The notes beneath the pieces were generated by a model. The model saw only the letters and a program-made list of their open reading frames with translations. It did no database searches and was not told the DNA's origin. Shown here piece after piece: positions 1-64,000 of a stretch of DNA of 64,000 bases (the first letter of the stretch is position 1; every line of letters begins with the position of its first letter). The position numbers and the translations under genes were made by a program. Source of the stretch: Calcarisporiella thermophila CBS 279.70 (lineage: Eukaryota > Fungi > Calcarisporiellomycota); the NCBI RefSeq assembly GCF_041956535.1, contig NW_027192217.1, positions 240,196 to 304,195 of the forward strand. The letters are read 5' to 3'.

Positions 1-1738
1 CTCAATTACCTGCTGCGACTTAAGAAATGCTCCGGGAGCCGGCAAGTCATAGTGGAAAGGATACGCTTTTTTCCACCTAGAATTATAATTGAGTTTGAGA
101 GTTTAAAATATTGATTCACTGTATCGGCTACTTACTCATTGATCTTTTCAAACCACTCTTTGCGTTGGTTTCCTTGTATCATTGGCAGTAGTTTAGCCAG
201 ATTTTCTGTTACATCCCCTTCAATCGCTTCCGTGCTCTCAACAACCTTATTTATGTTTTTGGGCATGATTTCAAAGTGAATTATTCCACCGCGGCCTTGT
301 TGGGCAGCTTGACGGGCTTCGGGAGCGAAAACTATAATAAAGAATCCAATATCAATAGACTGTAGTCAAGCAATAACAGAAAACTGAAAGTAGTTTACGT
401 TTTAGGTTGCCAGTGACTCGATCGTCAAAACGAGCGCCGAGAGCAATGATCACATCAGCATGCTGCATTGCCAAATTTGCATACGCAGATCCGTGCATAC
501 CAAGCATGTGCAGACTTTTTTCGTCTCGTTCATCGAATGCGCCAAGTCCTTGCAAAGTTGTAGTGACCGGAATATTACCCCGATTTGCGAGTTCTGCTAG
601 CAATTTTGGACCATCAGGCGAAGCAAGGATGCCTTGACCAGCATATATGACGGGTCGCTTTGCGTTATTGATGAGTTTAGCAGAGCGATTAATGGAGGCT
701 TCCCAGTGATTACTGTCGTATGCATGGAACGCTGAAGCAGCAGTATTGCTTGCGACTTTAGGAATTGAGGTTGTAGTCGGGATAGGCTTACGAAGGATAC
801 TCGCAGTGACATCTTTTGGCAAGTCGACCAAAACTGGTCCCGGTCGTCCAGAAGTGGCAATCTCGAAAGCCTCATTAATTCGCCGAGGCAACTCTGCAAT
901 GTCTTTGACCATGACATTCCACTAGGTTAAGTTGGTTTAAGTTAGTTTATTCTGATATTGCAGAATGAATAGAAAAATAGAAAAATACCTTAGTGCAAGA
1001 TCTGCTGATGCCGACAACGTCGGCCTCTTGGAAAGCATCGGTCCCAATGGCACTTGTCGGTACTTGTCCACAAAAAACAATCATAGGTGTGCCATCCGAC
1101 AATGCGTCCTGCATCGGAGTAATGACATTAGTAGCACCAGGTCCGGAAGTAACGAGTACAACACCAGGCTTTCCGCTAATGAATATTAAGTAAGTTGATG
1201 CGAGAATATTCAATTATTTATTATAAGAAACAAACCTAGCACGAGCGTAACCCTCAGCCATGTGTCCAGCACCTTGTTCATGTCGTGGCAAAATGAATTC
1301 AAAATGGGGTGATTTATATATAGCGTCAAACACCGGTAGAATTGCACCACCCGGATACCCAAAGACGTGCTTTACTCCATGTCTTGACATCATTTCATGA
1401 AATATTTGTCCACCAGTTAGTCCAACGAAAGAATCATCGTAAGGTTTTGGCTGCTTATTGCCAGACAGGGGATTTAGGGGGTAGAGGGGTGTTGCTGAAC
1501 GCTGGCCCGGTTGAGTTGAAGGTGTGAATGCTGGATCAGGTTGGTGACTAAAAAAAAATTGTCAGAATGACTGCGATAACACAATTAGGTGCATTGAGAA
1601 CTATCTGCAACTACTATACCTAACGGCCGAGCTTTTCCATCGTCTTGCTGCTGACAAGTATAGCGGGCGAGTGCGGGCAAAAAGGGTGCTTTTAGAATGA
1701 CATGCGATAGTTGAAAAGTTAGACATCATTTGTCTCAT
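1..1738 (-). CDS. ILV2: Acetolactate synthase large subunit, mitochondrial (multi-exon; 3' end runs off the left edge)
   Basis: Spliced translation contains [98 protein letters not shown]-terminus [14 protein letters not shown]... looks like a presequence; the start could be any of three nearby ATGs. Confidence 0.96.
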
Positions 1739-2319
1739 TATGTTTTTATAATAAGAATTGATTTGGAAAAGAGAAGGGAAGTCGGTAGTGGTATATATGT
1801 TCCAAGAGATTAAAACTGAAAGCAAATGATGATAAGAGCAGAATATAAAGGGAAAAAAGGTCGAAAAGAATATAAAGTGAATCATATCAAAACAGACATA
1901 TCGATCCAATCACAATGAAGTTTATCACGTGCGCTTTTTTATACATTTGCCACTGATATTAACCCCCCGATAATTCAAGGAAATCTCAAACTCGAGGTTT
2001 CGAGACACTACAAAGTTATAAGGAGAGAATATTTGAATCTATTCTGAAGTTCTCAGTGTATATGCAGAAAACCTCGCAACTTTTACAATACTGCGATATA
2101 AAAAAACCTAGATGCTGATAGACAGATACGGTAGTGCTTGTGAGCATGGGATATAAATTTGCTAATTTAATATCATAATGATTAAGCGTATATCTAAAGT
2201 TTACAAGCCACAGCTTTTTGCACGGAGTTGGAAACGAAGTTAGGAACAGATTTTATGGCACAGCACTACATAGTTTTTATAATATCAACATCAACACTTG
2301 ATTAATTTCCATTATAACG

Positions 2320-3267
2320 ATGATGTCAGGAGTATACCAGTTGAAAAACACCCTGCGCAAAGAGATGCGAAAAAAATTGAGCCAGCTACCCAATGAGTCT
2401 ATTAAAACAGAATGTATTGTATAGTTTTCTTGCTTAGCATTGATTCACACGTTTACGTTACTATTTAATAGCTAAGCTTGTTACCAATCAATTATTGGAG
2501 CTGCCTGAATTTCATGCGAGTAAAAATATCAGCATATACATTAATATGTCCGGAGAAATCATCACTGTAGACATTATCAAGAAGATATTTGAAACTAGTA
2601 TATCCAATCTTTTTATCACACATTAGCTATATTATTTTTAAATCAAACGTGCTCTGCAGATAAGAATTGCTATGTGCCCAGATGGAACAAGCATGAAATG
2701 GAAATGGTCAAGCTCAACGACTTCGAGGATTTTATAAGGCTTCCTATTAACCGCTGGAATATCCCTGAGCCCGCTCACGATGAACCACGAGAGAACGGTA
2801 TATAGAATAATAATCGTATTAGCCTATGACAGTATCTAAATGCCATTAAACCGTTTAGCACTCAATTCGGAGGGCCTCGACCTAATAATAATGCCAGGGG
2901 TAGCTTTTGATGCGAAAGGCAATAGACTTGGGCACGGAAAGGGGTAACGCTTTAGTTCATTATCAGCGCGTTAAAATGTTGGATTTATCCTTAAGTAATA
3001 TCAAACTGAAGGTACTACGATCGATACCTGACTAAATGCGATAATTGGGCCAAAGAGAATGGACGAAAATCACCAAAAACAGGTAATATCTAGAATGATT
3101 CGAATTCGATTTTGTTACAAGCCGGCCAATGTGTAATCGCATATTTCCAACTTACAGTCGCACTTGCCCTTGAAGCACAAATTATTGAGAGTGTACCCTC
3201 AGATGCGCAAGATAAAAAACCCGATTTGATACTTACTTCATCTCGGCGAATCGCGGGGAGAATATAG
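2320..3267 (+). CDS. FAU1: 5-formyltetrahydrofolate cyclo-ligase (MTHFS), multi-exon, absent from the ORF track
   Basis: Exons give KNTLRKEMRKKL...ISIYINMSGEI...YVPRW...WNIPEP...[28 protein letters not shown]...ALALEAQI; all joined by GT-AG introns; TAG at 3265-3267. Confidence 0.93.
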
Positions 3268-3663
3268 CTGTTTCAAATAAATCGAAATGCTATAGGAATA
3301 TCCCAGCTATCCATCGGAATAGCTGTCGGTGGCAAAAATTCAACGCGTGCAAAGCACGGATCTAGTTAATTCTGGCCACAAAGGTGGGTTGAAAACCCAT
3401 TTTCTGATTAGTGCCTTGAACCATGCAGAGAGGATGATAATAATAGATCGCTCAAAATAGATGCTCTTCCCATATTCCAAATTAATTTGATCCTGACTGC
3501 ACACATAAAGGCTTTAGGCTTGATATTTGTTATTTCGTGACTCCCTCGAGGGACCATGATTTGGAGTCCGCCATGAAACAAAAAGCCCAGATCCATGGAA
3601 GATGGTAACCCATGGATCAGCTAATAAAGGATATCACCACGATAGCACCGTTCTTTCTCGATT

Positions 3664-3670
3664 ATATAAA
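3664..3670 (+). promoter_or_regulatory. Putative TATA box of the secreted repeat-peptide gene
   Basis: ATATAAA about 100 nt upstream of the ATG at 3771, followed by a pyrimidine-rich leader. Confidence 0.45.
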
Positions 3671-3770
3671 GGCCCAAACGCAACGGCTCCCCGAAGATTG
3701 CACATACTCCACTTTGCATTTTCATTAATATCACATTTGCATATTTCAATTATTCCCTTCAATACCCACC

Positions 3771-4227
3771 ATGGTAAAGCTAGCTATTATTTCCACCCTA
3801 CTTGTGCTTGCCGCGTCTGTCTCCGCTCTCCCAACCAACCAACTCGAGGAGCGCACACTTGGCCTTATTGCGGCAGGTGCCCCTGCGGCGACGCAATGTT
3901 GCGCTAGGACTACTGCCAAGGAAAAACGCACTCTCGGTCTGCTTGGTGTTGGAGGCTGCTGTGAATTCCCCGGATTTAAGGCCAAACGCACTCTTGGCCT
4001 CCTCCTCCACAAGTGTGTTCGTTGCGCTGGTGTGTGCAGGCCTTGCGACAACAACGCCTCAACAAACAATAACGCTAACACGAATGTGAACACAAACACA
4101 AACGTCAACAACGTAAGATTGAAGATACCCTGTCCCACCATTTAGATTAATTAACTTGGATTTTTTATTTTAGAATAATAACAATAATAACAACTCGAAC
4201 AACAACAATGACGATGACGACGAATAG
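3771..4227 (+). CDS. Secreted Kex2-processed-type repeat precursor (3 x TLGL Cys-rich units, Asn-rich tail), about 131 aa
   Basis: Signal peptide [19 protein letters not shown]; units after EER, EKR and AKR each begin TLGL; intron 4113-4173 (GTAAGA...TTTAG) leads into exon 2 NNNNNNNSNNNNDDDDE*. Confidence 0.82.
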
Positions 4228-4395
4228 TTACATAATGAAGCATAGCTGAGCCATCGCATGGCTTGCGTTTGTTCTTCCCTCTAGTTTAAATAGTTGATGT
4301 TGGTTACCTTAAATAATAAATCTAGAAAACCTCTACTTTTATTGTTAGCACCCTCAAAAGGGGGAGATATTGATATAGCAAGGAAATGGTAGAAG

Positions 4396-5805
4396 CTATT
4401 TTTTTGTCCCATGTAGAGAATTATAGTGCTCTCCCAAACCGTAAGCATGCCGATGATATCTAATAAAAAGAAGCACATTTAAAAACTTTTAATGAAGGAA
4501 TTTTCCTAATGGCAAAAACTTACGATAGTAAAAGTGGCGCCTTGTCAGGGAATTCTTCTTCTCCAATTTTGACCATAGGGGAGCCCATTTGCACTACATG
4601 TATAGGCACTTGATAGGCCTTGGATAGCGCCAAGATCTAAGGTAAAATAGTTGTGGAAGTTTGTATGTGATTATGGAGGAGAGCGAAAGTTATATACCTC
4701 TAATTGCCCGCCCCAACTTGCGGTGTTTTCAATTTCGTTGCAATATTTTACAAAATCCTCTAGTAATCAATTAATTAGAGTTTAATAAAATGAATCATGT
4801 ACGAATACAAAACTAACCCGATGTATACATATCCCCATTGCTATTATAAAGAAAGGGGATAAAATCGTCAGGGTGTTCTCTCAAATATTCGGCTGCTTTT
4901 TGTCGCAATTCCTTATAGGATACCTTTTAAAGAAATATGTTAGATTTTAATATAGTGGTATATACTGGAATAATTCTGAATCTCCTACACTTGTTGCATG
5001 TCTTGTTTTGAGCTGATCGGATATAGCATTGTATAAGCTATACAAATTTTTGTTAGCAACGTTGAGAATATAGCAAAAGAGATAATATATGCTTCACCAA
5101 TGGCCGTCTGGAGTAATCTATAAGTGTATAAATTTAATATGCATGTTATTTTTAAAGATATTTTTAAACTTACCTCCTTCAACTCTAAACTCATCACCGC
5201 AAGCAAATCTCGAATAGCAGAATTTTCGATTTCCTGCATATTTACTTGCCCAGAAGCCTCTTTCTCCGCTTGTTCTCGCATTTCAACTAGCTTAGCTGCT
5301 TTGCGCTCCTTATTAATGAAATTATTAAATATTCATACCATCCAAGTCGAATGAAGCAAGATCTCAAATAATAACCTTGCGAAGCTGTTGACGATTGGGT
5401 TTTTTTTTCTTTACTGCTTGTGGCTGTTGATCAAACTGCTCCTCAATTGTTCCATCTTTATCTTCTTGCAAATTCATTGAATTCAATTGCTTTACGGTAT
5501 CAACTACCGAATCCTGAATGCAGAGCTAAACATTATCAATCATGTATAAAATATCTAATCAAAAATAACTTTACTTCATTTTCAGTTTTGGAAATCTGTT
5601 GATTTTCCGTTCGTGCTTGGAGCTCGTTTAATTCTTTTTGATGTCGATCTCGTAGACTCGCTTCTAATAACGCAATTTCTGCTTGTACCTCCTTTTTCTT
5701 TTTCTTATCCCCTTTGGTGGCAGTCTTCTTAAGCCCGGTTATGTGAGCCGTCAATTCTTTTAATTCTTTACGATGCCTGGCCTCAAGCTCCTCTAACGTT
5801 TCCAT
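4396..5805 (-). CDS. OTU2: OTU-domain deubiquitinase (OTUD6B/Otu2 family)
   Basis: METLEELEARHRKELKEL...KKKKKEV N-terminus; spliced ITPDGHCLYNAISDQL (catalytic Cys codon split by an intron), WGGQLEI, YHRHAYGLGEHYNSL. Confidence 0.92.
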
Positions 5806-5970
5806 TATAGCGATCAAATTCCCTCTTTAATATTTCAGCTCGAGTGATAAAAATAATGCACTTGAACAATAAAATTAATTCTCCCAGCCACCCGAAGTTT
5901 AAAAATTATTCATAACGTATTTCATTAAAAAAAAAAATTGTTCATCAGTTTGTTCTAAATCGAAGAGAAA

Positions 5971-7747
5971 ATGCCGGTAAGTATGCCTCGTAAGAAAATT
6001 TTGGGCATCTTATAAGTATTATATTGCTTACACCAATGCTTTTTAAACAGTACCCGATCTCGCCTTCGCTTGAAGAAATCCAACGAATTATTACTAATAA
6101 TGAAGGGAACACTGTGCCTGTTTATGCGGAAATTCCTGCGGATATGCTGACTCCAGTCTCTGCTTATCTGCGAGTTGCAGATGGTAATAGATACTCATTT
6201 TTACTTGAGTCTGTTACAGGCGGAGAGAGAATTGGCCGCTACAGTTTTATTGGGGCTGGTAAAATCATTCGAATATACTTGTTCTGCAAGACCGAAAGGC
6301 TAATATAGTATGACTTTCCTCATGAATTTTCAGGGCCGTATAAAATACTCAAGACTGGTGAAAATGAAGAGATCTGTGGCGATCCTCTGCTGGCTTTGGA
6401 AAAAGAAATGTCGCAGTTCCGATTTGTCAAAATTCCCGGACTTCCTTCCTTTACAGGCACCATATTTCTTGTCGCGTTTCTTATACTTCTTCATAACTAA
6501 TAATATACCAAATTCCTAGGAGGCGCAATCGGCTACATATCTTATGATTGTATCCATTATTTTGAACCGCGAACCGCAAGAGAACTCAAAGATCCATTCG
6601 GAATCCCTGATTCTATGTTCATGTTCTGCGACACAGTGATCGTGTTTGACCGCATTTATCAAGTTATAAAGGTGGTTTCTCACTATCGCGGGGAAGCTGA
6701 AGAGCCTTCTGCAATCGAATCTAAATACAACAAGGTGGTAGAGGAGATAAATCGAGTGATTCGTCTCTTAGAGTCTGAGCATACGCCACAAATCAAGCAA
6801 GAGCCGATTATTTTGGGGAATGAAGCTGTCTCAAACATTGGAAAGGAAGGCTATGAGAGTCATGTTTCCAAGCTTAAATACTACATTAGTGAGGGAGAGA
6901 TATTCCAAACTGTTCCATCCCAGCGTCTTACTCGTCCAACGACTCTTCATCCTTTTAATGTCTATCGCCATCTTCGCTCAATCAACCCATCCCCGTACAT
7001 GTTTTATTTAGATCTCGGTGATTTTGTAGTTGTCGGCGCCTCTCCAGAGATGCTTGTAAAAGTAGAGGATCGTATTGTTTATACGCATCCAATTGCAGGA
7101 ACCCGTAAACGTGGAAAGGATGCTCAAGAAGATGAAGAATTGGAGAAAGACTTGCTTAGTGACCCAAAGGAGCGCGCAGAGCATATCATGCTTGTGGATC
7201 TTGGTAGAAATGATGTGAATCGTGTGTGCAAACCTGATTCGGTCAAGGTCGATTCGTTGATGCATATTGAACGGTATAGTCATGTTATGCACATTGTCAG
7301 CAATGTCAGTGGAGAACTTCGACCCGAGAAGACGATTTTTGATGCTTTTCGAAGCATATTTCCTGCTGGTACAGTCTCTGGAGCACCTAAAGTCCGTGCT
7401 ATGGAAATTATTGGAGAGCTCGAGCAAGAGAAACGTGGTATTTATGCGGGGTGAGTTTCTTTTATGCCATTCTAAATTAGAACAGAAATTGACTACTTTT
7501 GGATTTTGCGATTAGATCTGTTGGCCATTTTGATTATTCTGGATGTACGGATACCTGTATTGCAATTCGTACTATGCTCTTTAAAGATGGCAACGTATAC
7601 TTGCAAGCAGGAGGTGGTATAGTGGCAGATAGTGTTGAGCACGATGAATATGAAGAAACCGTAAATAAGCTGGGCTCTAATCTTGCCGCTATTGCTCAAT
7701 GTGAGCAAAAAATTTGGAATGAGCAACAGTCCGCGAAGGTTGAATAG
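5971..7747 (+). CDS. TRP2: Anthranilate synthase component I
   Basis: [106 protein letters not shown]. First exon is only ATGCCG. Confidence 0.97.
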
Positions 7748-7933
7748 AGCGCTCTAAACTCTTCTGGATTAATTTGCTTTGAGTGACAAGCTTTCAAATT
7801 TGAGGAATAGAGCTACGTTAAGTTTTTTAATGTTTATTTAGTATTTCTCAATAAAAGAATACTTATTATCATAATATCGGACAAAAATTTAATAGGATAT
7901 CAAATATAATCATCTATGTTACACGTTTATTTT

Positions 7934-9328
7934 TTAACTAATTTCTCGATTTGCATTCTCAGCTGAGTCAAATAATACTGTAGTTGCACCCTCATCGGAC
8001 CCTTCTGGCTCTTCTTTCTGTTGGTTCTGTCGCTGCTGCTGGGCAGCATGCAACCGCATATCTAATGTTCGAAGTGCCAAGGCCCTTAAAAGATAACCAA
8101 AAGTTAGGACTAGTCTAGGGTTAGTAAACTTGGGTAATTCATTTTACTTTTGTCTCTCGATCTCGGACCAGGCAGTTCCTTGTGTATTTTGAGGTAAATC
8201 GGAGGATCGGTTAATATTGAATGGTTGACTAGAAGAGGAGATAGGTGGGCAACACCGCAATGATACTAGAATCCCATACGTTAGGTTGGAAATCATTTTA
8301 ATAGGTGGTCTATATTTAAGAAAAAAAAAAAGGGAAATAAAAGTTAAAACTGTTATAATATACTTATAAGCTTTAGAAGCCGCCTACGTACTGTATGACT
8401 TTAGGGAAAAAGCTGGCAAAAGAAAAGGTTTCGCTACGATCACCCAGTATACCATCTTGATATTTGAAAAATCTAATATACATCCATGATGTTAACCAGC
8501 CAAATAAAGCTAGGAAAAACTCAGGCTGGATCGGGAATATCACACATGCGATTGTCAAAGAAAGGAGGTATATTAGAGGAAAATACTTCATAGTATTTAT
8601 ATATGAGTGGGTGTTTATGGAATGTTGGTTATAAAATACATTAACTCACCTTTACTCTAAGCCTCAATACTCCGAAGATTGTAACTAGATGCTCAGGGAT
8701 GAGTTGCTTTAGTGATACAAGATACCCTGAAATGAGTGCTGCACCTCCACCAATTTGCGTTGAATACCTGGATAGTTTGGGGCGTATTAATGCTGGTGCA
8801 ATTCCACTAAAAAAAAAAAATTCAGGAACCGCGACAATGGCTTACAGATTATCAGCATTCTGAAATATTATGAATTCGATTAGAGAGACAATCCAAGCGA
8901 GAAGAACAGAGACTGAATTAACGACAAAAATAAATATGAAAAATTGGCGAGAGCCCCAAGCACGCTCAAGATAGCTCCCGCACACGGCAGTAGAGATTGT
9001 GTTTATGAAAAACTATATTAAAATAACATTCCCAAGTCAAAGAGAATGGATTAAAAGAAATAAGATGGATATTATATTTACAGTGATGATATGCTTTTCT
9101 AGAAATCCTGTAGATAAAATCGTCCAAGGAGACCAGAGAAAACTAGAAGGGACAAGAATTTTATAGCTACCAATATGATAGATTTTGAAATGAACGATTT
9201 TACGATCCAGGTACGACAATCAAATATGAGCGAATTTTGTCAATTGCCCCGAGTGATGAGAGAATTAAGATCGCCAAGATTATTAATCTGGTCGTAGTAG
9301 GAATGTTCTTAAGCTCTTGTATCCACAT
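7934..9328 (-). CDS. TMEM115: TMEM115/DUF1751-type Golgi integral membrane protein (rhomboid-like fold)
   Basis: Spliced YLIVVPGSFLWSPWTILSTGFLE, YLERAWGSRQF, LVSLKQLIPEH, GWLTSWMYIRFFK, GDRSETFSFASFFP, ALALRTLDMRL. Confidence 0.82.
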
Positions 9329-9947
9329 CTTGCTCTATTTTCTAAAAGCAGGTCATATTAGGGGGCTCAATGGGTGAATTTTGTGGATTATTGTGGCTTG
9401 TGCAGTACTTCGCGCTGGTAGCAGAATAGTTAACAGTATTTAGTAAGTTCGCATATCAAGGGAGGTGTTGCTATTCAGTAAAAGTAATCCACTTCGTATC
9501 TATTTTCTTTATTAATGCTCGATTTGATGTTACTAAATTCATGAAATAAAGAGCCAGCTTGTCACATAAAGTTATTGACGAAGGATAAAAATATCAAAGC
9601 TACCATTGATCGAAGCTCCGATTGCTAATTTATTAATTTTTATTGCCGTAGACAGTATCGTCCTTCACCCAACCAATTTTTAAGGGTTGCACGACCCGTG
9701 CTTAAGCAATAACAAGCAAATGGGTAGCGGAATTATTCGTCTCGCCCTTCTGATTTCGACTCATTCGCTTATCGTCCTGCTCTTCTCTTTTATTTTCTAC
9801 TCTTTATTTTTCTCTTCATCCTCAACTTTGTCACCTGCTGATACATATTCCATTCCTTTTATACTCTACTTTCATTATTCATTAACTCTATCTTGCACAG
9901 TTGCATATAATCTCCTCTCTCAGTTTTAGAGTGTGAGCCAAAAGAGA

Positions 9948-12179
9948 ATGTATGTAATACACCATTCTCTTTACTTCCTTTTGGTGGTAACTTGGTTTCT
10001 ACTGAGCGCTATTTGGATCGAGGCTGCTCCTTTTCAATTCGATCTCCCAGCTCGACAAGTGCTTGGCCCTTCTCGCTATAGCTCATTTGACTTCACCAAT
10101 GGCCCTCCAGAGAATAGGCGCCAAATGGGGGGTATAGATAGTAAGAATCAACGAAGCTCGATCCAGCAAGATGAGTCTACTATATCCTCTGGTGAAACAA
10201 ACAATAAGCCTTCTCCCAACAAGAGCTCAAGTGGACGCAATAAGGCATTAAAGGATCAAGATCAGAAAAGTAGGCTAGGAGCAACGAATAAGAGCAATCA
10301 AAATAAGCACGATTTTAGAGCTAGCCCCAAAAATTCCCTACAAAACGGAAGTACGACGCCTGTAAACAGGAACTCGGGAAAGCATGAAGGAATATCTGGG
10401 GGAAATAGTCAAAGAGAGACAAAGCTACCTGAGCAAGTATCACTAGAGAAGTCAGAGAATGCAGCTCCAAGGGGAAAAACTGGTCAAAATAAGTCCCAGA
10501 GAGAATCGATCCAAGGATCCAAGAATACAACAGAACAACAGAAGAAAGGAAAGGCCCAAGAACACAGATCTACAGGCGATTCTAAGAATGCTCAACTTAA
10601 AGACGCGGCGAAAGGAGCAAATAGCTCCACTAAGCAGTCGGAGGGATCAAAAAGTGTTGCAGTAAAAAAGGAAGGCGCCAAAGTATCTGTCAAGAGACCC
10701 GAGAAAGGCACTCAGAACGAAACTTCAGGCAAGCATTCGTCTGAAATATCCAAGCCTAGGGAGTCGTCAAAGAAAGAATCAAAATCTGTGAAGGCAGTTG
10801 GAAATTCCACGGAAAAAAAAGCTGGAAAAGTGGAAATAACCAAGTCGAGGGAACCCAAAGAGATGACCTCAAAGGGATCCGTGTCAAAGGAGTCGAAAAA
10901 GGAGTCAGGAGAAAGTGAAGAGAAAAGTAAGTCTAATAATAAGATGGAAGAGAAGCACTCAAAAGTATCATCGGAGAATGCGGAGTCTCAGTCCAAGAAA
11001 CCTACGGTTGTGTCGACAAAATTACCTGTCAATAAGGGATCAGAGGTGACGAAGGAATCGACTAAAACTAGGCAGCTCCCAGTTTCGACTCCCAAGGAAT
11101 CAAGGGAAGGAACTACGTCTAAAAATTCTCACGAGAAGATGAAGGAATCGTCGCCAGTTAACAAGGAGTCGATCTTGGATTCTATAGTAAACACCAAACA
11201 AGATACAAGGAATTCGCGAGAATCTTCAAAGGGGTCGGAGAAAAACGTAGATATGTCGCCCGAGCCTATAAAGAAAGCTGATGCAAAAGAAATAACTGAT
11301 AAGCAGCACATGGACGAATCCACAAGGTTACCGGAGAAACCGACAGCAATGGAGCATACCAAGAAAAAATCTTCAAAGGAGCCTTCGAAAAAGGATTTAT
11401 TGAAGAGTCCGATGGGTAAAACAGAGGAGATGAAAGATAGTTCCAGCAAAGAAATGTCGACAAAGAGCCATGAGAACGAGGGAGTTGATTCCGTGAATGA
11501 GACATCAAAGAGTCGCCCCAGCGAACCTGTGCGCGAAGATTCTGCTCGAGGCTCTCCAATTAAGAATTCTGAAGCTGAGCCTGTGGATAGAGATACAATG
11601 GGCGCAGGAATGCCGAAAACGTCCAGCCAAATCGATGCCCCCAAACCTTCACCTTCACCTGAGCGGACCCAACAGTCTACCCCTTCTTCTTCGTCTGAAC
11701 AGACTCCACAGATTAAGCCGTCACCGTCACCTAAACAGACCCCACAGGTTAAGCCATCTCAATCAACTGAGCAGACTCAACAAGATAGAACTTCTCCATC
11801 AGCTGCACAGAATCAGCAAAGTAAATCTGAGAATAGCAATACTCGCGTTCAAGATAAGTCCAGCACTTCCTCGCTTGTAAAGGCTGCAGAAATCCAAGAT
11901 CCCGACGCAGAACCGGCCCCGAAGAAACCAGTTGTTGGACCATTCGCTACTTTTCCAATTGGTATGATTATCACTGGCTTTGTGCTATTTGTAGGCACCA
12001 CTATAGTGCTTTTGGCCAGCTATGAGCGCTCCAGGTGCAGAAAAGTGTTCCGACGTCAACGGGATGTACTGCTCGCAGCCTCTAAATATAACGCAAACCC
12101 GTTTGAACAAAACCGGCGCCCAGCACGACAAACTATTATCATGCAGGCTACTCCAACGAAACTAAGAATGACAGAGTGA
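9948..12179 (+). CDS. Intronless type-I membrane protein: signal peptide, long S/K/E/Q-rich low-complexity ectodomain, one C-terminal TM helix
   Basis: Single ORF over 2.2 kb; hydrophobic N-terminus YFLLVVTWFLLSAIWIEA; TM segment FPIGMIITGFVLFVGTTIVLLASY followed by basic RSRCRK. Confidence 0.8.
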   Translation: MYVIHHSLYFLLVVTWFLLSAIWIEAAPFQFDLPARQVLGPSRYSSFDFTNGPPENRRQMGGIDSKNQRSSIQQDESTISSGETNNKPSPNKSSSGRNKALKDQDQKSRLGATNKSNQNKHDFRASPKNSLQNGSTTPVNRNSGKHEGISGGNSQRETKLPEQVSLEKSENAAPRGKTGQNKSQRESIQGSKNTTEQQKKGKAQEHRSTGDSKNAQLKDAAKGANSSTKQSEGSKSVAVKKEGAKVSVKRPEKGTQNETSGKHSSEISKPRESSKKESKSVKAVGNSTEKKAGKVEITKSREPKEMTSKGSVSKESKKESGESEEKSKSNNKMEEKHSKVSSENAESQSKKPTVVSTKLPVNKGSEVTKESTKTRQLPVSTPKESREGTTSKNSHEKMKESSPVNKESILDSIVNTKQDTRNSRESSKGSEKNVDMSPEPIKKADAKEITDKQHMDESTRLPEKPTAMEHTKKKSSKEPSKKDLLKSPMGKTEEMKDSSSKEMSTKSHENEGVDSVNETSKSRPSEPVREDSARGSPIKNSEAEPVDRDTMGAGMPKTSSQIDAPKPSPSPERTQQSTPSSSSEQTPQIKPSPSPKQTPQVKPSQSTEQTQQDRTSPSAAQNQQSKSENSNTRVQDKSSTSSLVKAAEIQDPDAEPAPKKPVVGPFATFPIGMIITGFVLFVGTTIVLLASYERSRCRKVFRRQRDVLLAASKYNANPFEQNRRPARQTIIMQATPTKLRMTE
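11641..11800 (+). repeat. Degenerate coding tandem repeats (KPSPSP-x-QT units) near the membrane
   Basis: KPSPSPERTQQ, TPSSSSEQTPQI, KPSPSPKQTPQV, KPSQSTEQTQQ: about 12-aa period. Confidence 0.6.
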
Positions 12180-12495
12180 TTAGATCTTGGTTATATGGTG
12201 GATTTGTATGCCGTTTTTTTTTTCAACTGTACAGGAACAATGTTGTGGGCATTATATCGTTTTACGATTCATGCAATCTTCATATTTATATATTTAACTT
12301 CATTCAATTCTTTATTTATTTTACCCTGATATATGTCTATATCTTTTTCTTTTTTTTTCATTCGCATTTTCAGGAATAAATCATGGTGTATTTGGAAAAA
12401 AAGCCCATTCATAAAACAAATATCGCTATAATCGAGTCGATCTAATATTGTTTTAGAAGCAACGCGTTTTCTTTTGCTTTACAGTTTTTAACTCT

Positions 12496-15081
<2,586 letters not shown>

Positions 15082-15278
15082 TGCGTGGGGAAAGAAATTT
15101 GCTTGAGTAGACAACAGCCGATTCAATTGAAAATACGCAAGTACGAGAAGGCGTTCGTAGAAAATTCTCGTAAGAGGCACAGTAAATGAATTTCTTGATC
15201 ACGAGTGTTCGGAAGATCAAAGTGCCTTATCATTTTCTCCCGTTTACTCCAGTATTCTTCATTTTTCTAATATAACAC

Positions 15279-16862
15279 ATGACTGTGGAAGAAGAACAAT
15301 TTGTCAACCCAGTACCGCGCAAACATCTCCAGCACCTCACTTATCAGCACTGGTACTTCGTTAATTACCTCTTCTCTCGATCAAGATAGGGCTAACTCTT
15401 ATTTTCAAAGGCAATTGCGGGATCTACTTACATGTCCAGAAACTTCGGAGGAGGTTTATTTTGTTCGAACAAATTCAATATTAAAATACAATACTCTTTC
15501 CAAAGAGGCTAGTTGATAGGTTTCTTAATTCTCTTCTAAACTGTTTGATCTGAGCTTTCCACGATTATAGACAATTGAGTTCCAAAAATCTCTCCCTTTT
15601 GAGCCAACTTCTTTGACATCAAGGTATAATGGCATGCATTAATACTTTTCTAATTTTTTTTAAAAAATTGTTACTATCTTAGTCATGGATTTCTCGCCGC
15701 TGGTGGTAACAGAAGCCAGCTGTTAGTCCGCGAACTAAATTCTGGTTGGTAAGCAACGTAATATATATTTGCTTTGACATGATTCTTCAAATAAATATCA
15801 TTCTTTCAGGAAGAAAACAATGAGCGTTGGAGGTTCGATTAACAATGCGCTTTGCATATCACAACATAGTGAAGGGCCGTGTTTATTAGTATGCAATAAT
15901 GATGAAACTATCAAAGTTTATTCTCTTCCAGAACTCCATCACCTTTTCAGCATACCACTTCCAACTGCTGTGAATTATGGTACTTTTTACTCATATACAG
16001 TCATTCATTTTGCATCCTTATCAAACCATTTACAAATCAATATATTGATTTTAGCCTCTGTAAGCCCTGATGGGACTAAGTTGGTGGCCGTTGGCGATAG
16101 TACAGACGCCTATCTATTTGCATTTTCTCGGAACGGATATGTTCGAAGTTCAACTTTCAAGGGTTATTATCTAAGCGTACATCTATTTGTTAATACTACT
16201 TGCTCAATCGTTTATCCAATGTTAGTCGCTGATGATGGGAGTTTTTCCTGTGCTTGGAATCAATCGGGAAATAAATTTGCTGTAGCTAGCCAGGATGGAT
16301 CAGTTAGTGTATGGGATATTAGGAGTAATCGTCAGTTATGTAGACTTGGAAGTCGGCAGGTATGTGCTCCATTGTCTATGTGATCATAAAATTTCTTTAA
16401 TAAGTTTATTCGTCCATATTATAATTATTTCTCTAAGGCATCTTCGCGATCGCAGAGACCTTCAAGTGGAAGGGCAACACGCTGCGTTAAATTCTCTCCA
16501 TCTGGTTCAGATTTACTTATGTATACTGAGGTATATACGAATGAGGTTTTATTTTATTTTACACTTCCTTACTCTTTTGTTTTAGCATACAAGTAATTTT
16601 CATGTTGTGGACGCACGTCATTTTGACACAGTTCAATCCATACGCATCGGACCGCCTGGTGCAGATTGCGATATTGTGGGCGCAACCTTTAGCCCAGATA
16701 GCCAAGTACTCTTCGTTGGTAAGTTTACCTCTTCTCTAATATATTTTGATTTGGAATTTTACCGCATTTGCCTCTTGTAATATAGGTATTCAAAATGCTA
16801 TACTTGAATATGAAGTGGACACTGTAGGTCGTAGGTGTTTTCCTGCAGGAACTATTGTATAA
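15279..16862 (+). CDS. WD40-repeat protein (DUF2415-type)
   Basis: Spliced QHWQLRDLL, GFLAAGG, SINNAL, CNNDETIK, VSPDG..LVAVGD, FSCAWN..FAVASQDG..VWDIR, RCVKFSP. Confidence 0.85.
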
Positions 16863-17337
16863 GGCCTTATTACCTTGAATAACAATTAAGAACATCGCCA
16901 TATCCTATTACAGATTAATGGATGAATTTTATCCATATTTCTATTTTCAACCTACTCCTCTATCCTTCCATCTCATAAGATTAAACGCCATCGATATTTT
17001 TTACTCTTTACTTCTATTTCTTGTATATTTGGAGCTGCGAAGTCTCCATTGTTTTATTGGTCGTTCTGCTATCGTTTATTTTCATTCCTTCTTATAATAT
17101 ATGTTATTCATATAATGCTATAAAGCAAGCATACAAATTGAGTGCTCAAAAAATGATGGTTTGATTCAAACTTCATAATATTCCATTTAATTTTTATAGT
17201 CAAAGTACTAAATTCATTCTGGTCGGCTGCCAGGTTATCACTGATGTTAAATAATTCATATATACCTATCAAACCATAATCATCAACCACAAATAATGGT
17301 GCGGAGGTAAATTTGTGCACTAGATACAATTAGTTCA

Positions 17338-18658
17338 TCAGTTATAAGTGTACGTGGCATCCAGCCGTTGACGTAAGTGCTGTCCGGCGGTCAAGATGTC
17401 CTCAGAGCTGTGTTTTGTGAGCTTGCTCTGGAGCTCAGGTAATTGACTGGGCACAGGAAGAAGCTTTGCATCATCATTTGCGTGACAAAAATACGCTATG
17501 GAATAACGATCATTATGTCGCATTGTCTCTGGATCGAATACAACCCGATGTTTAGTTGATTGAAAGAAGGAGTTTGTCCAGAATTCCATTAGATCTCCCA
17601 CGTTGACTAGGATACTCTCCGAGATTACTGGGGCTTTAATCCATTCTCCTGTCTTGTTAAGTACCTCAAGTCCCCCAATATCCTTTTGAAAAAGTAAAGT
17701 AATAGAGCCGTAATCAGTATGACTACAATCAAAAAAAAATTCTATTATTATATTATTATATAGTAAATGTTTCAATTATGGACCTTCCCGCTCGAACTTC
17801 TTCTCCATCATAGTTCTCGGATTTTGGATATTTCAAGAACCGTAATATATCTCCAGAAGGTTGCTCGTAGTCATGTCTTGTTTCAAACCAGTGCGATCCT
17901 CCAGCAGTCTCTGGAATCTTTCAAGTAGAATGAAAATAAATGGAAATCATTAATTCAAGCAACATAATATAAAGTTACCTCTAAGCATTGTCCGAAAGCT
18001 TTCAAGACCCTCATGCACGTGTTATGACAGTACTGGGGATAATAAAGGAAATAAATAAAAGAGAAAATATAAAACTTAAAGCTGGTATTTTCTCAACTAC
18101 TTTAGAAAATTGTTCTAAATTTTGTCTTTCTATTTCAAAGACAGGTGGAAGACGTTGGAGAGTACCAGAGCGCATGAACTTCCCAAAGTTGAAGGCTCTG
18201 TAATTAACAAAAATAAAGTGTAGAAATTGAGTATTTTTTTTTTTCTAAAAAAGAATAAGAATTTTTACTCTTTATGATCTCCTAATTTTTGAGTAGAAGG
18301 ATCAAGCCTGTAAGGAGAATAAGACCTCTTTTAATCGCATTGTGATTAATTAATGTAAAAGGGCACAACGCACTTCTCTTGGAACATAGCTGAATACCCA
18401 ACATTATCTTTTTGGATCAAGTATTGTTTTTTGAAATCGTCTTTGAGATCAAAGAATTGTTTCGACTAATTAAAAAGCGCTAAGAGACGGAGTGAATGGA
18501 GTGTGAAAAGCTAAATTACAAACCAGCGCAAATGCATTATCGATCATTTGCTGAGGGATTCCATGATTCACTAGATAAAAAAACCCCACGTTTACGCATG
18601 CATCTTTAATTTGATTAGAACTTTCAGGATCAAGTAGATTTATAATGGGAATCGACAT
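17338..18658 (-). CDS. 2-oxoglutarate/Fe(II)-dependent dioxygenase (IPNS/DIOX_N family)
   Basis: MSIPIINL..ACVNVGFFYLVNHGI; HTDYGSITLLFQ..GGLEV; VNVGDLME.WTN..F.ST.HRV; RYSIAYF (HxD...H facial triad and RxS motif). Confidence 0.93.
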
Positions 18659-18784
18659 TATATTATGAGAATAAATCATCAAACGAGTACCTGGATATAG
18701 TCAAAATTTCCCCACATAATACTTGTAAACTAAATAATCAGAATATCTTAAATTCAATTTAATACAAAAACTTTTGCTATTTTC

Positions 18785-19675
18785 ATGACAGAACCAAGTA
18801 ATTCAAGAGGGAAAACTCGTAAAAAATTTACTCGCGTTCGGCCGCATCCTCATTTCATCGCATCGGATACCCAAGATAATGTAAGAACTGCTGGATCACT
18901 GGGGTCTCTCCAGCAAAAATCGCCTTCAGCAATTAATCAACTAGGCACAGAAGATTGGCCTACTGATAAGCAACAAATCCAACCTTCCTCTCCACTAAGT
19001 GGCGTGCAAAAAGTAAGTTACTAAAAAATGTACCTATTTTTATTAATAATTAGTAATTGTTGAAATTGCCCGTTGTGGTAAAGCCAGAGGATAAATCTAC
19101 ACTCAATAATCCTAATACTAAGCGTAAAAAAACCACCATAAATCAACAGTCATTGAAGAAACGAAAATCGTCATCACAGAGTGAAAGACAGGTATGTTAT
19201 TTAGCTTGAAGTAAAAAATTTATGACTTGACAAATTCATTTGTTGTCTTCAAAATAGCTTGGAGTTGAGGAACCTTCAATTAAAAGGAATCCACAAAATC
19301 ATACAGAGATATGCAAATTTTTTAGATCATATAGTTGTGTGAAAGGCGAAAGCTGTCCGTACTCCCACGACTTGAAGCAAGAACCGTGCCGATTTTTTCA
19401 TTTGAAGAAGTATTGTGAAAAGGGAAGCTCTTGTCGATTCAGTCATGACTTGCTTTCAGACGAAGAAAGACAAAAATTTATTATGGTATAGTAGAAGTCC
19501 TGTACTAAGTTGCCCTAGCCTCTTCTTTTAACTCAAAAGAATTTAATGGATATAGGATCTCTCCAAACGAACCACTGACAATGAAAACCTAAAAGAGACA
19601 CCCACCCTAGATAAGCCAGAACTAACGAACTTCGCCCCATTTGGAGTGTCTATTCTTTCTAACGCCAACCCTTGA
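18785..19675 (+). CDS. Tandem CCCH zinc-finger protein
   Basis: Exon at about 19258-19485 encodes CKFFRSYSCVKGESCPYSH and CRFFHLKKYCEKGSSCRFSH; it joins the low-complexity N-terminal ORF through GT-AG introns. Confidence 0.8.
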
Positions 19676-20785
19676 TGCAGCCGCATCAATAATGATTTGT
19701 AAATTCCTATTCTTGCGCAAATTCTTATATCAAACAAAATAACTTAGAATATCAGCCAATGATTTGTAAATAAATTGGCAAAATAAAAAAATTAAAAAAA
19801 TTGGAAATTCTTAAAAATTATACGAAATTTTTTAAATTTCATAAAATTAAGTGGTCATTTTTCTAAATTTTCTTGAAAATTTCGATTTTATTAATATTCA
19901 ACAAACCAATCTTCATTGTAGATTAGATAGTGTTAGAATTTTAATTCAATCAAATATTTTCAATTAACAAGTTTGACACGACTTACTTATATTGCAACGA
20001 CACTTTATATATATTGTTAGTTTATCAGCTTATTCATTCTATAGATTAAGTACGGAATAATAGCTCATTATTCGTAGTTAAAAACAACTACCCGTTTTCT
20101 TAATTTTAAGACTCATATATTTATCAGTATATATTTATCTGCGTAAAAAGCTGTATTCCAAATATTCGATAGATGCTATTTACAATATATTTTCAAGGGT
20201 AGCTCTGAGGATTGAATTTTATTTGTTTTTCATACAAATTTTACTCTAAGAATAGAATTATTGAATCGATGTCATCATCATAATTGTACAGTAGTAATAA
20301 AATTTCTATAGTTTCAATAATATGTCACTGTTTCAGATTAACATAAGCTGGATATAATGTATATAACATGTAATAGTGGATTATACATTGACTTTATGAG
20401 AGGAGTGCCAATATATCTCTTTTAGCATTATGAGGGATAGAGGCTTTTTGGAATAGCCAAATACTGCCTTCAGCATCAGAAAACTATTACGTCTATCTTT
20501 TCTAAAATCTAATGAAATAATAGTATTACATATATTAGATATGCAATATTGGATTAGCCGAATGCGCTAGAAGGGAGAATTATATACATTATGCAAATTA
20601 TATGTGGTTGAATAATAAAGATTATTATAATAAGAGCATCAGAGGGTTTCTAACGGCAAACTGTATGCCAGAGAGAAGCACGGACACGGGCCCTTGGACG
20701 ATTTGAAGATACGACTGCCATTTCTTAGAGTACATTTATGGCAAGTGCATGGGCAATCCATTGATGACGAATATGGTGATCGTAT

Positions 20786-21049
20786 GGAATGTAGTCTTTT
20801 GGCAAGGAACTATGTATAGAGGATGGTATAAAAAATTGGATCTGTGCGTACATAGAAATGGCACAGACCACTTATGTTGATCTTTATCATTTCGTTCGCT
20901 TCGATGCATTTTTGAAATTTTTCCACATATCTTTTTAAAAGCCGCGCATTCCCCCCATTTCAACTTTCATTCTTCCATCCTTGCGACACTTTTAATAAAC
21001 ATTCTTTTATTTTGGCCTGCTTTCTATACCTTTTCACATATCCCATTCT
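20786..21049. promoter_or_regulatory. Cluster of five TEA/ATTS consensus sites (CATTCY) upstream of the TEA gene
   Basis: GGAATG 20786-20791, CATTCC 20947-20952, CATTCT 20968-20973, 21000-21005 and 21044-21049. Confidence 0.6.
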
Positions 21050-21190
21050 TTAATCCCGTAGCAAGCAGGCCGCTATTGCTATCTCTTTCTCTCATCACGC
21101 TAACTTAACCCAACTTCCTCCATAATTACGGCACCCCTTCCCTCTTGTTCCCTGTTGTCATTTAATAATAAAGAGGATTCGGCTTTTGCT

Positions 21191-22943
21191 ATGCTCAAGG
21201 TCAGTCAGATCACTCACGATTTTGTTTTTCAAGACGGCATGCCAGTGGAGACACAAGTAGATACCTCTCCCCAGGCACGACCAAAGAAAAGGCCTGCGAA
21301 AAAAGAGAAGGATAGCAAGAATGATAAGGAAGAGGTAAGGCTTTTGCTTTCTCTATTAATCAAATTGACATTTTCTTAGTTTTTCCACATTTTTTTTATT
21401 TTATTCCCTGGTGTAATTATTATTTTTAGGTGTGGCCGCCCGACGTAGAAAAAGCTTTCTATGAAGGTATATTTCAATAAAGAAATTTATAGATATCATA
21501 TAACATTTTCCGGACGGAATCCATTGTTACTCTTTAGCTCTCCATTGTATCCCCAAGCTAGGTCGACGCAAAGTTACTGTCAATGGCAAACAGTGCGGTT
21601 CGTATCTAGTAAATGCCACTCTTTTTTTTTTACCTACTAAAGCTAAGATTTATAAAACAGGTCGGAATGAGCTCATAGCCGATTACATATTCCAGCGCAC
21701 ACGAAAGATTAGGACACGAAAGCAGGTTTCTTCACATATTCAAGTCCTTAAAAATACAAGGAGGAATGATCCTGAATGTAAAATATTCCATCTTCTCTAT
21801 TCTAAATCCATTGACTTTGACAAACTTATTGACTTGGGGGATTAGTTTTACGATTGTTAACAGATACATTTGAAGGGGAGGGTGAGGGTCAGCTTGATCA
21901 TGGGGGTACTACATCAAGTATTATGGCAGATTGCCAGTTGCCTGGATTACAGCCAACTAGTTACGTATTCGAGATAATGTATGGTAGCAACCAAGCAACA
22001 GAGCTTCACAAAATCTCTGGAGGCAGTGTGACGCTTGGGGATGATGCAATAACTGCTTTGCCGAACACACAGCTTACATCAAGTTTGCCATCAACTCCTT
22101 CGACTGACATGGATATCGCTAGTCTTGGAACTTGCACACCCCTTCTTCCTTCCCATGAAGAACTTTCCTACCCACTCTGGTTTAATTATTTTTGTCTTTA
22201 TCTAGAATCTCCACTCCCCTGTGAAGACCCCACGGTGAAATTCCAAATTTATCACGGGCTAGAGGATGTGGTTATTAATCGTTATTTCTTTTCACATATC
22301 AGATGGCAATTTGTCATACTCTATCGCAAATGCCTGGGTGCTATTCTTCGGGGATGGGAACTATTGAACTATGCTCGCTTTCACCTGATAAGTTTTCATT
22401 CGTAGCAGAAATTTACCGCACTATTCCCTGCACTTTCCTTATAGCTAAAGTAAAGCTGGACTTAAATGTGGCTGCCAGTGACTATATATTCAATAGTACA
22501 GCGTTTTTTGAGTCATCGGAACGCCGCACTATTGAGTGCACGACAAGCATATACTCTTCGAGCAACATGGTTCTCGAGACAAAAGAAATGCAACAAGCCC
22601 TACTAGTTAACGAATGCAAGTACCTTTATAATTTCGAGTTCGTAAATCAGTTTTTCGATGCCTTTGTCAAAGGAATTCAGACACTTCAAACTCCAGAAGA
22701 AGTCGACATTGCTATAAACAACCTTGTTGTTTCTCAAGTTGGTTTACACTCTTTCAATCTCTCATTTTGTAAGTTTACTTAATAGCCTTTTGCATACAGG
22801 TATTTAGAGATGTTGATCCAACCTCAGAGGGACTGCCACTGCTTGCTATACTTTACGAGTTTGAACGTGCCCAAGTAGGTTGTCCGGGCACAGTTGAAAC
22901 GCAGCTACTCTGCGATACCTTTTTAGATAATTTTCTGCAGTAA
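21191..22943 (+). CDS. TEA/ATTS-domain transcription factor with a C-terminal TEAD-like (YAP-binding-type) domain
   Basis: Spliced VWPPDVEKAFYEAL..IPKLGRRK...GKQCGRNELIADYI..RTRKIRTRKQVSSHIQVLK (TEA domain); intron 22235-22302 joins the two overlapping track ORFs; TAA at 22941-22943. Confidence 0.92.
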
Positions 22944-23338
22944 TTTTTCTTCCTTTTCCTCTTCATTAATATCGAACATTTTGTATATCTAGCCATTTCT
23001 CTCTTCCTTTTTTTGTTAATATTCTTTTTTTCGATTTCCCAAAAAAATTGTCTAATGATATCTCTCTTTTCTATCGATACCCTCTTCTATTAATCTCTTT
23101 ATATCTAATCTCTACACTAATATTTTATTATTATTATTATTTTGTTTTAATTCTAAATCACAACACCACATCTACTCTACTGTATGCTTTTTCTTATTCT
23201 TTTTTATTTTATGTCTTTTTTATATTCTAAGCAATATGTTATTATAAAAATACACATGAATCAAATATCTGAGGTGACGTCACAAAGCACTCTTATTTTC
23301 TGCTCGCTGTATTAAATAATTCGAAATTCATTTCCAAA

Positions 23339-23782
23339 ATGTCAGAACTAAATCTTGATCTCCTAAATAAGAGGGTAGCTATATATACTGGGTCCAATCT
23401 TACAAATGGTTTTTTAATGTTCTGTTATTAGATCCAAGAAGCAACTGTATTGATCTCAGAACTCTCACATTTAAAAGATGGCGCTGTAAGTATTCATAAC
23501 CTAATTATTTTTCCATTTAATATTTTCCTGCAGTCATTTTACATCAACTAACGAATTGAGTTAAGTTAATTTTTGAGCGCAGATGCCAATTTTCTAATGC
23601 ACTTTTTCTACCGCCGCCTGATCGTAAACCAAAAGATATCCTGGAATCTATCCAAAGTAATTTCAATATCTAGAATTTCATTTATTTACTTACCGTAACC
23701 TATATTATTTTATACCTTATATCTGAAAGGTGAACTAAAAAGACTAGAAAAAGAGCGAGATACTCTATTAAAATTAAAATAA
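23339..23782 (+). CDS. 77-aa four-exon coiled-coil microprotein, ASDURF/beta-prefoldin-like
   Basis: Exons 23339-23374, 23432-23485, 23566-23656 and 23730-23782 splice in frame to MSELNLDLLNKRIQEATVLISELSHLKDGALIFERRCQFSNALFLPPPDRKPKDILESIQSELKRLEKERDTLLKLK*. Confidence 0.72.
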
Positions 23783-24140
23783 ATCATTGCCACTTATTTT
23801 ATTTATATTTGCACCTATTATTCGAAGTATTTTTATTTCGTACCTAGAGTGGCAAGATTTAAGCTAGTATCCAAATTCGTATAGTTGCGGAACTCGTGGC
23901 TTGTTCATTATTTTTTATTAGCCTCAATCTATTTTTACAATTTTTTTTGTAGTCAGTCCAAGTTCTTATATTTTTGTGAAATTGATTGCATCAAAAAAAT
24001 CTTTTTGTCCCACTATTCAGATCTTTTCCTTTATTCTATACGACTACCCCCCCATCTATTCCTTTCCAGACTGATGTTATTCAGATATTAGTTTTATTTT
24101 GTTATTTTAGCTAGAAACCCTTAACTACAAATTCCTTTCC

Positions 24141-25786
24141 ATGGCTTGCGGTACACCGGTGTCTGCCAGTTCTAAAGGGCTCCCAGTACATAACAGCAGA
24201 AATGCAAGACTTATGTTGCCTCAGATACATAGAAGAGGCTTACTCAGTATTTTCATCGTCGGCATCACTCTTTTTAGTCTATGTTACATCGCACTTCCCA
24301 CGGAGCAACATCGCCTCATCCTACGGCATTGCCAACAATGCTCATTCTTTCTAGGCAATCGTCCTCTAAAAGACAATATTTTGAAGCAAGCAATAGCTCA
24401 TGGTGCTGAAGAATTTTTTCCTGGTCAGCCTGATGTTAACAAGCTAGCAAATGCTCCTGCTCAAATGCCTGAAGCTTTACAATCAGAGCCTGATTATATT
24501 AAAGCACTACGACAAGTGGAGCCTATTCCAGAAGACAATAGTGAGAAATATTTAACATATATCGGTATGTTTATCTTTTGTGGATCAATATTTAATTTAA
24601 TATTTTCACAAATTCAGTCGTATTAATTTTAAATTTTTTTATATTTTATAATTTAGGTTGCTCTGGCTTTCACAATCAGCGAATCGAACTGGCAAATGCT
24701 TTTATGCTCGCCCACCTGCTCAACCGTACTCTTTTGATGCCACGAGCGTTGCTTGGCACGGTTGTGGGTTGGCGACCTTTTGACGCTGGGCTCCGATCCC
24801 ACGGACTTCACCGCAAAAATGGACTCGAAGACTGTGCTGCATCTCCTCCTGGAGTAAATAAAACTTGCGATCATGCCAACCAATATACATACCTTTCGTG
24901 GGAGTATCTTTACAACTTCAATGATATCCGTTCCTATGTTCGTTGGATTGAGCGCGAAGATTATTCGATGCAATGGTTGCGTAAAAAGCTAGATATAGGC
25001 GAGGAGGACATTTTTCTTATCAAGGATAGCAAGCCCTACGAATACATTATATTTGAACTCAGCAATAGCTCTCATTCTACAGACAAATATGACTACAAGA
25101 TTTCCGTTGATGATTTGCGCCGCATTCCGCATAAACTCATTCATTTCGGCAGTCTTTATGGTGGATACCGTATTTTACTTGAAAGCTCCGAAAACAAACA
25201 GATGTACGACCAGATTATGGAGAGCTTTGTTGTATCCCAGCCAGAGATAGTCGAGACAGTTGACTCAGTTGTTGAGCGCCTTGGTGGATCCTGGCAATAT
25301 AATAGCTTACACGTGCGAGTGGGAGATGGGATGTTTCAACGTAATTCTCGTGTTTGGATGTCACAAATCTACAACGATTTGGTACGCGCTGTGCCTCCAC
25401 CTCCGCTTGATCGTCGCTTCCAGAGCACAACCGCCGAGGAATGTTTAGCTCAAGGAGTAGATTTGCTTTTCCTAGCAACAGATGCGCGCTCTCCACGCCA
25501 GAATAAATTATTTACCAAATTTTATAACGACTATCCCTGTATAATCACTCTTGGAGACGTGTTCGACCTGTCCACCTCTCCGATCAATCAATTGCGCAGC
25601 CCGTATGATAATTTACCACTTGGCCGATTCTTTATCCCACTTGTCGATGCTCTCGTGGCAGCACGAGGTGAGCAGTTTATTCCAACGAGAATGTCTACCT
25701 TCTCTAGATATGTTTCACTGGTACGCAAGAAAATACGAAAAGAAGAAGGATTACCAGAAAAGGGGCGTAATTTACTCTCATTATAG
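24141..25786 (+). CDS. Type II membrane O-fucosyltransferase-like glycosyltransferase (CigA-like/GDP-fucose transferase fold)
   Basis: N-terminal TM; spliced YLTYIGCSGFHNQRIELANAFMLA.LLNRTLL.P; SLHVRVGDG; LFLATD; VDALVAARG..FI.T..STFS. Confidence 0.8.
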
Positions 25787-26185
25787 CCTTCACTATCCTT
25801 TTTTATATTATCCTATGCATTTTTATTTAGGTGTTTCTTTTCTTTTTGTTTTAATTCTAATACCGCTTTACCCCCTTTTCCTAGTTCTTTTTTTGGGTCT
25901 GGACGATTCATCTGTTTATTTCATAAATCCTTACGCATATCCTTGTTCTTTCTTGTAACTACTTTTTTGCAACTTAATTTCTGGTGCAGAGTTAAATAAA
26001 ATCCGATACAACCAATCTAACCATCTCGATCGCACGATCATACCAATTGTGTAATAGTTTGATTTTCCTATATATTTGAATTAATGTCTGTTTTATTTTT
26101 TTTTTCTTATTCAGTTTTCAAAATGTTAAGTTCAAGCTATTCCAAAGTCCAAAATCTCTTCGTGACAAATACATGTATATATAAA

Positions 26186-27439
26186 CTATTCATCTTCATC
26201 TAAGTCATCCAAATTTTCCTCAGCAAATAATTCCTCTTCCACAGTAACATCTCCCTCTGCAGTATTTCTGATTGAAAGTGACTGCATATTCTCAGACACT
26301 TGACTATCCGGCTCGTCATTGTTTTGATTTGATTCCTCACCCTCATCTTCACGTTGATAATCAGTAAAGTCAAATACATCATCTCCTTCATCATAGTCCC
26401 CAGCCTGCTCGCCCCAAGAAGGATTGAATTCGAACAAATCTCTACCAGACATTCCCTGTGATTTGCCGGCCTTAAATGCTGCCTCCTTAGCCTTTCGCTT
26501 CGCTTCAGCCTCAGCTTCACGTTTAACTTGGCGATTGCGTTTCCATTCTTCGAATGTTTCCTTGGTGACTGGGGTGAGATTTGGTCCAAGTTTGTGCCTT
26601 TCAACCTCCAAGAAATCCTCAAGAGAGATTTCTGCCTTTTCTTCTTCAGACTTCTTCTCCTTCTTTTTAAGAATAAATCCTGGGGGTAAAGCATGCCGAT
26701 ACTTGCAGTTTTTACCTCCGTTGGGGCATTCCCAGAACCACCCATATTTTCCATTCTCGATTGCTTCCAAAAAGTACTTGCAAACAATGTCTGTTGTTGT
26801 TCGCGGATTGCCATGTTTGGAGAGAACAACCTGCTCCAATTTCTCCTGGTCCCATTTATCCATTGTGTCTAGAATAATCGACGTGAGAACAAGAATATAG
26901 AAAAAGTCTCAAAATTCAAATCTACCTTTCTTTCTTTCGTCATCTCGCGCATCAGTGTAGAGATCAATCTTGGCACTCTTACGATCAATAGTAAGATCAT
27001 GTGAGAATTTACATTTATCGCCCTTTTGGCATTGTCCCTCCTTGAAGAATGCACATAAAACAGTTTTCGGATCTGTTCCGAATGGAACCTTTTGTTGTTG
27101 AACTGGTTTGAAGAGCTCTGCCAATTCATCTTTCTTTGCCCTCTCAGCCGCCTTCTTATCCTGTTGTGCCTTCTTCTCTGCCTCCTTTGCTGCCTAGAAT
27201 CATAAATGAGAAATTAAGATATCTGATTAAAATGTTTAAGAATCCATCATCGTTAAGATACAAACCAATGCTTTCCGATTACCAGCCGTCATAACCTGCT
27301 GCTGAATCTGCTGTACCTGACGCTGGACCTTTGCAGATTTGTTTTTGTTTTTGAGGCCAAAGGTTTTATCTTCAGCGACCTTTTGTTTCTGCTTCTGGAC
27401 TGATTTATCACTCTGTCCCTTCTGTTTTTTTGGCGGCAT
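26186..27439 (-). CDS. TMA46: Translation machinery-associated protein 46 (ZC3H15/DFRP1)
   Basis: [18 protein letters not shown]; [29 protein letters not shown]; [32 protein letters not shown]; SGRDLF. Confidence 0.96.
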
Positions 27440-27698
27440 TCTGGGTAAATCTTCTAGTTTTGAAAATGTTGGTAGGAATAAAAAAAATAAGAACAAAAAT
27501 TAATAGAATGTCGAGTTATTTGTTAATCGCGATGCAAGAGTTGAGTGTAAAAGAGAATTTAGGTGCAATGAAAAATCGTAAATAAAATGGTGATGTCATC
27601 AATTGGGCCAACCAAAGAATATTCAATTAGAGTTTCAACATAGGATGTTCTTTACATCTTGTTCATCCCTCTCATTTTAATTGCAATCCTCTTAGCCA

Positions 27699-29011
<1,313 letters not shown>

Positions 29012-29364
29012 ACTTCAATATTTACACCCCGAATTCTGCTGATAATTTGCTCTTTCTTACCTCCATGCTCCTTTACGATAAATTATTGAAGATCTATGAT
29101 CTTTGTTGAAATTAGAATATAGAGAAATATTATTTATTAATTAGTGCATTTTATTATTTCCGCCTTTGTCTCTAACTGCCCCCAAAACGACTAAGCTCGA
29201 AGGCTCCTATTCATAAGAGAATTTATTCACACCACTAGCGATGAGTTTGCATATATACATTTTATTATACTAATCAACGTATAAAATAAAAGAGCGCTTA
29301 AATATTGTGAAAGAGTGATAAATAAAATGGGTTGACTGTTTGTACATGTGCATAAACATATAAA

Positions 29365-30750
29365 TTATAAACTGGCCTCTAACGCGTAGTGAAAGGCCGC
29401 CAATAGTTCTTGTCGGTTGCCGCAATCCGAGAGTTGGCATAATTTTTTAAATATCCAGCCGACATGCTCAGCTTCGTTGTCTCCTGCTCCGTACACCAGC
29501 ATTCTCTCAAGTTCGCAGATTTGATGTGTCTCGAGCAATTGGACTGCTTCAGCTAGTTCGATAAATTCCTGATCCTTATCTATAAACCATTCGTTATTGT
29601 TTTCCCTCCTCACTAGGCACTGCAGAATAGCCAGCCGTGGTAGAGCTAATAAGACAAAAGGCTCCAGGGATTGTGCGTCCTCGGAAGAAAACAGCTCCTT
29701 TTTTAGAGCGCTTGATAGGGCCTCTGAGAGTAGCCGTGAGAGCTGGCGGACTTGGTGGGAGCAAGCGAGGATGCCATATTCGGCTGGTGCTTGGGTGTGT
29801 TGTCTACCGTTAGTGATGGATTGTCGCAGGAGCGAAATATAGCTTGTGCAGAGGCGCGATTCGAATGCCGACCACGCATGGTCAAAGTCGATAAGAGCGG
29901 ATATTATCTCAGATATTATCTCGGGGTCTAGCGATTTTTTTGTCATGCGTTTGCGAAACACAAGTCTGAGAGTCTCAAAAACAGTGCAGAGCTGCTGTGC
30001 AGGGCCACTCAATTCTTGGTGATATACCTCTAGCCCCCTTATTCTAAAGCCACGGAAAATTGCCTGGCTTGCAAAGAGGATGGACTCTGAATACCCCTGA
30101 CCTGGACAATCAAGACATACACCGAACTATTAGCAAAGAAACCAATTGATCTGCCAAAATCACTTACCTAGCTCTTCTTGATCGATGGCCGGTAACATTG
30201 AGAGATATTCTCTTTGGGCACGGCACATCGATGGGACATATCCCATCAAAGAATAAATCGCAGCCAATAGCGCTGATTGCGCCCGGTGAACTCGCTCGGT
30301 ATGAAATGCAACTCTGTCAGGGCGGGTTGCTCTTCTCAGGTCATTTACAGCTCTGACAACTTCTTCATCTATTGTATCAATAAGCATTAGCATGTGACAA
30401 AGATTATTGAATAATTGAAAGCCCACCTGCACTGTGGAACACGGAAAGAGAATTTGCTTCGCTTACTTGGGGAGCCAATTCTTCGTAGCACTTTTGCCAT
30501 TTTTTGTTTGAGAAAATGCGTGCAAACCAATTATGCAGCAGGCACCGTAAGGAGACTGACGGGGCATGAGGAGCTGAGGATGTTGGAGAAGCATTGCAGG
30601 TAATAGAGATGGAGCGTCGGGAGACAGAGAATATTTGCAGAATAGACGGCCGCGAAATGTTGGAAGCCATTCTAGCAGAATATCGGAGCGAGGATGTGAA
30701 AATGACGCGAGCTCGGATACAAGCAGTTGAAAATCTGACTCCAAGGTCAT
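29365..30750 (-). CDS. Lateral signaling target 2 (LST2/ZFYVE28) N-terminal-domain-like protein without a FYVE domain; start uncertain
   Basis: Spliced FHSADEEV...RAQREYL..LP...ILFASQAI..G..I...PAQQL...FDHAWSAFE...EP.V.LALPRLAIL resembles the helical domain of animal LST2 as I recall it. Confidence 0.68.
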
Positions 30751-31027
30751 AGTCTCTGAAACGGGTCTTTTATACTCGCGTCTTTGAGCCTGCATATAAC
30801 CATATTTTGCAAGATAAATCCTCATTTTTATTATGGGGAACCAATGTATTGCGGGGAGAGAGCAAAAACCAGTAAATCCATGAAAAACCTTTTCCACGTG
30901 GTTGAATTGTAAATGTATGAGTTGGTGGGTAGCACCAATCATGTGTGTTGTGGCTTCCTCAATCCAGAGTTGGGTATGGTGCTTTTTATTCCTATATCCA
31001 AGTTCAGGGCCGCTATTACGAAAGGCG

Positions 31028-31891
31028 ATGGAATTCAGCGATCTACGTAGGCTTCCGAAACTAATTGTATTTGTAAGTGATCGCTTCGTCGGACCTATTA
31101 CTATAAGCGTCTAAATTTCTCATTCCTTATGTCATATATCCATGTAATCCAAAAGGATCTCGATTTCACCCTGTGGCCTCTTTGGTATATCTTTAGTCAA
31201 TCCATATAATGAGTATATCCGCTAATTAAGAGTTCAAAATATTGAAGGATTGATACCCACATAAGCGGGCCGCCTTTCAAGATTGATTCCAAAAGAACTG
31301 CTTGCGTTACGAGCTGGTATTTTAATTATATATTTAACATTACATTCATTGCGAAGGTGCTAATTTTGACTCATAACCGAACAAGTGAAAATGAACCAGT
31401 ACAGCTATATAAGGATGTCCCTGCCATCCTTCACGCAATCAAAAACATGAAAGATGTGAAAATAGGTATCGCTTCAAGAACCCATGAGCCATTATGGTAG
31501 GATATAGCTCCTAGGAGACTCGGGAGGACTCTGTTGACTAATTCGTTAACACAGGGCTAAACAGATACTGGAGATCATGCCCATTCCCAATGGAGAGAAC
31601 TCTTTCTGCACGCTGCAGTCGATGATTGACCAGGCTGAAATATATCCTGGAACCAAGCTGAAGCACTTTTCCAGATTCCATGATCGCCTTAAAATTGACT
31701 ATAAGGACATGCTCTTTTTCGACGATGAGAAGAGAAACATTGATGAGGTTGGGCAGAAATTAGGTGTGCACAGCGTATTAGTCAAGGGGGAGCTGACCTA
31801 TGGCGATTTTCAACAAGCACTACAAGAATTTTCAGCACACACAAAAGACATTACTGCGATTCATTCCCACATTGCATCTAGACTTATATGA
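31028..31891 (+). CDS. MDP1: Magnesium-dependent phosphatase 1 (HAD superfamily)
   Basis: Spliced [50 protein letters not shown]. Confidence 0.92.
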
Positions 31892-32045
31892 ATTATATCC
31901 TAGAGATAATAGAGCTGTTCGTGAAGGTTATTATTTATTCAAAAATACTGAAAATAAAATTTTTTGGAGAGGCTGCCATTAACAATAGAAAAATAGTGGA
32001 CGAAAAAATAAAAGAAAAAATCTTACGATAATTTCCATTAAATAC

Positions 32046-34114
32046 TTAGTAAAATTCTGGAACTTGTAGTATTCGTATAGTATTTGAATTACCTACACCT
32101 CCTCGCCAGCCTTGAATTGCGATGACCGTACTTCCAGGTTTAAGCAGTCCTTGCTTAGCACCCTGCTGCATTCCCCAACGAAGGCGCGCATCGACATCCT
32201 CTTGCCAGCTAGGATTCTGGGCTGGGTTAGGACGCGGATAGGGATAGAGCAGTGGGTAGCATCCCCGATAAAGATGTACTTGACGGGAGCAGATAGGATT
32301 GCGTGTGATAGGAATGATCGGAACAGAGGGGCGATATTTTGCGACGAGACGGGCCGATTTACCGCTAACACGAGGCCCCAAATTAGTGTACATAAGTGAT
32401 ATCTATTGCCCGTAAGAATTTTATTTTACCTGGTGGTTAATACAAGGATTGCTCCTGCCTGTTGCTCGTGAGCAGCTGATACAGCCGAGGATGCCACAGT
32501 TTCGGTTGTTTCAGTTGGCCGAGGCTGCAGAGCTCTTAGCTCATTGAACAAAGGGGGATAGCATATCACCGACTCGGCCAAAACGCAAGTTTCGTGCATG
32601 GTACTCACTGTCAAAAGAGTGCAATTCTATTTCTCAGTATGCAAACACTTCCCCATAATGTCGGTACTATTACCTGCTTCTAAGGGATATATCCCCTTTG
32701 CCGTCTCGCCAGAAAGCATAACGCAGTCTGCACCATCAAGAACAGCTAGCGATATTTACAAAATACAAATAATAATTAGATTGCATTGGGGGGGTGGGGA
32801 GGGTAGATGAGGCAATTATACCATTAGCAACATCGGAAACTTCTGCGCGAGTTGGTCTCGGGTTGTATGTCATAGTCTCGAGCATTTGAGTAGCACAGAT
32901 AACCGGTTTTCCGGCAAGATTGCACTTTGCAATCATCATTTTTTGGGCGATAAATACACGGGAGCTTATACGTGTCCCTGTAGAGTTAGGAATTATTTGG
33001 GAAAAAAAAATGATGGGTATGTTGTTACCTGGGGATTTCTATGCCTAGATCACCACGAGCGACCATGACGCCATCGCTTTCCTCGAGAATTGAATCGAAG
33101 TTGTCGACACCTTGGTGGTTTTCGATCTTGGCAATCACCATGATATCTTTGCCCTTTTCACCCAACACTTTACGAATATCTCGAATATCTTGCGCGCTGC
33201 GGATAAATGAGGCAAAAATCATATCTACGCCCTGCTCAACTCCAAATTGTAAATCGGATTTGTCTTTTTCGGAGAGAGCGGGCAGATCCACGCTGCTGCC
33301 GGGAAGATTGACCCCTTTTCGGCTTCCCAGCTTTCCGTTATTTCTAGCTACGACGCGAATTACATCTCCCTCGACATCCATCACTTCAAAGGTGATCACA
33401 CCATCATCAACATATATCTTTTTGCCTTTCGAAATGACCTTGGGTAGGTTTTTGTAGTCTACGAAAACTATCTTTTCATCGCAACATTCTTGATAATTCT
33501 CATTAACAGTAAAAATTATCTCCATGCCTGCTTTAATTTCGATCTAACGCACAAAATATCAAATTCTTTTCATTTATCCGAACCCTCATTATAGATACTT
33601 ACCTCTCCATCGTTCATTACCATTCCAGTCCTGATTTCTGGTCCCTTTGTATCAAGGGCGATTGCCACCGGCCGCCCTGGACGTTCTTTATATATATAAT
33701 ATATACATATTTGGTAAAAGTGCGGAGTTCAAGCCAATCAATTCTTACCTTCACAACTCTGGCGAAGGTTGCGAATGACGGAAGCATGGTATTCATAACT
33801 TCCGTGCGAGAAATTTAGACGCACCACATTCATTCCAGCTTCCCGCAATTCGTTCATCATTTCTACACTATTGGTCTTGGGACCTATTAAACAGAGTAAG
33901 TATTAAATAGAAATATAGCTAATGACAAATAGAAAATCTTACCGATAGTGCATATAATGGAGGTTTTACGAATATTCTCTGGTTGAAGATTGAGCGGATC
34001 GATGGAACTCACCTGATGCATCATGATGAATTTAGGAATTGAGATCGAGAAATGTTGAATGACTAAAACTTTTACCCATTCAAACGAGGTCTTGATTGTG
34101 TCATCTGTATACAT
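32046..34114 (-). CDS. PYK1: Pyruvate kinase
   Basis: [99 protein letters not shown]. Confidence 0.97.
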
Positions 34115-35768
34115 AGCGGAAGCGGTGGGGTAAGACGATTGTGATATTTTACAAAGCGTGATGGGGCTGATTTTTTAAAATTGCAACAAATGTGGGTATG
34201 AATCGAAAGATGCGCACTTCGATGAAGTGAATGGCAGAAAAAAAAAATAATGAGAAAAAAAAAGGACTGCTTTTATATGAAGCAAGAGAACCTGGAATTT
34301 GGTAAATTCGATACATGCAAGAATTCGACCATTAAAAAGGGAACTGGTTCGTCTACTCCTATTCATCCTGCCTGGAGCTGCATCGCCTCGAAATCTTCAA
34401 TTAGAAATAGATAGAGCATTTTCCTCGTCACCTTGCCAAACCTCCACTGCCTAAAAAATAGGACTCAAGATATCTTCCCCGCTAAAAAGGAAGTATATAT
34501 TCCCGCTGTGGCCATATTTCAGAGTCGACTTCATTTTACTAGGTCGCGTCTCCCGCAGTATTCTTACAATATCCTCTTTTCACACCAGAGCCCTGAATAT
34601 CAATATCCCATAGTTACAAGAGTAATTGATTTGCTTTCGCTACTCTTATACTATGTTTCCAATTCAATTTACTCTACTATTATCAATCCGCCCAACTCTT
34701 AAAAGCTACTGTGAAAAATATATATTTTTTTCGTGCTTCTCTTACGCATATTGCAAAAAAGATGGACTGAATGGGATCATCATTGGTATCAATTCTCCAG
34801 AATCAATGTATCCCAGCGCTTACAGAAAGTGCAGGATTTTGAAATGATTTATACTCAACAAGCAGCATTCGAGAAGCCCAGAGGACTTCACCATAGCGAC
34901 TGATGTTGGGTATCCAATATTTTGGTTTCGTGATTTGGTTTATGGGAAGCCAAACAATGACAGACGCACAACAGCAAGCCTTGGGTGCATTTGCGTAAAT
35001 GTTTTTTTGCCGCTGTGACAATTAAGCTTTGGCTTTTCGTTTTTCTAGCAATCCGATATGGATATGGCATTAGGATGTACTAAAGAGGGGGATTCTGAGC
35101 CCAGAAGCTTTGCCTGTGTCTTTGAGTTTAGGGCCAGACTCAACGATACAGATCTTGAGGCTCTCTATTTGCTCAGCTACGAGCCAGTGAGTTTGACCAT
35201 CCTCCTATGTCTTAGAGCCGAAGAAGGAAGCGATAACAAGCTAGAGCCTAGCATTCTGGTGGCATGATCAGAGCAGGCAGAACCAGAAGGATTGTCAAGA
35301 AACCATGCCTCTTCCGACAGGCAAAAGAGTAAGGCTGCTATAAGCTACTCGAGATGGAGAACGATGGTTCGACGATGAAGTGGGAGAGATAGTAAGCCTG
35401 GCATAGTGGATATTGACCCCAAGGATATTGATCGAAGCCGTCCTCCCGGAGAAAAAGCTACGCAAGCAGCGATTGCGCGGGAAAAAAATTATTCGAATGT
35501 GGGGTGGGATAGCGGAAAAAAAGGATATTAATTATTTTGTGTCTAACATCTCCTGAACCTTGCTGGCGGCCCATTGGCTGGGAGAATGCGCGTTAATTTA
35601 ATACGCTATTAATTTATATTGTTCGTCCTGCTCTCATAGTAACCCTCCCCCGCATATTTCGAGACGTTTGTGCCTCCACCAAGCACCTCTTTACTCAATA
35701 CCGGTCCTTTCCCCTGGATTTCCTCTTTTTCCTCTATTTTACTGTTGCTGCGCACTGCCACATTAATC

Positions 35769-36287
35769 ATGGTGCCAAGGGTTATCTGTGTATTTCTTTT
35801 GATAGGCATAGCTCTAGGTCAGAGCTTGAACAGTCAGGGAATGATTCGGGTTCTTTCACCTGCACCAAATACAACGCTTTCTCGGAATCAGCGCATCACC
35901 ATTCAGTATGGATTTGCGCAGTTGGGGGATGGTGAATACAATGCAAATATAGGAGTGATCAAATCTTTGAGCGATCAGGACTTTTGGCGTACAATTGAGA
36001 CGGGGATCAAGAAACAGCATGAAGGCAGCACTAGAGTTGAAAATGTACAGTCATTCACGCCTAGCTGGAGCTTTGAGAAAGAATGGACAGTATGGGGAGA
36101 CATGGCACCGGGAGAATACTACTTTGCGACAACCGGGTCAGCAACGCTCAAAAGCGGCATCACAGTCACCAAAATTAGCCCGGGAGCGGGCGCTGTGAAG
36201 TTTATAGTGAGTTCTGCGGGATATATCTCACTGTGGAGGGGATTGTGTGGTATTTGGATTGCGGTTGCAGCTCTTATGCTTTTGTAA
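35769..36287 (+). CDS. Small secreted, probably GPI-anchored beta-sandwich protein (Ser-Thr-rich GPI/Kre9-Knh1-like N-terminal domain)
   Basis: Signal peptide MVPRVICVFLLIGIALG; 'IRVLSPAP.T.L' start and 'W.V...APGEYY' motif; C-terminal SSA omega-like site followed by a hydrophobic tail. Confidence 0.65.
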   Translation: MVPRVICVFLLIGIALGQSLNSQGMIRVLSPAPNTTLSRNQRITIQYGFAQLGDGEYNANIGVIKSLSDQDFWRTIETGIKKQHEGSTRVENVQSFTPSWSFEKEWTVWGDMAPGEYYFATTGSATLKSGITVTKISPGAGAVKFIVSSAGYISLWRGLCGIWIAVAALMLL

Positions 36288-36790
36288 ATAGACGCTTAGC
36301 AACCAGATGATTTCCTATACTCCTTCATATAAGTCGTATCGAGCTATAATATGATTGTATAATTTTGGGGGAGATAACTACCGTATTTAACGCAACAGTA
36401 GAAGCATGTTTACAGTCTTTTTTTTTATTTAGTTAAATAGAAGATTAATAGGATGTATACAGAACTTATTTTGCCCGATAAACTCAAATTATAGGTGCTC
36501 AAGAGATCACAATAGATTTCACCCACAGCTATAATTTGGAATCTTGGAGTAGCTCCTGATGCTATGGCTTCCAAGAGCTTGAATCGTCTGTTCCATATGC
36601 TTTTGCCAAGAATAATGTCTATAGCTATTGTTAACGTAGGAAGCACTGCGTATATTTTCGCGATATATTCGTGAAATCAGGCCTAGATAGTTGATGATAC
36701 CCGTGGCTTAGCGGTGTTGTTTTTTCACTGTTTAAACTTGGTGGCAAGAAAATATCGGGATCGAAGAGCCATTGATATTCATCAAAAGCA

Positions 36791-37541
36791 ATGGGAGTAA
36801 CGTGGTAATTGTATTACAAAAGTATTGACATGATAACGATCCTGTTCTCTTATTTTTTTTTCTCTCAATTATTTAAGCGTGTTTCGATGGAAGGATGCCA
36901 ATGGCTACCAATCGCTTAATTATATACAGGATCGCATCACCAAATCGCTGCAAGGACGACCGCTAGGACGCTGGAGTGTAACATGGAAGGTATATCGTGA
37001 TACTAATCCTGCTGTACGGGCGGGTACAGGCAAGCTGTTGCATCAAGTCGCATTCTCACAGCGACCACGATATCTCTGTTGTATGGTGGATGGAGGCCCA
37101 TTAGTTGAAGCGGAACGGGAGATGGAGACAGTACTATTGAAACTGAAGAATTTGTGGGTGCTTAGACAAGCAGCTCAGATCGAGGTAATTTTCTGTAAAT
37201 GAAATGCGTATTTATGGTCCAAAGATTGATAGGTATTTATGCTGAAGGGAACAAGTTATGTGGTTGGAGATTTTATTGTGCGGGCGGCCAACGTGCTAAT
37301 TGGAAGTAGTTATAAGGGAGTTATAATAGAGATAGAATACCTTCCTTGCTACCTATGCTCCTCCAATGCCTCTACCCCCATTTTGCTCGAGTTCATTTCC
37401 AAAATTACTCCACCAGGTGCGCAATTCTCTTACGGGGTAGATATAAATTACAGCGAAGCTGGTCTCTCGGAAGAGGAGTTTAGCACAGCACACACAGGAT
37501 ATCAGTATATTTCTCTGTTCAAAAAAGATATATTACAGTAA
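36791..37541 (+). CDS. MED20: Mediator subunit 20
   Basis: Spliced MGVTCVFRW...GRWSVTWKVYR...KLKNLWVLRQ..QIEGTSY.VGDFIVR...KGVIIEIEYLP...TGYQYI. Confidence 0.87.
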
Positions 37542-37677
37542 TTAATATGTAGAGGTGTAGCACTTCGAGATCAGTTTGCCTTGTTTAATCCATGTAAAAA
37601 AGAGTCTTTAATAATAAGAAAGTTTTAACACTAACAATGAACGTATCCGAGCCGATACGAGTCTAACCCAAGTTAAG

Positions 37678-39151
37678 CTAAGATTTTGGCTCTGCTTTCC
37701 CAAAAAACGATGTGAGTGGCTTCATTTTTGAACTTGCTTTCGCTAGGGCACGCTGGCGTGGCGTTAGTTTCGTTTTCTAAAGTAATAAAAAGGAGTAAAA
37801 ACACAGTTAGTCTGGGGCCTTCACTACTGAGAAAGTAGGCATGCCCAACCTTTGCTTGCTGTGATTCTTCGATCATGCTTAGCCTTGAGGGCCTAGATAC
37901 TCTATCGTTTTCGTTCAGTAAATAATTCTGGAGCACGGACACCGACGCATCTTCAACATCTGAAAAACTGATCAAAAATGAATCAATAAAATTGTACCTC
38001 TCCTGGAAATGCAGCGAATAGAAGAAGAGTTACTCGTAGGTTTTCGAAAGCCTCTCTACCCAGCTTTCTGGCAGATATTCGCTTACGATGTGGACAGCCG
38101 TGTTCAAATATATTTCTAATGTATTGATAATATTAGCAGCTTCGATCGAACGGTCAACTCAGGGTATATTAACTTTTTCGTCGCTCTTCCTCAAAATTAC
38201 TGATGTCCAAAGAAGAATTGAGTTCCTTCAGAGTTTCAAATTCATCGAAGTGCGAGGCCAGCTTTTCCACCTGCACATGCAACTGGTTAGGATATCTACG
38301 GACACTTGGATACAACTACGAGTGGTACCTTATCACGAAGCCACTGAATCGTTCGGGCATCATTGAGACGGAATGTCTTGAAATTTCCACCAATATCTGA
38401 TATTCTCTTTTAGCGTTAATAGTTTCCAGTTATCGACTGGACTAAAGCATTACTCACCCTGGACGTCACATATGGAGCATAGCTTCTTCTCCACTTCGTG
38501 AATTCCGGACAGGAGTGAAAGTTGGGGATACAGCTCGCTTTCTAAACTATCATCGAGTGGTAGAAATCGTCCAGCTGCGTCCTCAGTCTTATAATAGAGG
38601 ATCCATTGAGTCGAATCGAGTAAAATCGAAGAATTAATTAATGCCTGGAGCCAAGCCTACCTTCATACGGCCCGCTTCCAACACCGGAAGTAAAATAAAC
38701 ATAATATCGACCGGAGTGAACACAAAGAGATTACCGTCTAGAATCAGAAGGATTATGTTCCGAGAGTATAAAATAAGTAAGGGGAAATCGTCAGCTTCGA
38801 TTGTATAATTACCTCTCTCCACCATGTTGTCAATAAACCAAGAGCGGGGATGCTCTTCTTCTATCTTCTGTACCTCTAGCAGATCTCGCGCAGTAAAAAG
38901 ATATCTCGCCGGGGTTCCTATATAAAATATCAAATTATAACTCAATTATAATCCGTTAAACCGAAGGAGACTCGCCTGTCCGCGGATGAGGCAGTGTTAT
39001 AAGTGATGAATTTTCATTGTCCAATGCATCTAGGTAAAAATAAAATCATAAGAACAAAGTCTTGTTTGCTAAGAGTGCCAAGATATATTTCAGCAAATAA
39101 CCACAGCCTTTGTAGGATACCTTCTGGTAGTATACACACGTAACTCTTCAT
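37678..39151 (-). CDS. RNH202: Ribonuclease H2 subunit B
   Basis: Spliced ITLPHPRTGTPARYLF, RSWFI...DGNL.VFTPVD..FILLP, and a C-terminal PIP box (KMKPLTSFF). Confidence 0.88.
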
Positions 39152-40809
39152 GCCGATAACTAGCTTAACGCGTTTAAAGCTCTGTCATCAAGACATAATG
39201 CAAAAGCAGTCACAAGATTGATTTAATACGCGATTATTCAAATCCCTGGATTAGAGTAGTACATTTGAGCGCAGGTGGATATATAAAGTAATATAAAGAC
39301 GTATATCAACATCAGCTAAAATCACATCACGATCCAGTTACGGGAAGCTAACGAATGGGATGATACCAATATACGTTTACTAAAGACACTGCTTGAGAGG
39401 AGAGCGCCTAAACTGCTTATCAACCAGTATTATTAGCACATCGGCTCTTTTAGTTCCATGGCGCATTATTCCACAGCTATCTGATCATTTTGCACCATAC
39501 AAAATAAAAGCTCCAAGATAAGTCTGAGAACCATTTAACTTCAACCTGCCTTCGCATCGTTAACGCAAAAACGGATAGATCTAGCATGAACTCGCTTAAA
39601 ATAATTAAAAAAGCAGGTTTGGTTTATTCTCAAGCAATGTCTTCGTTAGCTCCAGCATAGCATGAGTAACTTGTTAATGCGCAGCGCAACGGGTTAATAT
39701 TCAATTCCATATTACAGTAAGCTGGCTTACATAACCGTTCTTCTTTCAAGCCTTATTACGCTGAGTTTTCTTTCGGACGATCCTTTTTGAATTCCATATA
39801 TCCCCCTGGAAGCCCATTATTTAAGCGAAGTTTCTCGAATATTTGATTGTTTCATTCCCGGCATTTATGAAAAAGGAATAGTGACCGGCCAACTGTCCGT
39901 TGTGTCCCAGGACAGTCATGTATATTTTTGCATTGTTTTTTTTTCTATATTTACACCAATGACGCTCAGAACTAAAGAAGAGACTTGAGAAAAGAGGTGT
40001 CAAAAAAAGATTGCAATTTACTCCACTTGAATAGCGTATCTGAGGACTATCAATATATATACACCAAAACTCATTTTGAATGTGGACAATAGTAGTCGCA
40101 ACCATTAATGTATAGTGTATAGGAAAACCAGGGCATTCAATTTTTTTTTTTTTTGCTTCCCCTTTGTAGAGAAATGTATTTATATGTGTATGCATGCACA
40201 ACTTGACATAGTCTTCTTGTACTAGAATATACATACAGTGTGCTTATCTTTCAGGGGAGGCTTGAGGCATTTTGATGCATCGCAAATAGACAAATACAAA
40301 AATTTGGGGTTGAGAGGATAGTAATGCTGCTCGAACGCACAGTTCCTGCAAGTCCTATCGAGGCTTCTTAGGAGAATACGGTTCATCAGCGGACTGGTTT
40401 CCTTGCTGCAGTCTCTAAATTTTAAATTTCTTGATTCTTCAGAGTTAACCCCGCAATACCGGGGCTCCCAAACAAGCTCTCAGATTATTGAGGCGCGCCC
40501 TCTTTGGTCCCAGTTCTTGTTGAAGAGTGCAGCAGGTTTACATTTATTAGGATTCAGTCGGAACTTTTATAAAGAGCTAGTTATTGCAAGTTTGCTTTTT
40601 CTCTCGAAAACATTTTCCATTGTTTGGTTTACATAAGATATAACAAGCCGATTAATCTGACGCAGCTAGAGTGGGAGTATAGGCTTGTCTTGTTTTTTTT
40701 TTATCAGCGGCTATTGTTTGTTATTACTTGGCTTCTCAACAACAACCTTCAGCTTGCTGCGACGTACCTTGTTTTATTATAGCGCTTTTAAATAATTAAG
40801 TGCGATTTT

Positions 40810-41816
40810 ATGCTGTTATTTCAGGAAAAAGCTCTGCCTGACTTGAGAGGGGTCTCGCACTCGCGACGTTTGGGTCCGAATGCGAAAGCACCGGCTAGAG
40901 TGGGAGCTAGTAATTACGATATCCCGACGGCGGAAAGATCTCCAGACTTCATACAATATAAACAAGATTTACTGCTTGCCGATGGGCATGATGGATCCAG
41001 CACAAAACTCCCCGTCCCCGAGCCTGTTGGTGAATGGTCCTATATCGAATCCGATGGAATTTATGTTCCCTGCAGCTATAATGCCATGGTGTCAGCCTAT
41101 CCGTCGCCGACGATGTCTAATCTATGCCCCCCATTTCGATCTGCTGCTACAGTAAATTCCATGTCCTCCGCTGATACTGCCCGTCCCGTGGAAAAGTCGC
41201 AGCCGAATCCTACCGAACCAACTCCAAACCCACTGCTTGATATGAGTGAAGCGCCTTTCCCGGGACCCTTCGCCCTAGTACCTGCGGCCTCGAATAGCAG
41301 TCGCCCCCCACTTTCGTATGCGGCATTGATTGCACTTGCTATCGAATCTAGCCCTCAGAAAAAGATGACCGTGAGTGAGATATACGACTTCTTTCTCACC
41401 CGGTTCCCCTATTTCAAAACGGCCAAATGCACTTGGAAGGTATGGATATGCTGCTTCAGTCCAAACATCACCCAACTTGACCAATACTTCTTTCTCGATA
41501 GAACTCTATTCGGCACAACCTTACAATGAAGAACATTTTCCTGCGGGATCCACGGCCCAACAGTGAGCCGGGGAAGGGGGGACTATGGTCCATCAATTAC
41601 TCAGCTCGTGATTTGCCCCGCAAACGACGCTCTCCTCGTGGTGGGAGTTCAAGCCCGCCCACCGAGCTCCAAGGTGCCTGTGGTTATCACCCATATTGGC
41701 CCACCCAATTTCCCGGGGATCCTCATTTTTCACCGTTTCATGGATATCCCGCAGATATGATATCATCGCATCCCATACCAATAGCCATGCAACAAACTTG
41801 CTTTCAACCCAGTTAG
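40810..41816 (+). CDS. Forkhead/winged-helix transcription factor (5' end uncertain)
   Basis: RPPLSYAALIALAIESSP.KK.TVSEIY.F....FPYF.....WK | intron | NSIRHNLTM...F....R...PGKGGLW. Confidence 0.9.
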
Positions 41817-42582
41817 TTTTCCTTGTTTTTTATATTTCATGTAAAAATCCTTGTGAATTACAATGTTTCATCTTTTAACTTTCTGCTCTGCTTATTAATA
41901 ATTTTATATTGCCTTTTCTATTTTTGTAATCTGTTTTCTATTCCGACTTGCTCCTTTTTGTATTGTATCGTTGGGTGAAGAGGGAGCTATACCAAAAACT
42001 AGGAATTGCTGATCGTTTCTTTTTTTTTTCCCACAAAAATAACCAAGTTTATATTTTATGTTCAAATATAGAAGACCTGCTGAAGTTGCCAATTAACTGT
42101 ATTTAGCCAAGTCCAATGGGCGATGGTTAGAAAGTGGAGTTAGCTGACGAGGAGTTATTGGAGAAAAGGTTGCCACACTAGGGCTATCCACTCTTGGAAA
42201 TCGTAGGATAAGAGCAGAATAGAAATGCCTTCTACTCTATCAGATAATTTGGCGGCATATCCTAATGTATAGCAATGTATGGATCTTGCAAACGTGTGTT
42301 TTAAGGCGGTATGAGCCACATCGAATCGATTGGGAATCCAGCTCTTGGAGTTCAAAATTGCTTAGATAGCGCCTCTTCTGATGACCGGTAAGGTTTGCTT
42401 ACCAATTTCTACCGTGCTCTTCTCGAAAAACCTTGTCTATTTTTATCGCTTCTATATTAGTGGTGTATATGCTCAAATTTGGCTATTTGTTCCTCATTTT
42501 GTTTTGAGAGGGAGGTTGAATTCGACATTGGTTCACTTTACAATTTTCGTGTTTTGAATTCAAACCTTCGTCATTTTGCTCC

Positions 42583-43442
42583 ATGAGGAATATTCTGCAG
42601 CCTCTAATATTATTGTATTGTCTGGTTGCTGTATTGGGACAAGGAAGCACTGGTAAATGCATGTCTGATTCCCTCTTAGAATCACGCCCTGGCTAATCTC
42701 TTTAATTTAGGTCCCAAACCTCAGGACTCAAGTGGAAGTGCACCTTCTGCACTAAGTGAGACTGCTGTACAGCCGCGCCCTTCTACCGTTTCATCAACAA
42801 CCCTTCCGCCCACCACGTCCCCTGATCAGTGTGCCTCCACAAGTTGTCCCCTAATTGCCCCGATATGCCCCAAGGACTGTAGCAGTGATTGCGGTATCTT
42901 CAACCCGTGAGTGCGGTTGTTGGTCCTTTAATTAAATTTCGAATTCATTATTCAATTTTGAATTTGTTAGTAACCCATGCTGCACCAATCTGGGAGTGCT
43001 CTATTGCAAGCCCAAACCGAGTTCTGATCAATGTAATAACATAATGTGCCCCCAAATTGCCCCCACATGTCCACCGGAATGCCCGTTGATCTGCCATTTA
43101 CGCGTGAAGGACCCATGCTGCCCTCTTGCCGGAGAGGTTTTCTGTCCCGCACCCGACAATTCGCCCACTTCCTCTGTCACTCCCCCAGCAACCACGGTCA
43201 CTCAGACAAAGACTCAGTCGGCCACGGAGACGAAGGTCAATCCGCAAAATCCAACTAAGGGCGAGGAAAACCCGGATCCTGTGATCGTAACGAAGACCCA
43301 GCAGGCGTCGCCTTCAGCCAATGTGCCCCCCAAAAATTCGCAGCCGGAAGTTCCACCCAAGTTGATCAGCGGTGGTGAAGCTGTTCGTGCGGATACAACG
43401 ACCGCTCTCTTGATGGCCATTCTATTCACAATCTTGCTGTAG
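42583..43442 (+). CDS. Secreted, probably GPI-anchored protein with two 8-Cys repeat modules and an S/T/P-rich stalk
   Basis: Exons 42583-42652, 42711-42906 and 42971-43442; signal peptide; two C-x4-C-x6-C-x3-C-x3-C-x7-CC-x7-C units; ends ISGG...ALLMAILFTILL. Confidence 0.8.
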
Positions 43443-43806
43443 CTTGTTGTAAGTATTTCCATAAAGAATCATAAATTAGGTTGGTCTATTGTTGTATTTC
43501 CTTATCCATTATACCTGATTCTATCAGCTATGTTGTCTTATTTCAATGCTGTGTAATAAACGTGTTGCCCGATCAACATAAGAAAAAGCAGATTCATTTT
43601 AATCCGAATCAAATGTGAATAGGGGTGGAATATTAAGGCTTCAATAGAATTGCTAAACGAGCGGGGGGAACATCCATAAAGTACAGAAGCAAGAGAAGAA
43701 AGAGATGGAAGAAAGGAAAAAAAAAGAAATGAAAGTAGAGATGATAAATTACAAGAAGAAGAATCATTTCAAAAAGTATATATATAAATAATAAAAAGCG
43801 TCCCTT

Positions 43807-45149
43807 CTAAAATACACGGGCATAGGCTTCGTCGTCGCCATCCGACTCCTCACCTCCATCCGGCCGGGTGCGTTGTCGCTGCGAGTCCTCGGGCATCTCC
43901 ACCATTTGAAGGGGGGGTGGCAGCTGGCTGACCCGTTCGGCCTCAGCCAGCAGCCACTTTTCCGCCTCTGGGTTATAGGGATAGGTGTATCCATCTCCGA
44001 TTGAGTTTGAAACGGGTATAAACCAGAGCCATGGAGAAGGCCCCATCACACTCTTCCAGTTGCGTTGATATCCTATATACCACAAGTTCTGATCGCCCGC
44101 CACCACCACCTGCGGAGATCCCGATGGGAGCATCACCCGGACATAGACCGGACGCCCGTCTGAGATGGCCTCAATGGTTGTCTTGTTTAAGAGTATGTAG
44201 AAGAGATGGGTGAAGGTGAAAGCAATGAGCAGCAGCCCAAATAAACCAGTGACCACGCAGAGTACGGCAATGAATAAATCGAGTTCGGTGGTGCCCATCA
44301 CAGCCTTGGCCAATTCTGCCACCGAGGTTGCGAAGGTGAATATACACAAGAGAGCGGTGTACATGACGAAGAGGAAAAAGAGCTTATAGTTCCGGAAGCC
44401 AACGCATTGGTTCACCCAGGGGCAATGACTTAAAAGTACGATCGATAAGTAGGGGATAAAGGCAGAGCGAATGTGTGTATAGCTTACTGGTCCATTTTCA
44501 GCACGCACAAATCACAATCGGAGCAATGATGGCACCGGTCAGGCTTATTGCATCCGCATCGCTCACAATACCGGGGCGTTCCCTCGCGTTTGGTAATAGC
44601 AAACATTGGCATGGCAATTGTATCGTGCGTCATAGAGTGCAAACTCAGAGCGGAGGTGGAGGCATCATTGGTTTGCTCGGCTATACGCTTCTGGAGAAAG
44701 AGAGGGCAAAAAGAAATGAGAGATGGGGAGATCGAAGGGCGAAAATGGAGGAACCAACATTGGTTGGATGGCCTGGGTTTCGGGAGACGACTCTGATATA
44801 GCAAATGAGGGCAAAAAGGAAGAGAATGTGGAAGGGTATCAAGTAGCCGACTAAGACCGCAAATAAACATAAGCATTTTGCCATCCCTAAGAATCCTAAG
44901 CTAGCTCACCTGCTTGTCCGATCTTATTATCTCCAAGTAGACCTGCTATTATATCAGGGCAGAGGGGATGGAAATGGGATTAATTAGTCCTTTGTCATCC
45001 TATTCACTCATCTCATAGCGGCTGAACTTACTTGTGCATAACCGAATAACGAAAACATAGTAACCAAACGCAAGCAAGCCCACCACAACTACCGGAAGCA
45101 GATAGCCTACCGCCCTTGCAGCTGTGGGAAACCTGTTCTTATTTCCCAT
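43807..45149 (-). CDS. DHHC palmitoyl-acyltransferase (Pfa3/ZDHHC2-15-20-like)
   Basis: [47 protein letters not shown] motif; NW.SVMG....LWFIP...GDG..YP (PaCCT-like motif). Confidence 0.93.
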
Positions 45150-45513
45150 ATAAACTTATGGATGATGTCGAAGGTGCGGAGAGATTGCCGAATTGAGAAT
45201 GGGGAAGAAGACGAAGAGGTTATGCGCTGAAAAATGCTGCGGCCCAATGAGGCGTAATATTTGTCAAGTAATGAATACTTGAACAGTGAAATAGCGGTTG
45301 TGTTCTTTTATTCCGTATTGAAATTTCGATAAACCTTTTTTACCCTTGTTGTGGTTCGGATGATCTGTTGAGCTCCAATTCCGTCCGGTTAGCCAATCCC
45401 AACACATATTCCATTCATTTCTTTTTAGCAATCCTACTTGGAGAATACCATAGGCATCCACCCTCTTTAAGTGCGTTTTCCAGCTGAAGAGCAGCTAGGC
45501 TACTTTTAAAAAG

Positions 45514-46022
45514 ATGGGCTGCTGTGGGAGCAAGTGTCTTGCTACCTCCAGCCAGAGCGAGAACGATTTGCTGCTCCCGGTCAACCCCCCCTATAATGAA
45601 CCCGAACGCCCGCATTATGGAGCCGTGACGATGATAGTTGCCAAGGAGACGCTCGATCGTGTAGTTGAGCGCACGGCTGAGAATCTGATCAATATCGGGG
45701 CAACGGAGCAGAAGCATCTCACCGTCGATGGCTCGGAGCGTGCATCGGAGTACCGGGAATTATTAAGCGGTTTAACGCCTGCATTACCGACCCCTCCACG
45801 ATTGGTGCCACTAGAGCCCTGTGAGGCCCCGATGGGGGTGACTGAGGAGGAGGCTGCTTGGGTAATTGGTCCTCTTGCATTGACTTAGGCTGGCTACTTA
45901 CCATTCTGTTTTGGCAACCTTTGTACCAGATGGCGAAAGCCCTTGAAGAGGTGCATCAGGCCTTGCAGCGAGTCGAGGTCAAAAACGTAGAGAGCGTAGT
46001 CGTTCCGTTAAGCTGGTGCTGA
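45514..46022 (+). CDS. LAMTOR1: Ragulator/EGO scaffold LAMTOR1 (Ego1/Meh1)-like lipid-anchored protein
   Basis: MGCCGS myristoylation/palmitoylation N-terminus, acidic dileucine ENDLLL, L.RVV.RTAENLI, and a spliced C-terminus AL..VEVK.VESVVVPL. Confidence 0.78.
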
Positions 46023-46552
46023 ACGTAACCCATCTTTTCCACTCCATCCCATAGTCTTAGCCACTTTTTCTCTCCTATACCGATCTATTTAATGGCGAAT
46101 TGCTGCTATCCTCTATGCTATAGCCATGGGGATGATTTCTTTTGAGCCACCCTACCCTATCTTCATGGGCTGAAAGAAACTCTTCATCCCTATCTATTAT
46201 TTCTTTGACAATGCACCAAGTTTATTTTCTCTCCCGTCTTTGGCCGTCGTTGTCTCTCAATTCGATATCCCTTACTATGTTCTGCTCCCTTATTTTTACT
46301 GCTTGGCATGACCCTCCCCGAAATTTCTATCTATTATATTTTCCTTTTACCCCCATCGATTTTGCTTGTTTCTATTATAGCTTCATCTTGGATTTATTAT
46401 TAAAATAAAAAAGAGTCTGAAGAGAAAAAAGCAAAACAAAAAAGTAGCAACTTTTCACAAAAAGAAAGAAGAATATACTTAGCAATAGGGGGAGGGGGGG
46501 GGGAGAGAATAGTACAATAGTGGCGGTGCTGCAGCAGCTGCTCGGCTGCTTG

Positions 46553-48043
46553 TCATGTGGTGGCGGCGGCAGAGGCAGTGACTGTGGTAATAGGTGGAGG
46601 CGAGGTCGAGGCGGTGGGCGGTGATAATGATTCTTCCTTCTCCAGCACGATCTTGTTTTTTTCGCACTTCTCCACTTCCAAGACCACCTGGTCTTCTTGA
46701 AGCTCTTCGCCCCTATGGACGATTTGGACGCAGGCTTCCAGCACGCGCCCGAAGAGATTCTCGCCTTCCCCCCCTTCCTTCACACCCAGGACCCCGTCCC
46801 AGTGCTTGACGAGGATGGGCCCTGCGCCCACTCCCTTAATCGCCTCCAACCGATCGGTTAGCCTGGGGAGGAGCACGCTGACGACTCTTTTCACGCGTAT
46901 GTCAGCCCACTCTGCCCCTTCGACAAGCGCATCTGCCATTGCGGGTAAGTTCTGGAGGGGGGTTAGACACACTGCCTTTGCAAGAGCCGCGGAATTGTCT
47001 CCGCATTTACGCGCCCATACCCACCAGTGTGTTAGGCTTGGAAAGGACTCGCCTTGATCGCTCACCGGAATCTGATCCGGGTGCAGTCCGCGATCGTCGC
47101 CCGAGTCGATGCTCAGGGCCGCAGGTTCCGCGCGGGGGGGCGGAAATGGGTCCACCCATTCGCCCGAGTAGGCGCGACGCTCCTTGTCCCACCACCAGCG
47201 TAGATTGAGCACGGGGTCGACGCCTATGTAGGCGACATTTGGGTCGGCCGCGCGGGGATTTGGCCCCGGGCGAGAGCGGGAGATGCTGCAGACGAGGTGG
47301 TGCGGAGGGAGAGGATGGCCGGCGGCTGTCGTTGCGGGGGAGTGCCCGTTTTCCATGCGAATTGATTTGCGCGGGGAGCCGGAGGTGCGTGCGAGGGAGG
47401 ATGCGTGCAGGGGTTTCAGGGGGTGGTGGGGGTGTTTGGAGGGGGAGACGTGGGATTGCGAGTTGGCGGAGGTGGGGAGGGATATTGTCGTGTCCATTTC
47501 GTCGAGCTCGTCGAGCTCCTCCTCGTCTAGGTCGTCGTCATTGTCCGCCTGCTCGTACATGGATCTCGGCCGTTTTTCTCCGGACGACATCCGCGAGGGC
47601 GTTGTTAGGGTGGTGGAGGGGAGGGAGCCGGAGAGGGAGGCGCGGCCGAGGGATATGGAGGGGAGCGGGGGCAAATCGGAATCCTCGTCGAGGACGGATC
47701 GGATTCTTGCGGCGGTGGCGGCATGCGTGAAGGAGAGGGACGGCTTGGGCATGGCGGCGGGGATCTTGGGCGGCGTGCCGTTGAGATTCAGGTGTGAGTG
47801 CGAGGGCGAAAAGGCGTGGATGGAGGCGGACAGTGCATGCGGGGGGGTGGGCGGGGGCGGGAGGGAGTTGAGCTGGAGCTCCTCGCGCTGCTGAGCGGTG
47901 AGGTGCTGCGGCTTGACGGGGTGGCCGTTGGGCTGGAGCGGCCAATGCGTGCATCGCATGAGCTTGCTCCGACAGGGGCCGCAGAGGTGGTCGCAGCGCT
48001 TCTTCAGCGACCGGCAGCTGTCGCAGCGAAAGCGTCCCGACAT
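46553..48043 (-). CDS. Intronless putative transcription factor with an atypical Zn(II)2Cys6-like N-terminus
   Basis: MSGRFRCDSCRSLKKRCDHLCGPCRSKLMRC, then Pro/Ser/His-rich and acidic segments and a Trp-rich C-terminal domain; long GC-rich ORF. Confidence 0.7.
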   Translation of the reverse strand: MSGRFRCDSCRSLKKRCDHLCGPCRSKLMRCTHWPLQPNGHPVKPQHLTAQQREELQLNSLPPPPTPPHALSASIHAFSPSHSHLNLNGTPPKIPAAMPKPSLSFTHAATAARIRSVLDEDSDLPPLPSISLGRASLSGSLPSTTLTTPSRMSSGEKRPRSMYEQADNDDDLDEEELDELDEMDTTISLPTSANSQSHVSPSKHPHHPLKPLHASSLARTSGSPRKSIRMENGHSPATTAAGHPLPPHHLVCSISRSRPGPNPRAADPNVAYIGVDPVLNLRWWWDKERRAYSGEWVDPFPPPRAEPAALSIDSGDDRGLHPDQIPVSDQGESFPSLTHWWVWARKCGDNSAALAKAVCLTPLQNLPAMADALVEGAEWADIRVKRVVSVLLPRLTDRLEAIKGVGAGPILVKHWDGVLGVKEGGEGENLFGRVLEACVQIVHRGEELQEDQVVLEVEKCEKNKIVLEKEESLSPPTASTSPPPITTVTASAAATT

Positions 48044-49252
48044 GATCGTAATCCCAGGGTCTGGCTGCGGAATGAATCGGCGGAAATCTCCTAGCAATCG
48101 GATCACGCAGAAAAATGGAAAATGCAACGGGGGAGGCGGGCGGGGGCCGCGGAATGGTGCGTGATCAGGCGGAATGGGAAGCAGGGAGGGGCGGATTATT
48201 TATATTTTTTTTTATTTGTTGCGTGGCTCCCTGCACTAGCAGCGGTGACGCAGCCCGCAGGCATTCTGGTCCGCCAGTGGCCATGCCCCGTTTTCGCCGC
48301 AGGGCATTTTTTAGCCCCTATACACACTCAGCTGCGTCGTAAATTAAATGGTCCAGGGAGCCAATGTTTCTTCAGCCCTGGCGAGGGGAGCCCGGCGACC
48401 GATTCGCATTCCCGGCATCGGCGCGTCCCCGCACGGCCGGGCGGTCGGGGGCTGAGGGCCGGCGGCGGGAGCGCAAACGCGGCGTGGTTTGGGCTCGGCC
48501 GCCCCTTCACGCCTCGCCGCTTGGTGCCGGGGAAAGAGGAATGGCGGCGGCCCGGAAATGGCCAGCATCCTCCAATTCCAGGGCGCCAATTGCAGGCTCC
48601 GGCTCATGTCCGCTAGCTGTGCCGAAGCTCATGTTGATGGGATGCGCGAGCCGCTCGATGGGGGCGATGGCGAATTAGAGTTGCCGGCGACTGCGCTGGC
48701 GGGCGCCGCTGGGGACTATATCGGGAAATGCGTGGGGCTTGTTCGCTTGTGGCCGAGACAGGAGGGCGTGCCGCAAGCCCCGCTGAAATGCTGGAGCCTG
48801 GGGCGATCGCTTATCGGAGAGGGGGGCCCAGTGCGCGCAGGGCGCCATGCGCTGCCAAGTCCGTCTCGTCTTATGGAGACCGCCGTCCCATATGCCCAGC
48901 CGAGCCCGCGGATTAGAATTTCAGGCGACATTACACAAGGTGTTTCGAAGAATAACCTTAATTTTATTTGAGAACAAAAGCAGCCTCGCTGTTCTTGTTG
49001 TTGTCCGATCTTTAATGCCCGGTAATCTGCCCTTTGCCATCCCCTTGTCCATCCTTCTCTTGTCGTTCCCGCCTTCCTCATCCTATCCTCTTTGACGCGC
49101 CTCCGCTCTTAATCGCGGGCTCATCCTGCCATTTCGATTCCGTCTGGAAGCCCATCCTTATACCCCTTCATTACCCCCCCCCCCTCCATCTAGTATCCAT
49201 CCTTAATTTATTTGATCGATTTAATCCAATCCTAAAGCTATAATTCAAGCGC
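48044..49252. promoter_or_regulatory. GC/CpG-rich divergent promoter region shared by the Zn-cluster gene and the chitin synthase
   Basis: 1.2-kb head-to-head intergenic region rich in CGG/CCG and GGCGGG, ending in a pyrimidine-rich leader before the ATG at 49253. Confidence 0.55.
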
Positions 49253-52200
49253 ATGTCCGTGGATCCAGCAACCGCTATATTCACGGCAGCCGCCCATAAC
49301 GATGTAGCCTATTTTGAAAATCTCGTGCGCTCCATTTCTCCCGAGGATCTCAATGTTCTACGCAATGAGGAGGGGAAATCCCCCTTGCATGTCGCGGCTG
49401 TCGAAAATGCGGTGGAAGTGGTTCGATTTCTGTGCCAAATGCGCGAGGTGAACATTAATTTGGGAGGTGGGTCCCATTCTGAGCGCAACGAAACGGACCC
49501 ACACCTCACTAACCGATGTCTAATCTGTGTAGATAATGACAATGAAACGGCGTTATATCAAGCTGCAGCGGCTGGCAACGTTGCAGTCGTGGAAGCATTA
49601 ATTCGTGCAGGCGCGATCGTCGATGCCCCCAATAGAGTATGATTCCCATTTGAGCGCTCACTTTAACCCAGGCTCACCGATCTTGCCTTACTAGGAGGGC
49701 ATCACCCCACTCATCATTGCAGCCTACAACAATAATGTCCATGTCGTGATGTGCCTACTTGACCTTGGCCACGCAAATATCAATCACCAAGACACCACCG
49801 GGAAATCCGCCCTCACTCTCGCCGCCTACGAAGGGAGTGTCGCGTGCGTGGACGTGCTTTTAAAGCGCGGAGCCAACATCAACCTCGTGGACCAATACGG
49901 TTGGACGGCGCTGATGCTTTCGGCCTACGGCGGGCAGCTGGAGACCTGCAGGATGCTCGTTCACCACGGCGCAAACACCCAGACCCGCACAAGCAACGGA
50001 AAGGATGCCGTCACGCTGGCCAGGGAGGCTGGGCACCACCATGTGGCGGACATCATCATGGGCGGCCACGTCGCGAGGGCGAGATCGCCCGCGCCTCCGT
50101 ATCAGGAGGAGATCCCGTTGAAGGCCGTGGCCGTTCCCGACCTGCCCTCGCCCGCCAACCCTGGCCACCACGACCCGTTTGTTGCCGCAGGTCGCGTCAC
50201 TCGCTCCATGTCCAGCAAACGTCGCACCCTGGTGAATCGCTACCGCCAGAGCCACCTCGAGGCCGGCAAAACAAACCTCTCGCACGGCCGGAGCCCCATG
50301 AATCCCGGCGATGCCATTGCTCGGTTAGGCGAGCGCCGCGGGCCTGGCGATAATATCCGAAACCAGCCGCCCCCCCAAAAGTATACGTGGTGGGCCGTGT
50401 TTGCTATGGTCGTCACGTGCTGCTTCCCCAACGTGTGTCTCTCGGCGTGTCTCAACAAGAAGAACGAGAGTAACCGGCAAGCGTGGCGAGAAAAGGTGGC
50501 CCTCTGCTTCATCATCGTGTTTGTGTCCGTGGTGATGGGCTTCATGACGTTTGGGCTCTCGCAGCTTGCGTGTACGCCCATTGTGCCCATGGACCCCGAC
50601 GAGGTCGCCCAAAAATACGGACCCAACCAACCCGGGCAAAAGCTGATGATTGTCCGCGGCGAGCTGTATGATTTGGGCTCGTATTTTGCCAATGGTTTTC
50701 ACCGCCCCATTTTGCCCTACGATGGTATTGAATGCTATTACCGCACTGAGCTTGCCCTACTAGACATCTAATCTTGCACCCTGCTTGTGCTTTTTTTTTC
50801 CCCTTTAGACAAACAATTGGAGAGTATCATTAATCCGCTGTTCGGGAGGGATATTTCCAGATTTTTCCCTATTAACCGAGTTGCAAAAGGATGCAAATAC
50901 GGTCCGGCTCAGATACCAGGCTATAATTGCGAGGTGAAGGGGAAAGAGTATTGCCACGTAACACCACTAGCTCTGAATCATCTCCAAAGTCAGTCCATAA
51001 AGAGGTGGATTGCTTACACTTGGCAAAACATCACCCATCCGACCGACGATCGTAAGCTCTTCGTGTATGGCGATAAAGTGTACGATGTGGGAAAATATTT
51101 GCAATTGCCGGACGCCCTGCTGTATTTGGGCGGGGAAAACAAGATACAGATTCGTGACTGGATTCGCGACACCTTAGTGGGCCGAGATGCCACCATGGAT
51201 TTGGTCCACGATGAGAGAACGCGGGAAATTGTCAAGTGCTTGGACGAATTTCTCGTGGGCAAACTCGATGGCACCACTATTGGGTGCTTGATGACCAACT
51301 TGATCATTATTGCTGAGATGGTGATCCTGACGGGAATCATTCTGATCAAATTCGTGGGGGCGGTGACCTTCTCCTGGTTCTTCTCCTGGAAGCTCGGGAA
51401 ATTATCGAAGAAACCCAGGCCCGACGACTCCCTCTCGTACGTTCTCCTCCTGGTGACTTGCTACTCGGAGGGGGAGGCCTCTCTGCGCACCACCCTGGAC
51501 TCGCTAGCCTTGAGCGACTACTCAGACAACCACAAGCTGCTCTTCGTGATTGCGGACGGCAAAATCACCGGAAGCGGAAACTCGAAGCCGACGCCCGATA
51601 TCTGCAAGGATATGATGGAGATGAAGAGCAGGGACGACCCTGAGCCCTCCTCCTATGTGGCCATCGGCGATGGAAACAAGCGCCACAACATGGCCAAGGT
51701 GTACACCGGATACTACAACATCAAGGACCGCCGGGTCCCGATGATCCTTGTTGAAAAGTGCGGCACCCCTGCGGAAATGTCTGGCCCGAAGCCCGGCAAC
51801 CGCGGGAAGCGCGATTCCCAGCTCATCCTCATGCAGTGGCTCAGCAAGGTCACCTTTAACGAGCAAATGACCCCGCTTGAATTCGATATGTTCGAGAAGG
51901 TGCGCGGCCTGATTGGGGTTACGCCGGACAAGTTCGAGATGGTGCTCATGGTGGATGCGGACACGCTCGTGATGCCCGATAGCGTAAGTCGCATGGTCGC
52001 CGCCATGGAGCGTGATGTGGAGGTGATGGGCCTGTGTGGAGAGACCCGGATTGCGAATAAGACTCAGTCTTGGGTGACCATGATCCAAGTGTTCGAATAC
52101 TACATCTCGCACCACCTTGGCAAGGCGTTCGAGTCCGTGTTTGGCGGTGTGACGTGCTTGCCCGGCTGTTTCTGCATGTATCGGGTAAGTCTTTCATCCT

Positions 52201-53419
52201 ACTCCGCACAAGGACGGATGGGCTCACTGGTGTTTCTCTCTGTGTGTGTATGGGGGGGGGGGGGCTCCATGTAGGTAAAGGCGCCGAAGAATGGTGGGGT
52301 TGTGCCCATCCTGGCCAATCCGGACATTGTCGAGATGTATTCCTCGAACGTGGTCGACACGCTCCACCAGAAGAACTTGCTCTTGCTCGGCGAGGATCGG
52401 TACCTGACCACCCTCATGCTCCGCGCCTTCCCAAAGCGCAAGATGATCTATGTGCCAAAGGCAATATGCAAGACCGTGGTCCCCGACGAACTTCGCGTGC
52501 TCCTGTCGCAGCGTCGCCGGTGGATCAACTCCACGATCCATAACCTGATGGAGCTGATTCTTGTCCCCGAGCTCTGCGGTATATTTTGCTGTTCGATGCA
52601 GTTTGTTGTGTTTCTCGACTTGCTGGGTACGGTAGTGATGCCGGCATCACTCCTCTTTCTCGTCTATCTCTGTGTGATGGCCGGACTAGGATTCAACAAT
52701 GTCCTGGTGCCGCTTGTATTGGTGGCGGCCATGTTTGTGCTGCAAGCGGTGCTCATCCTGTTTACCACACGCAAGGTGGTCTACATCCTCTGGATGTTTG
52801 TCTACATTTTTGCCATCCCCGTGTGGAACTTCTTCCTGCCGGTGTACGCGTTCTGGCACTTTGATGGTATGTCATCCGCCGCCCAACCGATGGCCTGCTC
52901 CAAATTCCAATACTAACGATGCTCTGCCCTCTGACAGATTTTAGCTGGGGCGCGACGCGGCAAATCCAGGGCCCCGATGCCGGCCATGGAGGGGGCGGCG
53001 ATCAAGGCGAGATGTTCGACCCTTCCAAGATTCCGATGAAGAAGTGGGAGCAATGGATGCTCATCCGGCGAGAACAGCAGGAGAAGGCGATGGCCATGCA
53101 CGGGGAGACTAGGCCATTCCATGCGCAGCAGCAACACTTGGGACTTCCCCATCCACGATTCCGGCCGAGGTCCCCCGGTTTCCCTACGCCTCCGCGTACT
53201 CCAACTGGCCTGTCGCCCGTCAGGGGACCGCCCTCTCCCCACCTCTATCCGGGGCAGCCGTGGGGTCCGCCTTCTCCCACCGTGCCTCCCTCACCACAGC
53301 CGTCTCCTTCGCTGAGAGGGCCGCCGTCGCTGAGAGGACCGCCGTCGCCAAGGGGACCGCCGTCACCTGGGGGACCACCATCACCAAGACATGCAGTAGC
53401 AAAACCGGGGCATTTTTAG
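49253..53419 (+). CDS. Ankyrin-repeat / chitin synthase fusion (division 2 GT2 with cytochrome b5-like region), about 1265 aa
   Basis: Exons 49253-49466, 49533-49636, 49695-50724, 50809-52184, 52275-52866 and 52938-53419 splice in frame. About 7 ankyrin repeats, then [68 protein letters not shown]. Confidence 0.93.
53215..53390 (+). repeat. Coding tandem repeat, (R)GPPS(P/L) units, about 18 bp period at its core
   Basis: RGPPSP...WGPPSP...[26 protein letters not shown]; DNA tcgctgagagg(g/a)ccgccg is repeated. Confidence 0.8.
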
Positions 53420-53971
53420 AATACTTTTCTTTGTTTGGCTTTTTCATCTAGGCTCGCAATTTTCTCTATTTAATTATTTATTGCTTTATACCATGTTGTT
53501 TCCAACTGTTGTATACGAGGGTGGGAGGATGCATAACACGTAATTAAACTTGAATTGTTGTATGTGCTTTGCTTGCAGCCCGCCTGATCGCGGTCGATCT
53601 TCCGCCCCTGCCGCCCGCTTTGACTTGCATGGCGCCTCTGCACGCTCCTCCCCCGTGCATCCCCCGCTCTCCTCAGGGGACTGCCTTTTTAGGATAGATT
53701 TCAGGTTAGGTTACACCCTGTTTCCATTCTGGAACCTTTGTAAGCCGGGAGTCGCACAAAAAGTGACAAGCCCTATCCACTGAATCCCTATGCTTTTATT
53801 CCAGATCAGGCCTTGCTGGGTACCAGTGAAGCACAGCAACTCTGGCTCTGATTTCTGACTTCATTGAATGGTAGAAGAGCGGCCATTCCTGTCGCTTCCT
53901 AAGGATCCCACCTCCCCTTCCCCTTGTCGCTTTCTGTGAGTGTGCCCTCGCCATTCTGTTTACTCACGAAA

Positions 53972-55122
53972 ATGCCCCATTCTCTCAGTCTCCTCATCCT
54001 GCTGCTCTCCTGCCTCATCTGCCTTCCTTCCCCTGCGCGCTTGGACGAAGTCCCCTCGCCCCAACTCTTCAAGCTCAACAACAGCTGGGCCGCCCCCTTC
54101 CCAGATGCACCGCTGCCCCTCTCCAATCAAACCGCAAACTTCATTCAGCAAAATTGGCGCATTCCGAAAAATGGATTTCTGGGCGGCGCAAACACGATGA
54201 GCTTCGTCCCCGATCCAATTAGCACAACAGGCGGGTTGGCTCTGAAAATCGCCTATCCGATGGGAAGTTACTCGCCCTCTGGCGCAAAAAAACCAAACGG
54301 CGCAGGTGTCGAAGGCGGGGCGCATTTCTACACTCAACCATTTGCACCCAATGCGCAGTGGAAGAGCGCGCTATTGAGCTATTGGGTTGGTTTTCCTAGC
54401 AATTTTCCTTGGTAATGAGCCCTGTATTCGACTCAGATGATGGCGATGCTTGACTAATCATTCTCCATCTACAGGGTCAAGGGAGGCAAGCTTCCCGGCA
54501 TCTATGGGGGGGAAGGCGGCGAAGGGTGCTCGGGTGGTATGCACTCCTATGGGGACAACTGTTTTTCCATGCGCATGATGTGGCGGAACGACGGCGAATC
54601 CGAGGCCTATGCCTATGTTCCTGAGAGCGAAGAGTTTTGCTCAGATCGACCGACCGTCATATGCAATGAGGTCTACGGGACTTCCATTGCCCGCGGAGAG
54701 TTCGAGTTTAGCCTCGGCGCATGGAACAAAATCGACATGTTCATATCGATGAATGATCCTGGCAAGTCGAACGGTGTGCTGAAGGTGTGGCTGAACAACA
54801 CCATGATGGTGGATAAGAACAACGTCCCGTACAGGACCACGGACGCTTTGGGCGTCAGCCGGTAATTATCGCAAGCTTTGCATGCCTTCTTAGGTTAACC
54901 CCATATTCATGTGTGTATCCTCGTCATAGCCTGATGTTTTCGACCTTCTTCGGCGGTGCAACACCGGACTGGGCCACCCCCATCGACACATTCACTGCCT
55001 TTAGAGACATTCAACTGAGTGTGGGAGAGCAGCGATTCTCGTCCGCCCACCGCGCAATGGGCCTCTCTTGGATGGGAACCATTGCATTCACCATGTTGGC
55101 ATGCATTGGATTGCTAATATAG
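53972..55122 (+). CDS. Polysaccharide lyase family 14 (alginate/glucuronan lyase-like), secreted and probably GPI-anchored
   Basis: Signal peptide; YP.GSYSP; spliced FPWVKGGKLPGIYGG..GCSGG..CFS.R.MWR..G..E.YAY; YGTSI.RG; FSTFFGG; C-terminal SSA followed by a hydrophobic tail. Confidence 0.87.
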
Positions 55123-55737
55123 TCACTCATATAATCTGTCTGTCATATATAGCCATTGCTCTACGCAATTTTTCTAATTTTTATTTGTAAGTCTGGATTA
55201 GAAGTCGTTTCTGTTTTTTTTTTTTTAGGATCTATTGTCTCTATATTTCCTTACGTTTTTTTCGTTCCTCCCTATTTCGTTCATAATACACTTGAAATAA
55301 ATAATGCTGCTAATGGAAATTCTGAATCATGGTATTCATATGAAAAGCCTTGTCGGGCCTAATCGTCCTCGATGTAGGATTCATCTAAAATAAGGAGAAA
55401 AAACAAAGGGTGCAGGCGGCTTGGTCTAACTTAAATTAGATAAGTGGCAAAGGATCCAGGCTATCGCTTCTCTTGTACAAGAACAACCATATTTTAAAAA
55501 TCTGGATATAAATCCAGCAGGCAAAAGAAAGAAGAGGGGGGAAGGTGGTAGGAGAGAACGCTATGGTGGTTGCAACGGGGGTAAAGTCTAATTTGTTTTC
55601 CTGGATCTTTTGGACCAGTTCATGCGATTGAACCCACCCCATGATTTCAGAGTCTTTGATTACACTACAACTTGAGGATAAAATAATTTATTGGCAAATA
55701 GCATACTTTCTATGATAAAGGATTAGCCCGCGTTCAC

Positions 55738-56733
55738 TTAGAGATCGAGCTTCGGTGAACCAAACCCAACTCTTCCCATCTTCACGTTCTCTGACTCCAT
55801 GTCGTCCAGGAGCTTGAGCTGTTCACGCACATAGTGCACCATATAGGCAAGGTGCGTCGCTTCACCCGTTGTGGAGGCAAACATATTCCGCCAGATCGCC
55901 GCAGCAAGCACGGGATCATCCTTGCACATGCCCTCGTCAAACGCAACGACAAAGCCGTGGAACTGCTGGAGAAGGTCTTTCATATAACTTGTGACGATCC
56001 GCTCTGAGGAAATCTATTCCAAAAATAAAGCGGCATAAGATGTCAGCAGAAGGGCTGGGTGCCGCGCCCTGTTCGATATTTACCCCATGGGCCCGAATGC
56101 GCTTTTCCGCATCATCAAAGAACCGATTCACTAATTCCTGTGTGAAACTCTTACCGCTCCCCTCCGCCCGCAGCCGCACCATAAGCATCCATACGTGTAG
56201 CAGAGTCACCGAGAACCATGTCTGATAGTTCTCGGGCATTTGGCAAACTTGATGCGATCAGAATCTCAATTAGCACAAGCAAGACATTAGGAATGGGAAT
56301 TAAAAGGTACCTTGAATGTAAAAGTCTTTATCTTTTTCGAATTGTTTAGCGCATTCCTCGTACAGATATTCGCTTACTTTCAGGGCAGTCGATTCCATGG
56401 AATCATAGCCAAAGGTGCGTCCGATTACACGTAAAACCTTACGCGTGGTAGGCGAAAGTTTGAGCGAAGAAGAGTTGTTCTGATTTTGTGGTGTTGACGA
56501 TGTAGCAGAAGGGGATGACGAGGGCGATGGAGAAGAAGCATCGGTGTGGGTCGAAGATAACTAACAAGGTTCAATTATTAGCACAAAATGCCCAATGGAT
56601 TTAAGCCGTGGAGGCTTACTCGTGTAAGGAGTAGAGTCCGTGCCGAAGCTATGGAGCGGCCTGTAGCAGAGTGAAGATTTAGAGGGTAGATTGCCCGCGA
56701 TGTTAATCCTCTTCCTATTCTCAAAGTTGCCAT
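55738..56733 (-). CDS. CBP3: Cytochrome b assembly chaperone Cbp3 (UQCC1)
   Basis: Presequence MATLRIGRGL; MPENYQTWFSVTLLHVWMLMVRLR, FDEG...DD.VLAAAIWRNMF, YVREQL. Confidence 0.92.
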
Positions 56734-58409
56734 GGTAGTCTCCAGGATCATTATTGTTTCGACTTTGTTTAACAGAGATGGAATTGAATGTTCCAAGCCT
56801 CCAGCAGTCACAACAGGGGCAAATTACCGAGATGTCAAGATCCAAGGTTTATGAACGAGTGCCGGTACTGCAGCGCATTTGGGGTCTCAACATGCTTGGA
56901 CGAGACTCTTGTGAGATGGCAAATCTGTCAAAAGTCAAGGTAATTTGCAAGAAGGTGCTCCTATATGTAACTTTTGGTATATTATCTAGAGGAGAATGCT
57001 CGACTATCATTTCGATACAGGTGCGCACGAAAGGGGAAAACAGCGGTTAATATACTAACCCTATGAATCTAGCTTATTCGATTATGAGAAAAACTGATCG
57101 CATAAAAATAAGGTGAAACCTCGAGGTAATCTGCCGAGGCTCATGCTGGACCGGTTTATCCAAGAGCAAAGAAGCCACTTTGAGGGCAGAATCGAGTCTA
57201 TGAGCTATCCAAAGTATTACAAGTGAGCATCTCTCAGAGAGACGATATCCATAATGACCAGTACAATTGAGGTTATTATGATGCTTGCTAAACACTGTAT
57301 CTCTCTAACAATAGGCTCTATTTCGGTGGGATTTGCTTAGGCTTATCGCACAGCGGGCGGGTCTACTGATAAGATATTGGCCTCAAAAATGATCAAGTTT
57401 AGCGGCGAATGTCTTACATAGTTGAGATATCTTTTGCGAGTTACAGAAAACAAGTTGCAAGTTTAGCTACTTTTATGTGTACATAGAATTTTCTATGCAC
57501 CACAAGGCATATTGATCCCCATATCCATCTTGTTATAGATAAATAACATGTGTATACACAGGGGCTACGAATTTGTAAGATGGGATGTTCATGTGGCAAA
57601 TAATGTGGAGGACAAGGGCCTTTGCCCACGGTGCATAGGAGCAGAGAATCCATCGCTAGTTCTAATCACCTAAGCACGTCTTGAGAAAACTTTGATAATC
57701 TAATGTATAGTGTAACTTAGGTGAATTCATCAATTGTATTTTGAACACATATCCTCGGGCGATTTCTTTAATTCTTAAAAGATTATTCTTTAGAGGCCAA
57801 AGGTCTCACTACGAAGATTCCTATATTCTCAACTAGGGAGAGCTGCGTTTAGTAAAACTCTCTCTTTGTATATTATTGTATTGTTGCGCGGAATATGAAC
57901 CCGCCCACGTATTTTTTTTTTTATGAAAGAGCACTGAGAGAACGTCATCGATTCAAATTTCTCCTGGCACTGGTTGCACACTATTAGTTTCGCGTTCCCC
58001 CACTTTTTCTTTTTTCGCTTAATTTCCACCAGGATATACGAGCATTATTATATATTCTTACGAAAGTGTTAAATCCAATTGTTGTAAAGATTCAGATCAA
58101 CCAAAGCCTCTAAGGTAATCTGCTATCCCGCCTTGATTGAATTTTGTAGAGCCCCCAGGAATTCCCTTTAAAAAAGTGGTACGCCGGTGGCATCTAGTTT
58201 CTTGATCAGCTTGGCAAATCTTTATTACATTTCTCACAGCGATCATTTACCATTGTCTAGGAAGAGTTAGCTTAAAATTCGAAATCACTTTGAAGCTGAC
58301 TGTTTTTGACTATATTTCGGACATTGTCCAAAGTCACATCGCGCCTGCCTTTCTCGTCCTTCTTCTCTTCTCCCTTCACTACGTAACACAAATAATTTCA
58401 GCGTGGACT

Positions 58410-62725
<4,316 letters not shown>

Positions 62726-63281
62726 TGGAGATTCGAGCGAGTCAAAACGAGAAGGAATTGAGAAAAGAGAAGAAGAAGAAAAAAAAAGGATATATTCGTG
62801 AAAAACTAATATTTCATTTTTGTTTTGTCACTGAGAACTAGAGAGAATGGATGCTTTTTTTTTTTTGAGCTCTTCTACTACGCCTTCCTTTCGCTAGCGA
62901 CGGCCTTCTCCCCTTTATATATATATTTTACCACTATTCTTTATATTCTAGAAGCCAAGAAAAACAAAGTTATTTTATTCGAGTTGGAAGAGACCGCGGG
63001 GAGGCTCCTCAGGCCAATCTCGCTTCCCCCTGAAATTTAAACTATTCGAAATCCGGCTTCAGATGCACCTTTTGTGTCGTAGGAATCTTAGTAAAATTAA
63101 TAACCCTTTCGCATTTATTTGTCTATTTTATTTTTGGTCTTTCGAGCGTGGATTGTGTAGTTTTCTTCCTCTGGCACCTCTATGTAAATCTGTTTCTTCT
63201 TTAATTTAACTTTAGAAAAGAGGGTTATGGGTAATTTCGCGTGACGCCTGTATTATATTTAACTAATTTTGAGAATTGAAG

Positions 63282-64000
63282 ATGAAGAAAACACCACAGG
63301 GAGGAGCCTCTAAATCGTCGCGTCCCTCCTCTCCCACTCCACAATCTCCAGCTCTAGATCCCACCGCTGACCCTGCATCGCCCCAAGTCGGCGAAGTCTC
63401 CTACAGGAACAGCCATGCTTTGGCTGATTTGCGTCCTGCGACACCTCCAATTATTGGTTCACGCCCTTCAACTCCATGCCTCCAACCCTCCTCATCCCTA
63501 CTAGATGACATTTCTGATGCCGACGTAACCACACCGTCAAGTTCACTCCCGTCTTTCCGACGTTCCCACCGCTCGCGTGGCAGGAAGATTCCGCCGCTCC
63601 CACCCCCACTCCCGGGCCAAGAGAAGCAGCAGCCGCAGGACGAATTTCATGCACCTCAGAGTAGTGGTAAGCGACACAAGCTAGAACGCGTTATGACGGT
63701 GGAGACGGCCTACTCGGATGCAGGAACATTATGGGCGGGTCAACCACCTTCAAAAAGTAGGCGCGGGTCGTCTCAAGTACTTACTTGTCATTTTTTGCAC
63801 GGGATCCATTTGTGTAATTCATCTTCTCGTGTTTACCCTTAGCATGATATCAGCTCAAAAGGGAAGCCTGAGTCCATTCGAATCAAAAGAAAGAGGCGCC
63901 CTGCATTACACCAAGCGTCGACTCCTGCCGAAATCTTTGCCGCTAATATTGCCTCCGCCGTTAGCGAAGCTGAAGGTACCAGGCACTTGAATACGCCCTC
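63282..64000 (+). CDS. VAC7: Vacuolar segregation protein Vac7-like (5' part; runs off the right edge)
   Basis: Ser/Pro-rich N-terminus; after an intron (about 63777-63842) the frame reads ...STPAEIFAANIASAVSEAE, matching the conserved FAA..ASAV.E motif of Vac7. Confidence 0.6.

Follow-up and report, generated by a model that had tools for sequence, protein, structure and literature searches.

A TLGL-arm family of predicted secreted proteins in the fungus Calcarisporiella thermophila and its possible maturation into a disulfide-stapled hydrophobic head

Disulfides form in the ER, ahead of convertase cleavage in the late Golgi, and in insulin-type prohormones and the alpha and beta chains of the yeast K1 killer toxin, oxidative folding is followed by dibasic cleavage, with the chains staying disulfide-linked. 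Convertases also expose hydrophobic N-termini, as in class I viral fusion peptides and in candidalysin from Ece1. Among fungal Kex2 substrates, KEPs have been mined by a pipeline that requires in-silico cleavage at every KR/RR to yield four or more fragments, each at least two residues long (Le Marquer 2019, PMC6339444), and pro-domain-processed effectors (K2PP) carry an extended Kex2 motif, LxxR, which tolerates Glu and Pro among the P2 residues (Outram 2021, PMC8528282). The protein described here, encoded in a 64-kb stretch of DNA that was analysed as a whole (hereafter the window), contains two [KR]R sites, at residues 52 and 72, and would be cut there into three fragments and not the four of the KEP pipeline; adding its LEER site would give four, but LEER is not dibasic. 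It does show a repeated motif of the KEP kind, with TLGL(L/I) opening three units and ...G-CC present in two of them, and low similarity beyond. The K2PP layout is also present, as LPTNQLEER|T, with a KR/RR/LxxR site in the first half of the protein after a short segment. Judged by these motifs, the window protein sits between two known classes of Kex2 substrate, the KEPs and K2PP.

The window DNA is of a eukaryotic, fungal type with a G+C content near 40%, and comes from a 28.2-Mb assembly of 116 contigs from Calcarisporiella thermophila, which has been placed as an early-diverging Mucoromycotina saprobe (PMC10079182). The gene lies at 3771-4112 and 4174-4227 on the forward strand and encodes 131 aa once a 61-nt intron is removed. 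An ORF end at 4227 needs a 61-nt GT..AG intron, which is found in phase 0 at 4113-4173 (+; gtaaga...ttttag, with a branch-point-like attaac motif), and this model is supported because the intron of a paralog on contig 12 (62 nt, gtgagt...attag, gattaac) lies at the identical position and in the identical phase. A TATA-like box, gattatataaaggc, read directly at 3660-3675 (+), about 100 nt 5' of the ATG, is a putative promoter element, and a comparable gatataaaa box stands 5' of the ATG of the contig 12 paralog; the start context is caccATGg. In outline, the protein consists of a signal peptide, a pro-segment, three TLGL units and an Asn-rich tail running to a DDDDE end. Read from 3771, the ORF gives a 19-residue signal peptide, LPTNQLEER, TLGLIAAGAPAATQCCARTTAKEKR, TLGLLGVGGCCEFPGFKAKR and TLGLLLHKCVRCAGVCRPCDNNASTNNNANTNVNTNTNVNN, so that the division made in a first-pass annotation of the same DNA, into a signal peptide, this pro-segment and the units TLGLIAAGAPAATQCCARTTAKE-KR, TLGLLGVGGCCEFPGFKA-KR and TLGLLLHKCVRCAGVCRPC, was correct throughout on re-reading. 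Elsewhere in the window (9933-12179, +) an intronless 748-aa ORF encodes a protein that starts with a hydrophobic segment, continues through a long disordered region rich in K/S/E and has a single transmembrane-like segment at its C-terminal end; it has no Pfam match.

The signal peptide (3771-3827, +) has K at position 3, a hydrophobic core of 12-13 residues and V-S-A at -3 to -1, and a cut after VSA is probable. By inspection, the N-terminus has the canonical n/h/c layout, which is kept across the family, as is the pattern M-K...L.L.A(S/T)..A.P in every member. The pro-segment LPTNQLEER (3828-3854, +) ends L-x-x-R, placing Leu at P4 and Arg at P1. Arm 1, TLGLIAAGAPAATQ-CC-ARTTAKE-KR (3855-3929, +), is made of 14 uncharged Gly/Ala/Leu-rich residues, a CC pair that is invariant in 5/5 members, a linker and KR. 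Arm 2, TLGLLGVGG-CC-EFPGFKA-KR (3930-3989, +), is an extra unit present only in both three-arm members, and its CCEF.GFK.KR segment is near-identical in the contig 12 paralog. Arm 3 and its base, TLGLLLHK-CVRC-AGV-CRPC (3990-4046, +), contain a first CxxC that is family-invariant and a second that occurs only in members with a second CC arm; reading the window sequence confirmed the earlier statement that two units carry CC and the third CxxCxxxCxxC. Exon 1 is closed by an Asn-rich N-x-N-x-N stretch, DNNASTNNNANTNVNTNTNVNN (4047-4112, +), and NVN-type stretches follow the head in 4/5 members. For exon 2 (NNNNNNNSNNNNDDDDE plus stop, 4174-4227, +), the contig 12 locus matched best, at the DNA level, in the late Asn-to-Asp segment of the paralog's tail, at 82% across 50 nt of low-complexity sequence (E 3e-7).

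Homology searches were run with the two exons as separate queries. The contig 12 paralog was found by six-frame genome search at 62% identity and has the head EER|TLGLL...CC...SKR|TLGLL...CCEFRGFKTKR|TLGLL...KKCVPCRNNCVPC followed by an Asn-rich stretch, the intron and a 520-residue tail, about 645 aa altogether. This tail (exon 2, L003:8078-9637) has 39 Lys and zero Arg in its 520 residues and thus offers no P1 residue; across the four long tails, one dibasic site was observed against 4.2 expected, a depletion that is not significant. Its blocks run in the order poly-Asn, E/T-rich, about 20 PEKPEK repeats, an (NGQ)n run, G/N/T-rich and poly-D/E, and it terminates in ...DDDCGCEDED.

A profile built from the window gene and the contig 12 paralog found three two-arm members, a tandem pair on contig 13 (365 and 262 aa) and one on contig 6 (311 aa). 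Their shared plan is a signal peptide, a pro-segment to L-x-x-R, a T(L/I)GL arm, CC, (K/R)R and a TLGL arm with C-V-x-C, usually followed by an N-V-N-type stretch and E/K/Q- or E/S-rich bodies ending ..SGY. A second genome pass with the five-member profile gave no additional Cys-bearing member, and a Pro-rich protein at C6:1020341 (L009) was rejected as a family member. We defined the TLGL-arm family by a signal peptide, a short pro-segment ending in Arg, a T(L/I)GL arm, CC, (K/R)R and a second TLGL arm ending C-V-x-C, followed by a low-complexity body, and the window gene shows each of these elements. Sixteen residues are invariant in the five members, including L25, R28, T29, C43, C44, R53, T54, C82, V83 and C85; the window gene has 16/16 of them, and the five-member profile, which includes its own sequence, gives it 67 bits (E 4.5e-17). 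In 4/5 members, of 262 to about 645 aa, the TLGL/Cys head makes up only the first 70-110 residues, and the earlier reading as a repeat precursor that releases peptides is not supported for the family as a whole.

Beyond the Cys-bearing members, screening of all 53 genomic DNA matches to (K/E/Q)R-T-L-G-L, together with a marginal match on contig 7, led to predicted secreted proteins that are free of cysteine. The 53 matches compare with 61 for the reversed control, so the motif is not expanded in the genome beyond these genes. In this branch, one arm follows a 4-8-residue pro-segment, as in MKVTAFLVSAALALVATTEAAPTHEKR|TLGLLALLLAKK..., and is succeeded by polyproline, Gly/Pro or PT-rich low complexity. 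A front-end profile identified at least 6 such genes, 3 of them within 4 kb on contig 7, and in these at least 6 Pro-rich proteins a single (E/Q)KR|T(L/I/F)GL arm is the predicted mature N-terminus. The two branches align by hhalign with 93.5% probability (E 2e-7, 33 columns), a score to which signal-peptide similarity adds. The contig 7 cluster (C7:399775-403840) comprises three polyproline genes with TLGL/TIGL arms on the same strand, and several of its genes share the ending ...R(R)T(I/V)TVYTTL. At C3:882372 onward there is a TFGL-arm member whose arm, TFGLIGALIREKVRFIERIFGK, is strongly amphipathic, cationic and helix-like (helical moment 0.52), with (PSTSPTGTG)n repeats behind it and then a stretch without readable sequence. 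Two further candidates, C5:43168 (EKR|VWLL) and C26:270115 (NKR|AIGIGG), share the layout of signal peptide and KR without a TLGL arm and are regarded as doubtful.

The junction DNA CGCAC(A/T)CT(T/C)GG(C/T)CT stands at each unit start, at 3852, 3927 and 3987, as had been noted before. A degenerate R-T-L-G-L DNA pattern has 3 matches in the 64-kb window, where 0.75 would be expected, all in frame and within 150 nt. This recurrence had been taken to point to internal duplication, but a recent duplication is not indicated, as the three R-T-L-G-L junctions differ from one another by synonymous codons only (9 pairwise differences, 0 non-synonymous). Over the 12 junctions of the Cys family, 176 synonymous differences were counted versus 53 non-synonymous ones, the latter tracing to an Ile in place of Leu in one arm and to the degenerate second copy on contig 13. 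Because the junction differences in the window gene are synonymous, selection on the peptide maintains the R-T-L-G-L motif. Between the window gene and the contig 12 paralog, exon 1 has a saturated pS of 0.80 and a pN of 0.28, indicating that the duplication is old, that both copies are constrained and that the cores are not hypervariable, contrary to the first-pass annotation; the cores are 61% identical, as exemplified by CCEF(P/R)GFK(A/T)KR. The window gene is thus very probably real and under constraint.

Arg occupies P1 at 18/18 junctions, 12 in the Cys family and 6 in the Cys-free branch. The internal junctions of the Cys family (n=7) are KR in 6 cases and RR in 1, and those of the Cys-free branch are KR in 6/6. 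The first junctions of the Cys family read LEER, LEER, LAPR, LVSR and LSER, with P4 Leu (L25) and P1 Arg (R28) invariant and P2/P3 varying, a pattern that fits the published specificity of Kex2 (PMC8528282). Where the first junction has Glu or Ser at P2, it is a suboptimal Kex2 site, which counts against cleavage there. Five intact proprotein-convertase P domains are encoded in the genome, and stops interrupt a sixth. The earlier claim that the protein is secreted and that a Kex2-type site stands directly in front of every TLGL unit is supported. Judged by its motifs, Kex2-type cleavage of the window protein is likely. P-domain matches lie at C5:1110032-1112179, C7:757755-759762, C17:258385-258645 and C19:558104-558436; those on contigs 5 and 7 form pairs about 1.6 kb apart, divergent or convergent, and the contig 19 copy has two in-frame stops. 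Yeasts typically have a single Kex2, and the convertase genes of this genome are many more. Multiple convertase genes fit a secretome rich in Kex2 substrates.

The cysteines follow a simple arithmetic: in 5/5 Cys-family members there is one CC pair fewer than there are arms, and likewise one CxxC motif fewer. Two-arm members have one CC and one CVxC, three-arm members have two CC and CxxCxxxCxxC, and one-arm relatives have no cysteine within or close to the arm. Measured from Thr to the first Cys, the arms of a given protein are similar in length (14/9/8, 17/13/12, 14/12, 14/12 and 12/13). The outer arms are uncharged, hydrophobic, 40-50% Gly+Ala and scarcely amphipathic, with a mean Eisenberg H of 0.48-0.68; the degenerate second contig 13 copy and the contig 6 member, whose first arm is cationic, are exceptions to these values. 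The arm closest to the body is cationic in most members. AlphaFold2, run on the mature head with a five-sequence alignment, gave a pLDDT of 42, no secondary structure and no confident fold. From these counts, made in five related sequences that amount to two or three independent lineages, we infer that the cut arms would stay disulfide-tethered, the CC of each extra arm pairing with a CxxC at the foot of the last arm. Since disulfides are made before convertases act, cutting would then free N-termini and not arms. The free release of the units that had been claimed at first thus becomes doubtful.

Given the conserved sites, arms and cysteines, we tentatively favor the reading that the window gene is the shortest member of a secreted family with a convertase-matured, disulfide-stapled hydrophobic head, acting as a surface or matrix protein. 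According to this scheme, the signal peptide would be taken off and the cysteines oxidized in the ER, and a Kex2-type convertase would then cut, late in the secretory pathway, after L-E-E-R and both K-R sites. Cleavage would leave three arms of 8-14 residues that are hydrophobic, uncharged and rich in Gly/Ala/Leu, each with a free N-terminal Thr-Leu-Gly-Leu. The CC pairs of the two outer arms would keep them bonded to the two CxxC motifs at the base of the third arm, which would lead on to the acidic, Asn-rich tail. The mature protein would have a three-pronged, disulfide-stapled hydrophobic head with a short polar tail. Its role might be that of an extracellular surface or matrix protein, as suggested for the longer relatives, in which the head sits on charged or Pro-rich bodies of 200-550 residues, and the arms exposed by cleavage could insert into a hydrophobic interface or membrane, or self-associate. 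The long members are most likely wall, surface or matrix components, and the window gene would encode a minimal version with a head and a short tail. It counts against this reading that the window protein's tail, unlike theirs, is so short that the protein could serve mainly as a peptide source.

A bolder and rather unlikely extension is that the TLGL head represents a new extracellular device for attachment or assembly, in which two to three parallel arms stapled by CC-to-CxxC bonds form a multi-pronged claw. Such a claw might fix long proteins of polar or Pro-rich composition, or in the window gene no more than a short Asn/Asp tail, to membranes, to hydrophobic surfaces or to each other. It would then be, by analogy, a cellular equivalent of the viral fusion peptides that cleavage activates, and a modular tag in which arm number co-evolves with the cysteines.

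Searches beyond the genome suggest that the family is confined to this lineage. Pfam detected no domain in the window protein, even at E 10, or in five relatives, and a profile search of the PDB returned nothing above noise (E about 0.4). Word-index searches with exon 1, with the head of the 365-aa contig 13 member and with the head of a Cys-free member gave no real relative, and none was found in scans of JGI metagenomes and prokaryote genomes. An HMM search of 1.84 billion representatives, a library without this genome's own family members, gave two matches, both artefacts of translated tandem repeats (satellite DNA). These two were long near-identical repeats whose score was summed over 5-7 weak stretches; short Cys/Gly-rich profiles can yield such false positives. 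With the three-arm profile, the score of a two-arm relative would reach only about 34 bits, under the reporting threshold of that library, and distant relatives could therefore escape. Look-alikes in the ESM Atlas reached 0.77 and 0.75, so that neither is more than a weak lead; the second is an ascomycete pheromone-precursor cluster. No TLGL-type core was found in the supplementary tables searched from Le Marquer 2019 and Umemura 2020. The TLGL family therefore appears to be undescribed, as the first-pass annotation had supposed and in agreement with every collection searched, and, as far as could be searched, restricted to this lineage.

The main competitor of the stapled head is a classic Kex2-processed precursor, an improbable alternative, which would release three free peptides of about 23, 18 and 58 residues after Kex1-type trimming; these would be signalling, antimicrobial, membrane-active or metal-binding peptides, with CC reduced, modified or bonded between copies. 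The dibasic sites stand precisely at the unit boundaries and are conserved, the head of the window protein has almost no body behind it, the convertases of the genome are expanded, the weak Atlas look-alike at 0.75 is a pheromone-precursor cluster, and hydrophobic peptides released after KR do exist, candidalysin from Ece1 being an example. Two KR sites and three non-identical units, however, fall under the published KEP threshold, and the TLGL arm or head forms the N-terminus of a long protein in 10/11 relatives, where it is no repeated core. The number of cysteines also covaries with the number of arms as tethering predicts, and free peptides with an unpaired vicinal CC are unusual in the oxidising secretory pathway. 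Free, hypervariable bioactive peptides from the window gene are thus the less likely outcome.

The protein might instead never be cleaved at all, the K/R-R-T-L-G-L repeat being structural and the whole a small cysteine-rich secreted protein with a compact four-disulfide domain. Eight cysteines in about 50 residues could form a knotted mini-domain, and it is the whole R-T-L-G-L that is conserved, not merely the basic pair. This view can hardly account for the first junction, which keeps exactly P4 Leu and P1 Arg while P2/P3 vary, or for the Cys-free branch, in which the motif stands 4-8 residues past the signal peptide and can only be a pro-peptide boundary. Chargeless Gly/Ala/Leu arms are, in addition, unlikely in a globular domain of 70 residues, and AlphaFold finds no fold, a weak argument with five sequences. 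Overall, we regard an uncleaved protein as doubtful.

It is very improbable that the gene is a non-functional remnant, a truncated, decaying and unexpressed copy of the long contig 12 paralog, for although it is by far the shortest member and its exon 2 resembles the far C-terminal N/D tail of that paralog, as though the body had been deleted, neither its reading frame nor its splice sites or TATA box is damaged, it retains every family-invariant residue, its pN lies far under a saturated pS, as expected under long purifying selection, and its junction differences are all synonymous.

Finally, the flanking genes encode an acetolactate-synthase-like protein (TPP_enzyme_M), an anthranilate synthase (Chorismate_bind) and a mitochondrial-Hsp70-like protein (HSP70), and the genes within about 10 kb are this TPP enzyme, the chorismate-binding enzyme, the Hsp70 and orphans, in line with the first-pass annotation, which had seen no adjacent tailoring enzyme. 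A RiPP precursor, in which the TLGL/Cys units would be cores tailored by enzymes encoded elsewhere, can be set aside as scarcely credible: a signal peptide with KR-flanked units is likewise found in dikaritin precursors (PMC7329392), and CC and CxxC could be modification sites, but the units are far from being identical repeats, the relatives look like long structural proteins, and a RiPP cluster is unlikely given the housekeeping neighbors and the zero genome matches to UstYa/DUF3328 (PF11807), the oxidase that marks dikaritin-type loci near the precursor, in a weak search whose control was also silent.

If the stapled, convertase-matured head is real, an early-diverging fungus would use convertase cleavage to unmask hydrophobic N-terminal arms on its surface or matrix proteins. 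Cleavage would then have a role beyond peptide release or pro-domain removal, which would represent a new design principle for fungal secretomes and offer an entry point to the construction or coating of surfaces in such fungi. A further consequence would be that motif-based mining for KEPs may mistake disulfide-tethered multi-chain proteins for sources of free peptides.

Compared with KEPs (Le Marquer 2019, PMC6339444; Umemura 2020, PMC7329392), the window protein is alike in its predicted signal peptide, its KR-bounded units and its repeated unit-start motif, and also in its restriction to one lineage and in having no adjacent tailoring genes, as for most KEPs. It differs from them in that its units are not near-identical, most of its relatives are long single-head proteins and its cysteines look built to hold the units together. 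With K2PP (Outram 2021, PMC8528282) it shares a short disordered pro-segment ending LxxR or KR (LxxR in 5/5 first junctions), whereas K2PP have one pro-domain and a folded effector, and the TLGL family adds 1-2 internal sites, arms and low complexity. K2PP systems are effectors of plant pathogens, whereas Calcarisporiella thermophila is a saprobe.

Ustilago Rep1, itself Kex2-processed, and the class I hydrophobins resemble the window protein as candidate surface-active secreted fungal proteins, but there is no sequence similarity to either. Its cysteines are spaced CC-CC-C-C-C-C (CC-CC-CxxCxxxCxxC) against C-CC-C-C-CC-C in hydrophobins, and it matches neither PF01185 nor PF06766. The genome has three matches to class I Hydrophobin (PF01185) above the curated cut-off, C25:89122-89352(+), C18:374809-375051(-) and C18:373349-373579(-), at 80, 30 and 25 bits; hydrophobins outside Dikarya would be noteworthy if the species is an early-diverging member of Mucoromycotina. 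The idea that the TLGL family replaces missing hydrophobins was rejected, as the genome has these three matches.

The proposed order of events is that of insulin-type prohormones and of the K1 toxin, with no relationship in sequence or fold, and tethering in the TLGL family is deduced from cysteine counts. A parallel for the arms themselves may lie in class I viral fusion peptides and candidalysin, which they resemble in being uncharged, Gly/Ala/Leu-rich segments right after an Arg site that would be freed by cleavage. The TLGL arms are shorter (8-17 residues) and come without a trimeric coiled-coil or a toxin context, so that the resemblance would be an analogy of design and not of homology.

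Follow-up and report, generated by a model that had tools for sequence, protein, structure and literature searches.

An ankyrin-headed, class IV-type chitin synthase of Calcarisporiella thermophila belongs to an old lineage of early-diverging fungi

An ankyrin array joined to a predicted chitin synthase

The window, by which we mean the whole 64,000-nucleotide stretch of DNA analysed, contains on its forward strand (49253-53419) a gene in which ankyrin repeats precede a chitin synthase. Translation of the joined coding sequence gave 1265 codons from six exons with one terminal stop, and the five GT-AG introns measure 66, 58, 84, 90 and 71 nt. The in-frame, six-exon structure proposed in the initial annotation therefore stands, and an ankyrin-bearing paralog on contig C5 of the same genome has introns 1-4 at the same positions. 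The joined translation served the frame, hydropathy and composition checks; databases were searched with stored proteins or individual exons, and in the trees the C. thermophila gene was represented by exon 4 alone. The features of the gene are as follows.

49253..49466 (+): exon 1, with the start codon and ankyrin repeats 1-2; an in-frame stop lies just 5' of the ATG
49467..49532 (+): intron 1, phase 1; codon and phase are the same in the C5 paralog and in Rozella
49533..49636 (+): exon 2, with ankyrin repeat 3 (PF00023, E 1.6e-06)
49637..49694 (+): intron 2, phase 0; the paralog and Rozella share this position, and metagenomic loci L053 and L054 have an intron at the corresponding place
49695..50724 (+): exon 3, one open frame with repeats 4-7, linker, membrane segments 1-2 and the beginning of the luminal domain
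49695..50080 (+): ankyrin repeats 4-7 with a conserved groove, from entropy across representatives
50081..50384 (+): linker, rich in Pro and Arg/Lys (12% P, 16% R+K), predicted to be disordered (pLDDT <50)
50385..50573 (+): two N-terminal hydrophobic segments, aa 337-360 and 369-399, from hydropathy
50809..52184 (+): exon 4, with the cytochrome-b5-like/CHS4-like domain, the membrane segment at aa 604-641 and the first half of the GT2 catalytic domain
52275..52866 (+): exon 5, with the EDR and QRRRW motifs and C-terminal membrane segments
52938..53419 (+): exon 6, with the SWG motif and then a Pro-rich tail; DEK-C not matched

The ankyrin array ahead of the synthase that had been read from the sequence was recovered by Pfam, and its seven repeats by the positions of their helix-1 cores. 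These cores start at aa 7, 43, 77, 110, 144, 177 and 210 (window positions 49271, 49379, 49547, 49704, 49806, 49905 and 50004), in tandem 33-34 aa helix-turn-helix repeats typical of an ankyrin domain. Pfam, run exon by exon, matched Ank_2 on exons 1-3 (E 2e-08, 1.1e-03 and 5e-22) and Chitin_synth_2 (PF03142) on exons 4-6 (E 3e-124, 1e-92 and 1e-05). Exon 4 also matched a CHS4-like domain (E 6e-10) and, weakly, Cyt-b5 (E 7e-04); of the three domains expected at the outset, the ankyrin and synthase domains were thus found and the cytochrome-b5 match fell under its own cut-off. Exon 3 is a single stop-free frame that runs from repeats 4-7 through membrane segments 1 and 2, and the case for a fusion is therefore independent of how the introns are called. 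The earlier argument from this exon that the gene is not a merge of two neighbours is upheld by that frame, by the paralog and by the orthologues described below.

Chitin synthases polymerise UDP-GlcNAc on the cytosolic side of the membrane and extrude chitin through a membrane channel, and their body is a processive GT2 synthase. The catalytic motifs of such an enzyme are intact here: DxD at 51951, EDR at 52392, QRRRW at 52509 and SWG at 52940, as first reported, and in addition QxxEY at 52086. Hydrophobic segments lie at aa 337-360, 369-399, 604-641 and about 1001-1101. The combination of PF03142 with QxxEY, EDRxL and QxRRW, N-terminal membrane segments and a cytochrome-b5-like region, with PF08407 absent, assigns the enzyme to division 2. 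Exon-by-exon Pfam searches found neither a myosin motor (PF00063) nor DEK-C (PF08766), and the gene falls on the non-myosin side of the tree (100/100), which places it in class IV in the broad sense of non-myosin division 2. Class V/VII membership was rejected on the same features, a lack of myosin head and DEK-C and a separate clade (100/100). By every sequence criterion applied, the gene is real and functional, and its intact motifs suggest chitin-polymerising activity. The product is almost certainly a membrane-integral, predicted-active division-2 chitin synthase with a class IV-type body, from an old ankyrin-bearing lineage.

The last 115 aa are 30% Pro and include an 18-nt tandem unit at 53309-53388. 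Across this tail (window 53100-53419) the paralog differs, yet it has a similar short Pro-Ser-Pro-Arg-His end; both may carry phosphorylation sites.

Three neighbouring genes were noted. A DHHC palmitoyltransferase gene (window 43807-44876, reverse strand) lies about 4.4 kb upstream, with no such neighbour at homologous loci; yeast Chs3 requires a DHHC enzyme for ER exit. Between the two lies a divergent gene (46553-48127, reverse strand) with a Cys-rich, Zn2Cys6-like N-terminus and no Pfam match at E 0.01. Directly downstream is a gene for a secreted polysaccharide lyase 14 (53924-54865, forward strand; Pfam E 8e-35), again with no counterpart seen at the homologous loci. A conserved cell-wall gene cluster was rejected, as the neighbours differ at the five homologous loci compared (L051-L055).

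A diverged paralog with the same array

The C. thermophila genome (28.2 Mb, 116 contigs) contains about 20 division-2 chitin synthase loci and is ankyrin-rich, with 162 ankyrin matches. Ankyrin repeats were found at one of the 20 other division-2 loci scanned, on contig C5 at about 196.0-200.0 kb (L031; VTP21DRAFT_9165, P0302). This paralog is 65-90% identical to our gene exon by exon and 64% identical across the linker; the two share introns 1-4, and intron 5 is absent from the paralog. The shared introns give independent support to the exon boundaries. Synonymous sites are at or near saturation between the two (pS 0.73-0.87), and dN over the repeats is 0.21-0.25, compared with 0.18 in exon 4. 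Saturated synonymous sites together with low dN indicate that the repeats are under purifying selection. The public model of the paralog omits 23 aa of the second membrane segment (L031:4790-4720), where the genomic frame is open; this gap is probably a false intron call.

Ankyrin-headed enzymes in early-diverging fungi

To place the architecture among other fungi, we searched exon 4 against 1.84 billion representatives and ran two profile searches. N-terminal ankyrin repeats occurred on the same enzyme body in 55 of the 275 proteins scanned, near-duplicates included, and none of the 55 also had a myosin head. A profile built from the synthase part, without ankyrin columns, still ranked ankyrin-bearing proteins at the top. 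Among the matches listed, ankyrin-headed synthases occur in at least 23 genera, in Rozella, Blastocladiomycota (Blastocladiella, Paraphysoderma), Zoopagomycota (Basidiobolus, Entomophthora, Syncephalis, Coemansia), Gamsiella, Endogone and Calcarisporiella, and in 13 genera of Glomeromycotina (Paraglomus, Ambispora, Geosiphon, Entrophospora, Glomus, Funneliformis, Rhizophagus, Acaulospora, Diversispora, Gigaspora, Racocetra, Cetraspora and Dentiscutata). Arbuscular mycorrhizal fungi as a whole and Zoopagomycota retain the lineage, often with at least two copies per genome. The architecture had been thought unusual: the distinct ankyrin head holds up, but this search shows that it is no one-off and characterises an old lineage with a wide distribution among early-diverging fungi.

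No ankyrin-headed member from Dikarya, Mucorales or Chytridiomycota was found among the matches listed, with which a survey of 231 genomes (PMC5353729) and Rhizoclosmatium (PMC13561034) agree. We treat these absences as provisional because the survey overlooked the Rhizophagus members. Several members that seem to be ankyrin-free are truncated gene calls, with ankyrin exons just upstream (L053, L054, L055 and L056). Three Glomeromycotina paralogs inside the lineage (P0103, P0301 and P0102) showed no ankyrin repeats in the protein or in nearby DNA (L057 for P0103, L058 for P0301), and may have lost the array secondarily; the 670-aa N-terminus of P0103 is unexplained. The Rozella locus (L055; P0326, GCA_003614725.1), which matches the catalytic sequence of EPZ33276.1 / O9G_001627, apparently splices repeat 3 straight to repeat 6 and so has apparently five repeats, compared with seven here. 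Its ankyrin exons (L055:4318-4969) were omitted from the GCA_003614725.1 gene call, and its introns are 26-29 nt. The ankyrin-free Glomeromycotina paralogs and the apparently five-repeat Rozella locus suggest that the head is dispensable in places.

Public annotation obscures part of the lineage. P0110, P0256, P0300, P0308, P0311 and other Coemansia entries carry the NCBI label 'ATP-dependent RNA helicase', so that a search by name misses them. A chytrid enzyme of the plain class IV type, P0158 (Nowakowskiella sp. KAJ1555140.1), has ankyrin repeats at its C-terminus, either a separate fusion or a gene merge. The sole Mortierellomycotina member among the matches listed, P0265 of Gamsiella multidivaricata (KAG0364965.1), has eroded DxD, QxxEY and QRRRW motifs and a well-kept ankyrin array, and is likely to be a pseudo-enzyme. 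A homologue search with exon 3 returned only generic ankyrin proteins, under a length filter that excludes full-length relatives; a structure search found no cluster combining ankyrin repeats with a chitin synthase, and an ESM Atlas feature search was blank. No specific ankyrin donor stood out.

Evidence for a single fusion close to the root of the fungi

Phylogenies were inferred from the enzyme part, with ankyrin columns left out. All ankyrin-bearing sequences grouped in one clade in a FastTree analysis of 256 sequences (0.93). Two IQ-TREE analyses, one under LG+G4 with 80 rows and one under a site-heterogeneous model with 42 rows, both recovered a plain class IV-type clade that excludes the ankyrin enzymes (100/99 and 100/98, for a clade that has no named Dikarya anchor), and myosin enzymes formed a 100/100 clade. 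The catalytic-domain phylogeny proposed as a check therefore sets the ankyrin enzymes outside plain class IV. The ankyrin enzymes of Blastocladiomycota, Zoopagomycota and Mucoromycota grouped with support of 83/99 and 100/99; adding the Rozella-type enzymes gave moderate support (81/88 and 88/59), and the AU test did not reject a basal grade instead (p 0.149). In the second tree the Rozella-type enzymes branch first, followed by those of Blastocladiomycota and last by those of Zoopagomycota and Mucoromycota, an order near that of the species tree. The C. thermophila gene is sister to its paralog and then to Endogone. A recent, Calcarisporiella-specific fusion from a plain paralog of its own genome was rejected (AU p 3e-12).

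Intron 1 (phase 1) and intron 2 (phase 0) lie at identical codons of the ankyrin array in Rozella and in the C. thermophila gene. That two introns within the repeats coincide in this way gives good support to a single fusion close to the root of the fungi. Orthologous repeats are in register in 128 of 143 cases, in a test that leans on the alignment. We considered whether the architecture could instead be a gene-merge artefact, or could have arisen recently and repeatedly as a mobile ankyrin module fused to different synthases. The ankyrin-rich genome and the moderate support for monophyly once Rozella is included would suit such an origin, but a single open exon covers both parts, dozens of orthologues and the paralog show the same arrangement, and the common intron positions, the repeat register and the AU test against a local origin all argue the other way; we regard it as highly improbable.

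Rozella additionally carries two class IV genes of the plain type and a single class V gene, and one metagenome sample contained both a Rozella-type ankyrin enzyme and a basal plain type. If the ankyrin head is as old as the Rozella split, the fungal ancestor had three division-2 enzymes: ankyrin-headed, plain and myosin-headed. A different history, which we think doubtful, would make the head ancestral to all class IV, with the ankyrin enzymes a basal grade and Chs3-type enzymes derived from a copy that lost it. Chs3-type enzymes would then cover targeting by short linear motifs and separate adaptors, and the groove ligand would be a trace of an ancestral route for chitin-synthase trafficking that Dikarya no longer have.

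A conserved groove suggests a cytosolic adaptor

Across 26 representatives, groove positions of repeats 4-7 had a mean entropy of 1.71 bits, compared with 2.48 on the outer face (p 0.0005, uncorrected for relatedness among rows). Trp5 of repeat 6 is conserved in 100% of these sequences, Lys5 of repeats 5 and 7 in 88% and Tyr13 of repeat 4 in 81% (DARPin numbering), whereas unrelated ankyrin repeats vary freely at the same sites (3.1-3.5 bits). The greater conservation of the groove over the outer faces points to a binding surface with a conserved ligand.

An AlphaFold model of the full-length Paraglomus orthologue, made from a 62-row alignment (mean pLDDT 82.9, pTM 0.63), has seven helix pairs at pLDDT 90-98, a disordered 90-aa linker (<50) and the enzyme core, and superposes on DARPin structures with an rmsd of 2.0 Å over about 225 columns. 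The linker was also below pLDDT 50 in a model of exon 3. No division-2 chitin synthase was found in the PDB.

By analogy with yeast Chs3, the ankyrin N-terminus is expected to be cytosolic, as it precedes the first membrane segment. The corresponding region of Chs3 is cytosolic, binds exomer and AP-1, carries trafficking signals and takes part in oligomerisation (PMC5412288, PMC4207043). We propose that the head is a seven-repeat solenoid on a flexible linker of about 100 aa, in which the concave groove of repeats 4-7 would bind a conserved cytosolic protein or peptide and so direct the sorting of the enzyme or hold it at particular sites of wall building. The head would then be a folded counterpart of the Chs3 N-terminus and of the class V/VII myosin head. 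We put the probability that it serves as a cytosolic adaptor for localisation at roughly 0.6. The targeting or scaffolding role suggested initially is thus the best supported reading, given an array that precedes the first membrane segment and a groove conserved across phyla. The retention of the array in Gamsiella P0265 despite its eroded catalytic motifs fits a role without need for catalysis, in this one case.

The groove might instead bind the enzyme itself, at the linker, the tail or a neighbouring protomer, as an oligomerisation device or autoinhibitory switch. The Chs3 N-terminus mediates di- or oligomerisation (PMC5412288), the linker is conserved between the two C. thermophila paralogs (64% identity), and a self-ligand would likewise conserve the groove, so that conservation cannot separate an outside partner from a segment of the enzyme. 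Across phyla, however, the groove is constant but the linker and the tail give poor alignments, which offers no clear sign of a linear self-ligand, and we consider self-binding unlikely. Less likely still is that the array is a built-in activator, or a platform recruiting a regulator or a second wall-building enzyme, and alters activity more than location. Class IV enzymes rely on cytosolic auxiliary proteins, and the repeat protein Chs4/Skt5, which activates Chs3, offers an analogy; the catalytically eroded Gamsiella copy that keeps its array would also fit. Against this, Chs4 contacts another region of Chs3, and no conserved neighbour genes at homologous loci suggest a partner enzyme. The array would be a practical starting point, a soluble, well-folded bait with a few invariant groove residues, for learning how chitin synthesis is positioned in early fungi.

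Relation to known chitin synthases

Division-2 chitin synthases are classed by two kinds of N-terminus, disordered (class IV) or myosin (classes V/VII). The ankyrin head is a third, and it dates back at least to the divergence of Rozella from the remaining fungi. Liu et al. 2017 (PMC5353729, Tables S2/S3) recorded Rozella EPZ33276.1 as a class IV enzyme with ankyrin domains; PF12796/PF13637 appear in their Table S3 as present 'only in 1 CHSIV protein', among domains without a clear pattern, and no lineage was recognised. In the literature searched, the architecture had thus been recorded for one enzyme, and not, as the initial annotation had allowed, as a common class. Li 2016, Goncalves 2016, Liu 2017, a 2025 review and a 2026 chytrid paper make no mention of ankyrin in their main texts, and we found no main-text description of a chitin synthase with ankyrin repeats (including PMC4734345, PMC5122149, PMC12653383 and PMC13561034) in a search that lay mostly outside the subscription literature. 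The combination is visible in automatic domain annotation of public proteins, and no paper was found that treats it as a lineage. The ankyrin-headed lineage of class IV-type chitin synthases is apparently unnamed, and it needs adding to the class scheme because many of its members are misnamed or split in public annotation.

Compared with class IV (S. cerevisiae Chs3; superclass IV, PMC5122149), the ankyrin enzyme has the same Chitin_synth_2 domain, all CON1 motifs, N-terminal membrane segments and a cytochrome-b5-like region, and likewise lacks a myosin head and DEK-C, but it begins with a folded seven-repeat ankyrin head where Chs3 has a disordered N-terminus. It also lies outside the strongly supported clade of the plain class IV-type enzymes sampled and differs from them at diagnostic columns. 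With class V/VII it shares a division-2 body and a large folded cytosolic N-terminal domain serving localisation, a role that is putative for the ankyrin head, whereas the myosin head and DEK-C are missing and the clades are separate (100/100). Rozella EPZ33276.1 has the same architecture and introns 1 and 2 at the same codons, with apparently five repeats in its array.
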